This document shows, one piece after another, positions 1 to 64,000 of a stretch of DNA of 64,000 nucleotides; within the stretch, counting starts at the first letter, position 1, and every line of letters starts with the position of its first letter. The DNA lies in the NCBI GenBank assembly GCA_963745035.1, contig CAVUVW010000005.1:180882-244881 (forward strand), given 5' to 3'. This DNA comes from an uncultured delta proteobacterium (GTDB lineage: Bacteria; Desulfobacterota; Binatia; UBA9968). The notes beneath the pieces were generated by a model. The model was given only the letters and a program-made list of their open reading frames with translations, was not told where the DNA came from and did no database searches. The translations under genes and the position numbers were made by a program.

Positions 1-451
1 CATCATCAAAGATGTCGGCGCGACGGTGAGCTATTTGAAATCGAGCAAATTCGTCGATCCTGGCACGATCGGCATTCTCGGCTTCTGCATGGGCGGGCGA
101 GTGGCGTACTTAATGGCCGCCGCCAGCAAAGATTTCAAAGCGGCGATCACTTGGTACGGCGGCAGTTGTTTTCGTCAGTGGGGCGAAGGCCCGACGCCCT
201 TTGAGCGCACCGCGCAGATCAATTGTCCGATTCAAGGCCACTTCGGCGAAACCGACGAGAATCCAACATTGGAGGACATGGCGAAGCTCGACGCCGAGTT
301 GACGAAATATGGCAAGCCCCACGATTTTCACGTCTACAAAAACACCGGCCATTCCTTCATGGACCCGCACCATCCGGAAAAATATGTCGCGGAGTCGGAC
401 CGGCTATCATGGCAGCGCGGCATGGAGTTTTTGAAGAAGCATTTAGTTTGA
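1..451 (+). CDS. Dienelactone hydrolase family protein (5'-truncated by window edge)
   Basis: GFCMGG nucleophile motif, HFGETD acid, GHSF catalytic His. Confidence 0.9.
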   Translation, partial: IIKDVGATVSYLKSSKFVDPGTIGILGFCMGGRVAYLMAAASKDFKAAITWYGGSCFRQWGEGPTPFERTAQINCPIQGHFGETDENPTLEDMAKLDAELTKYGKPHDFHVYKNTGHSFMDPHHPEKYVAESDRLSWQRGMEFLKKHLV

Positions 452-484
452 ATAGGAGCGAAGAGCTCTCACGAAGTTGTATTC

Positions 485-564
485 GCCCCCTTTGGCAAAG
501 GGGGCTATGGGGGATTTCCGTAACCAATCAAATCCCCTTCAATCCCCCCTTTTTGAAAGGGGGA
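485..564. repeat. Twin REP-like hairpins CCCCCTTT..AAAGGGGG
   Basis: CCCCCTTTGGCAAAGGGGG and CCCCCTTTTTGAAAGGGGG in the intergenic gap. Confidence 0.7.
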
Positions 565-597
565 ATTCAAGGGCAATGCGAAACTCGGAGGTTTTAG

Positions 598-1588
598 ATG
601 CCGGAAAAACCCAAAATCACATTCAGCACCAATCCCAATCCGCGCAATCGCGCGCTCATCGACGGGCTCGTGCCGATCGACGGCTACGATCTCGAGTACG
701 TCGGCGACAAGTATACGCCGGGCGAGATGCACTATCGCTTCGTCCACGGCGAGTTCGATTTGGCCGAGATGTCGACGGCGACTTTGATGCGCGTCAAAGA
801 AAAGGGCCAGCGCTTTCGCGCTTTGCCGGTATTTTTCCAGCGCGGGCCGCGGCAGAGAAATATTTTCTTATTGCGAGGGCAAGCTCAATCATCCGCGCGA
901 TCTCAAAGGCAAACAGATCGGCTGCTTTCGCTATGGCGCGACGGCGGTTTCCTGGGCGCGCGGTTTTCTGCTGGACGAATACGACGTCAAAACCACGGAT
1001 GCCAGCCTGGTTCGTTTCCGGCAAGGAGGTTTACATCGGGAACGAGTTGCCGGTGAAGGTGGAGCGGCTCGACCCGCCGCCGCCGTTCGGCCAGGAGAAA
1101 ATCCACCTGTCGAAGCTCCTCAGCGAAGGCAAACTCGCCGCCGCGATGGTTGCCGGCGATTCCGGTTATCCGGCTTATTCGGCGGCGGCTCGCTGCCCGG
1201 GGTCATGGGACAATATCCCGGGGTGAAGCCGATGTTCGAGGACACCGACGAGATCGTCCGCTATGTGAAGCGCACGCAGATTTATCCGATCATTCACATC
1301 ATGGCGATGAAAGAGGAAACCGCGGAGAAATATCCCGATCTGCCGGCAAAGCTGATCGAAGCATTCCGCGAAGCGAATCGACTCGCGCCGAAGTATTTCA
1401 CTGCTAAAGATGCCGAGGGTTACGCCAAAGAGCGCGATCTGCTTGGTTACGATCCGTACGATTGCAGGTTGACGGAATCGGACAAGAAGAGCATCCAGGC
1501 GCTCAATCGCTATCAGATCGAGCATGGACTGGTGAAGAGGGAGATCCCGCTGGAAGACTTGTTCGTGAAGGAAGCGTTTAGAATGTGA
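598..1588 (+). CDS. 4,5-dihydroxyphthalate decarboxylase-like / SBP-fold protein (frameshifted)
   Basis: RALIDGLVPIDG, FDLAEMS, ALPVF and IYPIIHIMAMK segments spread over ORFs 598-1056, 477-1226 and 1205-1588. Confidence 0.7.
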
Positions 1589-1589
1589 A

Positions 1590-1620
1590 GAATGGAGTGA
1601 TGGAGTGTTGGAGTAATGAA
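1590..1620. repeat. 8-bp-period GGAGTRAT tandem repeat
   Basis: GGAGT at 1594, 1602 and 1610, between converging genes. Confidence 0.7.
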
Positions 1621-1648
1621 GTCGTCTGGGTCCGGACGGTCGCTCCGA

Positions 1649-3503
1649 CTAGTCCGCCAGGGAACGGATCTCGGCGTCGGCGCGGCGCAAGCGACGAGCG
1701 AGCTCCCGGGCGATATTGCCGATCAGTTTTCTCTCGATCTCGGGGTGGCGCTTGGCCAGCTCCTGGAGCTTTGCCATGGGCAAAACATAGCAGCGCGCCG
1801 GCTCCTCGACGATCGCATCGGCGGAGCGAGTGCCGCCGTCGAGGAGCGCGAGTTCGCCGAAGACCAAGCCGGGGCTGATGGTGCTCAGGCGCTGGCGGCG
1901 CGAGCCGTTCTTGAGGCTGAGGCAGATGCTCACCTGTCCGGCGGCCAGAAGATATAGCGCGTTGGCCCTTTCTCCCTCGTGGATGATCACCGCGCCACGA
2001 GGGTAATCGGCTTCTTCCACGATGGAGCCGAGCAATGTGATCTCCCGCTCGTCGAATCCCGACAGCACGTCCATGGCGCCGAGCGGAACCTGCCTGCATT
2101 CGGCCGGCTTCGTGGCTTGATCGTGCAGTAGACGATTCTCGCACCATTCAAGAGCCGCATCGACGTCGACAAAAGTGCCCTCCGCTTCGGTGCCGCGTGA
2201 CGCCTCCTTTTCGGGCTCGCTGCAGTCCGGCGCGCCGCTCAAGAGTAGCGTTTTGCCTCGCTGCGTTAGCATTTCCTGGGTTTGTAGCAGCAGCGCAGCG
2301 GCGCATTCGTCGATTTGCAACACCCGCTTGAGGTCGAGGATGAGATAGGAAAATGAATCGATGACCGTCCATGATCTGCCGCAATACCCGCTCCATCGTG
2401 CCGAAGAATAGACTTCCTTGAAGCTCGAAGATGCAGATCGCGTCACCATCGCGGTTGAGAATCGCCTCTTCGGCATGGCTCCGGCGCCGCTTCGAGCGTA
2501 TGGTGCTGCCTCGATAGACGCGGCGCACTACGACGCCCACGGCGGAGCGGCTCTTGAACATATGGATCTTGAACCGCTCGGAGATTTCCTGGCAGACCTG
2601 GATGCCGCGCACGCTGTTGCCCTGATCGTCGAGCAGCGCTGAGAAAGTCCCGATGCCGAACTGGCCGGGCAGTACGGCGATGATGCCGCCGCCCACACCG
2701 CTCTTGGCCGGCAGCCCGATGCGGTAGCTCCATTCTCCGGCATAGTCGTACATACCGCAGCTGTGCATTACGCTCAGGACGTTCTTCGCATAGCGTTCGT
2801 CGAAAGCTCGCGCGCCGGTTATCGGGTTGACGCCGTTGTTGGCCAAGGTCGCGGCCATCACCGCGAGGTCCCGGGCACTCACGAGGATCGCGCATTGCTG
2901 GAAATACAGATCGAGATGCTCCGTTACCGGCTCGTCGATCATGCCGGAGTTGAGCTCGAGGTAGCCGATGGCGCGGTTGCGATGGCCCGTGGCGCGTTCC
3001 GAAGCGTAGACCGAATCGTCGACTTCAAGCGGCCGGCCAGCCAAGGCGGAAAACTTGTCCAGCAAGCGTGTTACCCGCTCTTCGTAGTCCGCGCCCTTGA
3101 TCAGCGCCGTCGTGGCGATCGCTCCGGCATTGACCATCGGATTGAACGGCCGGTTGTGGCGCTCGTCGAAGACGATCGAATTAAACGCTTCGCCCGTGGG
3201 CTCCACGCCAACTTTTTCGAGCACATAATCGACGCCGCGGTCTTCAAGCGCGAAGCCGTAGACAAAGGGTTTGGAAATCGACTGGATCGTAAACTGATGG
3301 GCGCTGTCGCCGACCTCGTACAGTTGGCCATCCGCCGTGACCAGGGCGATGCCGAAGAGCTTCGGGTCGGCGCTCGCCAGCTCGGGGATATAGGTCGCGA
3401 CCTTGCCGTTAAAGTTTGTCCGATGCTTGGCGAAAATTTCTTCGAGGGACGAGAGGATCGGCGAGATAGCGGCGGTGCGGCAGCTGTTGTCGGACGGGTT
3501 CAT
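1649..3503 (-). CDS. glsA: Glutaminase A fused to STAS and cyclic-nucleotide-binding domains (frameshift near 2370)
   Basis: GKVATYIPEL, QSISKP, NPMVNAGAI, GLPAKSGVGGG; then LQGSLFFG/ILDLKRV (STAS) and FGELALLDGGTRSA (cNMP). Confidence 0.9.
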
Positions 3504-3763
3504 GCAAGTAGGCTTGTACTGCTCGATGCGCCAAGTTATGGCTTCGCCGCATAAAGCATCCGGCATGCCAGCGATTAAAAAGTCGCCTAACCCGAGAATT
3601 GCCGTAAATTCCGGGACCGGAAGATGCGAGACAGCTCAGCTAAATTCGGCTGGACTATTTCTTGGGCAGAAGGTGACTTGAAAATGGGCAGACGAGACTA
3701 AATAGGCACTCGTGAATCATCGACTGGAAGCAGCGGGCGTAGTGATCGTGGTGGAGGTTTCGA

Positions 3764-4120
3764 TCAACGTGGGCTTCTGATTTCCATTTCCAGGCCGTTG
3801 GGGTCCTTGACGAAAATGGTCGTGAGCTTGCCTGCCTCATCGCGATTCTCGCGCAGGATCTCCGCGCCTTTTTCTTTGAATTCTTTGGCGACCTGATCGA
3901 TATCGTCGGTTACGTAGCCGTAGTGATGCACGCCGGCTGGGCCGGCGGACTCCATCAATTGTACGGAAGGCGAGCCGGCGATGCGCACGAAGCAGAACCC
4001 GTAGCCCGCGCTGCCCTTTCTGATCGGCGTCGCATGGCCGCCGAAGAATTTTTCGTAGAATTTGATCGATTCGGCGATATCTTTGGTGTAGATGGCCACG
4101 TGTTCGAGTTGATAGTTCAT
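3764..4120 (-). CDS. VOC/glyoxalase family protein
   Basis: MNYQLEHVAIY...HHYGYVTDDI...FVKDPNGLEMEI; GGAGG RBS upstream. Confidence 0.9.
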   Translation of the reverse strand: MNYQLEHVAIYTKDIAESIKFYEKFFGGHATPIRKGSAGYGFCFVRIAGSPSVQLMESAGPAGVHHYGYVTDDIDQVAKEFKEKGAEILRENRDEAGKLTTIFVKDPNGLEMEIRSPR

Positions 4121-4167
4121 CGATACCTCCGATTGGTGAAGCCTAACCTTTGCAGATCCGGATAAGG

Positions 4168-5257
4168 TCAGCTCAGATTGATGACCGCTTTGACCACCGA
4201 GTAGCTCGCCATCGCCGCCATCGCTTCGTTGATCTGATCCAGGGTGTAACTCTTGCTGATCATTTCTTCGAAGGGAAAGGTCTTGCGCCGCGTCGCCAGA
4301 AAATCGATCGCCTGCAGCCAGTGGCGCGGTTCGGCGGAGCGCACGGTGATGAAGAGCATTTCCTGGGGAATCTTTTCCACGGCGATGTTGGCCTTGCCGC
4401 CGGCGCCGATATTCAAATAGCGGCCGCCGCCGCGCAGCAACGTGAGGCCTTCGGGCACGGCCATGTTGTTGGCGACTTGAATGACGACGTCGGCGCCGCG
4501 CCCGTCGGTGTGGTCGCGCACCCACTTGCGCCGCTCTTTCTCGTCGGTGACTTCTTCGAGATTGAGCACGGCATCCGCGCCCATGCGCTTGGTGACTTCC
4601 AAGACGATTCGCCGGCGCGCCGATGACCAGCACTTTCTTGGCGCCGTGATCTTTCGCCACAGCGGTGGCGAAGTTGCCGAGCGGGCCGCTGCCTTGAATG
4701 ACGACCGTCTCATGGCTCTTGATCGCGCCCAAACGGTCGAAGCCGTGCATCACCGTGCGATAGGCGCAGGCCGAGGCCGCCGCCGAAGCGGAGGTCACTT
4801 CGTCGGGGACTTTGATGATCAGACATTCCTTCGGCACGTACATGTATTCGGCGCAGCTCCCGAGCAGATACGGATGCTGATCGCTGCGGTTGTGTCCCCA
4901 GGAGGCGCGTCCCGGACAGATGCAGGGCTGCAACGCCACGGCGCAGTAGTAGCAGGAGCCGCAGGCGACGTAACTCCAGACGATGCGATCGCCGCGCTTG
5001 ACCGGCGTTGCCGAGAATATCGGTGCGCTCGCCGGCGATGTCTTCGACGATAGCCGCACGGCTCGTGGCCGGTGATGATCGGCAAAGTATCGCCGTCACT
5101 CAGCGGCCCATGCCAGCGGTGCACGTCGGTGCCGCAGAGCGTCGATGCGGTGATTTTGACCAGCAGCGAGCCCGGATCGAGCTTGGGAATTTGCACCTGT
5201 CTCGATGGTCAGCGGTTTGTTGTGTTCGGTGATGACGGCGGCGCGGCAGGTATCCAT
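4168..5257 (-). CDS. Zinc-binding alcohol dehydrogenase (several frameshifts)
   Basis: LCGTDVH, GHEPCG, CGSCYYC..C structural Zn site and GSGPLG Rossmann motif across frames. Confidence 0.9.
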
Positions 5258-5285
5258 GTAAATCCTCTATTGTGGCGGGCCATCG

Positions 5286-5330
5286 AGTTCGACGGCTTGA
5301 ACAGTTTGAACGGCTTGAACGATTTGAGCT
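5286..5330. repeat. 9-bp-period TTGAAC (GTTCAA) tandem repeat
   Basis: TTGAAC at 5297, 5306 and 5315; TTGAGC at 5324. Confidence 0.75.
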
Positions 5331-5341
5331 CTTCAGTTCTA

Positions 5342-6428
5342 TCATAGCGGCAGTTTGTAAAACGTCTCCGCGTTGCGCCAGAGCATGGCGGCTTTGTCGT
5401 CCTCGCTGATCTCGTCGCTTTCCAGCAGCTCGCCGAGATCGTGCTTGCAGCTCTCGTTGGTCACTTCATGCGGAAAGTCGGACGAATAGAGGAAAGGCTT
5501 ATTGCCGACGGTCTTGATCGCGAACGGCATGGTCAGCTCTTCGGTCTCGATGCCGAGGTAGAGGCGGCCGTCTTTAATCAGCTGTTTGATTTGCTTTGCC
5601 GGATCCTGTTCTTCGCGCACGCCGAACTCGCCTTCGGGGATGTATTGGAAATGGGTCTCGTGCGAAGCGTGCAGTCGTTCGAGCAGGAGCAGCAGCCAGG
5701 CGATGCCGCCCTCGAGAAAGGCGATGCGCACGCGCGGGAAGCGCTCGAAGATGCCGTTGTAGAGAATATCGGCGCAGTTGATGGTCAGACCCCACGGATG
5801 TCCGAGGGCGTGCACCGGCACGTACATGTTCATATGGTCCATGCCGAAGCGGTCGTGCGCGCCGCCGTGAACGGCGAGGCAGCAGCCGAGCCGGTTGGCT
5901 TCTTCATAGACCGGCCAGAACTGTTTCGCGCCCAACGGCTGGGCGAGCCCGTTGGACGGCATCATGGCCCCGAGCATTCCCAGTTCGGTGACCGCGCGAC
6001 GCAGCTCCTTGGCGGCTTCTTCGGGGTCCTGCATCGGAATAATCGCCATCGCCTTTGAAGCGCGGATTGAATTTGATGTAGGTCTCGGTCATCCAGTCGT
6101 TATAGGCTTTGCAGACCGCTACCGCGTAATCGCGGCTGACGATCTTGCCGTAGGAGAGCGCGAGAGTGGGATACATGACGGTCCATTCGATGCCGACGTC
6201 GTCGAGAAACTCGAGCCAGCCTTTGGGCCCTACCGGAGGGCGTTGGTCACGTTGCGGCGGTGTCTCGACGGCGCGCCCCGAATGCAGATGATCCAAGGGC
6301 GGAAAACAAATTCCCTTGCGCGCCGCGATCTCGCGGTAAGCGCCTTCCATGTGGGCGATGATTCCGGCGTTGTCTTCCATGATATGACCGTCGCCGTCGA
6401 TGATTCGGCTGCTGAGCTTGGCTGACAT
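5342..6428 (-). CDS. Amidohydrolase_2 family protein (frameshift near 6055)
   Basis: IIDGDGHIME, AVHGG, FLEGGIAW, YSSDFPH. Confidence 0.9.
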
Positions 6429-6679
6429 TTTTCAATACCCTCCTGACAATTGTGCGATGAACGGACAATCGACGATGTCTGTCTTTCTCCATTCTTATAA
6501 TCTGACTCGGGGAGGCCGATCAAGCGACCGGGGAGCAAAAACAGCGCTACGCCCGCTTCGGCGGGCGCGCACTCCGCTAAGCTGTTTTTCGCAATCGAAA
6601 TGAAATATCTTCGAACGGTTGCAGGGCTGCGGCTGCTTGACCCGCGTAGATACGAAGCCAACAGAAAACGGGAGGCGTT

Positions 6680-6934
6680 ATGGCGGAAGAAACGGCGGAA
6701 GAAAAACTGGCACGCTTGGAGGCGGAGAACCAGGCGCTCAAGGCGCAGATCGATCGGCGTAAACCGGGCGAGCTGCGTTTGAAGATCAGTGAAAAGGGCG
6801 GCCTGTCGGTGTACGGCTTGGGAAGGTTTCCCGTCACGCTTTACAAGGAACAGTGGGCGAGGCTTTTGAACCATGCCGACGACATCAAACAATTTCTTCA
6901 AGATCACGATCACGAACTGAAAGCAAAGCAGTAG
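6680..6934 (+). CDS. Small hypothetical protein (coiled-coil N-terminus plus compact domain)
   Basis: GGAGG RBS; LKISEKGGLSVYGLGRFPVTLYKEQW domain-like sequence. Confidence 0.8.
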   Translation: MAEETAEEKLARLEAENQALKAQIDRRKPGELRLKISEKGGLSVYGLGRFPVTLYKEQWARLLNHADDIKQFLQDHDHELKAKQ

Positions 6935-7205
6935 GTTAGGCAACCGGTCGGAGCGCCCCATGCCGTCGGGGGCCGCGGCGGCGGCAAAACCCGCGATTTT
7001 TTCCAGTTCACCTGGGTCCGTATTCCGGCACGGCCGGGCCGGTGCGGTTTTTCGAGTGCCCAGATCACCGGTCCTGGCCATTGTTGATATTTGGCGGCTA
7101 TTTCGAGTAAAAGACTACCCGGAGAATTGTTTTGGCAAATTCTCGGGGGAAGCGTAAAATGACCGGATATTGCGGGCAAAGCCGTCCGCGCTGCAGCACA
7201 ACTCC

Positions 7206-10200
7206 ATGCGAACGCGAGAGAAGCTGATTATTCTTCTGGTCGGAGGCACCCTCATTTTGGGCGCGCTGATCTTCTTTGCTTTCCAGGACAACGAGGTCGA
7301 AGCAAATTACTTCCGCTGGCTCCTCGCCGACAAACTCAGTCGCGGCATGTCTTCGCCGGAAGGGTTCGTCTCCGATGAGTTTCCTTCCGGGACGATCTTC
7401 TACGGTGGTTTGGCGATTTTCGCGAGCATCATGACGATCGTCGTGCTCAAGATGGTCCGCTCCGGCGAGATTCAGGCGCTGCGCCAGCGACTGCGCGATT
7501 TGCGCCGCGAGAAGCACGAAACGCAAAGCGCCCTGGAAGAGCAGGTCTGGAAAGGCAAGACCGAGCGCCATGCGAAAGACTCGGTCATGCGCGATCTCGA
7601 ATCGAGCATCGAGAAGATCGAAAGGCTGCTGAGCGAGCTGAGTGAAAAAGAGGGCGAATTAAAGGCGCGCGATGCCGAAATGATGGCGCTCAAGGCGAGC
7701 GCGGCGGAGGAAGCCGCGGCGGCGCTCTTGCCGGGAGCGGATCGACGGCTGGGTGACGAGCTCAGGCGCAGAAACGAGATCTTGCAGGCCAAGGATGCCG
7801 CGCTGAGAGACGTCGAACAGCGTTTCGCCGCCCGATCGCGCCTCTGGGAAAACCAGCTTCGGGAAAAGGACGGGCTGGTCAAAGAGCGGGAAGGCGAGCT
7901 GAGAAGCGTTCGCTCGGAGATAGTGGAGCTCAACGGCCGGGTGGATCAACTCGAGAGCGCGCGGAAGCGCGCGGAAGAACGCCTGGACCAGGAACTGCGG
8001 CAAAAAAAGCAAGTGCTCGACGCCGAGGCGCTGGCCAGACAAACCGAAGAAAAGCGCCTTGGCGAAACGATCAGAGGTCTGGAAACTCAATTGGGCGAGC
8101 GCGACAAGGCGCTCCGCCAGCGCGACGCGGAGATGAGCGGCATGCGCCGCCAACTTACGGAACTCGAGGCCGTTAAGGCGCGGACGGCCAATGAGATCGA
8201 GGACCTTTCCGCAAAGGCGCAGAAGGATCAGCAAGAGAAGGAGCGCGCGCTGCACGAGGTGCAGCAGCGGATGGGGATCCGGGTGCACGAGTTGCAGGAA
8301 GAGATCGGAAAGCGGGATCTTCTTCTGCAGACGCGCGACGACGAGCTCAAGTCTCTGAATGTGGAACTGAAGGCGGTAGCGCTGCGTTTAAGCGAGACGG
8401 CGGCCGCCAAGGTCCGGACCGAAGAGGCGCTGCAGGAAGGCCTCAAGAATGAGAGACAGCAGCATGAGGCCGGAAAGCTCGAGTACCGCCAGCTCGAAGA
8501 GCGCTATCACACCGAAATCAAACTCTTGAAGGCTCATCTCAGCGAACGGGAGGAATTTCTCAAGCGCCGGGACGAAGAGGTGCGGTCTCTGGAGCAGCAG
8601 ACCCACCAGGCGCTGCGGCGTCTCGAGGAGAACAGCTCGGCGCGCGAGCAGAGCGAGAAATCGCTGCGCGAAACGCTGGAAGAGCAGCAGCGGCAGAAAC
8701 AGGCGAGCGAAGCCGCGGCGCGCAGCTTGGAACAACGCTACGGGGAAGAAGTTGCGGCTTTGAAGAAGCAGCTCCGGCAGCATGAGGAGGCACGCAAGGG
8801 GCGCGAGGAAGAAAACAAGGCGCTCAAAACCCAAGTGGCCTCGCTGGCCCAGCAGCTTGCGAAAGTCGGCTCGGCGAAGGAGCAAGCCGCGCAGCTTCTC
8901 CAGCAGTCGCTAAGAAGGAAAAGGCGGCGGTGCAGGCGAGCGATTCGGCCGTGCGCGAGATCGAAGAGGGATTCAAGGCTAAAATAGCCGCGCTCGAGAC
9001 CCAACTGGCGGAACACCAGGATCTCGTCGGCAGCCGAGACACCGAGCTTGGCTCCCTGAAGGCGGAGCTTCTATCGCTCAACAGTAAGATGTCCGATCTC
9101 GCGACGGCCAAAGAGCGCGCCGAAAGCCTGTTCGAGGACGCGATCAGACAACAAAAGGAGGCAGCGCAATCCAAAAATGCCGGCATCAAGCAGCTCGAAG
9201 AGGATTTGAACGGGAAAATCTGGAATCTGGAAACGAACCTTCGGGAAAAAGAAGAGCTGCTCCATCGCCGTGAAGCGGAAGTCAGCGGCATCAAGAACCA
9301 ACTTGCCGAGTTGGCGACAGCGAAAGAGAGCGCGGCGCTGACTCTCCATGAGGACCTCAGAAAAAAAGACGAGTTGCTGCAAGTGAAGGAGGCGGCGCTT
9401 AGCGCTCTGGAAGAACGCTTCACTGCCGCAGTGCGCGCTCTGGAAAACGAGGTCCACGAGAAGCAGGAGCTCTTAGGCGCGCGGGAAGCCGAAGTCAAGT
9501 CGCTTTCGGCCAAACTCTATAATCAGTCGGAGCATTTGGTCGACATCGAATCGTCGAAAGACAACGCCGCGCGAGCGCTGGAAGAGGAGCTTCGCCGTGC
9601 TAACGAGGTGGCGCGGTCCCAGGAGACAGCGCTGAAAGCGCTCGACGAGCGCCTCACCGGCCGTCTCCAATCCCTCCAAGGCCAGTTGAGCGAAAAGCAG
9701 GACCTGCTGGCGGCGCGGGACTCGGAAGTCGACGCGCTCATGGCTAAAGTCGGCGAGCTTACCCAGAAACTGGGCGAAATCAACGTCGAGCGCGAGCGCT
9801 CGGATCGCCTGCTGCAGGAGGAGCTTCGCGAGAAAACCGCGCTGCTCGACTCTAACAAGTCTTCGATCGCCGAGTTGGAAGAGCGTTTCAGTGGCAGGAT
9901 CGAGTCTCTTCAGCGCCAGATTGCCGAGAGACAAAAGCTCCTGGAAAGCAGCGGCGCCGAGCTCGGCGATCTACGCACCGAGCTGAATGCGATGAGCGAG
10001 CGACTTAACGAGGCCGAGGCGGCTAAAGTAAAACTGGAAGGCTTGCTCGAGCAGGAACGCAGCAGCTCCGACAAGGCTCTCGTGTCGGCGCCCACTTTCG
10101 ACGAAAACGGAGATGAACGAGCCAACGGCGAGCTGCGCGGCGTGGATACGCTGATGAGCGAGAGAGAGGAATTGCTCAAGGCGCGCGATAAATTGATTCA

Positions 10201-10333
10201 GAATCTGATGGGCGAGCTCAAAGAAAAAAAGACCCAGCTGGCCAAGCAGGAAATCGAGGTATGGAAGGGCATCGAACGACGCGATGCGTGGAAACACAGG
10301 CTGGCCAAAGTCGGTATCCGCCTGAAGGACTAA
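7206..10333 (+). CDS. Membrane-anchored giant coiled-coil repeat protein, about 1040 aa (frameshift near 8915)
   Basis: Two hydrophobic N-terminal helices, then an E/K/L/R-rich repeat continuing from ORF 7170-8987 into ORF 8930-10333. Confidence 0.85.
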
Positions 10334-11237
10334 CTCACCTGCTCTCATCGCGGCGCCGCCCGCGATTCCTCCGCCCGCCAAACTATCCCGAAATCCGCAG
10401 TTGAAATGATATGCCCCGCGGGGCGCAATCCTCCCGGTTATTTCCAGTTATAAAGACAATACTTTCTGTATCTGGGCGGATGCGATCGCCTGCAATCCGG
10501 GAATCATTTGCCCCATGGCGACGGGTTGACCCCATGGGCGAAAAGACTTGCGGCGCCCTGGCTCCTCACCGCCGAAGATCCGCGGTGAAGGATATTGCCC
10601 TCGTTTTTGAAGCTGAATTTACAGATAACAGTGTCTTCTAATTCATTCGAATCGATTCGTCGCCGCGCTGCGATTCAGTTGAGGAGCCAGCGGTTTTCCT
10701 GGAAATGGCACAGTTGCTGCTCCTGTAAAAAAGTCCGGAGGAGAACATCTACGATCATGCGCCGAATTGTTTTTACGCAGGACCCGGGTGGCGCTGGCGA
10801 GCGCGACCGGCGATCGACAGTAGGAATGTTTTTAATTCTTATTGGAGTGCGAGGCGCAAGCTCGCGCTCGACTTAATGATTTAGCTTTGCTCATTACGGC
10901 TTCGCGAACCGTTTCGCCCCAGAATTTCACGGAGGATAAAAAAGGCAAGGAAACCAAGAAAACCTGCGGCGGTTAAAAAGTACGCAAGGCCACAAGGAAG
11001 CAGCCCCCCTACCAAGACCAGCAAATCCGGTAAACCGAAGGTGATATGATGCGATATAACTTCTTCATATTGTTCGTCTCATTTCTGGGGCGGGACGGCG
11101 ACATTTTCGCGACTTTGGATCGAATCTAGCTCCGTATCAAACTAGGATTCGGCAAAAAACGCCGGTTCGATCGCTGGCACTAGGTTTGCCGAAATACAAC
11201 TCTGCGAACGTATACCCCGATTTGAAAGGAGGCATGC

Positions 11238-11759
11238 ATGGCGAAAAACAAAGTAGCGTTTTCGGCGCTTCTGTGTGCGGGCGTGATGCTCGGCGGATGT
11301 GGAATGTGGTCCGACCGAGACAGCGGACGATCAGGCCAAAGTTCCGGCCGCGCGTCGGCTACGGCGAGTCAAGGCTCGGGAAGCCAGTCAAGCGCACAAA
11401 TCACCCAAGTTCAGCAGGCTTTGAAATCGAAGGGCTATGATCCGGGGACGACCGACGGCGTGATGGGTACTCAGACACAAGAAGCGCTGCGAAAATTTCA
11501 GAAGGCGAATGGGCTTCCGGTAACCGGAATGGTGGACAGTCAAACGGCCAAAGCGTTGGGCATATCGAGTTCGGCAAGCGGTGCCACCTCGTCGGGGGCA
11601 GCGGGCTCATCGAGTGAGGGCAGGAACTCCACGGGTTCCGGCTCTTCGTCATCGCGTGAGAGCAGTGGAAGTTCGACGGGTACGGGCGGCTCGTCGGGAT
11701 CTTCGTCTAGATCCGGGGAGGGTTCCAGCGGCTCGGGGCGGTCAGGCAGCGGCTACTAA
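11238..11759 (+). CDS. Lipoprotein with peptidoglycan-binding domain and Ser/Gly-rich tail
   Basis: Lipobox LGGC; VQQALKSKGYDPGTTDGVMGTQTQEALRKFQKANGLPVTG (PG_binding_1 pattern). Confidence 0.9.
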   Translation: MAKNKVAFSALLCAGVMLGGCGMWSDRDSGRSGQSSGRASATASQGSGSQSSAQITQVQQALKSKGYDPGTTDGVMGTQTQEALRKFQKANGLPVTGMVDSQTAKALGISSSASGATSSGAAGSSSEGRNSTGSGSSSSRESSGSSTGTGGSSGSSSRSGEGSSGSGRSGSGY

Positions 11760-11789
11760 TCCAGATTGACGGGGTTACGATCGCCACAA

Positions 11790-11823
11790 GAAAGGGGAGG
11801 CCTCGGCCTCCCTTTCTTTTTTT
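11790..11823 (+). terminator. Rho-independent terminator
   Basis: GGGAGGCC-TC-GGCCTCCC stem followed by a T-rich run. Confidence 0.85.
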
Positions 11824-12341
11824 AAGGGAGCGGCGACAGTTTCTGGTGGCGATAAATTCACGCAGTTCGCCGCAGAGTTTAACCGCAATCGCTGGCAGAG
11901 ATCTTCGAACCGGTTGTATTGCTTCGCTGCAGCGCCGGCTCGCCGGTTCCAAGCATCGAGCGCGATCAGTTGACAGCTTTTCGGACTCGGGATAGCGTCG
12001 GTTGCTTGAAGTGACCGAACGTGGCGACAATCCGAGACATCGTGCAAAACGGCGTCGGCGGTCGGATCGTGAAAGATTCGAGCAATTCGCGGCCGACCGA
12101 TCGCGCGGCGGCGTGAGTGTGCTCCGATGCGTATCCCCGCATGCGTCCCCGCAAATCCGCCGCGGCGCCGATGTTGCGCTACATTGGTCCTCGGTATCGA
12201 CGCGCGGGTCGACAGCTGGCGTGGAGTTCGACTCAGATGACGGCGCCACTGTCCCCTTTCGTCCCTCTATCGCGTCAGGTTCGCTCAATGAGTGACGCCG
12301 GTTGCCGATATTTCCACCCCGCGATCGCCTGGTTGTAGAAA

Positions 12342-12845
12342 ATGTTTCGTCGCGTGGATCTGCCAACCCACATCCCGGGAAAACTGCTGCTGCACAGCAT
12401 GCCGGGCCGTTTCGAAACGCTCGACAAGGTGTGGCGTCAGGTCCAGAGCGAAGCCGTCGGCGCCATCGTCTGCTTGAACCAGCCGCACGAGATTCGCCTC
12501 AAATCCCGGCAATACGCCGAAGCCTTGGAAAGCGGCGCGGTGCCGTGCGCCGTGCTGCCGTTCGAGATTCGCGAAGGCGGCGCGCCCGAAGACCGGAACG
12601 CTTTCTGGGCGCTCTCGAATGATATCGCCGAGCGCCTGCGACGCGGAGAAGCAGTGTTGGTTCACTGCGCGGGTGGGGTCGGCCGCACCGCCATGCTCGC
12701 CGTCTCGGTGCTGCTCGCGTTGGGCCGGCCGAGCGCCGAGGCAGAAAGCGCAATCGCGCAAGCGGGCTCCATCGTGGAAACCATGGCGCAGATCGAAATG
12801 CTGTCCTGGTGCGCCGCGCAATGTGTCGGGGAAAAGAGGCAATAG
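12342..12845 (+). CDS. Dual-specificity/tyrosine protein phosphatase
   Basis: VHCAGGVGRT (CX5R) motif and VETMAQ Q-loop. Confidence 0.9.
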   Translation: MFRRVDLPTHIPGKLLLHSMPGRFETLDKVWRQVQSEAVGAIVCLNQPHEIRLKSRQYAEALESGAVPCAVLPFEIREGGAPEDRNAFWALSNDIAERLRRGEAVLVHCAGGVGRTAMLAVSVLLALGRPSAEAESAIAQAGSIVETMAQIEMLSWCAAQCVGEKRQ

Positions 12846-12865
12846 GCCATACTTGGGATTAAATG

Positions 12866-12958
12866 CCGTTCAGAACGTTCAAGCAGTTCAATCGCTCCGC
12901 TTCGTTCAAGTCGTTATAGAAACACTGTTCCAGACGTGCCAGGTTCCAATCGTTCCAA
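12866..12958. repeat. 9-bp-period GTTCAA repeat
   Basis: GTTCAR at 12868, 12877, 12886 and 12904. Confidence 0.75.
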
Positions 12959-13078
12959 CGGCTGACATAGGCATCGAGTGCAACCGAGCGCCATGTTCTA
13001 GCGCTGCGAGCGGTTGATTCATGCCCCTCATGCCTTACAATCGGGAAAACTTCAGCGAATCAATTGGGAGGTGGCGCG

Positions 13079-14092
13079 ATGCGGTTTGGCGTCGAGTTCG
13101 GCAGTTATCCGGCGGATTTAGATGCCGCCGAGGTGTGTCGGCAGGTTTCGGAACGGGCGCTGGTCGCCTACAAGAATAACTTCGAGGGGCTGTTTTCGGC
13201 ACAGCACTTTCTCACCGGGCCGGATGCGGCGATCCTGCAATCGATTCCGTTGCTGGCCTATCTCGCCGGACAAGTTCCGGGAATGTACCTCGGCACTTCG
13301 ATTTTCCTGCTGCCGCTGCACCATCCGGTGATGGTGGCCGAATATATTTCCACGTTGGACAATCTGTCCGGCGGCAAAGTGCTTTTCGGCGTCGGTCAGG
13401 GCTACCGGGACAGCGAGTTCAACTCCTTCGGCATCGACAAACGAGAGCGCCGGGGCCGCCTGGTCGAAGGGCTCGAAGTGATTCGGCAGCTTTGGAGCGG
13501 AGAAGCCGTCACTTTCCACGGCAAGTTTTTCCACTTGGACAAAGTCATCTGCGCGCCCAAGCCGCGACGACCGGGAGGGCCGCCGATTTTGATGGGCGCC
13601 GACCTGGTGAAGACTGTCGCGAAAGTGCCGCAGGTCGCGGACCACTGGATTGCCAGTCGGCGCCACACCAAAACGTTCTTGCGCGAAGCCTTGCCCGAGT
13701 ACAAAGCCGCCCTCGAGCGGCAAAGAAGGCCGTTCAAAGGGCTGTTCATTTTTCGCGATCTTTGTATCGCTGACAGCGCAAGCGAAGCCGAGGCGCGCAT
13801 CCGCGACGGCTACGAGCGGCGCTACCGCCGCTATCAACAGTGGGGCCAGCCGGGTGAGCGCTACGACCTCGCCTTCGACGAGTTGAAGCGCGACCGCCTC
13901 ATCCTCGGCAGCCCGGCCGAAGTGGTCGAGCAGGTGATGTCCTACCACGAAGAGTTCGGCGCGGAGGTCATGTGGTTCATGGTCGACTGGCCCGGCATGG
14001 ACCCGAGCTTCACTCGCGAAACCATCGAGCGCTTCGGCGCCGAAGTGATCCCTCAGATCAAGCGGCTGACGCCGTCATGTCCGCTGCCTTGA
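13079..14092 (+). CDS. LLM-class flavin-dependent oxidoreductase
   Basis: LLPLHHPVMVAE, LDNLSGG, GVGQGYRDSEF, GSPAEVVEQ. Confidence 0.9.
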   Translation: MRFGVEFGSYPADLDAAEVCRQVSERALVAYKNNFEGLFSAQHFLTGPDAAILQSIPLLAYLAGQVPGMYLGTSIFLLPLHHPVMVAEYISTLDNLSGGKVLFGVGQGYRDSEFNSFGIDKRERRGRLVEGLEVIRQLWSGEAVTFHGKFFHLDKVICAPKPRRPGGPPILMGADLVKTVAKVPQVADHWIASRRHTKTFLREALPEYKAALERQRRPFKGLFIFRDLCIADSASEAEARIRDGYERRYRRYQQWGQPGERYDLAFDELKRDRLILGSPAEVVEQVMSYHEEFGAEVMWFMVDWPGMDPSFTRETIERFGAEVIPQIKRLTPSCPLP

Positions 14093-14223
14093 CGCACCGC
14101 GGCGGTTGGTTCGAGACGGTACACGTACCAGTCTCGGAGATGCCGAGCTCGCGGACTAAGTTGGAACTTTCCCGGCCACTGCGGCCTCTGCGGTGGGTCT
14201 GAAAAAAGCCTGGGTTCGCGCGG

Positions 14224-14985
14224 CTACCTCGTCGCGAGGTCGAACTCCGCGATCACCGGCGCATGATCGCTGGTGCCGACTTCGCGGTAGGCGGCGCAGC
14301 GCGTTGCTTTCGCCGCCAGCGCTTCGCTTGCAAGGATGTAGTCGAGCCGCCAGCCGATGTTGCGCTCGCGGAGCTTGCGCCAGGGCGCCCACCAGGTGAA
14401 AAGATTGTCGTTGTCCGGATCGAGAGTCCGGCCGACATCGACCAGGCCGCGCGCCAGGATGCGCTCGAAGATTTCCCGCTCTTCCGGACGCTGTCCGACC
14501 AGCGCGGGATTGCGCTCTTTGGGATGAACGTCGCGCTCGGCGCGCGCGATATTGATATCGCCGCACAAAATCACCTGCAGACCGCCGGCGTGCGCTGCGC
14601 CGATGAAATCTTCCGTGCGGCGGAGAAATTCCATTTTCGCGGGATAATCCTTGCCGCCGTTCGGCACATAGACCGAGACGAAGATGAGTTCGCCGATCTG
14701 CGCGCTCACGACGCGGGTTTCGAAATCGAACTCCGGATGGGCAAAATCGGGTTCGGTGGAAAACGCGTCGCGGCGAACGTGCAAGCCGACGCCCGAGTAA
14801 GCGCGCGCGCCGTGCCAGTAGCACCGATAACCGCCGAGCTCGCAAAGCGCCGCCGGCACCTGCGCGACGGTCGATTTAAGCTCTTGCAGGCAAATCACAT
14901 CCGGCCGCTCGCGCTCGACCCATTCGAGGAGCTGGGCTTCGCGCGCGCGGATGCCGTTGACGTTCCAGGTGGCGATTTTGAGCAC
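14224..14985 (-). CDS. xth: Exodeoxyribonuclease III
   Basis: TWNVNG, LQE, YVPNG, GDIN, GWRLDY, SDHAP. Confidence 0.95.
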   Translation of the reverse strand: MLKIATWNVNGIRAREAQLLEWVERERPDVICLQELKSTVAQVPAALCELGGYRCYWHGARAYSGVGLHVRRDAFSTEPDFAHPEFDFETRVVSAQIGELIFVSVYVPNGGKDYPAKMEFLRRTEDFIGAAHAGGLQVILCGDINIARAERDVHPKERNPALVGQRPEEREIFERILARGLVDVGRTLDPDNDNLFTWWAPWRKLRERNIGWRLDYILASEALAAKATRCAAYREVGTSDHAPVIAEFDLATR

Positions 14986-15208
14986 TTCAAGAGTCTCCCA
15001 TGGCAGTCATCACAGTTCCATCGCTGCGCCGCGTTCAAGTTGCCGCGCCGGAAGATCGTCGTCGAATTCGCATAATGAGTGCGGTGCGCCGCGCCCGCCG
15101 CCGGCGAAAAGGGCGACTCATGGCACAAGACTGGGCCGGGCTGCTTGGGAGACCGCTAATGGCTAGATCCGGGCAATCTTAACAACGATTTGCGAACGTA
15201 CGGCGTAA

Positions 15209-15454
15209 TTAGTTTTTCACGCCGGCCTCGAAATCCGCTTTCGATATCTCTCTGACCTCCGACGACGGCAAGGTTATCTTGGAGCGGTTCTTCGCGTCCT
15301 CGAAGACGATCGCGCCGCTGTCGGAGCGATCATAATCGGTGGTGTAGTAAATTCTTCCCGAAGTCTGATCGTTGATCCGGTAATAGGTCGTGCACCCCGC
15401 AATAAACAGAAGCAGCGAAGCCGTGCCCAGCCGAGCAAATAGTCCAAGTTTCAT
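15209..15454 (-). CDS. Small lipoprotein (YgdI/YgdR-like)
   Basis: Lipobox IAGC followed by a short beta-rich domain. Confidence 0.75.
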   Translation of the reverse strand: MKLGLFARLGTASLLLFIAGCTTYYRINDQTSGRIYYTTDYDRSDSGAIVFEDAKNRSKITLPSSEVREISKADFEAGVKN

Positions 15455-15709
15455 CGCGTCACCTCCATTCAATTCATTTTCGCCACTTTCGTTTTACATT
15501 GTCAATGTACTCAAATCGGAAACAGGCATGAGGCGACAGACGACAGCAGAACGGAGTAGCACGGCGCGGTCGGCCAAAAAAGTTGGCGGCCGTACTTCGT
15601 GGCAACATAGACCGAATGTGATCGGAGCGATTGGGCATGGCTGCTCTTGAACAGAGGAATGAATATGAATATGAGTTGACGGATTGAATCTCACGTTGAT
15701 GAGGTTTCC

Positions 15710-16972
15710 ATGGAGGAAGCGCGCTCGTTTGCACCGCTGCTGATTGTTGTCATCTTGGCGTCGTTGGTGCCGTTGGCCCTCTCGTCCGTGCGCGGACGGC
15801 TGGCGATCCCGATCGTCGTCGGCGAAATCGTCGCCGGTATGATCGTCGGCCGAAGCGGCTTGGGATGGGTGTTGCCGGACAACTACGCGCTCGATTTGCT
15901 CAAAGAGCTGGGTTTTGTTTTCCTCATGTTCCTCTCCGGCATGGAGATCGATTTTCGCGCCCTGCGCGGCACCCAAGGCGAGCGGGCACCGGAGCCGGCG
16001 CGCTGGAGACCTCTTCCGCTGGCTGCGCTCAATTTCACCGCCACGCTGATCTGCGCCGCGGCGTTTGCCTGGGGCCTAAAGTGGATCGGCGCTACTACCG
16101 ATCCGTGGATGATGGCACTGATTCTTTCCACCACCGCCTTGGGCGTCGTCGTGCCGATCCTCAAAGAAGCCGGGTTGAGCCCAACTCTGTTCGGACAGAC
16201 GATCCTGCTCGCCACGGTCATCGCCGATTTCGTCACCATGTTCTTGATCAGCGTGCTGGTCGCGGTGATTTCTCGGGGATTGACCGCCGAAATTCTGCTG
16301 GTTTTCCTGTTGTTCGTCGCGTTTTTCTTCGCGGCGCGGTTCGGTTTTTTCCTGAGCCGGATGGAGCGTCTGCAGCGCGTCATCGAAGAGCTCAGCCACG
16401 CGACGGCGCAGATCAAGGTCCGCGCCGCGTTCTCCACGCTGTTGATCTTCGTGGTGCTTGCCGAAACGTTGGGCATCGAAATCATCGTCGGCGCGTTTTT
16501 GGCGGGTGCCATCGTCGCGCTGCTGCGCACGCCCGCGGACCGAGAGCTGGCGAGCCAGCTCGAAGCCATCGGTTTCGGATTTTTCATCCCAATTTTTTTC
16601 ATTATGGTCGGCGTCGATTTCAATCTGCCGGCGCTGCTGTCGTCGAGAGGCGCGCTCGTCTCCGTGCCCCTGCTGCTGCTCGCCGCCGTCGCGGTAAAAG
16701 TCGTTCCGGCGTTGGTGTTTCACATCAATCACTCATGGCGCGAAGCTTTGGCGGCGGGCATTCTCATGTGCCCGCGGCTCTCGCTGATCATCGCCGCCGC
16801 CGCGATCGGCAAAAAGCTCGGGATTATCGACGAGTCGGTCAACGCCGGCATCGTTCTGGTCGCGATCGTCACGGTAACGAGCGCGCCCCTCGGTTTCCTC
16901 AGAGTTTTTCCGGCGCGGCGGGAGAAAGCCGCGCGCTTCATGGTCGCCGACCCCGAGCTGGGCGCGCGGTAG
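15710..16972 (+). CDS. Cation:proton antiporter (CPA2/Kef-like)
   Basis: About 12 TM helices; LMFLSGMEID, STTALGVVVPILKE, GAFLAG, FFIPIFFIMVG. Confidence 0.9.
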   Translation: MEEARSFAPLLIVVILASLVPLALSSVRGRLAIPIVVGEIVAGMIVGRSGLGWVLPDNYALDLLKELGFVFLMFLSGMEIDFRALRGTQGERAPEPARWRPLPLAALNFTATLICAAAFAWGLKWIGATTDPWMMALILSTTALGVVVPILKEAGLSPTLFGQTILLATVIADFVTMFLISVLVAVISRGLTAEILLVFLLFVAFFFAARFGFFLSRMERLQRVIEELSHATAQIKVRAAFSTLLIFVVLAETLGIEIIVGAFLAGAIVALLRTPADRELASQLEAIGFGFFIPIFFIMVGVDFNLPALLSSRGALVSVPLLLLAAVAVKVVPALVFHINHSWREALAAGILMCPRLSLIIAAAAIGKKLGIIDESVNAGIVLVAIVTVTSAPLGFLRVFPARREKAARFMVADPELGAR

Positions 16973-17083
16973 ACCGGATTATTCATGTGAGGTGCGGCCG
17001 AGGCGTGATCCTCGGAGCAAATGCAATGGGGCTACGCCTAACCGTCATATCGCCATGCCGCAAGCCAGGAAAGGAGCGTCGTC

Positions 17084-17593
17084 ATGAAATATCTGCACCC
17101 GAGACGCGGCATGCCGCGATTTCCGCTGCTCGGTTCAATGATTTTTTTGTTGGCCGCGTGCAGCGCGGCGGGTCCGAAGTTTTCAGACACGCCCTTCGCA
17201 ACCGAGCCCGTTCCGGGAGATAAGGCGCGGATCATTCTTTTCCGCGGCAGCGATAGCAATTTTCAGCCGGCGACTGTCGGCGTCGACGGCGCCGTCGTCG
17301 GCGCGCTGGCCCAGAGCGGATTCATCGTCGCGGATGCCGAACCGGGCGATCGCAAGATCGGCGCGTGGCTGCGCTATGCGCCCGTGAGGGCATCGGCCGC
17401 AACCATGAGCGTCAAAGCCGGGGAAGTCTATTACATCAAGATTTCGCAGCGGATCGAGCGCATCGCCTATCCGCTGCTGGGGCCGCTCGGCATGGCTTTT
17501 TGGTTCGTTGACCCGCAAGGGGAGTTTCACCTCGAGCCCGTAATCGCGGCCGCCGCGCTGCAGGCGCTGCCGGAGATGAAGCTATCGGACTAA
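17084..17593 (+). CDS. Lipoprotein, DUF2846-like
   Basis: Lipobox LAAC; ARIILFR..VDG..G.L...VKAGEVYYIK pattern. Confidence 0.7.
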   Translation: MKYLHPRRGMPRFPLLGSMIFLLAACSAAGPKFSDTPFATEPVPGDKARIILFRGSDSNFQPATVGVDGAVVGALAQSGFIVADAEPGDRKIGAWLRYAPVRASAATMSVKAGEVYYIKISQRIERIAYPLLGPLGMAFWFVDPQGEFHLEPVIAAAALQALPEMKLSD

Positions 17594-17628
17594 ACGTGCG
17601 GCTGCTGATCCGCGGCCGAGATGAAGCG

Positions 17629-18591
17629 TCACCGGGTCTTCTGGATCGGCCTTTCCAACTCCTGCACGAGGGAAGCATCGACGAAGTTTGCCGGGTTGGC
17701 GCCGGCGGCTTCGCTGCCGAGACCTTTCAGCAAGCCGCGCACGCCTTCGAGGTCCACGGCGATCGTTCTGGGCAGGTGCCGATCGCCGTAGATGCGATAG
17801 ACTTCCCCGAGAATCACCGGATCGTCGAGCCGTACGTACTTGGCGAGAATCTTGAGCGCGCCGTTTTTGTCGCCGCGAATCTCCTGCACGCTCTCCTGAT
17901 AGGCGCGCAGGATGCGCACAACCGTGTCACGGTTGCTCGTGATAAACGAGCGGCGCGTGCTGAGCGGCGAATTCACATACGGGATGCCATAGTCGGCGGC
18001 GTCGACGAGCTCGTTCAGCCCGAGTTTTTTGCCGCGAAGATTATTCGGCGCGGAGATCATGCCGCCGTCGACGAAGCCTTTGGCGACCGACACCAAAAGC
18101 TCCGGCATGCCCCCGCGGATGCCGAGCACGGTCACGTCTTTGTTGCGCTGCAATCCCCAGCGCTCCAGCAGCAAGCTCAAAACGAGATCGGGAGAGTCGC
18201 CGAGATTGGTGACACCGACTTTCTTTCCTCTGAGGTCTTCGGGCCGTTTGATCTCCGGTTTGGTCATCATGGAGAAGACCGCGACGTTGACCGTATTGGC
18301 GATGATCGCCAGGTCGGCGCCCCTGATCGTGGAGCGCACCACCGACGGCGGCGAGGCGCGCACGAACTGCACTTCTCCGGCGAGCAGTGCCTCGATGGCG
18401 ACGCCGCGGATATACATCACTTCGACGTCGACGCCGTGCTTGTCGAAAAGCTTTTTGTCCTTGGCGACCCAGAGCGGCAGCATGGCGCCGCTGATGGAGC
18501 TATAGGCGATGCGTACCGGCGCGGCGTGGGAGACTTTGCCCGCGCTCGTCAGCAAGGCGAGCGCGAGCGCAACAAAAAGTGCGCCCCGCAT
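17629..18591 (-). CDS. ABC transporter substrate-binding protein (SsuA/NMT1-like)
   Basis: Signal peptide; LWVAKDKKLFDKHGVDVE, DLRGKKVGVT. Confidence 0.9.
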   Translation of the reverse strand: MRGALFVALALALLTSAGKVSHAAPVRIAYSSISGAMLPLWVAKDKKLFDKHGVDVEVMYIRGVAIEALLAGEVQFVRASPPSVVRSTIRGADLAIIANTVNVAVFSMMTKPEIKRPEDLRGKKVGVTNLGDSPDLVLSLLLERWGLQRNKDVTVLGIRGGMPELLVSVAKGFVDGGMISAPNNLRGKKLGLNELVDAADYGIPYVNSPLSTRRSFITSNRDTVVRILRAYQESVQEIRGDKNGALKILAKYVRLDDPVILGEVYRIYGDRHLPRTIAVDLEGVRGLLKGLGSEAAGANPANFVDASLVQELERPIQKTR

Positions 18592-18599
18592 GGCGCGGC

Positions 18600-19373
18600 T
18601 CAGCTTGGAAACGAGCTTTCTCCCGCGGCTCCGCCCGCGCGAGCGCCGTCCACGGTTTCACCGCGGACCACGTAGGCCATGTAGATGCAGTCGGCCATCG
18701 CCCGGCGCATGTTGTTTTTCATGAGTTGAGCGTTGATGCAGGCTTCTTGGAGTTCTTTGGTGTCGGCGTATTTTTTAAGAATCTCCTTGCGGATCAGGCC
18801 GTGTTCGACGTCGACGTCGGCGTGGAGCTTATAGAAGGTCAAGGCGTCGTCGGGCACCCATTGATAGTGTTTGCGAAAGGTGTCGAGGTCGCGCGACATG
18901 GCCTTGGCCGTGTCGTCGCCTTCGGACACGGCGACGCCGAGCAGCCATGACGTGCGAAACGCCGCGTTGGCGAAGCTGTCGACGGCGAACTTGACGCCGT
19001 AGAGCGGCTCGGAATTGCGCACGAACTCGCGGTCAAGGCCCATGCCGACGCAGACGTCGAGCCAATACTCGGGATGCGGCTTGCCGGATTTTCCGATCAG
19101 GTCTTCGCCTTCCTCTTCGATCGCCTTGGGCAGCCACATGCGGCGCACGTCGGTGTGCGGGCAGTTGTAGAGGATCGAATATTCCTTGATCGGCACCTGC
19201 TTGGTGAAGTAGTAGCGCTCCTTGCCCCAGCCGTGCAGATGCTCCCGGGTCGCTTTGCCTTCGCGGAAGATCGCTTCCCAGGGATGCGGCGGGCGCTGAT
19301 GGTCCTGGCGGTTCGCTTCGAAAAAGGTCTGGATGAATTCGTCGGGCGCGAGCTTGCGGTCGAGCTTGAACAT
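18600..19373 (-). CDS. Heme-oxygenase-like PqqC/TenA/CADD family protein (putative diiron oxidase)
   Basis: HPW..F..G, EEEG...HPEYW and FYKLHADVDVEHG metal-ligand pattern. Confidence 0.8.
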   Translation of the reverse strand: MFKLDRKLAPDEFIQTFFEANRQDHQRPPHPWEAIFREGKATREHLHGWGKERYYFTKQVPIKEYSILYNCPHTDVRRMWLPKAIEEEGEDLIGKSGKPHPEYWLDVCVGMGLDREFVRNSEPLYGVKFAVDSFANAAFRTSWLLGVAVSEGDDTAKAMSRDLDTFRKHYQWVPDDALTFYKLHADVDVEHGLIRKEILKKYADTKELQEACINAQLMKNNMRRAMADCIYMAYVVRGETVDGARAGGAAGESSFPS

Positions 19374-19420
19374 GATTGTCAGTCCTTTCAGACGTACCGA
19401 TTCTTCGAGTCGCCCCTACG

Positions 19421-20437
19421 CTAATCTGCTTTGGCGTCTTCTCGATAGTGTCCGATAGCATCCATCAACGGCTTGTCCGACATGACGAAGAAAATCGCCG
19501 GGTCCTTGGAGGTATTTTCGTGGCGATGAAAGTTCCACAGCGGCACGACGAAGGAATCGCCTTGTTCCCACTCGTAGCGCTTGTCGCCGACGTAGCTCAC
19601 GCCGCTGCCGCGCCAGACGTGGTAAATCGTCGAGCTCGTGTGGCGATGACTCTTGGTCTTCTCGCCCCCGCGCAGCATGTGAATCTGGCACGCCATGGTG
19701 GGCAGGGTGGGCCCGCCTGTGACCGGGTTGGCGTAATCGAGCACGATGCCGTCGTAGGGATCGCCTGGCTGCTCACCGACTTTGCTCAACGCATTTTCCG
19801 TGTCGGCCCATTTGTAGCAGAATGCCGGCGGTTGAATCGAATTCTGCTTGGTCCACGCCGGCCGAAGCGCGCCGGTTGTCGCGAGGGTATAGCCGTCGGG
19901 TTTGGTCACGGGCTGTTTTTTGCGCGGATCGGATTCGTGAAAATCAGTTTCCAGCAGGCGAACCAGCGGCGCGTCCAAGCCGTCGAGCCACATCATGGTC
20001 TCGCCGCGATTTTCGTGATCGTGCCAGGTCCAACTCGGCGTGGTAACGAAGTCGCCTTCGCCGATCTCGAAGGATTCGCCTTCGACGATCAGGCGGGTGC
20101 CGTGGCCCTTGGTGATAAATCGGATCGCCCCGGCCATGTGACGGTGCGACAACGCGTTCTCACCGGGTTTGAGCATCTGCAGATTCAACACCAGAGTGCG
20201 CGAGGTGCCGTTTTTTAGGGCGGGATTCCATAGCTGAATGACGCGGCGAAACGAGACGTCCAGGCCGACTACGTCGCCGGCTTTCTCCATGGCGGCGTAA
20301 AGATCCTTGCCTTTCCAAAAGCATGCTTCGAAAGAAGCCACCGGCTCGCGGTTGACGTCGCCCTGCTGGTTTTGCCAGTAACCTTTGAAATTTTTGCTCT
20401 GGAGCTCTTCCTCGAAAGCCTTGAGTGCTTCGGACAT
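19421..20437 (-). CDS. Bicupin gentisate 1,2-dioxygenase-like enzyme
   Basis: SHRH..AIRF, TPSWTWHDH, WLDGLD, YANPVTGGPTLPTM, HRHTSS. Confidence 0.85.
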   Translation of the reverse strand: MSEALKAFEEELQSKNFKGYWQNQQGDVNREPVASFEACFWKGKDLYAAMEKAGDVVGLDVSFRRVIQLWNPALKNGTSRTLVLNLQMLKPGENALSHRHMAGAIRFITKGHGTRLIVEGESFEIGEGDFVTTPSWTWHDHENRGETMMWLDGLDAPLVRLLETDFHESDPRKKQPVTKPDGYTLATTGALRPAWTKQNSIQPPAFCYKWADTENALSKVGEQPGDPYDGIVLDYANPVTGGPTLPTMACQIHMLRGGEKTKSHRHTSSTIYHVWRGSGVSYVGDKRYEWEQGDSFVVPLWNFHRHENTSKDPAIFFVMSDKPLMDAIGHYREDAKAD

Positions 20438-20596
20438 GGCGTTACCTCCCTGGCTTATTTGAGTCTTATCTAGCGCGATTTGCAGAAGGGTTGCAAGGCG
20501 AGTGATTGGTCGCTTTTCGACCGGCTTTGGCATCGCCCGTTCCAGGTTCTGCGCAAATTTAGAGCGCGCCGGGGCTCGTGTGAAAACTCTATCGGA

Positions 20597-20676
20597 GCCC
20601 TTCGACACGGCTCAGGGCGAACGGATAAGTTCCCAAACTTAAAGAAGGTGATCTAATTCGTGATGAGCACGGTTGA
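20597..20676. repeat. Degenerate REP-like inverted repeat (CCCTTCGACACGGCTCAGGGCGAAC...TTCGTGATGAG)
   Basis: Imperfect inverted pair downstream of pyk. Confidence 0.45.
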
Positions 20677-20685
20677 GGCAGAAAC

Positions 20686-22089
20686 CTATTCGATCACTTT
20701 GACGGTGATCATGTTGGTGGTGCCCGCCTGGTGGAGCGGCAAACCGGCGGTGATCGCCACCAGATCGCCGCGCTTGACGAAGCCCAACTCGAGGGCTTTG
20801 GTTTGGAGCGACCGAACCATTTCATCGGTGCTTTTGAATCCTTTGATCGGCACCGGGCAAACCCCCCAGACCAGACAGAGCAGTTTAACGGTCTGCGGCT
20901 CGGGGCTGATGGCGATGATCGGCTGTTGCGGCCGGTAGCGCGCGATCAGGCGCGCCGTGGTACCGGAGGTCGTGGGAATCAAGAACGCCTTGACTTGCAG
21001 GTCGCGCGCCAGGGAAATGGCGCCGACGCTGATCGCTTCGGGTACGGTTTTTTTGAGTCCGGCAAAACGCTGGCGCGGCTCCAGGATCGATTCGGTCTCC
21101 TCGGCGACGCGCGCCATGACCTTGACGGCCTCGATCGGATAATCACCCGCGGCGGTTTCTTCCGACAACATCAGCGCGTCGGTGCCGTCGAGGATGGCAT
21201 TCGCGATGTCGGCCACTTCCGCGCGAGTGGGCCGCGGGTTCCACACCATCGAGCGCAGCATCTGGGTCGCGGTGATCACCGGCTTGCCGAGATGATTGGC
21301 TTCGCGGATCATCATCTTCTGCATGGCCGGGATGCGCTCCTGGGCGATCTCCACGCCGAGATCGCCGCGCGCCACCATGATGCCGTCGACGTTCTGCAGA
21401 ATGCCGTCTAGATGGTCGAGCGCTTCGTGCTTCTCGATCTTGGCGATAATCGGAATCGACGAGCCGCGCTTGCGCATCTCACGCCGGGCGTAGAGAATGT
21501 CCTCGCTGTTGCGCACGAACGAGAGCGCGATCAGATCGACGTTTTCCTTGATGCCGAAGGTGAGATCCTTCTTGTCTTCGTCGGTGAGCGCGCGGATGTC
21601 CAGGCTCGTGCGCGGAAAATGAATACCCTTGTGCGAGCCGAGCATGCCGCCCACGACGATGCGGCACTTAACCTCGCGCTTCCCGACCTGCAGCGCTTCA
21701 AGCTCGATCTCACCGTCGCCGAGAAGGATGGGATCGCCTTTTTTAACCGCTTTGGTCAGACCGGGAAAATCTACGGAGACGGCGTCCTCGGTGCCGACGA
21801 TGTTTCGTGTCGTGAGTACGAAAGGCTGGCGTGTTCGCAGCCGGACGCGATCGCCGTCGACCGCACCGATGCGGATTTTGGGACCGGGCAAATCCTGCAG
21901 GATGGCGATCTGGCGGTCGAGCTTACGCTCAAGACGGCGAATTTTGCGAATCAGTCCCCGATGAGAAGCGTGATCGCCGTGACTGAAGTTCAAGCGCGCG
22001 ACGTCCATGCCGGCGCGAATCAGGCCTTCGAGCACTGGCTCTGACGAACTGGCCGGCCCAATAGTGCAAACAATTTTAGTGCGCCGCAT
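20686..22089 (-). CDS. pyk: Pyruvate kinase
   Basis: MRRTKIVCTIGPAS, ARLNFSHG, IAKIE, MVARGDLG, ATQML, DGTDALMLSEETA. Confidence 0.97.
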   Translation of the reverse strand: MRRTKIVCTIGPASSSEPVLEGLIRAGMDVARLNFSHGDHASHRGLIRKIRRLERKLDRQIAILQDLPGPKIRIGAVDGDRVRLRTRQPFVLTTRNIVGTEDAVSVDFPGLTKAVKKGDPILLGDGEIELEALQVGKREVKCRIVVGGMLGSHKGIHFPRTSLDIRALTDEDKKDLTFGIKENVDLIALSFVRNSEDILYARREMRKRGSSIPIIAKIEKHEALDHLDGILQNVDGIMVARGDLGVEIAQERIPAMQKMMIREANHLGKPVITATQMLRSMVWNPRPTRAEVADIANAILDGTDALMLSEETAAGDYPIEAVKVMARVAEETESILEPRQRFAGLKKTVPEAISVGAISLARDLQVKAFLIPTTSGTTARLIARYRPQQPIIAISPEPQTVKLLCLVWGVCPVPIKGFKSTDEMVRSLQTKALELGFVKRGDLVAITAGLPLHQAGTTNMITVKVIE

Positions 22090-22133
22090 TTTCAGTAATG
22101 TACACCAGTCGACTCGGGAATCAACGAAAACAA

Positions 22134-22250
22134 GTTTCGGGTTTCTAGTTCCTGGTCTCCAGTTTTCGGTCGACAGAGTCGAACGACACTTCGGATCAAT
22201 CGACACTTGATCATGCAAACTAGGAACCACAAACTGGGAACTCGAAACGC
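22134..22250. repeat. 7-bp-period repeats in inverted arrangement
   Basis: GTTTCGGGTTTCTAGTTCCTGGT faces AAACTAGGAACCACAAACTGGGAACTCGAAAC. Confidence 0.6.
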
Positions 22251-22260
22251 GCAACGGTTT

Positions 22261-23156
22261 TTATAGTCCGGTGCCGCTTCGTTTAAGGCGCGGATCGAGG
22301 AGATCGCGCAGGGCGTCGCCGAGCAGGTTGATGCCGAGCACGGTGACAAAGATGCACAGGCCGGGGAAGAGCGGCATCCACCACGAGGTGCTGATGTAGA
22401 TGCGCGCATCGGCGAGCATGGTTCCCCAGGTGGGAATTTCCGGCGGCACGCCGACGCCGAGAAAGCTCAAGCTCGCCTCGGCGATGATCGACGAAGCCAT
22501 GGCGAACGTACCGATGACGAGCGAGGTCTGAATCAAATTGGGAATCACGTGGCGGGTAATAATTTGCCGGTTGCTGGCGCCGAGGCATTGCGCGGCGGTG
22601 ACGAAATCACGCGATCTCAGCGACAGAGTTTGCCCGCGCACCACCCGGCAATACGGTATCCAGCGCTGCGCCACCAAGCGCCAGGATCAGATTGAACAGC
22701 CCCTGGCCCAAAAAGGCCATGATCGTGATGCCGAGCAAGAGCGGCGGGAAAGCCCACACGACCTCGACCAGTTTCTGAATGACAAAATCCACTTTGCCGC
22801 CGAAATAGCCCGAGATCGCGCCAAGGGTGATGCCGATAAATCCGGAGACAAACACGACCGCGAACGCGACGAGCAAGGATACGCGCGAGCCGTAAATCAC
22901 CCGGCTCAAAATATCGCGTCCTAGGTTGTCGGTACCGAGCGCATGCGGCGCGCCGATGCCTTGCGGCTGCTTTCATCATGGCGGTGAGCTCTTGTTTATT
23001 GGGATCGCGGGGGGCGAGCACGGGACCGAGTATGCCGACCAGGATAAACAGCAAGACGATCAAGCCGCCGGTGAACGCCTTCACATGAAGACGCGGCATC
23101 CTCCTTGCGCGAGCGGCGCGCTCTTCAGTAGCGGATTCGAGGGTCAATGACTGCAT
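22261..23156 (-). CDS. Peptide/nickel ABC permease, OppC/DppC type (frameshifted)
   Basis: LGTDNLGRD, VIYGSRVSL, FVTAAQCLGAS, AEASLSFLG, GDALRDLLDPR. Confidence 0.9.
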
Positions 23157-24127
23157 AAAGTCCGTCGATAATCAGATTGATCGAGACGAACGCAACCGTG
23201 TACGTCATCACCACGCCGGTGACGAGCGGATAATCGCGCGCGTTGAGCGCCGTGATCAGCAGGCTGCCGCTTCCCGGCCAGGCGAACACGGTCTCGACGA
23301 TGATCGAGCCGCTGAGCAGGGTGCCGAGCTCGAGGCCGACCACGGTGATCACGGGAATCAGCGCGTTGCGCGCCACATGGCGCCAGACAATTTTGTTTTC
23401 GCGCAAGCCTTTGGCGCGCGCGGTCTGGATGTAGTCTTCCGTCATGACTTCCAGGATCGACGAGCGGGTCACGCGCATCAAAATGCCGAGCATGTTGACG
23501 CCGAGCGCCAACGCCGGCAAGAAAATGTGGGTGAGCGCGTCCCACACCGCGCGCCAGTTCTGCTGCAGGAGGCTGTCCAAAATATAAAAACCGGTCTGCT
23601 CGGGTCCGGCGATGCCGTAAGTGCTGCGGCCCGAGGTCGGGAGAATATTCAAGATCCCGGCGAGCAGCAGGATCAGCATGATGGCGAGCCAGAAACTTGG
23701 CATGCTGATGCCGAAAAGACCGAAGGTGGTGCCGACGTTATCGATCCACGAGTTGGGCCTGGAGCCGGCCCAGACGCCAAGCGGTATCGCCATCAGGGTG
23801 GCGATGATGATCGCAAAAAATGCGAGCTCGATGGTGGCGGGCAATCGGGTCATGATCACGCGCAGCACCGGTTCGGCATATTTGAACGAGCGGCCGAAAT
23901 CGCCCGCTGCGGCCGACTTAAGGAATTTGAAATACTGGACATAGATCGGTTGATCCAGGCCCCAACGCTCCTTGGCCCGTGGCTACTTCCGCGGCGTTGG
24001 TTTCCTCGCCGAGGAGCATCAAGGTCGGATCGCCGGGCGCGGCGTGAATCAGCAGGAACACCAGTAAGCTGATGAGCAGCAGAACCGGAATCGTGCCCGC
24101 GAGACGTTGGGCTAAGTAGCTAGTCAT
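23125..24127 (-). CDS. Peptide/nickel ABC permease, OppB/DppB type (frameshift near 23980)
   Basis: APGDP, RLPATIEL, DYIQTARAKGL, VETVFAWPG, IDPRIRY. Confidence 0.9.
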
Positions 24128-24139
24128 CGCAAGGATTAA

Positions 24140-24208
24140 CTGGAGTGGTGGAGCTTTGGGGCCTAACCATTACTTACTCCATCACTCCAATACTCCATTA
24201 CTCCAACC
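24140..24208. repeat. GGAGT/ACTCC 8-bp-period repeats, inverted pair
   Basis: TGGAGTGGTGGAG facing TACTCCATCACTCCAATACTCCATTACTCCA. Confidence 0.7.
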
Positions 24209-24214
24209 TCAACA

Positions 24215-25738
24215 TCAGCGTTTCACCTGCATGTCGATGGCGTAGATGCGCGCGTCCGGCAGCGGCTTGTAATCGACGCGGTTGTGCAAACCCCACAGCA
24301 GCTTGTGGCGCCACATGAAGCACGCCGGCGCATCCTCGGTAAGAATACTCATCGCCTGCGATAGATACTCACGGCGGCGTTTAGGATCGAACTCCTGCTG
24401 CTCTTTGTCGAGGAGCTCATCCAGTTTGGGATTGGAGTAGCCGATGCGCGGCGTCTCGCCGGTGTGGAAGTACTGATGCAGCGCGGCGCTCGGATCCTGC
24501 ACGGAACCACGGCCCATGTAGTAGAAAGGAATGGTTCCTTTTTGCACGCTCGCCCACAGAGTCGCCCACTCCGGCGTGAGCAGCCTGGCGCGGAAACCGG
24601 CTGCGTTGAGCATGGGAATCATCGCTTCGGTCAGTTGCTTGTCCAGGGTATAGCGACCGACGGGAGTTTGTAGCTCGACATCGACGCCGTTCGGATAACC
24701 GGCTTGGGCCAAAAGCTTCTTCGATCGCTCCGGATCATAGGCGAGCTTCGGTTTCAGATTGGGATCATAGCCGTACTGCCCGGGCCCAATCGGCCCGTCG
24801 AGGCGGCTCGCTTCGTTTTGCAGTAGCGTGGATATGATCTGGTCACGATTGATAGCGTGGCAGACGGCTTGGCGAACTTCTTTTTTGTCGAAGGGCGGTT
24901 TGGGCTGCATGGCGAGGAACATGATCTCCACTGAATCGACGGGAGTGATCTTCAAGTTTTTCGATTTCTCCACGCGCTGGCGCATATGCGGCGGGACGAA
25001 TTGCGCGATCTGGATTTCATCGTTGAGCAACGCGGTCACGCGCTGCTCGGGCTCGCGCATGATGCGGTAGATGACCTCATCGGGCGCGCGGGGATTTTTT
25101 TTGGCGTCGGGATGATCGTTGCGTTTTTGTAACACCAGGCGCTGTCCCGGGATAAGCTCCTTCAATCGATAGGGACCGCCGCCCATCATGTGTTCCTTGT
25201 CGGCGGCGTCGCGACCGTACTTGTCGAATATCGCCTTGCTCGTGACGATCAAACGGTCGCAGAGAAAGGAGAGCAGCGGCGCGGTGGGTTTGTCGGTGTT
25301 AATCCTGACGGTGAACTTATCGACGGCTTCGGCCTTGGTGATCGACGGCGCGACCGAGGCTTTTTGTTTGGACTGAGGATCGCCGATCACGCGGTTCATC
25401 AGCGAATGGACGACGTCATCCGCGGTCACCGGCGAGCCGTCGTTGAATTTGTAGTTCTTGTTCAACGTGAAAACCCAGGTCGTCGGGTTTTCAGTTTTCC
25501 ATTTTTCGGCGAGCCGTCCTTCGAAATCACCTTTGGCATAGCTGTACGTGCAAAACGGTCCGGTGATTTCGCTGTAGATGCCGTAGAGCAGCGAAACACT
25601 GTCGCCGTAGGGGTTGTGGGTTTCGATGGTTTCCGTGACGCCGACCGATATCCGCGTCTGTGCTCCGGCGGACGTGGCGCCGCCCAACATTAAGGCAAAT
25701 GCCGCGAATATAATCACGAAAGCTCGGATGGTTCGCAT
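24215..25738 (-). CDS. ABC substrate-binding protein, family 5
   Basis: LAEKW, FNDGSPVTADDV, GPYRL, VRQAVCHAINR, YDPERSKKLLAQAGY. Confidence 0.92.
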   Translation of the reverse strand: MRTIRAFVIIFAAFALMLGGATSAGAQTRISVGVTETIETHNPYGDSVSLLYGIYSEITGPFCTYSYAKGDFEGRLAEKWKTENPTTWVFTLNKNYKFNDGSPVTADDVVHSLMNRVIGDPQSKQKASVAPSITKAEAVDKFTVRINTDKPTAPLLSFLCDRLIVTSKAIFDKYGRDAADKEHMMGGGPYRLKELIPGQRLVLQKRNDHPDAKKNPRAPDEVIYRIMREPEQRVTALLNDEIQIAQFVPPHMRQRVEKSKNLKITPVDSVEIMFLAMQPKPPFDKKEVRQAVCHAINRDQIISTLLQNEASRLDGPIGPGQYGYDPNLKPKLAYDPERSKKLLAQAGYPNGVDVELQTPVGRYTLDKQLTEAMIPMLNAAGFRARLLTPEWATLWASVQKGTIPFYYMGRGSVQDPSAALHQYFHTGETPRIGYSNPKLDELLDKEQQEFDPKRRREYLSQAMSILTEDAPACFMWRHKLLWGLHNRVDYKPLPDARIYAIDMQVKR

Positions 25739-25958
25739 GTGTCTCCTCCAAGAATAGGTGCTGTGCGTGCCGTCGATGCGGAAATGTTGTATCGCTCCCA
25801 GTTCCCTTGTCAAGACGAAAAAGCCGCTGCTCACGACGCCATTTTCGGTTGACAGGAGGGAAGCGGCGGTACTAATCGTTAGTCAATGAACACAAAGCAA
25901 AATCAAATCGTGCGCTGCGACCTCAACGGTTGAGCGACGCCTGCGGAGGTACGGAGTC

Positions 25959-27110
25959 ATGGCGAAAAACGGCTACAAGATACTCGACAGCGATATGCAT
26001 GTCTTCGAGCCGCACGATCTCTATTTGAAGTACATGGATCACCGCTGGGGCGAGCGCATCCCGCGCGGCGCGCCGCGAAAACGGCACGGCCAAATCAAAT
26101 TCACCTTGGGCGACAACAAGCCGGTGCGGACTTCCGGGGTTCAAGCGCTGGCGGTTACGATGCCCGCAAGAAATGCCGATGAAAGCTCACCGGGCGAAGC
26201 CGAAGTCGCACATCGCTATGCGAAGCCGCTAGCGCGCGACTATGACGCGATCTCGCAACTCGAAGCGATGGATGAGGAGGGCTTGGACGTCGCCGTCTTG
26301 TTTCGAACCTTCCCGCTGCATTGCGATGACAGCCTGGAGGCCGAGTACGCCAACGCTCTTTGCCGCGCATGGAACGATTGGATGGCGGATTTTTGCAGGG
26401 CTGATCCACAGCGATTGCGTCCCTCGGCGCTGATCACGCTCCATGACGTCGATCTGGCGGTGGATGAAACGAGGCGAGCAATCACAGAGTTGGGCGCAAT
26501 CGGATTATGCCTCGTGCCCGAGCCGTCCAACGGACGGCACATTCACGACCGCTACTACGATCCGGTGTGGCGCGAAGCGGAGAAATTAGGCGCGCCGATC
26601 TGTTTTCATCCGGCGGCGAGTCCCAATCAGGAGCAAGCCGTGCATCGGTTCAAAGGCCACGCCAACGAAGCTGTGCTCATCAACGCTTTTCGTAATCCGG
26701 TAGAGCTGATGCTTGCGGTCGGGAGCTTCTGCGCCGGCGGGGTGCTCGAGCGCTTTCCCAGTCTCCGGGTGGCTTTTCTCGAAGGCAACTGCGGTTGGCT
26801 GCCCTGGTCGCTTTACCGCTTGGATGAACGCTGGGAACTACGCAAGGGGTACTGCAACGAGCCGATGAGTCTGCGGCCGAGCGATTACTTCATGCGGCAA
26901 TGTTTTATTTCAGTCGACGTGGAGGAGGATCTCGTCACCGACGTGATCCGGCGCATCGGCGACGACAACGTGGTGATCTCGACCGACTATCCGCACGCCG
27001 ACTCTCACTGGCCTGATGCGGTTAATCATTTCATGGCGCTCGAAATGCCGAACGCATCGCGAAAGAAAATTCTCTGGGACAATTGCGCGCGGCTGTACGG
27101 CGTGGACTAA
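25959..27110 (+). CDS. Amidohydrolase_2 family protein
   Basis: LDSDMHVFEP, FHP, FLEGNCGW, STDYPHADS. Confidence 0.92.
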   Translation: MAKNGYKILDSDMHVFEPHDLYLKYMDHRWGERIPRGAPRKRHGQIKFTLGDNKPVRTSGVQALAVTMPARNADESSPGEAEVAHRYAKPLARDYDAISQLEAMDEEGLDVAVLFRTFPLHCDDSLEAEYANALCRAWNDWMADFCRADPQRLRPSALITLHDVDLAVDETRRAITELGAIGLCLVPEPSNGRHIHDRYYDPVWREAEKLGAPICFHPAASPNQEQAVHRFKGHANEAVLINAFRNPVELMLAVGSFCAGGVLERFPSLRVAFLEGNCGWLPWSLYRLDERWELRKGYCNEPMSLRPSDYFMRQCFISVDVEEDLVTDVIRRIGDDNVVISTDYPHADSHWPDAVNHFMALEMPNASRKKILWDNCARLYGVD

Positions 27111-27146
27111 GAGGCGCGGCGCGAGCTACGCATCAAGCGCCCCCGT

Positions 27147-28169
27147 TTATTTCAGAATGTCTTTGAGCTTTGCCACCAGGTTCTGATCGAGCTTGTAGGT
27201 TCGGTCGACGATTTTTTCCAGCTCTTCGCCGCTGAGCGGCGCCATATCGAGGCGCGCCTTCTTGGCGTCGGCGAGAAATTCCGGGTCTTTGTACGTGTCG
27301 GCCAATCCCTTGCGCAGCGCGAGCACGCGCTCTTTCGGTGTGCCCGGCGGAAAGACATATGGGCGGGCGATGGAGGCGTAGTCGAACGCGCCGGCCTGGA
27401 CGATCTTGCGATTGTCATCGTCTTTCACGTAATCCAAGATCGCCGGGACGTTGGGCAAATCGGGATGGCGCTGGGGCAGCATCTGCAACATGACAACCAC
27501 CGAGCCGGTTTCAATTTCCTTCACCCAGCCCGATTTGAACGATTCCCAGGAATTGACCAATCCCTGAAGCTCGCCGCTGTTTACAGCCAGTTTGATATCG
27601 GCGGTTCCTTTGTAGCCCGATACGAGCTGGAGCGGGACGCCCACCGTGGCGCGCACGATTTTCGCGACGTCATCGGTGGCGGCGCCCGGGCCGACGCCGC
27701 CGAATTTGAGGGTCGTCTTGGTCGAAAGCCAATGATCGATGCTCGTGATGCCGCTCGCTTTGTTGATGCCGACAGTGGTGGTGTCCTGAGCCGGCACACC
27801 GAGGTGTTCGAATTTTCGTCCGTCGAATTCGATGCCCGGTTTTCCGAGCACGTGCTGGAGTATGAGTCCGCCGATAAAGTGGCCGATCGTGAGGCCGTCC
27901 GGCCTGGCGACTTTGTAAGTGTGGTTCGCCGCGATCAAACTGCCCGCGCCGGTCATGTTCTCGACGACGAAAGTCGGATTGCCGGGGACATGCTTGCCCA
28001 GGTGGCGCGCGATGGTGCGCGTGTAGGTGTCGTAGCCGCCGCCGGCCGAGCCGCCGACGATGATGCGCACGGTTTTGCCGCTGTAGAATTGCGCCTGCGC
28101 GAGACCGCTCGTTGTCAGCAAACCTAAGACAATGCCGATCGCGAAACTTCCAACGTGCCGGTTAGCCAT
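27147..28169 (-). CDS. Tripartite tricarboxylate transporter substrate-binding protein (TctC/Bug)
   Basis: AGGGYD, VENMTGAGS, PDGLT, GYKGT, PPGTP. Confidence 0.9.
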   Translation of the reverse strand: MANRHVGSFAIGIVLGLLTTSGLAQAQFYSGKTVRIIVGGSAGGGYDTYTRTIARHLGKHVPGNPTFVVENMTGAGSLIAANHTYKVARPDGLTIGHFIGGLILQHVLGKPGIEFDGRKFEHLGVPAQDTTTVGINKASGITSIDHWLSTKTTLKFGGVGPGAATDDVAKIVRATVGVPLQLVSGYKGTADIKLAVNSGELQGLVNSWESFKSGWVKEIETGSVVVMLQMLPQRHPDLPNVPAILDYVKDDDNRKIVQAGAFDYASIARPYVFPPGTPKERVLALRKGLADTYKDPEFLADAKKARLDMAPLSGEELEKIVDRTYKLDQNLVAKLKDILK

Positions 28170-28286
28170 AGAAGCTCCTTTGCCGGTTCAACTGTTCGCG
28201 CGATTCTTAGCAAAAATTGCCCTGGATGCAACTTGCATCGCGACGGTGATGTGATCATGATCCAGCCCAGTTGGAGGACTCACGCC

Positions 28287-29276
28287 ATGAAGTATCGCTT
28301 TCTCGGCAAGGATCGCTTGAAAGTTTCGGCGATCGGCTACGGCTGTCCGCCGTTTCAAGGCAAGTTGAGCGATGCCGGTGAAAAGCAGGCCATCGCCGTG
28401 CTGCATCGGGCCATCGAAATCGGCGTGAACTTCATCGATACCGCCGATCATAACAACGGCAACAACGAAGAGATTCTCGCCAAGGCACTCAAGGGCCGGC
28501 GCGCCGACGTCGTGCTCACGACCAAGTTCGGCAACCTGCGCGGCCAGCCGTGGGCCGAAGGGCGCGAGGTGGAAGGCAAGCCGGAGTACGTCGCATGGGC
28601 CTGTGAAAATTCACTCCGGCGGCTCGAAACCGATTACATCGATCTTTACTATTTGCATCGGGTCGATCCCAAAGTACCCATCGAGGACACCGTGGGCGCA
28701 ATGGCGCGACTGGTGGAGCAGGGAAAAGTCCGTTATATCGGCTTGAGCGAAGCGGGACCGCAAACACTCCGCCGTGCCAACGCGGTTCACCCGGTCACAG
28801 CCGTGCAGAGCGAATATTCGCTTTGGACGCGCGACTACGAGGCCAATACGATTCCCGCCGCGCGCGAGCTCGGTATCGGCTACGTCGCCTACTATGCGCT
28901 CGGACGCGGCTTTCTCGGCGGCGCGTTCAAGAACTTTTCGGACCTCGGAGAAAAAGAAGCGAAGCGAAGAGGACCGCGTTTCCACGAAAAGAATTTTCAA
29001 CACAACGCGAATTTGCTCGATCAGCTTCAAGGCGTCGCCGAAGCCAAGAAATGCACCTTGGCGCAGCTCGCGTTGGCATGGATTCTCCATCAAGGCGACT
29101 TCTTCGTGCCGATCCCGGGCACTCATAAGATTGAAAATCTCGAGGCGAATGCCGCCGCCGCTGACATTCAGCTAACGGATACCGAGCTGGCGGCGATGGA
29201 TAGAATTTTTCCACGTCAAGGCGCGGCTGCCGGGACGCGGCATGATTACGATCGGTCGAAGGAGCTGAATATTTAA
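28287..29276 (+). CDS. Aldo/keto reductase
   Basis: IDTAD, TKFG, SLRRLETDYIDLYYLHR, IGLSE, QSEYSLW, PIPGT. Confidence 0.95.
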   Translation: MKYRFLGKDRLKVSAIGYGCPPFQGKLSDAGEKQAIAVLHRAIEIGVNFIDTADHNNGNNEEILAKALKGRRADVVLTTKFGNLRGQPWAEGREVEGKPEYVAWACENSLRRLETDYIDLYYLHRVDPKVPIEDTVGAMARLVEQGKVRYIGLSEAGPQTLRRANAVHPVTAVQSEYSLWTRDYEANTIPAARELGIGYVAYYALGRGFLGGAFKNFSDLGEKEAKRRGPRFHEKNFQHNANLLDQLQGVAEAKKCTLAQLALAWILHQGDFFVPIPGTHKIENLEANAAAADIQLTDTELAAMDRIFPRQGAAAGTRHDYDRSKELNI

Positions 29277-29278
29277 AA

Positions 29279-29366
29279 AGTTCAAGCCGTTCAAAACGTT
29301 CAACCGCTTCGGTCCGTTCAAATCGTCTTAACAGAGTTCGTTGTTCAACGGCTCGACGATTCAAGA
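29279..29366. repeat. 9-bp-period GTTCAA repeat
   Basis: GTTCAA at 29280, 29289, 29298 and 29316. Confidence 0.75.
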
Positions 29367-29419
29367 TTGGGATGCTGGACTCATTTGCATCTAGATTACG
29401 AATACGATCACGAGCACGT

Positions 29420-29939
29420 TTATAGCGCCTCTGGGGCGGGCATGATGTCGCCGCACTTCTTGCACGTGCGGAATTCTACGCTGTCAAAGAAGTGCTTGTA
29501 GGCTTTCGAGACAGGGTCGAGCGCATAGTCGTCTACGACGAATCGCTCTTCGTGCAGCAAGGCATCGCACTTGAGGCAAAACCACTGAAAACAGTCGATC
29601 TCGCCGCTTCGCCTTTTGCGCTCGGAAATTAGCGCGAAGGCATCCTCGGGAGAAGCGCGGTGAGTGCGGCGTGCCGGCGGGCGTGTAGATGATCGCGCCT
29701 TCCGGGATCAGCGCTATTTCTTCTTTGCCTTCCGGCGTGCGGTAGTGCAGGCGCATGTCACCTTTGATCATGTGCATGGTCTCATCGCTCGGGTTGATGT
29801 GAAACTCACTCCGATACTCGCGCCCGCGCGCGAGAAACACCAAAGTGTCGGCGTGCTGCCAGAGCACGCTCACGCGCCCGCCGGATTTGGCAAGCTTGAG
29901 GCCTTCTTGGAGCAAGCTGACGATCGGCATGGAGAACAT
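29420..29939 (-). CDS. 3-hydroxyanthranilate 3,4-dioxygenase-like protein (frameshift near 29650)
   Basis: RSEFHINPSDE, PHSP; second frame gives ERKR, FQWFCLKC and RTCKKCG (rubredoxin-like Cys pairs). Confidence 0.85.
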
Positions 29940-29959
29940 GGCGGCTCCCTCTGAGGAAA

Positions 29960-30047
29960 ATTGGAGTAATGGAGTGATGGAGTCTTGGAGTAATGGGCTT
30001 CCGATTCCCGAACATCACTCCACCACTCCACTACTCCATCACTCCAG
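29960..30047. repeat. GGAGTRAT 8-bp-period repeats, inverted pair
   Basis: Four GGAGT units facing four ACTCC units. Confidence 0.8.
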
Positions 30048-30059
30048 CCTTTTCCATCC

Positions 30060-31316
30060 CTAGTCCGGCAACGGTTGGCCCTTGGTTTCGCGGGCAAACA
30101 GCAGAATGATCAAGCCGAAAAAATAGACCGAGCCGATGGTGGTGATCGCCGGAGCGAACGAGCCGTGCGCCGAAGTGAGCACGCCGGTTAGCAGCGGCCC
30201 GGCGGCGGAGAAGAAACGCGCGAAGTTGAAGCAGAAACCCTGGGCCGTGGCACGAATGGCCGTCGGAAACAATTCGGGAAAATAAATCGCGAAACCGGTA
30301 GTAACTCCGGCGGCGAAAAAGCCCATGATCGGCGCCGCCATTACCGCATGGCTCAATTCCTTGGCGAGGAAAAATGTCGTCGGCACGGAGAGCAAAGCGC
30401 CGAGGAAGTAGATCCACAAAGCTACTTTTCTCCCCCAACGATCAGCGACAAACGGCAGACACAAGCAGCCGATAATGCTGCCGGTCGTCAGCGCGGTCGT
30501 GACCAGGCTTACTTGCGGGATGACCTCCCTTGTGCCCTGTGCGTGCAGCATGGCGGCAATCCAGCTCGGCACCCATTGGATAGCGCCCTGATAGCCGAAG
30601 GTGGCGACCACTGCGAGCCCCGTGCCGATCAGGACGTCGCGGCGCACCGGTTTCTTGAAGAGGAGGGGCAGCGGGTTTTGCTTGGCCTTGGCGTGCACCC
30701 AGCGCTCGGGTTCCTCGAGCGCGTAACGGATGTAAAACGCGACGATGGCCGGCAGCACGCCAAGCGCGAAAACCCAGCGCCACCCGTAAGGACCAATGAA
30801 GAGGTACAATCCAATCGCGAGAAAGAATCCGATGCCGCCCGAAGCCTGCATGATGCCGGCGGCTTTGGCGCGGGATTTCGCGGGCCAGCTTTCGGCGATC
30901 AATGCCGCGCCGGCGGCCCATTCCCCGCCGATGCCGATACCGGTCAGAAACCGATAGACCGCGAGTTCCTGCCAGCTCGTCGCGATGCCGCAAAGACCGG
31001 TAAACGAAGCATAGATCAGTATGGTGATCGCCATCGTCTTGGCGCGGCCGTAGCGATCTGCGACGGGACCGAAAATGAGACCGCCGAGAGCCCAGCCGAT
31101 CATGAAGATGCTGAGCACGATGCCGCCGTAAAGACCGATCACCGCGCTCTCCGTCGTCCCGAGCAAATCGCTCATGGCGGGAAACAGGATGATCGCGTAA
31201 AGGTAGCCATCCATGATGTCGAGGGCCCAGCCGAGGCACGCGCAAATCAATACGCGCCACTGATACGGCGTGAGCTCGGCGTACCACTTCGGTTCTGTCG
31301 TCGTTGCCGGCGTCAT
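30060..31316 (-). CDS. MFS transporter (SHS/aromatic acid-like)
   Basis: GPVADRYGR, GIGIGGEW, PELFPTAIRA, ETKG. Confidence 0.92.
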   Translation of the reverse strand: MTPATTTEPKWYAELTPYQWRVLICACLGWALDIMDGYLYAIILFPAMSDLLGTTESAVIGLYGGIVLSIFMIGWALGGLIFGPVADRYGRAKTMAITILIYASFTGLCGIATSWQELAVYRFLTGIGIGGEWAAGAALIAESWPAKSRAKAAGIMQASGGIGFFLAIGLYLFIGPYGWRWVFALGVLPAIVAFYIRYALEEPERWVHAKAKQNPLPLLFKKPVRRDVLIGTGLAVVATFGYQGAIQWVPSWIAAMLHAQGTREVIPQVSLVTTALTTGSIIGCLCLPFVADRWGRKVALWIYFLGALLSVPTTFFLAKELSHAVMAAPIMGFFAAGVTTGFAIYFPELFPTAIRATAQGFCFNFARFFSAAGPLLTGVLTSAHGSFAPAITTIGSVYFFGLIILLFARETKGQPLPD

Positions 31317-31410
31317 AGCGCAACCAAAAAACGCAGCTCCCCGTTGCGGGGTTTTAAAATGCAGGAGCAGTCGCGTAAGATAAAAGTGACCGCACCATCG
31401 TCAAGCCAGC

Positions 31411-32679
31411 ATGCAGAGCCTACGAAATCTTCGCACCCTGCGTTCTCTCAAACACCGCAATTTTCGTCTCTTGATGGAAGGCGCGCTGGTCTCCAGCGCC
31501 GGCGACTTTATGCAGAACATCGCACAAAGCTGGCTGGTCTGGCACGTTTCCAAATCTCCGGTGGCCATCGGCGTCGTGGCCTTTTTTGACACGTTTCCCC
31601 GACTGCTGGTGGGCGCTCTCGGCGGCGCCATCGCCGACCGATTCGACCGCAGGCGCGTGCTCATGATCACGCAAACGGCGGCGATGATCCAAGCCATTGT
31701 CTATTGGCTCGCCGTCGAGTTCGACGTCATCGAGCTTTGGCATATCGCCGCGCTGGCATTCTTTCTCGGCGTGGTGAACACGATCAATCAGACGGCGCGC
31801 CAGTCGCTGGTCAGCAGCCTGGTGCCGAAGGACGAGCTACTGAACGCCATCGGCTTGCAATCTTCGGTGTTCAATTTCTCAAAGATTCTTGGACCTTCGG
31901 CTGGCGGCATCATCATCGCGTATGTCGGCATCTCCGCCTGCTTTATGATCAACGCGATCAGTTTCATTTACTTGCTTTTCAATCTTTATCAAATGGAGCT
32001 GCCGCCTTGGGAAAAACGGTCGGAAGAACAAACTCTGTGGGCCGACGTCAAGGAAGGGTTCGTTTATTTGCTCGGCAACCGCCGCCTGCTCTATATCGTC
32101 GGGCTATCCTACGTGATCGCGACTTTTTGCGCGCCGTACAATCGATTCGTGCCGATCTTTGCCACCAATGTGCTGCATGTCGGCGCTTCGGGTTTTGGGT
32201 TGTTGATGGCCGCGCCGGGAGTGGGCGCGACGGTTGCGGCCTTGGCGCTTGCTTCGGTCAACAAACTGCGGGTGGGAATCAGCTCGATCTGCTACTGCGC
32301 CGTCGGTTTTGCGCTCTGTATAGCGCTGTTCGCCTTTTCCCACTATTTCGCTTTGTCGTTTTTCTTTCTGGCACTGGTCGGCTTTTGCCAAATCGCCGGT
32401 CGCGCCCTGTCGAATACCGCGATCCAAACCTCGACACCGCCCAATCTTCTGGGACGGGTCCTGAGTTTATTTTTTATGGACCGGGGACTTTGGTCGCTGG
32501 GCAGCGTAATCATCGGCGCCGCGGGCGCCGCCATCGGCATGGAGTGGACCTTTACCGCGTGCGGCGTGATCACCGCGGCCGCCGCGCTCACGCTGCTGAC
32601 CGTAAACCGGAAATATCGCGCTGAACTAGCGCGACAGCGCGCTTCAGAAAGCAACTTTACGCGACCACCGGTTCTCTGA
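31411..32679 (+). CDS. MFS transporter (MFS_3/EntS-like)
   Basis: HRNFRL, GGAIADRFDRRR, GRVLS. Confidence 0.9.
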   Translation: MQSLRNLRTLRSLKHRNFRLLMEGALVSSAGDFMQNIAQSWLVWHVSKSPVAIGVVAFFDTFPRLLVGALGGAIADRFDRRRVLMITQTAAMIQAIVYWLAVEFDVIELWHIAALAFFLGVVNTINQTARQSLVSSLVPKDELLNAIGLQSSVFNFSKILGPSAGGIIIAYVGISACFMINAISFIYLLFNLYQMELPPWEKRSEEQTLWADVKEGFVYLLGNRRLLYIVGLSYVIATFCAPYNRFVPIFATNVLHVGASGFGLLMAAPGVGATVAALALASVNKLRVGISSICYCAVGFALCIALFAFSHYFALSFFFLALVGFCQIAGRALSNTAIQTSTPPNLLGRVLSLFFMDRGLWSLGSVIIGAAGAAIGMEWTFTACGVITAAAALTLLTVNRKYRAELARQRASESNFTRPPVL

Positions 32680-33043
32680 GCGGCAAATGGCTCGGGATTT
32701 TCGGCACCCTTGTCCGGGGTTTGCCGTCGACGCCCGAATTGCCCGCACCGAGGAGCAGCATCCGGCCTTCACCGGTGTTGCAGAGTTGGTAGGACTCGCC
32801 CGATTTCAGCAAGACGGTGTCGAACTGCTTCAGCAAGAAGGCCTTGTGCGGCGTGCGCACCGTGCACTCGCCTTCGAGGACCATGAAAATATGATCGTCG
32901 TTCTCATGATAGTGCATGTCGTCTTGTTGCTTTCCCTCGCAGTTGATCACCCAGAAATACGCCAAGTCGGTTCGCCAGAGACTCAGATGATTGATCTCCG
33001 GGTTGGCGTCGGCCTCCTTGATGGGATTCTTCATTTCAACCAT
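32657..33043 (-). CDS. Cupin domain protein
   Basis: MHYHENDDHIFMVLEGE motif; GAGG RBS. Confidence 0.85.
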   Translation of the reverse strand: MVEMKNPIKEADANPEINHLSLWRTDLAYFWVINCEGKQQDDMHYHENDDHIFMVLEGECTVRTPHKAFLLKQFDTVLLKSGESYQLCNTGEGRMLLLGAGNSGVDGKPRTRVPKIPSHLPLREPVVA

Positions 33044-33057
33044 AGAACCTCCTCATT

Positions 33058-33125
33058 TGTTCAGATCGTTCAAGCTGTTCAAAACGTTCAACTCGTTTCA
33101 ATCGTTCGCTTTCAATCCTTCGAGC
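33058..33125. repeat. 9-bp-period GTTCAA repeat
   Basis: GTTCAR at 33059, 33068, 33077 and 33086. Confidence 0.75.
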
Positions 33126-33420
33126 TTTGATAAGCGGCGGTCTTGGGTTGTGGGCGGGGCCCTCTTTCTTTCGGCTTCACCAGGCGTCCGTGCGTGCCGT
33201 CGCAATAGGGGTGATCTTTGGAGCGCCAGCAGCGGCAGATCGCGATCGTCGTCGGCTCATTAAATTCCAGAACATGCGGCTGTATGTTTGTTCCTTCATG
33301 CGAACCATCGCAAAAAGGCGGGTTCTTTGTCCGGGTGCAGCGGCAATACGCCACGCTTTTCGAAACCTGTTTGACGATCGTCGGTTCGATCAGATCATCG
33401 TAGGACAGCGTCATTTCCAA
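33112..33420 (-). CDS. Tandem CDGSH iron-sulfur domain protein
   Basis: CRC..TKNPPFCDGSH and CRC..SKDHPYCDGTH. Confidence 0.92.
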   Translation of the reverse strand: MEMTLSYDDLIEPTIVKQVSKSVAYCRCTRTKNPPFCDGSHEGTNIQPHVLEFNEPTTIAICRCWRSKDHPYCDGTHGRLVKPKERGPRPQPKTAAYQSSKD

Positions 33421-33689
33421 CTCCTTTATAACCTACTGGTTACTAGGCCCAATTCGGTTCTTTGTCAATTGAGCGCCCCGCGCACCGTTCTCGAGCCATC
33501 AAAATGCGGCCAAGCTTTTGAGCCTTTCTAGTGGCAGAAGCCACACCTACTTTTCCTTTCCACCTGCGATCGAAAAGCTCGCGAATCCTACCGACCTTTA
33601 ACTGTGTCCACACGGTTCATTGCTCGCTAATCGATTTGGCGCGGACAGTTTTCAACTCCGTTTTCAGATACGTAAGATTACTTGAGGGC

Positions 33690-34376
33690 TTACCCTCTCG
33701 GTACCGTCCTTCCTCTCCCCGTCCAGCGGTAAACCAATAAATAAAATGACAGTAACGAATAATTATAGAAAAAATCTTCCAGGGGAATAGTAATGAAACG
33801 CGCGCCCCAGATCGCGTCAGGGTTGTATTGCACCACCGGAAGCGCCGTGAGGACGAAATTCACAATCAGAAATGGTACCAGACAGATGGTGAGCCAAATC
33901 CAGTAGTGGCGGCTTTCGAGCAGGGGCCGGTCGAAGTACAGCGCAACGAGCAGAAAGAGCGCGCACGAGCCCAAGGCTTTCGAGGTGTAGCCTTGGTCGA
34001 AGAAGAACAGACTGCCCGCCGCCAGGATGACGACCGCGGCAAAGACGACTCCTGCCGGCATCCTCAACGTGGTGTGTTTGCTCGTCGCCAAGATTGCTTC
34101 ATAAATAAACAAGCAGGAGTACGGGACCGTAATAAAAAAAAGAATCTCTTCCACGGGAAGGTTTACGACTTTGATTCCGCTGACATAATGCGGATTGAAG
34201 CTCCACTCGCCCCAGTCAGTGGCCATAATATCCCACGCGATGTACTGGCTACCGACTAAGATGATCGCGGCTCCCAGAGCGCGAAAATTGCGGTAGTAGG
34301 CGATTCGGCGATTACCTGTGGCGCAGAGCGGCCCCAAGATGATGCCGAGATTGATCCAAAGATAGGTCAGCAACAT
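33690..34376 (-). CDS. Lycopene cyclase, membrane CrtYc/d-type with two domains
   Basis: WD...W.FN...PVEEILFF and YN....G....IPLEDFFY duplicated motifs. Confidence 0.88.
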   Translation of the reverse strand: MLLTYLWINLGIILGPLCATGNRRIAYYRNFRALGAAIILVGSQYIAWDIMATDWGEWSFNPHYVSGIKVVNLPVEEILFFITVPYSCLFIYEAILATSKHTTLRMPAGVVFAAVVILAAGSLFFFDQGYTSKALGSCALFLLVALYFDRPLLESRHYWIWLTICLVPFLIVNFVLTALPVVQYNPDAIWGARFITIPLEDFFYNYSLLSFYLLVYRWTGRGRTVPRG

Positions 34377-34401
34377 TGGAGAATTCGCAAGTCGGATCGA
34401 G

Positions 34402-35916
34402 TTAAGCAAAAATTCCTTGCAGTGGCACGGAATAAATCGGTTCTTCCTGCAAACCCTGCTTGGCCACGATTGCGTTGGCACACAACAAGCCCGAGGTGAA
34501 CGCCGCTTCCATGAGCATCGCCGGCGTCGGGATCTTGACCCAATCGCCCGCCAGATAGAAATCGGCGACTTCCGTTTTGAATCCCGGCCGGTTCCGGTGC
34601 AAGCTCGTGTGAAAAGCCGTGAAGTCGCGCTTGACTTGCAAATGCTCGCGCAAGATGCGCGCTGTCTGGAGATCGGGAAAGTAGTCATAGAGCTCGGCCA
34701 AAAACGCGCTCTTCAATCTCTTCTCGTTTTCCATGCCGGGCGGCAGCGCGTAGCAGTGCAGCTCATAAACCCCCCCGCCGGTTTCTTTCGCCCACCGCAC
34801 CGCAGCTTTGTCAAATTGATGATAGAAAGTTACCGAGTCGAGCACATCGCGTTTCTCGGTGATGATAAAAACGGGTAGCTGCGGGCTCGTCTGCCGCTCC
34901 AGCCAGATCCGGTAGATCGCGTAACCGTCGGATGGCCGCAGCGAGGCGAGCTCCATGTGAGTTCTTTCCGAAGCGGATTTGATCCAAGGAGAATTGACGG
35001 CGATCTGCCGCGCGCCGACGACGTCGCAGGCTAGAATCAACGAGTCGAAGTCCCTGCCATCGACCTTGAAGCGGCCCTTTGCGTGCTCGGTATGGGTGAC
35101 GCTTTGATTGAGCTCGACGGCAACGTGATGCCGAGCCAGGTGACACCGCAGGGGTTCGATCAGCGCCTCGGCATAATCGGCGTCAAAGTATTCATAGAGC
35201 AGGCCGTGATCGTGGCTCAAATAGAAAAAATGAAAACTCTTCATGAGCTCGGCCGTGCTCAGCTTGTACGCCGGAGCAAAGAACGCCCGCGCGAAAGTAT
35301 GAAAAACGAGGCGGAGGGACGCGGGGAGACGAGCGCGATCGGCGAACTCGTCGAAACTGACGCCGTCGAAGTCGCCGAAGGTTTTCTCTTCGTCGTATTT
35401 GACGAAGTCGCCCATGCGCCAGCTCGCCGGGTTAAGCAGCACGTCGCGCATCCGGTAAAATCCGTTTCGGCCCAAAGAAATGATATTGAGCACTGGCGTA
35501 GTCGCGACATTCTTGAAGCTGAAGCGTTTACCGTCCTGGGTCAGGACCAGGTAATCATCGATCGTTTTTAGGTAGCGGCTAGCGCCGATCTTTTCGAGAA
35601 ACGCTCTAAGGTTGTAATAATGGCGAAAGAAAGCATGAAAGCCGTGGTCGACGTTTTCAACGCTTCCGTCCGGGAAACGCACCGGCCAGCAGCCCGTCTT
35701 GCCGCCCAGGTAGGAATTCTTTTCGAACAGCGTCACTTGGAAACCGCGCTCACCCAATAGAGCCGCCGCACCGAGGCCTGCGAGTCCACCTCCGATCACA
35801 GCGACTTTGTGAGAGCCGTGAAAATCCTTCGGCTTGCTCGGATCCACCGCATTGACGAGGGTAACGTAGCCGTCGAGGCGCTTCTTGATATATGGCCGCA
35901 GCAATCGTTCGAGCAT
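34402..35916 (-). CDS. CrtU-like FAD-dependent carotenoid ring desaturase/methyltransferase
   Basis: GGGLAG, GFHAFFRHYYNLR, VYELHCYAL and AGDWV..AMLMEAAFTSG resemble actinobacterial isorenieratene synthase; crt context. Confidence 0.75.
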   Translation of the reverse strand: MLERLLRPYIKKRLDGYVTLVNAVDPSKPKDFHGSHKVAVIGGGLAGLGAAALLGERGFQVTLFEKNSYLGGKTGCWPVRFPDGSVENVDHGFHAFFRHYYNLRAFLEKIGASRYLKTIDDYLVLTQDGKRFSFKNVATTPVLNIISLGRNGFYRMRDVLLNPASWRMGDFVKYDEEKTFGDFDGVSFDEFADRARLPASLRLVFHTFARAFFAPAYKLSTAELMKSFHFFYLSHDHGLLYEYFDADYAEALIEPLRCHLARHHVAVELNQSVTHTEHAKGRFKVDGRDFDSLILACDVVGARQIAVNSPWIKSASERTHMELASLRPSDGYAIYRIWLERQTSPQLPVFIITEKRDVLDSVTFYHQFDKAAVRWAKETGGGVYELHCYALPPGMENEKRLKSAFLAELYDYFPDLQTARILREHLQVKRDFTAFHTSLHRNRPGFKTEVADFYLAGDWVKIPTPAMLMEAAFTSGLLCANAIVAKQGLQEEPIYSVPLQGIFA

Positions 35917-35951
35917 GGCTCAGGAGAATAAATCGATGGCGCCGTCTCAGC

Positions 35952-37025
35952 TCACGCGGCATTTCCCGCTTGCCGCTGAATGAACTGCTGCACGCGGCGA
36001 ATCGTGCGGTTTACTTCGAAGGGCTCGCGCTCGGGATTCTCATCGAAGGCAGCCTGTTCTTCTTCGATCATCACAGTATCCTGGCGGATAAGATTCCGCA
36101 GGAGCCTGCGGGCGACGTTGTTTAGCGCGCGCTTGATCAGCCGGCGCACAGAGGGGGGAGCCTTCTGCAAAACTGCGAACTTTGCGAGAGAGGTGTAGTG
36201 GATCAAGTAGGCGTCTGTAAGACGCTCGTTGGCCGGACAGATCAGACAGAAAATTTTGAAGTCGTCGCCCAAAGTCGCGCGCCAGTTGGGATAATCGTAG
36301 GTCACCGTCAAAGGCGCGGCGTGGAGCTTGCGCAGCCATGGAATAAAGAGCTGCAGAACGGAACCGAGATCGGTTACGCGGTAGCACGTCGTGGCGTCGT
36401 ATTTCGCGGTTACCTGATCCTCCGTTTGCACGACTTCGCGCAACGCCTCAGCGGTCCACACCTGGTATCGGGCATGCAGGCGCCCGTGATACATGTCCAT
36501 GAGATTTTCCACCAGATAGGAGAAATGGGCGCGGCACGTCAGGCGGGCGACGCTGTGAATTTCGTTGAGATCATCCCACTCTTCCATCAACGTAGGCGCT
36601 ACACTCTCAGACCGGGCTGGATCCCCAGGGTAAATCCAGATAAAGCCGTATTTCTCGATGACCGGAAAGGATCTGACGCCACAGTCCGGCAATGTCGGTT
36701 TTGACGCCAAATGCGGAATATGAACGCAGCGTCCCCGAGGATCGAAGCGCCAACCGTGGTAGGCGCATTCCACGCTGCCATCGACGATCCGCCCGTGACT
36801 CAGCCGCACCAAGCGATGCGCGCAGCTGTCTTCGATCGCGCGTATGGTGCCATCGATGCGAAATAGCACGACGCGCGTTTTCCAGATTTCGCGCCCGACC
36901 AAGCGGTCTCCGATCTCAGAAGACTTCGCGATCATGTACCAACGATCAGGATTTATCCGGGCGCGTCGCAGACGACTGCTCGCGGAGTCCTGGCGCATAG
37001 GGCCTAGCGCATCTTCGAGTTTCAT
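35952..37025 (-). CDS. Rieske non-heme iron oxygenase
   Basis: CAHR...CAYHGW Rieske site; ENLMDMYHGRLH mononuclear Fe site; C-terminal QD. Confidence 0.92.
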   Translation of the reverse strand: MKLEDALGPMRQDSASSRLRRARINPDRWYMIAKSSEIGDRLVGREIWKTRVVLFRIDGTIRAIEDSCAHRLVRLSHGRIVDGSVECAYHGWRFDPRGRCVHIPHLASKPTLPDCGVRSFPVIEKYGFIWIYPGDPARSESVAPTLMEEWDDLNEIHSVARLTCRAHFSYLVENLMDMYHGRLHARYQVWTAEALREVVQTEDQVTAKYDATTCYRVTDLGSVLQLFIPWLRKLHAAPLTVTYDYPNWRATLGDDFKIFCLICPANERLTDAYLIHYTSLAKFAVLQKAPPSVRRLIKRALNNVARRLLRNLIRQDTVMIEEEQAAFDENPEREPFEVNRTIRRVQQFIQRQAGNAA

Positions 37026-37172
37026 AGGTGTCCGGATTGCCTTGCTGATCGCGCGTTGCCGAGAATCTTCAAATGTCGCCCTACCAACTGCTTTGGAGCG
37101 CGGCGTCCGCAAGCTGCCATGATTTGTCTCATTTCCTGCTAGCAGATTTCGGGATCTTGTTCTAACCGGTTC

Positions 37173-38102
37173 TCAGAGTTGCGCTGAATTGGGCGTAGGC
37201 TGCTTGCGGCCGACCGAGCGAAGAATGGGCAGCGATTTCATGATTTTTAAGACGGAGCGTTCCTTGTCCTTGACTTCGAGCATGACGTCGATATCGAGAT
37301 CTTTTATCTGACGATAGAAATCGTGGAATTTCTCCACACTTATCGACTTGGAGTGAGTGCCCGCGGGCTGCCCGGGCCACTGGTTGGAATAGTGGATTTT
37401 TACCCGCCCATCGCGCCTGCGCCAGGTCGCCGCGCTACGCTTGATGATCGCGCGCAATGAGTCTGAACGGAGCGCCGGATTCCAGCGGTGATGAAACACA
37501 TCGAACACGACGGGAACTCCGATGGCTTGTGAGGCGCTGAGCGTATCAGTGACTGTGTAGCAATGCTCGTCGTTTTCGATCACGAGCCTGGCCTTGATGC
37601 GGTCATCGAGCTCCGCGGCATTTTGGATGAACCTTTTTAGACTTTCCGTCTTGTCGCCGTAGATGCCGCCCAAGTGGATAACGGTTTTGTGCGTATCATC
37701 GATTTCCAAGGCATCGAGAAATGTGGTGTGGTAGGCGAGCTCTCTGACGCTGTTTTCCACGACTTCGCGCCGGGGTGAATTGAGGACGGTGAACTGCCCG
37801 GGATGCATCGAGACGCGCAGTCGGTTTGCGCGTATGTAGCTGCCGATGCGCTCGAGCTCAGCTCGCAATATCGTCGGCCAAGGGACCTTGTTGATCTGAT
37901 GGGAGGCGAACGGAACCACGTCCGAAGTGATGCGAAATAGCTCGATGCCGTGCGTCACATTCCATTCCAAAATCCGTTGCAGCGCGGCGAGGTTGGAAGT
38001 GGCCAACTCGAGAATCTTTTCCGAGGTCGCGTTCCTTAATCGACAAGTCCGATTCGGCGAAATCAATCGGCTGTTAATGCAGGCGTAACCAATGCGAATC
38101 AA
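37173..38102 (-). CDS. uvsE: UV DNA damage repair endonuclease
   Basis: RIGYAC, FRITS, SMHPGQFTVLNS, IHLGG, IENDE, FDVFHH, MLEVKDKE. Confidence 0.95.
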   Translation of the reverse strand: MIRIGYACINSRLISPNRTCRLRNATSEKILELATSNLAALQRILEWNVTHGIELFRITSDVVPFASHQINKVPWPTILRAELERIGSYIRANRLRVSMHPGQFTVLNSPRREVVENSVRELAYHTTFLDALEIDDTHKTVIHLGGIYGDKTESLKRFIQNAAELDDRIKARLVIENDEHCYTVTDTLSASQAIGVPVVFDVFHHRWNPALRSDSLRAIIKRSAATWRRRDGRVKIHYSNQWPGQPAGTHSKSISVEKFHDFYRQIKDLDIDVMLEVKDKERSVLKIMKSLPILRSVGRKQPTPNSAQL

Positions 38103-38116
38103 TGCTAATGCTCCCT

Positions 38117-38617
38117 TCAGTGCCCGAAGCGATCGTTTAAAATGGATTCATGCCACACTTCGGATGAAGCGTCGGGCGTGAAAAGTTTTTGCAGCGCAGC
38201 GCGACGGTGAGCAAAAATTTTCGCCAGATCCGGCGCGACGAGAAGCTTGTGAATCAAACCACCTCCCGGGACCGCGTACTCTACGTCATCCCGGACGATC
38301 GTACCGCCGTCGCCATTGACGAAAGTGTGCTCGTGCACCCAAAGCGAGTAGGGACCTTTGATCTGGCGGTCGACGAAGCGGAGGGGCGGCTCCCATACCG
38401 CGATCTCGCTTTGCCAGCGGAGCGGAATCCCGCGCAGCCTGAGACGATAATCGAGTAAAGTTCCGCGGCTCATTTTAGTCTCGAACGAAGTGAGAATTTC
38501 AAAACGCAGCCAGGCCGGTGTGATGCGCTCGAGATTTTTTGGATCGGCGAAAAACTCAAACACTTGTTCGCGCGGTCGGGGCAGCCACAGTTCGGACTTG
38601 AGATGATGGGTTTTCAT
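38117..38617 (-). CDS. SRPBCC family protein
   Basis: VFEFF..NL..ITP, FVDRQIKGPY..WVHEH.F. Confidence 0.9.
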   Translation of the reverse strand: MKTHHLKSELWLPRPREQVFEFFADPKNLERITPAWLRFEILTSFETKMSRGTLLDYRLRLRGIPLRWQSEIAVWEPPLRFVDRQIKGPYSLWVHEHTFVNGDGGTIVRDDVEYAVPGGGLIHKLLVAPDLAKIFAHRRAALQKLFTPDASSEVWHESILNDRFGH

Positions 38618-38631
38618 TTCGATTCGTTGTT

Positions 38632-39594
38632 TCAGACGTAGTTGCGCGGTATCAGCTCCTTCGGGGCTGGATCCAGATACATCTGATCGGCGAGATACGC
38701 GACCTCGTATTTTTTTACATAATGTTGCATCAACGTGATCGGCGCGATTAGCGGCAGGAGTCCGGTGCGAAACTCGCGGATCAATTCCACCAACTCACGT
38801 CGCTCGGCCGCCGATAGCTCTTCGGAAAAGTAGCCCATGAGATGATCCAACACGTTGGCGTGCTTCTTGGCGCTTGCGCGAACGGCCAGGCCCTCCATAA
38901 AATTTTGCCCGTATTCTTCGTACGTGGCACGCAACGAGTTCTTTCCAATTCCTGCGACCAGACGGCCCAGCCGCCGGTAGTGGCGCTCGCTATGCGCCAG
39001 CAGGAGAAACTTATGGCGGGTGTGAAAGTCGACGAGAACACGGGCCGATTTCGCTCCCGCCAGAGCGCTTTGCCAGCGATGGTAGGCGAACACTCTTTCG
39101 ACAAAGTTTTCCCGCAGCGCCAAATCGTTCAATCGGCCTTCTTCTTCGACCGGCAAAAGTGGTAGGGTTTTCATTACGGTGGCGGCAAAGATCCCGCGAC
39201 CGTGGCGGCTCGGCATGTTCTTGGCGTCATAAAGGCGCACGCGCTCGATGCCGCAACTCGGCGAGTTTTTTTTGAATACGTAGCCGGATAGTTTCAGCTC
39301 GGCCAGGTCTTTAGTTCGGATTGCGGCGAATCGCTTCATTGCCATGGTCCAATCCTTACCCGAACGCTCGGCGATCATTTTCGGATCGCTCCCCGATCCG
39401 ACCAGGCGCACGCTCTCACGCGGCACGCCCATACCCACTTCGATCTCCGGACAGACCGGAACCCACTCGACAAAACGGCCGAGAGTTTGACACAGGAAGG
39501 CGTCCTGTTTATGCCCGCCATCGAAGCGAACTTTTTCCCCTAATAGGCAGGCGCTGATTCCCAGGCGCGGCGAAACACTAAAGTTATTTTTCAT
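38632..39594 (-). CDS. DUF523/DUF1722 (YbgA-like) protein
   Basis: GISACLLGEKVRFDGGH, VCPE, KKNSPSCG, EEEGRL, FH..HK..LLAH. Confidence 0.92.
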   Translation of the reverse strand: MKNNFSVSPRLGISACLLGEKVRFDGGHKQDAFLCQTLGRFVEWVPVCPEIEVGMGVPRESVRLVGSGSDPKMIAERSGKDWTMAMKRFAAIRTKDLAELKLSGYVFKKNSPSCGIERVRLYDAKNMPSRHGRGIFAATVMKTLPLLPVEEEGRLNDLALRENFVERVFAYHRWQSALAGAKSARVLVDFHTRHKFLLLAHSERHYRRLGRLVAGIGKNSLRATYEEYGQNFMEGLAVRASAKKHANVLDHLMGYFSEELSAAERRELVELIREFRTGLLPLIAPITLMQHYVKKYEVAYLADQMYLDPAPKELIPRNYV

Positions 39595-39672
39595 CTGGTG
39601 TTTACTATTTAAAACATTACTGGTAATAAAGTCAATTATACTTAACTTTCAAATGCGCATTTGGGAAGTTAG
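39595..39672. promoter_or_regulatory. AT-rich divergent promoter/operator region
   Basis: 78-bp gap; palindromes ATTAC-TG-GTAAT (39616-27) and CAAATGCGCATTTG (39650-63); TATACT on + at 39637; TTGACT on - at 39635-30. Confidence 0.7.
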
Positions 39673-40578
39673 ATGAAAATTATCGTCACGGGTGGCACTG
39701 GCTTTATCGGATCCAAATTGGTCGACCGCCTGTGGAATCAATTTCACTCGTTGGTTCTTCTCAGCCGCAAGCCGCCGGCAGAGGTGGGCGTCACCAAGAA
39801 GCAATGGTTTGCCTGGAATCCACCGCAAGGTGGTGAGTGGGAAAGAGCGGTTGACGGCGCCGACGGCATCATCAACCTTGCCGGCGAGCCGATCGCCGGC
39901 AAGCGCTGGAGCAAAGAGCAGAAAGAAAGACTGCGCGCAAGCCGCATCGATGCCACCCGCGCGCTCGTCAGCGCCATCGCGAAGGCGCAGGTCAAGCCCA
40001 AGTTCCTGCTGAACGCCTCAGCGGTCGGCTATTACGGCGCGCATGGCGATGAGACGCTGACCGAGGCCAGCCCGCCGGGCAGCGATTTTTTGTCCCGGCT
40101 ATGCGTGGACTGGGAGGCGGAGGCGCGGAAGGCTGAAAACCACGGGCTGAGAGTCGCGACCGTTCGAACCGGCATCGTTCTCGGCAAAGGACAGGGCGCG
40201 CTCGCCAAAATGGTTCCGCCGTTCAAGATGTTTGCGGGCGGACCGTTGGGCTCCGGCAAACAATACATGCCGTGGATTCATATCGAAGATGAGATCGGCT
40301 TGCTGCTGTTTCTCAGCGAGAATGAACAGGCCCGCGGCGCGTTCAATGCGACCGCGCCGAATCCGGTCACCATGGAGGAGTTTGCCAAGGCTTTGGGCGC
40401 AGTCTTGAACCGCCCGTCGTGGGTCTCCGTGCCGCCGTCGGCGCTGGCGCTCATCGCCGGTGAGATGGCCGATATGCTGCTCACCGGACAACGCGCCTTG
40501 CCCGATGCGGCGACCCAGCTCGGTTATGTTTTCACATACTCGACGATCGGCGCCGCCTTGCAGTCACTGCGCCTTTGA
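39673..40578 (+). CDS. TIGR01777 family NAD-dependent epimerase-like protein
   Basis: TGGTGFIG, INLAGEPI..RW, SAVGYYG, WIHIED, NATAP. Confidence 0.93.
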   Translation: MKIIVTGGTGFIGSKLVDRLWNQFHSLVLLSRKPPAEVGVTKKQWFAWNPPQGGEWERAVDGADGIINLAGEPIAGKRWSKEQKERLRASRIDATRALVSAIAKAQVKPKFLLNASAVGYYGAHGDETLTEASPPGSDFLSRLCVDWEAEARKAENHGLRVATVRTGIVLGKGQGALAKMVPPFKMFAGGPLGSGKQYMPWIHIEDEIGLLLFLSENEQARGAFNATAPNPVTMEEFAKALGAVLNRPSWVSVPPSALALIAGEMADMLLTGQRALPDAATQLGYVFTYSTIGAALQSLRL

Positions 40579-40592
40579 TTTCGTGACAATCG

Positions 40593-41525
40593 ATGAATGA
40601 AATTCGACCACTCAGAAACCGCGCCGAACGCAAAATTAATTCGCAAGCTTGGCAGGGCGAATATGCGCGCGCGCTCAGCGCGGGTGACGCGGAAGCCGCC
40701 AACCGGGTAATCGAAGACTTGTTGGCGCAGCGCTGTTCTCTTAGTGACATCTACTTGCAGGTGATCACCCCGTCGCTCGTCAGTATCGGCGATTTATGGT
40801 GCCGCAAGGACATCACCATCGCGGAGGAGCATCTGGCGACGCAGTTGGTTTTGCATCACTTGGATCGGCTGATCTCGACGTTTGCGTGGCGCGATCGATT
40901 ATCTTCTTACCGAATCTTGGTGGGCTGCGTCGAAGGCGAGCGCCACTGGATCGGCGCGCGCATGTTCGCGGATCTCTGTCTCAGCCACGGCTGGTCGGCG
41001 GAATTTCTCGGCCCGGACGTTCCGAACGATGCGCTGATTGACATGGTCAGCAAACGCAGCCCGCAAGTGGTGGCGCTATCGGCGACCATGCTGGTGGGCG
41101 CCGAGCAGGCGCAAGCGCTGGCACGAGCGCTGGCGACCCTGCCAAGCCCGCCGCGCGTCATCCTCGGCGGGCAGGCGATCACGGACAGCGCGATGGCGCA
41201 GTCGTTTGGTTCTGGCTGCGCGATTGCACGCGACGCGATCGAGGGCCTGGAACATGCTCTTCAATTTCTTCGCAAGCATCGTCCAAAAGTTGTTCTCAAA
41301 GAGTATCTATTGGCGCTCGGCCGCCGCGTTCGTGATCTGCGTTTAAAAAAAGGCTGGACCCAGGAGCAGCTCGCTGAAGGAGCGCGGGTGACGCGAGTCT
41401 GCATCGTGGCGGTCGAGGGCGGCAAGCAGAATGTCTCGATGGATATTGTCGTTCGGCTGGCCAATGCTCTGGGAGTGTCGCCGCAAGCTCTTTTGAACGA
41501 CGGCGGCGGGACGGATCAAGTTTAG
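40593..41525 (+). CDS. Cobalamin-binding (CarH-type) transcriptional regulator with C-terminal XRE HTH
   Basis: W69-x9-E79H80 cap motif; E116-x-H118-x2-G; VVALSAT; VILGG; then LGRRVRDLRLKKGWTQEQLA...VEGGKQNVS...LANALGV. Confidence 0.88.
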   Translation: MNEIRPLRNRAERKINSQAWQGEYARALSAGDAEAANRVIEDLLAQRCSLSDIYLQVITPSLVSIGDLWCRKDITIAEEHLATQLVLHHLDRLISTFAWRDRLSSYRILVGCVEGERHWIGARMFADLCLSHGWSAEFLGPDVPNDALIDMVSKRSPQVVALSATMLVGAEQAQALARALATLPSPPRVILGGQAITDSAMAQSFGSGCAIARDAIEGLEHALQFLRKHRPKVVLKEYLLALGRRVRDLRLKKGWTQEQLAEGARVTRVCIVAVEGGKQNVSMDIVVRLANALGVSPQALLNDGGGTDQV

Positions 41526-41535
41526 GGAGAAGCAA

Positions 41536-42660
41536 ATGAAAAATTCAGCTCTGAATGTGGCGGAGATCGTGCCGGCGGCGCTCATCATGGATTCCGATCG
41601 ATGGATGAACGACACGGAGCGAGAACGTTCCGAATCGACCGGTGCCAACGGACATCTTCCGGGCCCGGCAGAGTGGCCGGAATTGCTGGGCGCGAGGCCA
41701 GGCGCAGCGGTTGAATCGGTTTTGCGCCGGGCGCTGATCGAGCCCATCGAAGAGTTGACTTCGATACGCGGCAAGCGTATTCGCGCCCACTTGGTGACGT
41801 TCAGCAACCGTTTGTTGACTGGCGACCAGCCGTATTCCATGGCGGCGGCGAGCCGATGCCATTTGGCGGTCAACGCTATCGAATTCATTCATGCCGGCTC
41901 ACTTATCGTCGACGATATCGAAGATGGTAGTCGGATGCGACGCGGTCGGCCAGCGCTGCATGTAAGCCACGGTATGCCGGTTGCGCTCAACGCCGGGAAC
42001 TGGCTTTACTTCTGGCCGTTCGCTTTGTTTAAAGAACTCGCGCTGCCGAAAGACCAACTCTTGTTTGTGTACGAGTCTTGCCACCGCACGTTGCTGCGCG
42101 CCCATCTTGGCCAGGCGATCGATCTCGGCGCGAAGGTCGGGACCTTGCCGCAGGCGCAGGTGGAAGAAGTTTGCCTCACGTCGATGCGGCTCAAAACCGG
42201 CGCGCTCATGGGATTTGCCGGCCTGCTGGGAGGCGCCGTTGCCGGTGCGCCGAACGCGGTGCTCTCGATCATCGACGATTTCGGCCGCGATCTTGGCGTT
42301 GCGCTACAGATGCACGACGATCTTGGCAATGCGACCGGCGGATGCGAGCCGTCCAAGCGCTACGAGGATTTCACTCTGGCGCGTCCCTCGTGGGTTTGGG
42401 CCTGCGCCGCAGCGAACAGCACCCGCCGGTCCTACGAAGAATTTCTCACGGCGGTAAGTCGATTGCCCGACCGATCCGACTCTCGAGGCGTGGTTTTCCC
42501 ATTACGACATTATCGAGCGGACGCGTCAAAGCGCGAGAGACTATCTCGATTTGAGTTTCACCACCTTGAAAACTCGTCTGGAGAAGGCCGGCGTAAATTG
42601 GTCACACGGCGTTTTTGACGAGTTGCGCGAACTTGGCGAGGAGATAGCGCTTGCTTATGG
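41536..42660 (+). CDS. crtE: Geranylgeranyl diphosphate synthase (frameshift near 42480; end approximate)
   Basis: RGKRIR, IHAGSLIVDDIEDGS..RRG, KTG, LQMHDD; directly upstream of crtI. Confidence 0.8.
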
Positions 42661-44198
42661 ATAAGACCCGCGCGGCGGTCATCGGTTCGGGCTTTGGCGG
42701 ATTGGCGCTCGCCATTCGCCTGCAGGCGGCCGGCTGCCGGACGATCATTTTTGAAAAGCGTGACAAGCCCGGCGGGCGTGCTTATGTGTATCGTGATCAA
42801 GGGTTCAGCTTTGATGCCGGTCCCACAGTGATCACCGCGCCGGATTGCCTGAGAGAGCTATTTTCTCTGGCGGGCAAGTCGATGGACGACTACGTTAGGC
42901 TTCTGCGCGTGAACCCGTTCTATCGCTTGTTCTGGCAGGATGGTTTCCAGTTCGACTATTCCGACGACGCGGCGCTGATCGAGGCGCAGATCGCCAAAAA
43001 ATCGCCACGCGACGTGGAAGGCTATAAAAGATTTCTCAGCTACTCGGAAGAAGTCTTTCGCGAGGGCTATGAAAAGCTCGCCCATGTGCCGTTTCTCAAC
43101 TGGTCGAGTATGGTGGCGGTGGCTCCGCAGCTGCTTCGATTGAAAGCCTACCGATCGGTCTACAGCATGGTCGCCGAGCACATAGCAGACCCGCACCTGC
43201 GTCAGCTCTTTAGCTTTCACTCACTGCTGGTCGGGGGGAATCCGTTTACGACCACGTCGATCTATACTCTTATTCACTATCTGGAACGAAAATGGGGTGT
43301 GTTCTTCCCCGTAGGCGGCACCGCGGCGCTGGTGGAGGCGCTCGTCAAACTGTTCGTCGATCTTGGCGGTGAGTTGCGGCTCAACGCGGAGATCGCCGAG
43401 ATCGAGACCGCGGGCGGCGCGGTAAAAGCGGTGATAGATCAATCGGGACGGAGAGAAGAGTGCGATCTCGTCGTGAGCAACGCCGATGTGGTGCACACTT
43501 ATGACGCGCTGCTGCGCAAGGAACCGGCCGCATCAGCGATGCGCGGGAAGCTTGCACGCTCGGCCTATAGCATGTCCCTGTTCTTGATCTACTTCGGCAC
43601 CCGGCGACGCTATCCGAATCTGCTGCACCACAATATTATCTTCGGTCCGCGCTATCGCGAGCTGCTCGCCGATATTTTCGCGCGCGGCCGCCTGGCCGAC
43701 GACTTTTCGCTCTATTTGCACGCGCCTACCCGCTCGGATCCGAGCTTGGCTCCTCCCGGATGTGAAACCTTTTATGTGCTTTCGCCGGTGCCTCATCTAG
43801 GTAAGCTGGCGATCGATTGGCAGAGCGCGGGACCGGCCTATGCGGAACGAATCCTCGACTATCTGGAGCGTCACTATATGCCGGATCTGCGCCGGGAGAT
43901 CGTCACCCAGAGGATTTTTACGCCGCTGGATTTCAAGACCGAGCTCAATGCCCATCTGGGCTCGGCGTTCTCGCTCGAGCCACGGCTTACACAAAGCGCC
44001 TACTTTCGCGTGCACAACCGCGACAAAAATATTCACGGTCTTTACTTCGTCGGCGCCGGCACGCACCCGGGCGCAGGTATTCCCGGCGTAGTCAATTCGG
44101 CCAAGGCGACGGCGACGATCATTGCCAGCGACTACAAAATCGCGCTCGCGCGTGGCTATGCCGGCGTTGCAGAGGTTTTCCTATGCATGACGCCTTGA
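42657..44198 (+). CDS. crtI: Phytoene desaturase
   Basis: GSGFGG, FDAGPTVIT, LLVGGNPF, QSAYFR.HN, GAGTHPGAGIPGV. Confidence 0.96.
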   Translation: MDKTRAAVIGSGFGGLALAIRLQAAGCRTIIFEKRDKPGGRAYVYRDQGFSFDAGPTVITAPDCLRELFSLAGKSMDDYVRLLRVNPFYRLFWQDGFQFDYSDDAALIEAQIAKKSPRDVEGYKRFLSYSEEVFREGYEKLAHVPFLNWSSMVAVAPQLLRLKAYRSVYSMVAEHIADPHLRQLFSFHSLLVGGNPFTTTSIYTLIHYLERKWGVFFPVGGTAALVEALVKLFVDLGGELRLNAEIAEIETAGGAVKAVIDQSGRREECDLVVSNADVVHTYDALLRKEPAASAMRGKLARSAYSMSLFLIYFGTRRRYPNLLHHNIIFGPRYRELLADIFARGRLADDFSLYLHAPTRSDPSLAPPGCETFYVLSPVPHLGKLAIDWQSAGPAYAERILDYLERHYMPDLRREIVTQRIFTPLDFKTELNAHLGSAFSLEPRLTQSAYFRVHNRDKNIHGLYFVGAGTHPGAGIPGVVNSAKATATIIASDYKIALARGYAGVAEVFLCMTP

Positions 44199-45136
44199 CG
44201 TCTCAGGTCAGGGCGGCGCTCGACGAGTGCCGCTGGATGATTCAGAAAGGCTCGAAGAGCTTTTCGCTGGCGGCGCGGCTGTTCGACCCGGCGACGCGCG
44301 ACGCGGCGTTTTTTCTGTACGGCTGGTGCCGCTACTGTGACGATCAGGTGGACCAAGTCGGCGCATCGGTGACTCCGGAGGAGCTCAACCGGCGTCTCAA
44401 GACGCTCAAAGATAAAACCGACGCGGCGTTTTCTTTTGCGCCCCAGCGGGAGCCGGTCTTCGTCGCTTTGCAGCATATCGTCCATCGCTACGACATTCCG
44501 TCCCACTACGCTTTGGAGCTGATCGAGGGCATGGCGATGGATGTGCGTGCCACTCAGTACACGAGCTTGAAGGAACTCTTGCTTTATTGCTATCGAGTCG
44601 CGGGCACCGTCGGTTTGATGATGGCGCACGTAATGGGACTACGCGACGAGGGTGCGCTCAAGCACGCAGCGGATTTGGGTATCGCCATGCAGCTCACCAA
44701 CATCGCGCGGGACATCATCGAGGATGCCTCGATGGGGCGAATTTACCTGCCTTCGGCATGGCTCAGCGAAGCCAGGATCGCGCCTGAAGCGATTGCCGCG
44801 CCGGAGAATCGCGAGAAGCTGGCGATCTTGACTCTCCGACTGCTGCGCGAGGCCGAGCGCTACTACCGCTCTGGCGATGAAGGCTTGTGGCATCTTTCCT
44901 TTCGCTCGGCGTGCGCGGTGGCCGCGGCGCGCAACGTTTATTCGGAGATCGGCGCTTTGCTGCTGAAAAAGGGCGCGCGCGCGTGGGACGAGCGGACCTA
45001 TGTTACCGGAGCGCGTAAGCTTCGCGTGGTTTTGCGTGGGATACTGAGCCTACTCCGCTCAGTGCCGGCGCGGCTATTTAAGCCGTGGTCGCCGGCGCCG
45101 CTGCGCGTCGTCTGGAAGGCGTCCAATATTCAATAG
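44183..45136 (+). CDS. crtB: Phytoene synthase
   Basis: GSKSF, WCRYCDD, YCYRVAGTVG, QLTNIARDI.ED...GRIYLP. Confidence 0.96.
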   Translation: MHDALTSQVRAALDECRWMIQKGSKSFSLAARLFDPATRDAAFFLYGWCRYCDDQVDQVGASVTPEELNRRLKTLKDKTDAAFSFAPQREPVFVALQHIVHRYDIPSHYALELIEGMAMDVRATQYTSLKELLLYCYRVAGTVGLMMAHVMGLRDEGALKHAADLGIAMQLTNIARDIIEDASMGRIYLPSAWLSEARIAPEAIAAPENREKLAILTLRLLREAERYYRSGDEGLWHLSFRSACAVAAARNVYSEIGALLLKKGARAWDERTYVTGARKLRVVLRGILSLLRSVPARLFKPWSPAPLRVVWKASNIQ

Positions 45137-45191
45137 CGCGCTGGTCGGAAACGGATCAGGCGCGATTTCGAGGCGTGGATGTTGAGCCAAT

Positions 45192-45221
45192 TTGAAGCAG
45201 AGAGTAAGACGATGGTAGAAT
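45192..45221 (+). promoter_or_regulatory. Putative sigma70 promoter of ispA-dxs
   Basis: TTGAAG, 18 bp, then extended -10 TGgTAGAAT. Confidence 0.45.
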
Positions 45222-45251
45222 GAGAATCCGGTACTTCGTTCCGCGCCCTTT

Positions 45252-46172
45252 ATGAGTTTGGATTCCGTGGGAAAATTCGATCTCGATGATTACCTGCGCG
45301 GGCAGTGCAGGTTGATCGACGGCGCGCTCGAAAATTGTTTGAGCCGGTATGCCGGAGGGCAGCAAACGATTTTTCGCGCGATGCGTTATGGACTTTTTCC
45401 CGGCGGCAAGCGCATCCGGCCGATCCTCACCCTGGCCGCGGGCGGCTTGTTCGGCGCGCCGGTGACTCGCTTGATGCCTTTCGCCTGTGCGGTCGAGTTG
45501 ATTCACGCTTATTCTTTGATCCACGACGATTTGCCCGCCCTCGACGACGATGATCTCCGTCGCGGCGAGCCCGCGGCGCACAAGGTTTTCGGCCAGGGCA
45601 TGGCGCTGCTGGCCGGCGACGCTTTGCTGACCGAAGCTTTTCATCTGATGTCTGACCGCGACGCCACGGGCGACGTCGAGCCTGAGCTCTCGCTTGCGCT
45701 CGTCCATGAGTTGACGCGCGCCGCCGGTGTCCTGGGCTTGGTCGGCGGCCAGGCGTTGGATCTCGAAGCGGAAGACAAAGGGGTAGATTTGGCGGCAGTG
45801 GAAGTCATTCATGTGCGCAAGACCGGCGCGCTCATGCTGGCGGCGATCCGCATTGGCGCGCGGCTGGGCGGGGCGACCGATGGCGATCTTTTGAAGCTCA
45901 CGCGTTATGGGGAATATCTCGGATTGGCTTTCCAGATCGCCGACGATATTTTGGACGCTCGCGGCGAGGCGGAGCCTCAAACGGAGAGCGGGCGCAAGGA
46001 GCAGAAGAAGGCCACCTATCCGCTCGTCGTCGGCATCGTCCAAGCGCGTGAACGACTGGCTGAGTTGGCGGAATTGTCTTTGAAGGAACTCGAGCCCTAC
46101 GGCGCGCACGCCTTGCCGCTGGCGGCGATTGCGCGCCACGTGGCCGCTCGCGCGCTCAATACTCACGGCTAG
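45252..46172 (+). CDS. ispA: Farnesyl diphosphate synthase
   Basis: GGKRIRP, IHAYSLIHDDLPALDDDDLRRG, FQIADD, KATYP; precedes dxs. Confidence 0.92.
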   Translation: MSLDSVGKFDLDDYLRGQCRLIDGALENCLSRYAGGQQTIFRAMRYGLFPGGKRIRPILTLAAGGLFGAPVTRLMPFACAVELIHAYSLIHDDLPALDDDDLRRGEPAAHKVFGQGMALLAGDALLTEAFHLMSDRDATGDVEPELSLALVHELTRAAGVLGLVGGQALDLEAEDKGVDLAAVEVIHVRKTGALMLAAIRIGARLGGATDGDLLKLTRYGEYLGLAFQIADDILDARGEAEPQTESGRKEQKKATYPLVVGIVQARERLAELAELSLKELEPYGAHALPLAAIARHVAARALNTHG

Positions 46173-46202
46173 AAATTTCTCACAGAGGAGAGCAGCAAAC
46201 AG

Positions 46203-48116
46203 ATGACCAGGTTGTTGGATGGGGTTGAATTTCCGCACGACATTCGGCGCTTTTCCGTCGAAGAGCTGAACCAGCTCGCGGCGGAAATCAGAGAGGAAGT
46301 CATTTCCGTCGTCTCAGAAGTCGGCGGTCACTTTGCTTCGACCCTTGGCGCCGTGGAGCTGACTCTGGCGCTTCACTATGTTTTCGAGACGCCGGAGGAC
46401 CGCATCGTGTGGGACACCGGACATCAAGCCTACGCGCACAAACTGCTGTGCGGCCGGCGCGATCGCTTGGCGACGATCCGCCAGTTTGGCGGCTTGAGCG
46501 GATTTTTGAGCCGGGAGGAGAGTGAATACGATGTCTTCGGCGCCGGTCATGCCGGCACCTCGATCTCGGCGGCACTCGGCATGGTCGAAGCGAAATATCT
46601 CGAGGGCTCGCCGCGCAAAGTCGTCGCGGTGATCAGCGACGGCGGCTTGAGCGCCGGCTTGACCTACGAAGGCTTGAACTCGGCCGGACATCTCGATCGC
46701 GACCTCATCGTGGTGCTGAACGACAACGAGCATTTCATCGACCCGCGGGTCGGCGCGGTATCGTCTTTTCTCAGCAAGCAGTTCACCACCGATCTCGGCG
46801 TGCGCTTGCAGAAAAATCTCTCCAACTTGCTGAAGAGTTTGCCGAGCGGCGAGAATTTGAAATACATGGCGCGCAAGATGCGCGACTCGTTCCTGAGTCT
46901 GGTGACCCCGGGTTTTCTTTTCGAGAGTCTGGGCTTTCAATACGTGGGTCCGATCGACGGTCATAACCTGAGCGAGATGATCGCGACGTTGGAGAACATC
47001 AAAAAAGTCGACGGACCAATCTTGGTCCATGTGATGACCAAGAAGGGCAAGGGCTATGCGCCGGCGGAAGCTGATCCGATCAAGTATCACGCCGTCACGC
47101 CGTTTCACGTGCTCACCGGCAAAGCCAAAAAGGAAAAGGGGCCGATTCCGACGTATACCGATATTTTCGGTCAGTCGATCGTTCGCATCGCCAAAAAAAA
47201 CCCCAAGGTGGTGGGCATCACCGCGGCGATGGGCAGCGGCACGGGCATCGACAAGCTCGCGCGCGAGATCCCCAAGCGCACCTACGACGTCGGCATCGCC
47301 GAGCAGCACGCTGTGACCTTCGCCGCCGGCATGGCGACCGAGGGTTACATCCCGGTGGTCGCGATCTATTCGACGTTTTTGCAGCGCGGCTACGACGAGA
47401 TTCTCCACGACGTGTGCCTGCAAAATCTCCACGTCGTCTTCGCTCTGGACCGCGGCGGCCTGGTCGGCGCCGACGGCCCGACCCATCATGGCGTGTTCGA
47501 CTTTGCCTACCTGCGCCCGATGCCGAACATCGTGGTCATGGCGCCCAAGGACGAAAACGAATTGCAGCATATGCTGGCGACCGCCGTCGCGCACGACGGC
47601 CCGATCGCGCTGCGCTATCCGCGCGGCGAGGGTTGGGGCGTTGCGCTCGACGCCGAGCCGCATCGGCTGGAGATCGGCAAGGCCGAGTTGTTGCGCGACG
47701 GTGCCGATATCGTGATCGCTGCGATCGGCCACACCGTTATGCCGGCGCTCAAAGCCGCGCAGGATCTGGCGCCGCTCGGCATCAACGCCGCTGTAGTGAA
47801 CGCGCGTTTCGTCAAGCCGCTCGATAAAGAATTGCTCGGCTCGCTGCTCGGCCGTGTGCCGCGTTTGATCACGGTGGAAGACCACGTTACCGCCGGCGGC
47901 TTCGGCAGCGCGGTGATCGAATTCCTCGCCGACGAGGGGATCCAAGGAGTCGAAGTCCGGCGGCTCGGCGTGCCCGACCGCTTCATTCCCCACGGCACCC
48001 AAGACGAGCTGCGTAAGCTCTGCGGCTTTGACAAGGATGCGATCGCCCAGGCGGTGCTGCAGATGGTCCGGCGCAAGAAGCGAAGCAGGGAGGGATGGGA
48101 AAGAGGGAGCGCTTAG
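46203..48116 (+). CDS. dxs: 1-deoxy-D-xylulose-5-phosphate synthase
   Basis: [40 protein letters not shown]. Confidence 0.98.
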
Positions 48117-48833
48117 ATCTCTTGCTGCTTGAGCGAGGGCTCGTCGACAGCCGGGAGAACGGGCGGCGTAAGATCTTGGCCGGCGACGTGCTCGTCAATG
48201 ATCAAGCCGTGACCAAGGCCGGCAGCTTGGTCGATGCGGGCGCCACGATCCGTCTCAAACCGGCGCCGCGCTACGTCAGCCGCGGCGGCTTGAAGCTCGA
48301 AAAGGCGCTCAAGGAATTCGCCGTCGATGTGAGCGGCAAGACCGCCCTCGATGTCGGGGCGTCGACCGGCGGCTTTACCGATTGTTTGCTGGCGCACGGC
48401 GCCGCGCGCGTGATCGCCGTCGACGTGGGCTACGGCCAGCTCGATTGGAAGCTGCGCAACGACCCGCGCGTGGTGGTTTTCGAGAAGACCAATATCCGAT
48501 ATCTCGATCGAAGCTCGCTATCCGTCATTCCTCGAGTTCGCCACCATCGACGCTTCTTTTATCTCGCTCAAGCTGATTTTGCCGTGCGTCAAACAGCTTC
48601 TCGCGGCACGGCGTGAGATCATCGCGCTGATCAAACCCCAGTTCGAAGTGGGCAAAGGCAAAGTCGGCAAGGGGGGAGTGGTGCGCGCGGCGGAAGAGCA
48701 CGCCCGGGTGATCGGCGAAATTCGAGATAGCGCCACCGTCCTCGGCTATGAGACCGTGGGCGTCACCGAGTCGCCGCTGCTCGGGCCCAAAGGCAACAAA
48801 GAATTCTTGATTTATCTGCGCGCCCCGGCCTAA
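48095..48833 (+). CDS. tlyA: TlyA family rRNA methyltransferase (frameshift near 48530)
   Basis: S4 domain RLD; [35 protein letters not shown]. Confidence 0.93.
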
Positions 48834-48888
48834 GCTCACCTCGCCGCTCGGTCGCCACCTGCCGGGCGGGCCAATCTTTCTACGGGCG

Positions 48889-49617
48889 ATGGCCGGCTTC
48901 AAAAAAATAGCTCACCGCGGCGCCTCCGGCCGCTATCCGGAAAACACTCGACTGGCGTTCACGAAAGCAATCGATGCGGGCGCCGATATGATCGAGCTCG
49001 ACTGTCAGTTGAGCCGCGACGGGCACGTGGTGGTGTTTCACGACGAGCAGCTGCGGCGCACGGCCGGCGTGGCGGGAGCGCTGCGCAGCAAAACTCTCGA
49101 TCAACTCAAAGCCTTGGATATCGGGCGCTGGCGCGACCGGTCGTTCCGGGGCGAGCGCATTTTGACCCTCGAAGAAGCGCTGGACGTTTTCGCCGGCAAG
49201 GTCGATCTGTGTCTCGAGATCAAAAATTATCCGAAGTCATTGCCGGGGATCGCGCTCAAAGTGCTGTTCATCTTGAGCCACTACGATTACCTGGAGCGCA
49301 CCATCGTTTCGTCCTTCGACTATCACAGTTTGGCGCGCATCCGGGAGCTCGCGCCGGACGTTTCCATCGGCCTGCTTTTTGGCGCGGCGGTCAAGCAGGA
49401 CCCGATCGAAGCGGCCAAGCAATTGGCGGCGACCTCGCTGCATGTGCAAAAGAGTGTTGCGACCCGTGAATTTCTAGCCGCGGCGTGGGAAGAAGGACTC
49501 GACGTTTACGTCTGGACTGTCAACGAGCCGCGTGACATCGAGGCTTTTGTTTCGATGGGCGTGCAGGGTGTCATTTCGGATTTTCCCGACCGATTGACAA
49601 AGCTCAAATTGCGATAG
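48889..49617 (+). CDS. Glycerophosphodiester phosphodiesterase
   Basis: AHRGAS...PENT, IELD, FHD, EIK, SSF, WTVN, ISDFP. Confidence 0.93.
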   Translation: MAGFKKIAHRGASGRYPENTRLAFTKAIDAGADMIELDCQLSRDGHVVVFHDEQLRRTAGVAGALRSKTLDQLKALDIGRWRDRSFRGERILTLEEALDVFAGKVDLCLEIKNYPKSLPGIALKVLFILSHYDYLERTIVSSFDYHSLARIRELAPDVSIGLLFGAAVKQDPIEAAKQLAATSLHVQKSVATREFLAAAWEEGLDVYVWTVNEPRDIEAFVSMGVQGVISDFPDRLTKLKLR

Positions 49618-49950
49618 CCGGAACGGCCGGCAGCAGCGTCATCGCCCGAAATCACGGCAGAATCCACGGGCACAATCCCCATCGTGAAAACAATGCGTTC
49701 TTGTCTGTGAGCGGGCTGTGATGAGCGCTGGTTACAAAGCAGCATTGCGGCCGCCGCGATGAATTGCCAGGATGAAAAATCTTTGTGGTTGCACCCAGAG
49801 GTGTCTTTATTACTCGTGACCGACGTACTCTGCCGAGTGCGACACTGCGGAATCGGGATCAAGGAGGAGTTGTGTCGCACTGGAACGCGCTCGAAGCTGC
49901 ACAACGGTTCGTCAAGTGGCTCCAAAGTGTTCATTTTTCAAGTGAATTGC

Positions 49951-49978
49951 TTGACTTGGAAAGCAAATGCGCTAGAAT
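49951..49978 (+). promoter_or_regulatory. Putative sigma70 promoter of the rpsU operon
   Basis: TTGACT, 16 bp, TAGAAT. Confidence 0.55.
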
Positions 49979-50025
49979 CAACGCCGAATTAACGCGGTCC
50001 GCTTGGATCGGGGGTGATTGATTCT

Positions 50026-50220
50026 ATGACGGGAGTCCGAGTTCGCGAAAACGAGTCCATCGAAAGTGCCATCCGACGTTTCAAAAAACTTTGTGAAAAA
50101 GCCGGGATCCTTGCTGAGCTGCGCAAGCGAGAGCACTATGAAAAGCCCAGCGTGAAAAAGAAAAAAAAGGCCATCGCGGCGAAGAAGCGCGCCATGCGCC
50201 GAGTTCGTCACTCTTTTTAG
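50026..50220 (+). CDS. rpsU: 30S ribosomal protein S21
   Basis: [12 protein letters not shown]...REHYEKPS. Confidence 0.97.
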
Positions 50221-50247
50221 GACGGTTGCGCGCCCAGCGAGCGAGGC

Positions 50248-50694
50248 ATGGGACTGAAGGCCGAGATTCAGGAAGCTGCCAAGGAGGCGTTGAAAGCGCG
50301 CGACCAAGTGGCGCTTTCGACGCTCCGGTTGCTGCTCTCGGCGCTGCACAATGAAGAGATTCGCCTGCGCCGGGAATTGACGACGGAAGACATTCAGCGG
50401 ACGATCACGACCCTCGGTAAGCAACGCGCGGAAGCAAGCGAGTTATATCGCAAGGGCGGGCGCGCAGACTTGGCAGAGAAAGAAGACGCCGAGCTCGCGA
50501 TCCTCCGGCGCTTCTTGCCGCAACAGCTTTCGGAAGCGGAAGTCAGGGAGCTGATTCAATCGTGCATCGTCGAGGCCGGCGCCCAAGGCGTCCAGGACCT
50601 CGGCAAAGTCATGAAATTGGTGATGCCCAAAGTCGCCGGCCGGAGCGACGGCCGGCGAGTCAACGAGCTGGCCAAGGGGCTTCTCGAAAGTTGA
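50248..50694 (+). CDS. GatB/YqeY domain protein
   Basis: ALKARD, KQR.E...Y..GGR.DLA..E, FLPQQL, DLGKVM. Confidence 0.93.
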   Translation: MGLKAEIQEAAKEALKARDQVALSTLRLLLSALHNEEIRLRRELTTEDIQRTITTLGKQRAEASELYRKGGRADLAEKEDAELAILRRFLPQQLSEAEVRELIQSCIVEAGAQGVQDLGKVMKLVMPKVAGRSDGRRVNELAKGLLES

Positions 50695-50828
50695 TCCGGA
50701 TCGCTCTGCGGAATCTCATGCCGGTCCGGCACGCCGCCCGAAACGAAAGCGAATCCGCGGCCCGGGGGCATGTTTTAGCGAACACCAGGCAAGATCTATG
50801 GGCCCAGATTTCTGAACGGTCTTCAACA

Positions 50829-51362
50829 GTGAACTGGGTGGATCTGATTCTCCTCGGCGTTTTTGCCCTGTTCGGCTTGCGCGGCTTTTTCCGCGGTTTC
50901 TTTCGTGAGTTACTGTCCCTCGCCGGTCTGGTTGCCGGTTTCATGGCGGCGGTTGCCTACGATCAAGAGCTCGCCGCGTTGCTGAGTCAATATTGGCAAA
51001 CATCTTCTTTGCTGCTGCACGGGATTTCTTTCGTGGCGATTTTCTTTATCGTCTATTTTCTGTTGAATTTGACCGGTTGGCTGCTTCATCGCTCGGAAAA
51101 ATTGCTTTTCTTGAAAACTCTCAATCGTACCGGCGGCATCGCTCTCGGGGCGGGCAAAGGCGCGGCGCTTGCCGCCGTGGCGATTTTTCTCTTGAGCTCT
51201 TCGTCGCTTCTGCCCCAGCCGACGCGGGACAACGTCGAGAGCTCCTACCTCGCCCGGCCGCTCACGCGGCTCGGTCAAAACCTTATTCACTTTGGCAAGG
51301 AGAAGATTTTTGACGGCCGGCAGATTGAAGACTTCGCGCCTCGGGACGCGACCCGGCTGTAA
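50829..51362 (+). CDS. cvpA: CvpA family membrane protein
   Basis: NWVDL...GLRGFFRGF..E, LNRTGG..G. Confidence 0.88.
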   Translation: MNWVDLILLGVFALFGLRGFFRGFFRELLSLAGLVAGFMAAVAYDQELAALLSQYWQTSSLLLHGISFVAIFFIVYFLLNLTGWLLHRSEKLLFLKTLNRTGGIALGAGKGAALAAVAIFLLSSSSLLPQPTRDNVESSYLARPLTRLGQNLIHFGKEKIFDGRQIEDFAPRDATRL

Positions 51363-53095
51363 CTCTCGGCAATGATCCGTCAGGAGAAAATCGTCGAGAT
51401 TCGCCATCGCGCCTCCATCGTCGAGGTCATTTCCGATTTCGTTACCCTCAAAAAAACCGGCCGCAATCATATGGGCCTGTGCCCGTTTCACGCCGAGAAA
51501 ACGCCTTCTTTTACCGTGAGCGAGGAAAAGGGCATCTATCACTGCTTCGGCTGCCAGTCCGGCGGCAGCGTTTTTCATTTCCTGATGAATTACGACCATC
51601 TCACGTTTCCCGAAGCGGTGGAGCGGGTCGGCAAACGCTACGGGATCGCGGTGGAGCACGACGGGGCTCGGCGGTCGCAGGAGAGCGGCGAACGGGAAAA
51701 ACTTTATCGCGTGAACGAGCGCGTCGCCGTCAATTACCAGAAGCTGCTGCGGAGCCATCCCGAGAGCCGCAGAGCGTCAGCGTATTTGAACGAGCGCGGC
51801 GTCGATGAAGCGGCGGTGGAAAAGTTCATGCTCGGATACGCGCCGCAATCCGGCTCGGGCCTGCTCAACGTATTTCGCCAGGAAAATATTTCCTCCGCCG
51901 ACGCGTGCCGTCTCGGCCTCATCGGCCAGCGCGCCGAGCAGAAGTTCTATGAAAAATTTTTTGCCCGGCTGATGTTTCCGATTCTGAGCCCGGCGGGCAA
52001 GGTCGTCGCCTTCGGCGGCCGCGTCCTGGATCAATCCCTGCCCAAGTATCTCAATTCGAGCGAGACGCCCTTGTTTCACAAAGGCTCCACGCTCTACGGC
52101 CTTTACCAGGCGAAGGACGGCATCCGCAAAGCGGACCGGGTGGTCGTCGTCGAGGGCTACCTGGACGTGATCGCGCTGGCGCAGCACGACATTTCCTACG
52201 CGGTGGCGACACTGGGCACGGCCCTGACCGCCGATCACGTGCGCGTGCTGTCGCGCTATACCAAGAATATCATCGCGCTGTTCGACGGCGACGAGGCGGG
52301 ACGCAAGGCGGCGTCGCGCAGCTTCGAGATTTTTCTCGAAGCGGGGCTCCTCGGCCGCGCGGCCTTTTTGCCCAAGGGCGATGATCCTGATACCTTTGTT
52401 CGCGGTCGCGGCAAAGCCGCTTTGGAGGCGGTGTTGGATCAGGGGGTGCCGCTCGCCGATTATTATTTTTCCTGGCTGGAGCAGCGCCACGGCAAGACGC
52501 TCGAAGGAAAGAGCCAGATCGCCAACGAAGTGAGCCGGGTGTTGGCCAAAGTGACGAACGCTTTCGAAGCCGATTTGCTTGCCCGGCGGGCGGTCGATAT
52601 GCTGGGGATTCGCGAAGAGTTGCTGCGGCGCGCCAAACCGGCGACAGCCAGGCCTTCTTTCAGCCCCGCTTCAGGCGCGCCGCCGAGCGCCGCTGCTTCC
52701 AATCGCGAAGACGTGGCCGAACGGTCGCTGGTGAGCCTGATGCTGCGCTTGCCGGCGGCGCTCCAGCGGATCGGCGCCAGCGCCGAGGCGCGCCAGTGGT
52801 TTGGCGTCAGATGGGGACCCGTGGTGGATGACATCGCCGCGCAGTGGCAGGAGCGCGGCGCCCTCGACGTGGCGCAGTTGCTGGAGAGTTTAGCGCCCGA
52901 CATGGCCAGCGAGATCGCCGGTCTTTCGATGGAGCGGGAAAATCTGACCGACGCCGAGTGCGCGCGCATGGTGGACGATTGCCTCGGTCATTTGCGGCGC
53001 CGGCATCTCAAGGGGTTGGAGCGCGATTTGCGCTTGGCGATCCGCGCCGCGGAAGAACAGAAGGATGAGAAAGCGAAGAGAGAAAGGATGCTAGA

Positions 53096-54975
<1,880 letters not shown>

Positions 54976-55027
54976 ACCCGCCGCTATTTCGTTGCGATCT
55001 TTCCATTTTCTAGACTAAGATCCATAC

Positions 55028-55104
55028 GGGCCCATAGCTCAGTTGGTTAGAGCCACCGGCTCATAACCGGTTGGTCCCTGGTTCGAGTCCAGGTGGGCCC
55101 ACCA
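55028..55104 (+). tRNA. tRNA with CAT anticodon, probably tRNA-Ile2 (lysidine type)
   Basis: GGGCCCA/TGGGCCC acceptor stem, ACCGG-CTCATAA-CCGGT anticodon arm, GGTTCGAGTCC T-arm, ACCA end; lacks initiator features; follows rpoD. Confidence 0.93.
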
Positions 55105-56387
55105 ACCTTCCCCTGATTTTTCGCCTCTTTGCTCTTTCTTAACCTCCCAGGTTTCACTTTTTGCCAAGGTTTCACTATGGCGGCCCAGAACGCGCGCAAG
55201 CTGCTCGTCGACGTCGTTCCGGATGTACTTCCCGTAGTGTCTTTGGATCATGTCGGGCGACGTGCCGCAGTAGTCGGCGAGCCACTTGATGTTTGCCCCA
55301 TAGCTAAGCCCGACAGAAATGAACGTGTGGCGGGTATGATAGGGGCCGCGCGGCCGCACGCCGGCGCCACGTAGCGCTCGATACCATACGCCATGCGGGG
55401 TTTTCTCGCCGGCTTTGGTTTCTCGCCCGGATACTTTGCCGCGCCAGGTGTGGAAATCGATCGGCTGTCCATCCTCATTTAGCAAAGACGTGCTCCTGCC
55501 CCTGCAGGTCGCGCCATTTCGCGGTGCGCTTAAAGAGCTCCTGCAGCTGTTCGATGGCCTGCGGAACGATCTTGATCTCCCGCGTACTGCCGGCGGTTTT
55601 CGTCGCGCCGCCGTCGTCAATGTAGCGACTTTTCGAGATGGAGATCTGCCGCCGCTGAAAGTCGATGTCGGCCCAGCGAAGCGCCAGGGCTTCAGAAGGG
55701 CGCATGCCGGTTAGAAACTGGGTGAGGACAAAAGGGTAGTAGTGCGGAATCTTTTCTCGGAAGTGAGTCAGAATCCTATCGCGCTCGTCTTCTGAAAATG
55801 GATCGGGGTCTTTTGTCCGGGTCCGCGGCCAATCGAGAGCGGCGAACGGATTATCCCCAGTGAGCGCCGGCAGCCGGTCAATCTTTCGGGCGTCACGGTA
55901 GCAGGCGCGAAAACTCGCGTTGATGATGTTTTTAGCGCTCTTGATGCTCAGCTGCCGTTCCGCAACCAAGTAGGAGCGAAAAGCCTCGAGGGATGCTGCG
56001 CTCACTTCAGCCCATGACGTCGCCTCGAATGCCGGCAGAATGTAGCGCTGGAAATGCTCCCGGTAATCTCGCGCCAAGCCGGCGCGAACCATCGGCGGTT
56101 TCTTGCGCTCGATCCAAATCCGGTAATACTCGCCGACGTTAGCCGGTCCCTGGTCTGCGGGTTTCTCGGGTTCCAATGCCGGCGCTTTGTTGCCCTTTGG
56201 GAAGTGCCGCAGGTATTCGAAGGTCCCGGCTTCCATCTCTGCATTAATAATCAACGCGTGGGCCTCGACCGAGTCGACGGTTCTCTGGAGTATCGCGTAA
56301 TCTCGTGCCTTCCCATGAGCGCATGCCGCGCCAAAAGACGCGCAGCGCGAGAAATCCATGGCGGTTTACTTTGACGAGGCAGGACAT
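55039..56387 (-). CDS. Tyrosine integrase with N-terminal arm-binding domain (frameshifts near 56270 and 55480)
   Basis: N-terminus MSCLVKVNRHGFLALRVFWRGMRSWEGT..DTPENR; TGMRPSEALALRW, KT, PYHTRHTF, MIQRHY. Confidence 0.92.
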
Positions 56388-56390
56388 GAT

Positions 56391-56606
56391 CTAGGCGTTG
56401 CTCTCAAAATATTCGATCTCTGTTGTCTCGGTAGCCCCATCCTGAATACATCGAATCTCTTTCGCACCCCGGAGTCTTCCGTTACGCTCCGCCCAGGCCA
56501 TGAACTTTCGCTGCCCATCGCGGATTCGATATGCGGGGACGAGTTTGTCGTTTTCGGTATGCGCCGCTTCATCGTGACTCAGAAAGCGGATCGTCAAAGG
56601 CTTCAT
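56391..56606 (-). CDS. Hypothetical protein
   Basis: ATGA overlap with the upstream HTH gene; ends 3 bp before the integrase start. Confidence 0.55.
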   Translation of the reverse strand: MKPLTIRFLSHDEAAHTENDKLVPAYRIRDGQRKFMAWAERNGRLRGAKEIRCIQDGATETTEIEYFESNA

Positions 56607-56779
56607 TTTTTGCTCCCCAAGATTTTTACGAGCTTGACGGCCGTTTCGCTGATTCTCACTTCGTCTCGCTCCCAACGTGCGACGGTGTTCTCGGTGACGC
56701 CAAGCTTCGCGGCAAGCTGTTTTTGAGTGAGCTTCATTCGAGTTCTCAGCCGTCTTAGTTGCTGACCATTCATCGGCAT
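56603..56779 (-). CDS. Small XRE-family HTH protein (not in ORF track)
   Basis: MPMNGQQLRRLRTRMKLTQKQLAAKLGVTENTVARWERDEVRISETAVKLVKILGSKK. Confidence 0.85.
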   Translation of the reverse strand: MPMNGQQLRRLRTRMKLTQKQLAAKLGVTENTVARWERDEVRISETAVKLVKILGSKK

Positions 56780-56825
56780 ACAGCGTGTATAGTCGATAAA
56801 GCCGGCCCTGTCAAATGCTAAATCG

Positions 56826-57143
56826 TCAGAGTGAGTAGCCTTTGCGCATCGGGATCACTCCTGACTGTGCCGGTTTAGGTTGTTGTCCCTCGACCCACTC
56901 GACAACAGCCGACCACTTGAAAAGCGGTTCGCAATGCCACCGCTTCCCCGACTTATCTGTGCCTTCTGGGCGGAAGTAGTGCACGCCCTCACGAAAAATT
57001 CCCGCAGAGATCCGGTTTATAACTGTCTTGCGGTTGCACTTCAGGCGGATGGCGACTTCATCGATCGTCAGATACTCCTGGTCTTGCGCAACGCGCCGCA
57101 GGATCTCCTGGAGTAGGCTTTCGAGTTGAGTGTTGCCGTTCAT
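56826..57143 (-). CDS. Excisionase-like HTH protein
   Basis: YLTIDEVAIRLKCNRKTVINRISAGIFREGVHYFRP...W. Confidence 0.8.
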   Translation of the reverse strand: MNGNTQLESLLQEILRRVAQDQEYLTIDEVAIRLKCNRKTVINRISAGIFREGVHYFRPEGTDKSGKRWHCEPLFKWSAVVEWVEGQQPKPAQSGVIPMRKGYSL

Positions 57144-57340
57144 TTGTTTCTGAGATTCGACAGGATCTCCCACCGGCGGCCCTGTTCGATTGGCGCCAGC
57201 AGCCGGGCGGCACGCTTCAGGACCCAAAAGATAAGCCTGCATTCCTTGCCGCAAAACCTCCGCCGCATGCCTCGGGACCGACTGGTATCGATCATGGTCT
57301 TACAAAGCGGGTTGGTGCAGCCTTCAGGAAGCATCGCCAT
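57140..57340 (-). CDS. Small Zn-finger-like protein
   Basis: CTNPLC...RRRFCGKECR; ATGA overlap with the next gene. Confidence 0.6.
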   Translation of the reverse strand: MAMLPEGCTNPLCKTMIDTSRSRGMRRRFCGKECRLIFWVLKRAARLLAPIEQGRRWEILSNLRNK

Positions 57341-57695
57341 TAACTGTAAACGATTAAATAAAGCCGATTCCCACCCCGGCAGGGTTTGCTACCACCCTCG
57401 CGCAAATCGCGGCTTAAAGCGCCATAACGTGCCGCGCGCCTGCCTGCCGATCCAGCCATCCGCATTGTCGAGCCGCTCCGCACGCTTGACGGTTACCCGC
57501 TCCTGACACTTACGACACCGGCGCCTGCCCGGTGTGGCCTTGCGGCCGCAGTTAGTTCGACAACGCATTTCTTACCCTTTGTTTTTCCGGGCAGCGCGGT
57601 CGGTAGGAAGATCAACCTACCGGATCGATCCGCGCTTCCGTTGTGATCTCCAGGGCGGAAGGTCCCCGGATTAGCCCGGTGCTCAAAAACCTCCC

Positions 57696-58421
57696 TTACT
57701 GCCAAGCGATCAGCGGCTCAGGTCTTTTCTCTTCTTTCCATTCGCCGTACCGATCCGTCGCCGCTTCCGTGATCCGGGGGATTTGACCCTCAAAGGTCTC
57801 AACCGGGTAAACAGCTACCGGAATATTTTCTTTGATCGCCGCGATCTCCGCCGAAATATCGTCGACCGCCTCAAAGATCAGCTGTTCAGCACGCTGCAAA
57901 GCTCTCTGAATCGCCTCTATTCGCTTGCGGACGTGAGCGGCATTGCTTTTGACAATCTTTTTGGGCGGCGTTCCGAGTACGATGCCTTGCGCAACGTCGA
58001 GCTGCTGGCGCGTTGAGTCAAATTCAGCCAGGAGCCACGATTGAAACTCGATCAGCTCTGCAGGTACTGTTTTGCGAAGCGTTGCTCGCGCCTGGCTGAT
58101 CCGAATATCAAATCCCCCGGAAATCCCCAGGCGCTCCATTCCGGCGTGCATCAACGCTAAATTTGCGGCTTTGAGTTCCGCTTCCGCGCGGTCGACTCTT
58201 GCCTGCGCGTCGGTCACGACTTGAGCTGCAACCGGAAGCCGCTCCGTCTTCTCTTTGGTCGCCGCCTCAACTTCGGCCACAGCTGCGCGCCGCGTTGCCA
58301 GGACCTCGGTCTCACGCTGCCGTCTGAGCTCCCCGATTGGCGCCGTATTCTTGACCAGGTCGATGATCTCGTCGGCTTCCTGCTGCTTCGTGTCATCACT
58401 TCGCAAAAATCTTTCGAACAT
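57696..58421 (-). CDS. Hypothetical helical protein
   Basis: GGAGG RBS; 241-aa ORF. Confidence 0.7.
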   Translation of the reverse strand: MFERFLRSDDTKQQEADEIIDLVKNTAPIGELRRQRETEVLATRRAAVAEVEAATKEKTERLPVAAQVVTDAQARVDRAEAELKAANLALMHAGMERLGISGGFDIRISQARATLRKTVPAELIEFQSWLLAEFDSTRQQLDVAQGIVLGTPPKKIVKSNAAHVRKRIEAIQRALQRAEQLIFEAVDDISAEIAAIKENIPVAVYPVETFEGQIPRITEAATDRYGEWKEEKRPEPLIAWQ

Positions 58422-58443
58422 AATCCCTCCTTGAAATTGGTTT

Positions 58444-58677
58444 TTACGATTCGGGTTTTTTTTCGAAAACGCCCTCGCCATACCAGCGTTCCAAGCCGGC
58501 CTTGATCTCCCGGAGATCATCACCGATTGTTTCTAGCAAATGGGTTTCTAAGAACCCCCCCGGCAGATTGGAGTCGCGACTTCTCTCATGCGTTTCAATG
58601 GCGTTTATGATGATTTCCAGCCGGTGGCGAAGCCGGTCGTAAGTCCAGGGTTCTTTTTCTCGCTCCGTGCTGATCAT
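58444..58677 (-). CDS. Hypothetical protein
   Basis: Coupled ORF in the - strand series. Confidence 0.5.
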   Translation of the reverse strand: MISTEREKEPWTYDRLRHRLEIIINAIETHERSRDSNLPGGFLETHLLETIGDDLREIKAGLERWYGEGVFEKKPES

Positions 58678-58847
58678 TGCGTTTTCTGCAAGGCCACTTT
58701 GAGTTCTTCCAACTTCTGTCGCGCCGCTGCGATTGTTTTTATGAGCGCCGCGGCTCCTTCGTAGCGAAGAATAACCGTCGTCTGCGGCTCGTCTGGCAGG
58801 AGCGAAAGAACTAAATGGATTTCGTTGATTAGTTCGGTTTGTTTCAT
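58674..58847 (-). CDS. Hypothetical protein
   Basis: ATGA overlap with the downstream ORF. Confidence 0.45.
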   Translation of the reverse strand: MKQTELINEIHLVLSLLPDEPQTTVILRYEGAAALIKTIAAARQKLEELKVALQKTQ

Positions 58848-59239
58848 TGTCTTTATCCTGGCGACAAAACCGCCCTTGAGCACGTTGTCAGCCTCACGGA
58901 TTGAGCTGTCCCCTCAGTAAATTGTCGGATGGATGCGGATAAAAAAAATGGCCCGGTGCTTGCATTTGTTTTTTTGACAGTTGGAGGCGTAGGCCATGAA
59001 AGCGGGATGTCCTGGCAACTGCGCGTTTGGAACACAAAGGCCCGTTGGAGTTCTGGAATTTGGACAACTGTCCAATGCCACACGGGCGCAAATCGTATTA
59101 CTCCACGAGACAGCTTGGCTATGCGAAAACTGCGGCTCGGTTTACGTAACCTCCTCGGGCGAGACAATAATGCTCGAACGGTTGCCACCTTTGGGACGCT
59201 GACCTGTTCAATTATTTTCGGATCAGTCGGTTTCATGAT

Positions 59240-59731
59240 TCAATCTGCATCCACAAAGATTCCGCAGTTGTTTCTATACGGGTAATGTTCGCAATCGATA
59301 TAGAGATCGCCAGGAATCCAAAATTCATGACGTTGGATCGCCGATTCCAAATCGAACTGGATCTTTTTCGCGATGTCTCGCGCACGCTCCCAGCATGGCG
59401 GACACTTGCCGAGGTCTCCCGGCTGAACGTGCACGTTTATGACTGAGCCGAATTTGTCGAAGATCGCTATTTCTTCAGGAAAGAGTAGGTTGCGCTCAGC
59501 GAGATAGTCATACTCGCTCTCGTAGAGGTAACCGTCGTAGACCGAAGGCATACCAAAGTATAATTTCCCCGTCGCCCATGAGGGCAAGCTCGGATCTTCG
59601 GCGGCCGGTAAGCGATCATCGCCCGGATGATTCCCGTCGCAATCGTCGCTGTGCTCTGGGTTGGTGCAATCGCGACCAACTACACGCCGCGGTTCCGGTG
59701 CGTCCCATTTCCACCAAGCCCAGGGGCGCAA
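59240..59731 (-). CDS. Hypothetical phage-type protein (5' part probably frameshifted)
   Basis: RPWAWWKWDAPEPRR...YESEYDYL...LL.PEE; downstream of terS. Confidence 0.55.
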   Translation of the reverse strand: MRPWAWWKWDAPEPRRVVGRDCTNPEHSDDCDGNHPGDDRLPAAEDPSLPSWATGKLYFGMPSVYDGYLYESEYDYLAERNLLFPEEIAIFDKFGSVINVHVQPGDLGKCPPCWERARDIAKKIQFDLESAIQRHEFWIPGDLYIDCEHYPYRNNCGIFVDAD

Positions 59732-59801
59732 TCCCGGCCGGTAGTGCGCATGCGCCGGAACCAGCTCGTCTTTTACTTCCTCATAGAGAAATTTTCTGGT
59801 C

Positions 59802-60020
59802 TCATCGTCGTCGCCATCTTTCGTATCGTCGCGGCAAAGATCTGGTGAGCCAAAAATGACCCGTGACTAAACCGCGAAGTTCGTTGACACCTTCATCATT
59901 GCGAAACCGGTTTTCTGTACCCCATGGCACACCTTCCTCGATGAGTTTTCTGAGCCCTTCAATCACGCGATCGTTAAGCCGCTTCGCGCGCGTTGTCTCT
60001 CTGCCGGACTGGCATTTCAT
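59802..60020 (-). CDS. Hypothetical protein fragment
   Basis: ATGA overlap with the terS stop; may join 59240-59731 through indels. Confidence 0.4.
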   Translation of the reverse strand: MKCQSGRETTRAKRLNDRVIEGLRKLIEEGVPWGTENRFRNDEGVNELRGLVTGHFWLTRSLPRRYERWRRR

Positions 60021-60356
60021 CGGCCTCCGTATCCAAGCGGCTTCGGCCGCGGTGAGTCCGGCGGTTCCTCGGACAGATTTAATTCTCTAATCAGGCGCGC
60101 AAACGCGATGCGGGAATCCTTTTCGATCACGGCCTCACGGCCTAATTTTCGTTTCGCCATACTTGTTTTCGAACGTCAGGCCGTGTTTCTTGATGGCCTC
60201 GCGCGCCTGTTGACAACGATCCCACGCTTCGCCAGCCAATTGTAAAAGTCTGACGTGATGCGACTCTAATTCGTAGTCTTCGAGCACGCTTTCAAACCAT
60301 CGTTGCGTCGCTACGCGTAGATGTTTAGGCGGTTTCGGTTTTGATGTCGTCATCAT
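60017..60356 (-). CDS. Phage terminase small subunit, P27 family (frameshift near 60135)
   Basis: PKPPKHL..A..W, EAWDR...A...I.K.G, then VIEKDSRIAFARLIRELNL. Confidence 0.8.
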
Positions 60357-60706
60357 TTTTTATAGAGACCGGGTGCGTCCGCATAAATGCGTGACTGCCA
60401 CGCGGTAAACCGCCATGAGAGCAATAGCTCTTGGAAGCACCCCGCTATCCCTTTGATTTTATTGCTGAATCTTCTGATGGTTTCGATGGAATCAATCAAA
60501 TCTCAGCCTCCTGTGTAGAAAATTGGTTTACCTGCTCGCAATACATGCAAAGCTCATCGAGGTGATGCACACACAAAATGCGGCCGCGTCTTCGGTGACC
60601 GACCGTTATCGCTTCGCGCCCGCTGTCGAACGCATGACGCACGGACCGCCCTCTGAATATTTGCGGCGCCATGCGCGTGACAAGTGAGAATTTTTTCCCC
60701 ATGGCT

Positions 60707-61039
60707 TTAGACCGCCTTCAAAGGCACGGCGCCGTCTTTCGGCTGGCTTCCGTCGTCGACCACCGAGAATACCGGCCGCGCTGTCCGCGCCGATCTCTTC
60801 GCTTCCATCTCGCGATGCTGAATCCACCGCATGAGCGCGCCTTTCCTGATTCTCCAAATTCGTTTTCGTTGTCCGCTTTTCAGAACGAAGGCCGGAAGCG
60901 TACCCGCTTCAAACAACGGAACAGCTGTCCAACGGGAAATGCCGAGAATGGCCGCGGCCTCATCAACGCTCAATGCTGCATCATCGGGCCTGGCTTCGAT
61001 GCCAGCGAGAAGCGCTGCTCTCTTCTCTTCCTTCGTCAC
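60707..61039 (-). CDS. Excisionase-like HTH protein
   Basis: GTG start; ALSVDEAAAILGISRWTA....G.LPAF...RIWRI. Confidence 0.75.
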   Translation of the reverse strand: MTKEEKRAALLAGIEARPDDAALSVDEAAAILGISRWTAVPLFEAGTLPAFVLKSGQRKRIWRIRKGALMRWIQHREMEAKRSARTARPVFSVVDDGSQPKDGAVPLKAV

Positions 61040-61779
61040 GCCGCGGCCCTCATTGTTTTTTGAAATTTCCATCGGCCGTGCCAAGAAATCGCAGCTCTTA
61101 AAAACACGATAACCGAGCGAAAAGACTTCGAGTCTGCTGATCTCACCGCCTGCTACCAGATAATCATCAAGACCTATCTTGATGCTTCTGTTTTGCGGTA
61201 TCTGCGCAACTAAAACCTCGGCGCCGAGCGCTTGCAGTTCCCGGCCAAGTGCATAGATAGCGCGCAGAAGATCGGGACGCTGGAAAACATCCGAGTCCGG
61301 AATGATCGTGACTTCCCGTCGATCCCATTGAATCAAATTCAAATCGCTGATCGGCTCGCCATGGGAGAGCCAATTCCAGACACCGCCGACGCCCACGGCA
61401 TTGAATCCCGCCTGATATGCGGCAATCGTTTTCTTTTCGCCTTCGGTCACAATCACCGGGCCGTCGACGACGGTGAACGGGGCATATAAGCGGGCGCCGG
61501 TTTTAGGTGGTTGCGCGTATTTCATCTTGCCGAGCGCCGGAAAGAGCTTGATGCGTGCGAATTGACCGCCCTGGTAGGGGAAACACAGTGCGGTTCCGAT
61601 CTCGAACGGCACTTGGCGGAAAAAATGTTCGAGATTGCACGGGCAAATTGAGTGCACGCCCGCCGCTCGAATGCTTTCCTCTGTCAAACCGCTCGCGCGA
61701 AGGTCTGCCAGATGATCGCCATGAAGATGAACGAGAGATCGCCGCCGGTAATGAATTTGTAAGGCGCCGTGAAATTCAT
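61040..61779 (-). CDS. Toprim primase-like protein, DUF3854-like (boundaries approximate)
   Basis: HLADLRASGL, KYAQP, VTEGEKK, GVGGVWNW, IIPDSD, GLDDYL. Confidence 0.8.
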
Positions 61780-62612
61780 CGGCCGAACTCCTCGACCGCG
61801 CACGCGGCCCATCGAAACTGAGCGAGTACGATGTCAGCGGCCCGTGTCGGTTTTTTAGAACATCGACTTCGAGGATTTCTCGGTCTTCCCGGGTAAGAGC
61901 GAAAACGCCATCAGCATGATTTTCGAGCTCGCCGGAGTCGCGGAGATCGGCAAGTGTCGGGGTCTTATTCGCGCGCTTTTCAATCTCTCTGTTGAGCTGC
62001 ACGGCAGCGACAACAGGAATATCCAAGTCCCTGGCGAGAATCTTTAGCTGCTTGGCCGTTTCGCTGATCAGCCAGTAGCGTTGCTCCGGACCGAGACCGC
62101 GCATCGTCAACAGGCCGACGTAATCGATACAGAGAATCGAATCCGACGATTTCGGGATTTCCGTGCGGGCTGCGGCGAGCAGTGCTGTGACGTCGGTGCT
62201 CTCGAAGAAAAGCGGTGAGAATTTTTCAAGCTCGATCGCCAGTTTTTTGAAGTACTCGATACGCTCGCTGGTGCGTTCGCCTTCGTTTAGCTCGCGCAAC
62301 GTTAGGTCTGGATCTCTCAGACATGCCAGTCGGTTCCACATCTGCTCGACACTCATTTCGAGGTTGCAGAAATAAACCGATGCCGGCCATCGCTTGTAGA
62401 CATGCAAGAGAAAAAAGATAGGCAGTTTTGCCAACGCCGGCGCGAGCGGCTATCAGGTAGAACGCAGCGCGCAGCATCGCCCCAGCGGTTTGATCGTGTG
62501 CCTTGAAAAACGTCTTGAAGTAGCGCTGGGCGCTCGGCTCCTCGAGCGACTTGAGCCAGCGAGCACGGCTCTCGATCTGGGGAATGAATTTCGGGGCTTC
62601 AGCGGGCTGCAT
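61776..62612 (-). CDS. DnaB-like helicase, C-terminal domain only (frameshifted)
   Basis: AARAGVGKT, LEMS, IDY, QLNR, DLRDSGELENHAD, KNRHGP. Confidence 0.88.
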
Positions 62613-63437
62613 TGGCAAACCGCCTCTCGAAAAGATCCCGGGCCATAAGTTGTCCGTCGACCTCGACGAAGCCGTCGCCGCGGTCTTTCACTTCGGTTGG
62701 CTTAGGATGCCCATTTGATTTCCCGGCGCCGAGCGATTCATCCTCCCAACGGCGCGCGTTTAGCCACGCCGCCGGATGCTTGATGTACCTCTGTTCCGTA
62801 TCAGCAACGCTTTCGGCGTAGCGCTCGACGCCAGCCATAATGTCGGTGACGAGCTCGGGGGACGGTGAAAGCGTAAGCCAGACTTTGAGAGCGCCGGCTG
62901 GCGATCAACGCGTCGCGGATAGGCTTGGTAAAATCTCGAAGTCCGCCATGACGCTCGGATCGGCCGGAGTAAGTTTTCTGCTTCGCTTATTGGAAGATGA
63001 TTCTAGGCGCTTTAGCGCCGCTATTTCTTCTTTCTTTGGAATATCTTTGGAAGGTCACTCCTGAGTGACTAGCTAAGTGACTAGCCTGGTCACTTTTTGT
63101 GCCTAGCCCCTGGTCTCTTAATGTGACTAGCTCGTCATCGGAGATTTCGACATTGATGCGGTACTCGCTTGCCAGCTGCCGACTCGGATCTCCAGCCATC
63201 ACGCTTAGCAGCGGTCCGAGGTCTTTTAGCGAACGCACAACGCTCCATCGCGCCATCCCGGTGATTTCCTGAGCTGCTTTAGGCTGATCCGGTCACCTTC
63301 CGGTTTGCCCCAGCCGTAGGTGTAGCGGCAGATTGCGAAGAGAACCTTCATCGCGCCCGGTGCCAGGGTGCGCATTATTTCGTCCAGTATCACATTGGGG
63401 ATAGGGGTAAAGTTCGGTTTTAGTTTCTCTCGCTCAT
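62599..63437 (-). CDS. Phage replication initiator, lambda O-like (frameshifted)
   Basis: FTPIPNVILD...ICRYTYGWGK..DRISLKQ N-terminus; YIKHPAAWLNARRWEDE C-terminus. Confidence 0.8.
63053..63131. repeat. Iteron-like GTGACTAGC repeats inside the rep gene
   Basis: GTGACTAGC at 63065, 63077 and 63123; GTGCCTAGC at 63099; inverted GTCAC at 63054 and 63089. Confidence 0.7.
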
Positions 63438-63659
63438 GCTGCTGCTCGGGCCTCCGGCCGTGGCTGAATAAGGTCCGATAAAATAAGTGCAGCCTCGATC
63501 CACGGTTCAAGCTGAGGAGTTCTTGATCGGTATCGACCGTCGGAACAACTGAAATGATTCTCCCGAGTTCCGATCGATGCTAAAAATCACTCGGCTTATG
63601 CTCTTTCGTTGATTTGCATCCTTGGGTGTGGTTAGAGTCTGTCTCATTCGCATCTCCTT

Positions 63660-63706
63660 TGCGCCTCACGGTCTGCCGGCCAAGCTCACCGCTGGGGCGC
63701 TTTTTT
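63660..63706 (+). terminator. Long GC hairpin with T-tract (terminator-like)
   Basis: GCGCCTCA-CGGT...ACCG-CTGGGGCGC followed by TTTTTT. Confidence 0.5.
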
Positions 63707-64000
63707 ACATACGCAATCCGCTTTGATTATCCTCGCCACCTAGTAACAACTTTGAACGTTCTCTGATCGCTGCCCGAGCAAAATCATTCAGCGAAACTCC
63801 TTGCTTCATCGTCTCTGCCGATCGCCAGAGATTCCGCTCATCCTCAGACAAACGGAAAGCACTGTGAACCATCGGGCGCTTCGACCAAAAACGTTTAGTT
63901 GGTCTTCATTTTGTTTCTCACCTCCACAATCATTCTGTGCTAGGGTAATAACCGAGATCCGAGGCCGGGACAAAAAAGAAATCACGTAGAACATGCTCAG

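Follow-up and report, generated by a model that had tools for sequence, protein, structure and literature searches.

A conserved cobalamin-sensor/XRE fusion regulator with a candidate palindromic operator at a carotenoid and UV-repair locus of Binatia

Locus and protein architecture

In the window (the whole stretch of DNA that was analysed, 64,000 nucleotides), a 78-bp gap at 39595–39672 separates the crt operon from a divergent RudS/uvsE operon (Table 1). We found that the regulator gene is one uninterrupted, stop-free frame on the plus strand and that it lies just ahead of crtE, crtI and crtB, which follow in that order, with 10 nt between the regulator and the ATG of crtE; the initial annotation had read both points in the same way. 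Compared with a 375-aa homologue (locus L003), crtE carries a frame shift near 42470 and its listed C-terminus is out of frame. Elsewhere in the window, rpoD (about 53100–55000) and a TlyA-like gene (48095–48833) look split, as expected of long-read indels. On the minus strand, gaps of 35–60 nt point to co-transcription of the Rieske, oxidoreductase and lycopene cyclase genes with uvsE. In loci L003–L015 we found no match to uvsE, the Rieske protein, the carotenoid-type FAD oxidoreductase, the lycopene cyclase or the CDGSH genes (33112–38102), which suggests that these genes are a recent addition to the divergent operon. RudS genes are often found within light-responsive operons (PMC11417400).

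Table 1. Features of the regulator locus (positions in the window; strand not applicable,.)
Feature	Position	Strand	Basis or conservation
Rieske protein, carotenoid-desaturase-type FAD oxidoreductase, lycopene cyclase (uncertain start codons)	33690–37112	-	same strand as uvsE
UV-damage endonuclease UvsE	37173–38102	-	TIGR00629 over cut-off
SRPBCC/polyketide-cyclase-like protein	38117–38617	-	annotation
RudS-type DUF523/DUF1722 tRNA 4-thiouridine desulfidase, first gene of divergent operon	38632–39594	-	divergent in 11/13 syntenic loci
Candidate operator 1, 20-bp imperfect palindrome, clade consensus ATGTTgAnTAtTnATAACAT	39598–39617	.	conserved in 15 non-redundant loci
Candidate operator 2, clade consensus AaGTCAAcTATAntTtACtT	39629–39648	.	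31 bp from operator 1; 15 non-redundant loci
yfcH/TIGR01777-family NAD-binding protein, first gene of rightward operon	39673–40578	+	annotation; upstream in 11/13 syntenic loci
Regulator gene, cobalamin-sensor/XRE fusion, 310 aa	40593–41525	+	single stop-free ORF; architecture common to 120/120 listed homologues
Four-helix cap (B12-binding_2, aa 23–91), G66xxW69, C70, E79H80	40659–40865	+	Pfam, motif positions
Rossmann cobalamin domain (aa 107–200), G115-E116-x-H118-x2-G121, G140xxxP144, S163, G192G193	40911–41192	+	Pfam, motifs
Short helical linker (aa 226–243) into XRE helix 1	41268–41321	+	AlphaFold model
XRE/Cro HTH, C-protein type (aa 241–302), recognition helix T267-R-V-C270	41313–41498	+	Pfam, PDB matches, conservation
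crtE-type polyprenyl synthase	41536–42618	+	directly downstream of regulator in 13/13 syntenic loci
crtI phytoene desaturase	42657–44198	+	TIGR02734 over cut-off; ATG start
crtB phytoene synthase	44183–45136	+	annotation

The 310-aa protein matches three Pfam domains above cut-off, B12-binding_2 at residues 23–91 (E 5e-14), B12-binding at 107–200 (E 1e-16) and HTH_3 at 246–299 (E 1e-11); there is no match to a MerR domain, and HTH_3 stands at the C-terminus instead. An AlphaFold model built from 117 homologues (mean pLDDT 86, pTM 0.70) contains the four-helix cap, a five-strand Rossmann fold and the XRE helices, and its top Foldseek matches are photocobilins, CtMerR and TtCarH. In the model, a short kinked helix links the last Rossmann helix to XRE helix 1 (helices 215–229 and 231–253, with pLDDT down to 65 at 231–240), and the distance from G193 to L239 is 43–46 aa in 116 of 135 family sequences.

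We confirmed the sensor residues named in the initial annotation (W69, C70, E79, H80, E116, H118, G121, S163-A164-T165 and G192-G193). Of these, E116, H118 and G121, S163-A-T165 and G192G193 match the cobalamin motif D/ExHx2G...SxT/V...GG as defined in PMC9304148. The four SignatureFinder elements GxxW, EH, GxxH and GxxxP, which were validated for light-responsive cobalamin domains (PMC11796333), are all present as G66/W69, E79H80, G115/H118 and G140/P144; the full set occurs in 99 of the 121 close homologues and 94 of the 135 distant ones. W69 is invariant in the 121 close homologues, and H118 is found in all 121 and in 133 of the 135 distant sequences. The EH of Wx9EH is kept in 110 of 121 close homologues and is EK or QK in the other 11. 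This EK/QK sub-branch (P0088, P0091, P0097, P0099, P0101, P0106, P0107, P0111, P0113, P0115 and P0119) retains W-C, and its cofactor specificity may differ.

In the alignment, the residue after the Trp, C70, falls on Ala132 of TtCarH in its H132A entry 8c35 and on the Arg, Gln or Tyr of CtMerR, SasPcob and AbDPcob, and thus occupies the position of TtCarH His132, as had been proposed. The weight that had been placed on this cysteine did not hold, since the position is variable among characterised B12 photoreceptors, with Arg, Gln or Tyr in proven ones (PMC11796333), and is Cys in only 7 of 135 wider-family sequences, the others including His (52), Glu (18), Ala (15) and Ser (8). We therefore rejected Cys70 as a class-defining residue; judged from the alignments, it characterises the Binatia-type clade alone, where it is present in 121 of 121 sequences. 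In TtCarH, His132 drives both the ligand switch and the break-up of the tetramer (PMC10442372), so by analogy the invariant Cys70 may plausibly ligate cobalt in this clade.

Within the protein, conservation is highest in the XRE domain, with 86% mean identity as compared to 60–62% for the sensor. Its best PDB matches are C.AhdI and C.BclI, and C.Esp1396I entries are among the best matches of the XRE domain of a DRTY-type relative. The recognition helix reads TRVC in the 310-aa protein and DRTY or DRAY in most relatives (DRTY in 58 of 135), with C270 standing where the DRTY helix has Tyr. C.Esp1396I reads its operator layout with R35, T36 and Y37; R35 reads the outer TG, T36 and R46 read GAC/GTC, and the central TATA is bent (PMC3488213). 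The equivalent of R35, R268, is kept in 134 of 135 sequences, and the position of R46 is Gln here and in 116 of 135 family members.

Spread of the fusion and its gene neighbourhoods

The initial annotation had allowed that the fusion might be an indel artefact. We rejected this because full-length fusions dominate both close and distant homologues: PF02607, PF02310 and PF01381 occur together in all 120 listed of 353 matches (52–94% identity), and a profile search of 50%-identity clusters, in which 149 of the 150 proteins listed were new, gave 134 distant cluster representatives that are full-length fusions (at least 270 aa). Gly193 of the Rossmann domain and R250, E275 and N280 of the XRE domain are present in 134 of these 134. 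Two related long-read copies (L013 and L014) are broken inside the B12 part and not at the B12-XRE junction, and in L014 four neighbouring genes are broken as well.

Fusion proteins carry the labels Binatia, Chloroflexota/SAR202, Myxococcota, Bipolaricaulia and Uabimicrobium, and the named members are SAR202/Chloroflexota, Ca. Bipolaricaulia and Uabimicrobium amorphum; the label Candidatus Binatia is found on one of the 120 listed homologues and two of the genome loci. Atlas clusters at 0.93–0.96 are mostly from Chloroflexota, Myxococcota and Binatota, and a Bacillota cluster at 0.80–0.82, matched irrespective of domain order, is a lead only. JGI annotation already names such proteins corrinoid protein/XRE regulators. 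The fusion is patchy within the genus, where it is found in 18 of 30 genomes, and crtI is found in the identical 18, as expected from physical linkage and kinship alone. We found no full-length match in 30 further relatives, no full-length fusion among the listed 150 (of 282) matches from 300 other genomes of the phylum (seven candidates scored each), and no match covering 80% of the query in 72,556 plasmids. Two copies of the locus in the Binatia style (C367 and C401; L147 and L005) are present in assembly G361, which bears the title Ca. Eisenbacteria; none was found at 1e-60 in 150 other genomes of its phylum, and mis-binning is likely. Cobalamin domains of the Wx9EH type without XRE occur in many phylum genomes (L048–L066, frames of about 210–410 aa). 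A tree of sensor domains, 40 from fusions and 20 from non-fusion proteins, was made by a quick method and has its only CarH on a long branch. Of the 56 inner branches in this tree, 30 are open, and 19 non-fusion domains form one branch at 99%; the fusion may, on these sequences, have one origin.

We compared 14 genome loci, of which 13 are syntenic and one (L016) is a 43-aa chance-level match. For more distant relatives we used the best 80 of 163 metagenome loci, many of them redundant, with 26 representative ORFs annotated. A light-linked neighbour (RudS, yfcH/SRPBCC, heliorhodopsin, LOV-like, photolyase or crtI) is present in 31 of the 80 and in none of the other 49, and among loci of at least 6 kb it is present in 21 of 50; heliorhodopsin occurs in six, a LOV-like gene in four and photolyase in two. 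In the marine loci L079, L080, L085, L088, L091 and L144, heliorhodopsin is divergent from the fusion operon, and its regulation by light there is possible. In the DRAY group (L096–L123) we found no light-linked neighbour, and the fusion adjoins DnaJ-like and methyltransferase genes. G037, a genome of the same order that has no crtI match, carries a truncated 177-aa carH of the MerR type (C1, about 1969350–1969900; L040/L149) that is flanked by dxs and yfcH, with RudS on the far side of dxs; similar places can thus be taken by either type of regulator. Both B12 regulator types occur in one locus in L068 (2162–11926), where a canonical MerR CarH and the XRE fusion are accompanied by LOV (NCRFLQG)-SpoIIE, fasciclin and RudS genes and a photolyase match.

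In the genome of the window, PF02607 is found in only one other gene, a 1349-aa frame of methionine-synthase size, and thus we found no canonical CarH that could run the crt operon. A PduO-type adenosyltransferase is encoded, and neither BtuR nor methylmalonyl-CoA mutase was found in this 93% complete genome. As a co-occurring marker, the adenosyltransferase is uninformative, since 26 of the 30 genomes of the genus have it, whether or not they have the sensor. Seven RNA runs contained 5–19% of the words; in four of them, scattered pieces cover both operons and the intergenic gap at a depth below about 3 in the best run, and these pieces may be DNA.

Candidate operators and a proposed light switch

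The intergenic stretch at 39595–39672, singled out earlier as a target for DNA-binding assays, contains two conserved palindromes, and their spacing is 31 bp in 13 of 15 loci and 30 and 32 bp in one each. To look for such sites independently of the window, we ran a palindromic expectation-maximisation (EM) search on the upstream DNA of distant loci. The input was 71 of 80 loci (eight lacked upstream DNA and L143 was held out as Binatia-type), 70 of them long enough and 52 non-redundant. The search returned the palindrome aTGTnGAATATATTCnACAt de novo, with a log-likelihood of 231 as compared to 30–35 for three local shuffles. Under the aTGTnGAATATATTCnACAt matrix, 44 of 52 regions score above 10 bits as compared to 2% of shuffled regions, and 13 of 42 two-site regions have a spacing of 30–33 bp as compared to a mean of 0.1 in 200 shuffles. 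When this matrix, which had not seen the window, was applied to the full 64 kb, the best site was 39598–39617 at 12.1 bits, followed by the next at 7.5 bits; operator 2 is weak under it (2.4 bits). A pair at 30–32 bp was found in 12 of 19 held-out Binatia-type regions, and the region of a MerR-CarH locus scores –4.6. Across the whole genome this matrix is not unique to the locus: it gives five pairs, among which the window pair is second and the other four are weak, and 12 single sites of at least 12 bits, among which site 1 is 11th. A wider regulon was not upheld: with the clade matrix, which is circular as it includes the window sites, there is no second good pair (47.5 as compared to 19.3 for the next). 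In L010 (458–1937), a second RudS-SRPBCC copy has merely degenerate remains of both palindromes upstream.

The palindrome accompanies the fusion gene in neighbourhoods that are otherwise unrelated, and the consensus or the spacing of the sites is not the same in the DRTY, DRAY, DRSY and TRVC groups. Among 91 site pairs, 27 lie at 30–32 bp (17 at 31 and 7 at 32), 7 at 28 and 6 at 62 bp. When spacings of 26–35 bp were searched by helix group, we found 31 bp in 12 of 13 DRAY loci, 28 bp in 5 of 8 DRSY loci and 30–32 bp in 18 of 31 DRTY loci, counts that overstate independence because the loci are kin. The layout of the sites (outer TG, inner triplet, central TATA) matches that of C.Esp1396I sites.

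Promoters could not be called with confidence. In the window gap we found no consensus sigma70 promoter; there is one 9/12 match on the minus strand, together with TATAAT-like –10 hexamers that lack a matching –35. TTGACT-like hexamers lie inside both operator sites, and part of the palindrome conservation could be promoter sequence. A sigma70-like match occurs in 25 distant upstream regions and is overlapped by a site in 13 of them (a count with no null). In L067, L068 and L084, which have strong sigma70 promoters, the site starts 8–9 bp into the promoter and covers the spacer and the –10.

Taken together, these data suggest that the protein is probably an adenosylcobalamin-dependent, light-released repressor that is CarH-like in action and not a MerR-family CarH. 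From the motifs, folds and sites we infer cofactor binding, a light response, binding of the protein to these sites, repression and the oligomer state. In the dark, the N-terminal module would bind adenosylcobalamin, with His118 below the cobalt and Trp69, Glu79 and His80 capping the adenosyl group, and the bound cofactor would keep the protein oligomeric. The C-terminal XRE domains, as C-protein-like dimers, would then sit on the two 20-bp palindromes 31 bp apart, and the occupied gap would block both divergent promoters and the regulator's own expression. Light would cut the Co-C bond and loosen the oligomer, and the crtE-crtI-crtB and RudS-SRPBCC-uvsE operons would be expressed. A spacing of 31 bp amounts to three helical turns and so places both sites on one face of the DNA; this arrangement suits a dimer of dimers, as in the CarH tetramer, and also two independent dimers. 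The complete signature and the best structural matches, which are proven B12 photoreceptors, speak for this light-released repressor. Against it, TtCarH needs His132 to break up its tetramer (PMC10442372) and the fusion has no His there, 49 of the 80 distant loci show no light-linked neighbour, 11 of 121 close homologues have EK or QK in place of EH, and the searches for BtuR and methylmalonyl-CoA mutase in the genome found neither.

The signal could instead be the availability, form or redox state of cobalamin, possibly through Cys70 and the other cysteines of the clade, or light and redox together, with the sites still bound by the protein, and we regard this as unlikely. Within the close clade, conservation reaches 95% or more in four of the six columns with a Cys consensus (C70 121/121, C112 121/121, C129 120/121, C270 119/121), C270 replaces the Tyr of DRTY, and TtCarH too requires oxygen to complete its switch (PMC10442372); however, Trp and Gly are conserved to a similar degree in the clade, few wider-family sequences have the cysteines (C70 in 7, C129 in 1 and C270 in 1 of 135), and the redox sensing that had been suggested is unsupported, as no result points to a redox response. 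The neighbourhoods bear on the question from both sides: more than half of the distant loci have no light-linked neighbour and the family has members in SAR202, a largely dark-ocean group, while in the window the fusion has genes for carotenoids, UV repair and s4U removal as neighbours, and heliorhodopsin, LOV-like and photolyase genes occur at distant loci.

Somewhat less probable than a cobalamin or redox signal is a light-gated activator or dual regulator in the style of C proteins, in which a first dimer activates and another represses, or DNA is bound by the lit form instead. Since XRE domains can form dimers by themselves, binding need not be lost in the light, and the –10 hexamers without a –35 in the window gap are as found at activator-dependent promoters. 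C proteins do move from activation to repression once a second dimer binds (PMC3488213); the sites here, however, are 31 bp apart, whereas those of the 35-bp OL+OR operator lie next to each other (PMC3488213), and the site positions in L067, L068 and L084 have repressor geometry. We consider it very improbable that B12 is not the protein's own chromophore and a partner controls it, as a LOV protein controls class II LitR and CarS controls CarA, or that the palindromes belong to another regulator. CarA (PMC9304148) and class II LitR (PMC9758184) are B12-independent relatives, and four distant loci have a LOV-like gene near the fusion; yet CarA lacks the Trp of Wx9EH (PMC9304148), whereas W69 and H118 are kept here in 121 of 121, and the palindrome stays with the fusion gene where the neighbours are unrelated and changes along with the recognition helix. 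The light-released repressor remains our preferred reading. As a more tentative extension of it, about which we are doubtful, the fusions may be a second, independently wired family of B12 photoreceptor repressors across several uncultured phyla, acting in the dark as a dimer of dimers on palindromes three turns apart, with a Cys thiolate replacing His132 in Binatia and a His/Cys-ligated light state that is possibly reversible or redox-tuned; the literature examined holds no description of such a light state.

Comparison with known regulators

The fusion regulator is real, conserved and, as far as the literature searched goes, uncharacterised; it is a CarH variant with a testable candidate operator. 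The initial annotation had called it a distinct class, and what stands of this is a real, conserved non-MerR architecture, an intact adenosylcobalamin signature and a linkage to carotenoid and UV-protection genes. The claim to a distinct class does not stand in full, since fusions of light-responsive cobalamin domains to HTH and other outputs at both the N- and the C-terminus are already stated in PMC11796333. We found no study of a cobalamin-sensor/C-terminal-XRE protein in the literature searched, and Fig. S9 and the network of PMC11796333 may already show the architecture. In the accessible portions of other sources, MerR, ANTAR and HTH_17 fusions are listed (PMC8717448), 35 of 37 proteobacterial B12 regulators are MerR proteins (PMC3532121), HTH is not mentioned (PMC10979010), and a Binatota survey describes carotenoid genes and mentions neither CarH nor cobalamin (PMC8262859).

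The DNA-binding B12 photoreceptors in the literature examined are all of the N-terminal, MerR/CarH kind, and the fusion family indicates that a B12 sensor can drive a C-terminal XRE domain, with a predicted operator that allows a heterologous reporter test. This bears on whether CarH-type switching needs MerR geometry and His132, and on the control of photoprotection in uncultured soil Binatia and marine Chloroflexota. An orthogonal green-light switch could be built on a short palindrome that has no relation to the CarH repeats, and the free C-terminal output suits fusion designs.

We compared the protein with CarH and class I LitR using T. thermophilus CarH (PDB 5C8D/5C8E) and the CarH proteins of M. 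xanthus, B. megaterium and Cystobacter. The fusion shares with them the four-helix cap and Rossmann domain, the Wx9EH and ExHxxG motifs and the same fold, as well as a carotenoid-gene setting between divergent operons. In contrast to CarH, which has an N-terminal MerR winged helix with RxWERRY, the DNA-binding domain here is a C-terminal XRE; the candidate palindromes are 31 bp apart, whereas CarH binds tandem 11-bp direct repeats (TnnACA; PMC9304148); and Cys70 stands in place of TtCarH His132, which gives a bis-His light state that is common and not universal. The missing MerR domain and a candidate operator that is not a direct repeat place the fusion outside the CarH family (PMC9304148, PMC8156234), and the fusion protein scores 76 bits under NF052513, for which the cut-off is 400.

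The sensor has its best sequence and fold matches in CtMerR (8JBS) and the photocobilins SasPcob and AbDPcob (8J2W, 8J2Y), which are proven green-light B12 sensors without the His132 ligand. Like the photocobilins, the fusion has further domains C-terminal to the sensor; theirs, however, are bilin-binding and cyclase domains with no XRE, and the DNA-binding domain of CtMerR is N-terminal. AerR and PpaA are stand-alone B12 antirepressors of pigment genes that have no DNA-binding domain and act through CrtJ/PpsR. Unlike corrinoid methyl-carrier proteins of the MtbC/MetH type, the fusion has Wx9EH and crt neighbours in place of a methyltransferase context, and it scores far below cut-off in the NCBIfam corrinoid models.

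The XRE domain resembles the restriction-modification (R-M) controllers C.AhdI, C.BclI and C.Esp1396I, which are its best PDB matches, and the candidate operators have a layout similar to theirs, with an outer TG and a central TATA. The recognition helix is DRTY or HRTY in those controllers and TRVC here, and the R46 position is Gln here. The controllers are stand-alone proteins with no sensor that control R-M genes from adjacent sites, whereas here the domain is fused to a B12 sensor and crtE is the next gene in 13 of 13 loci.
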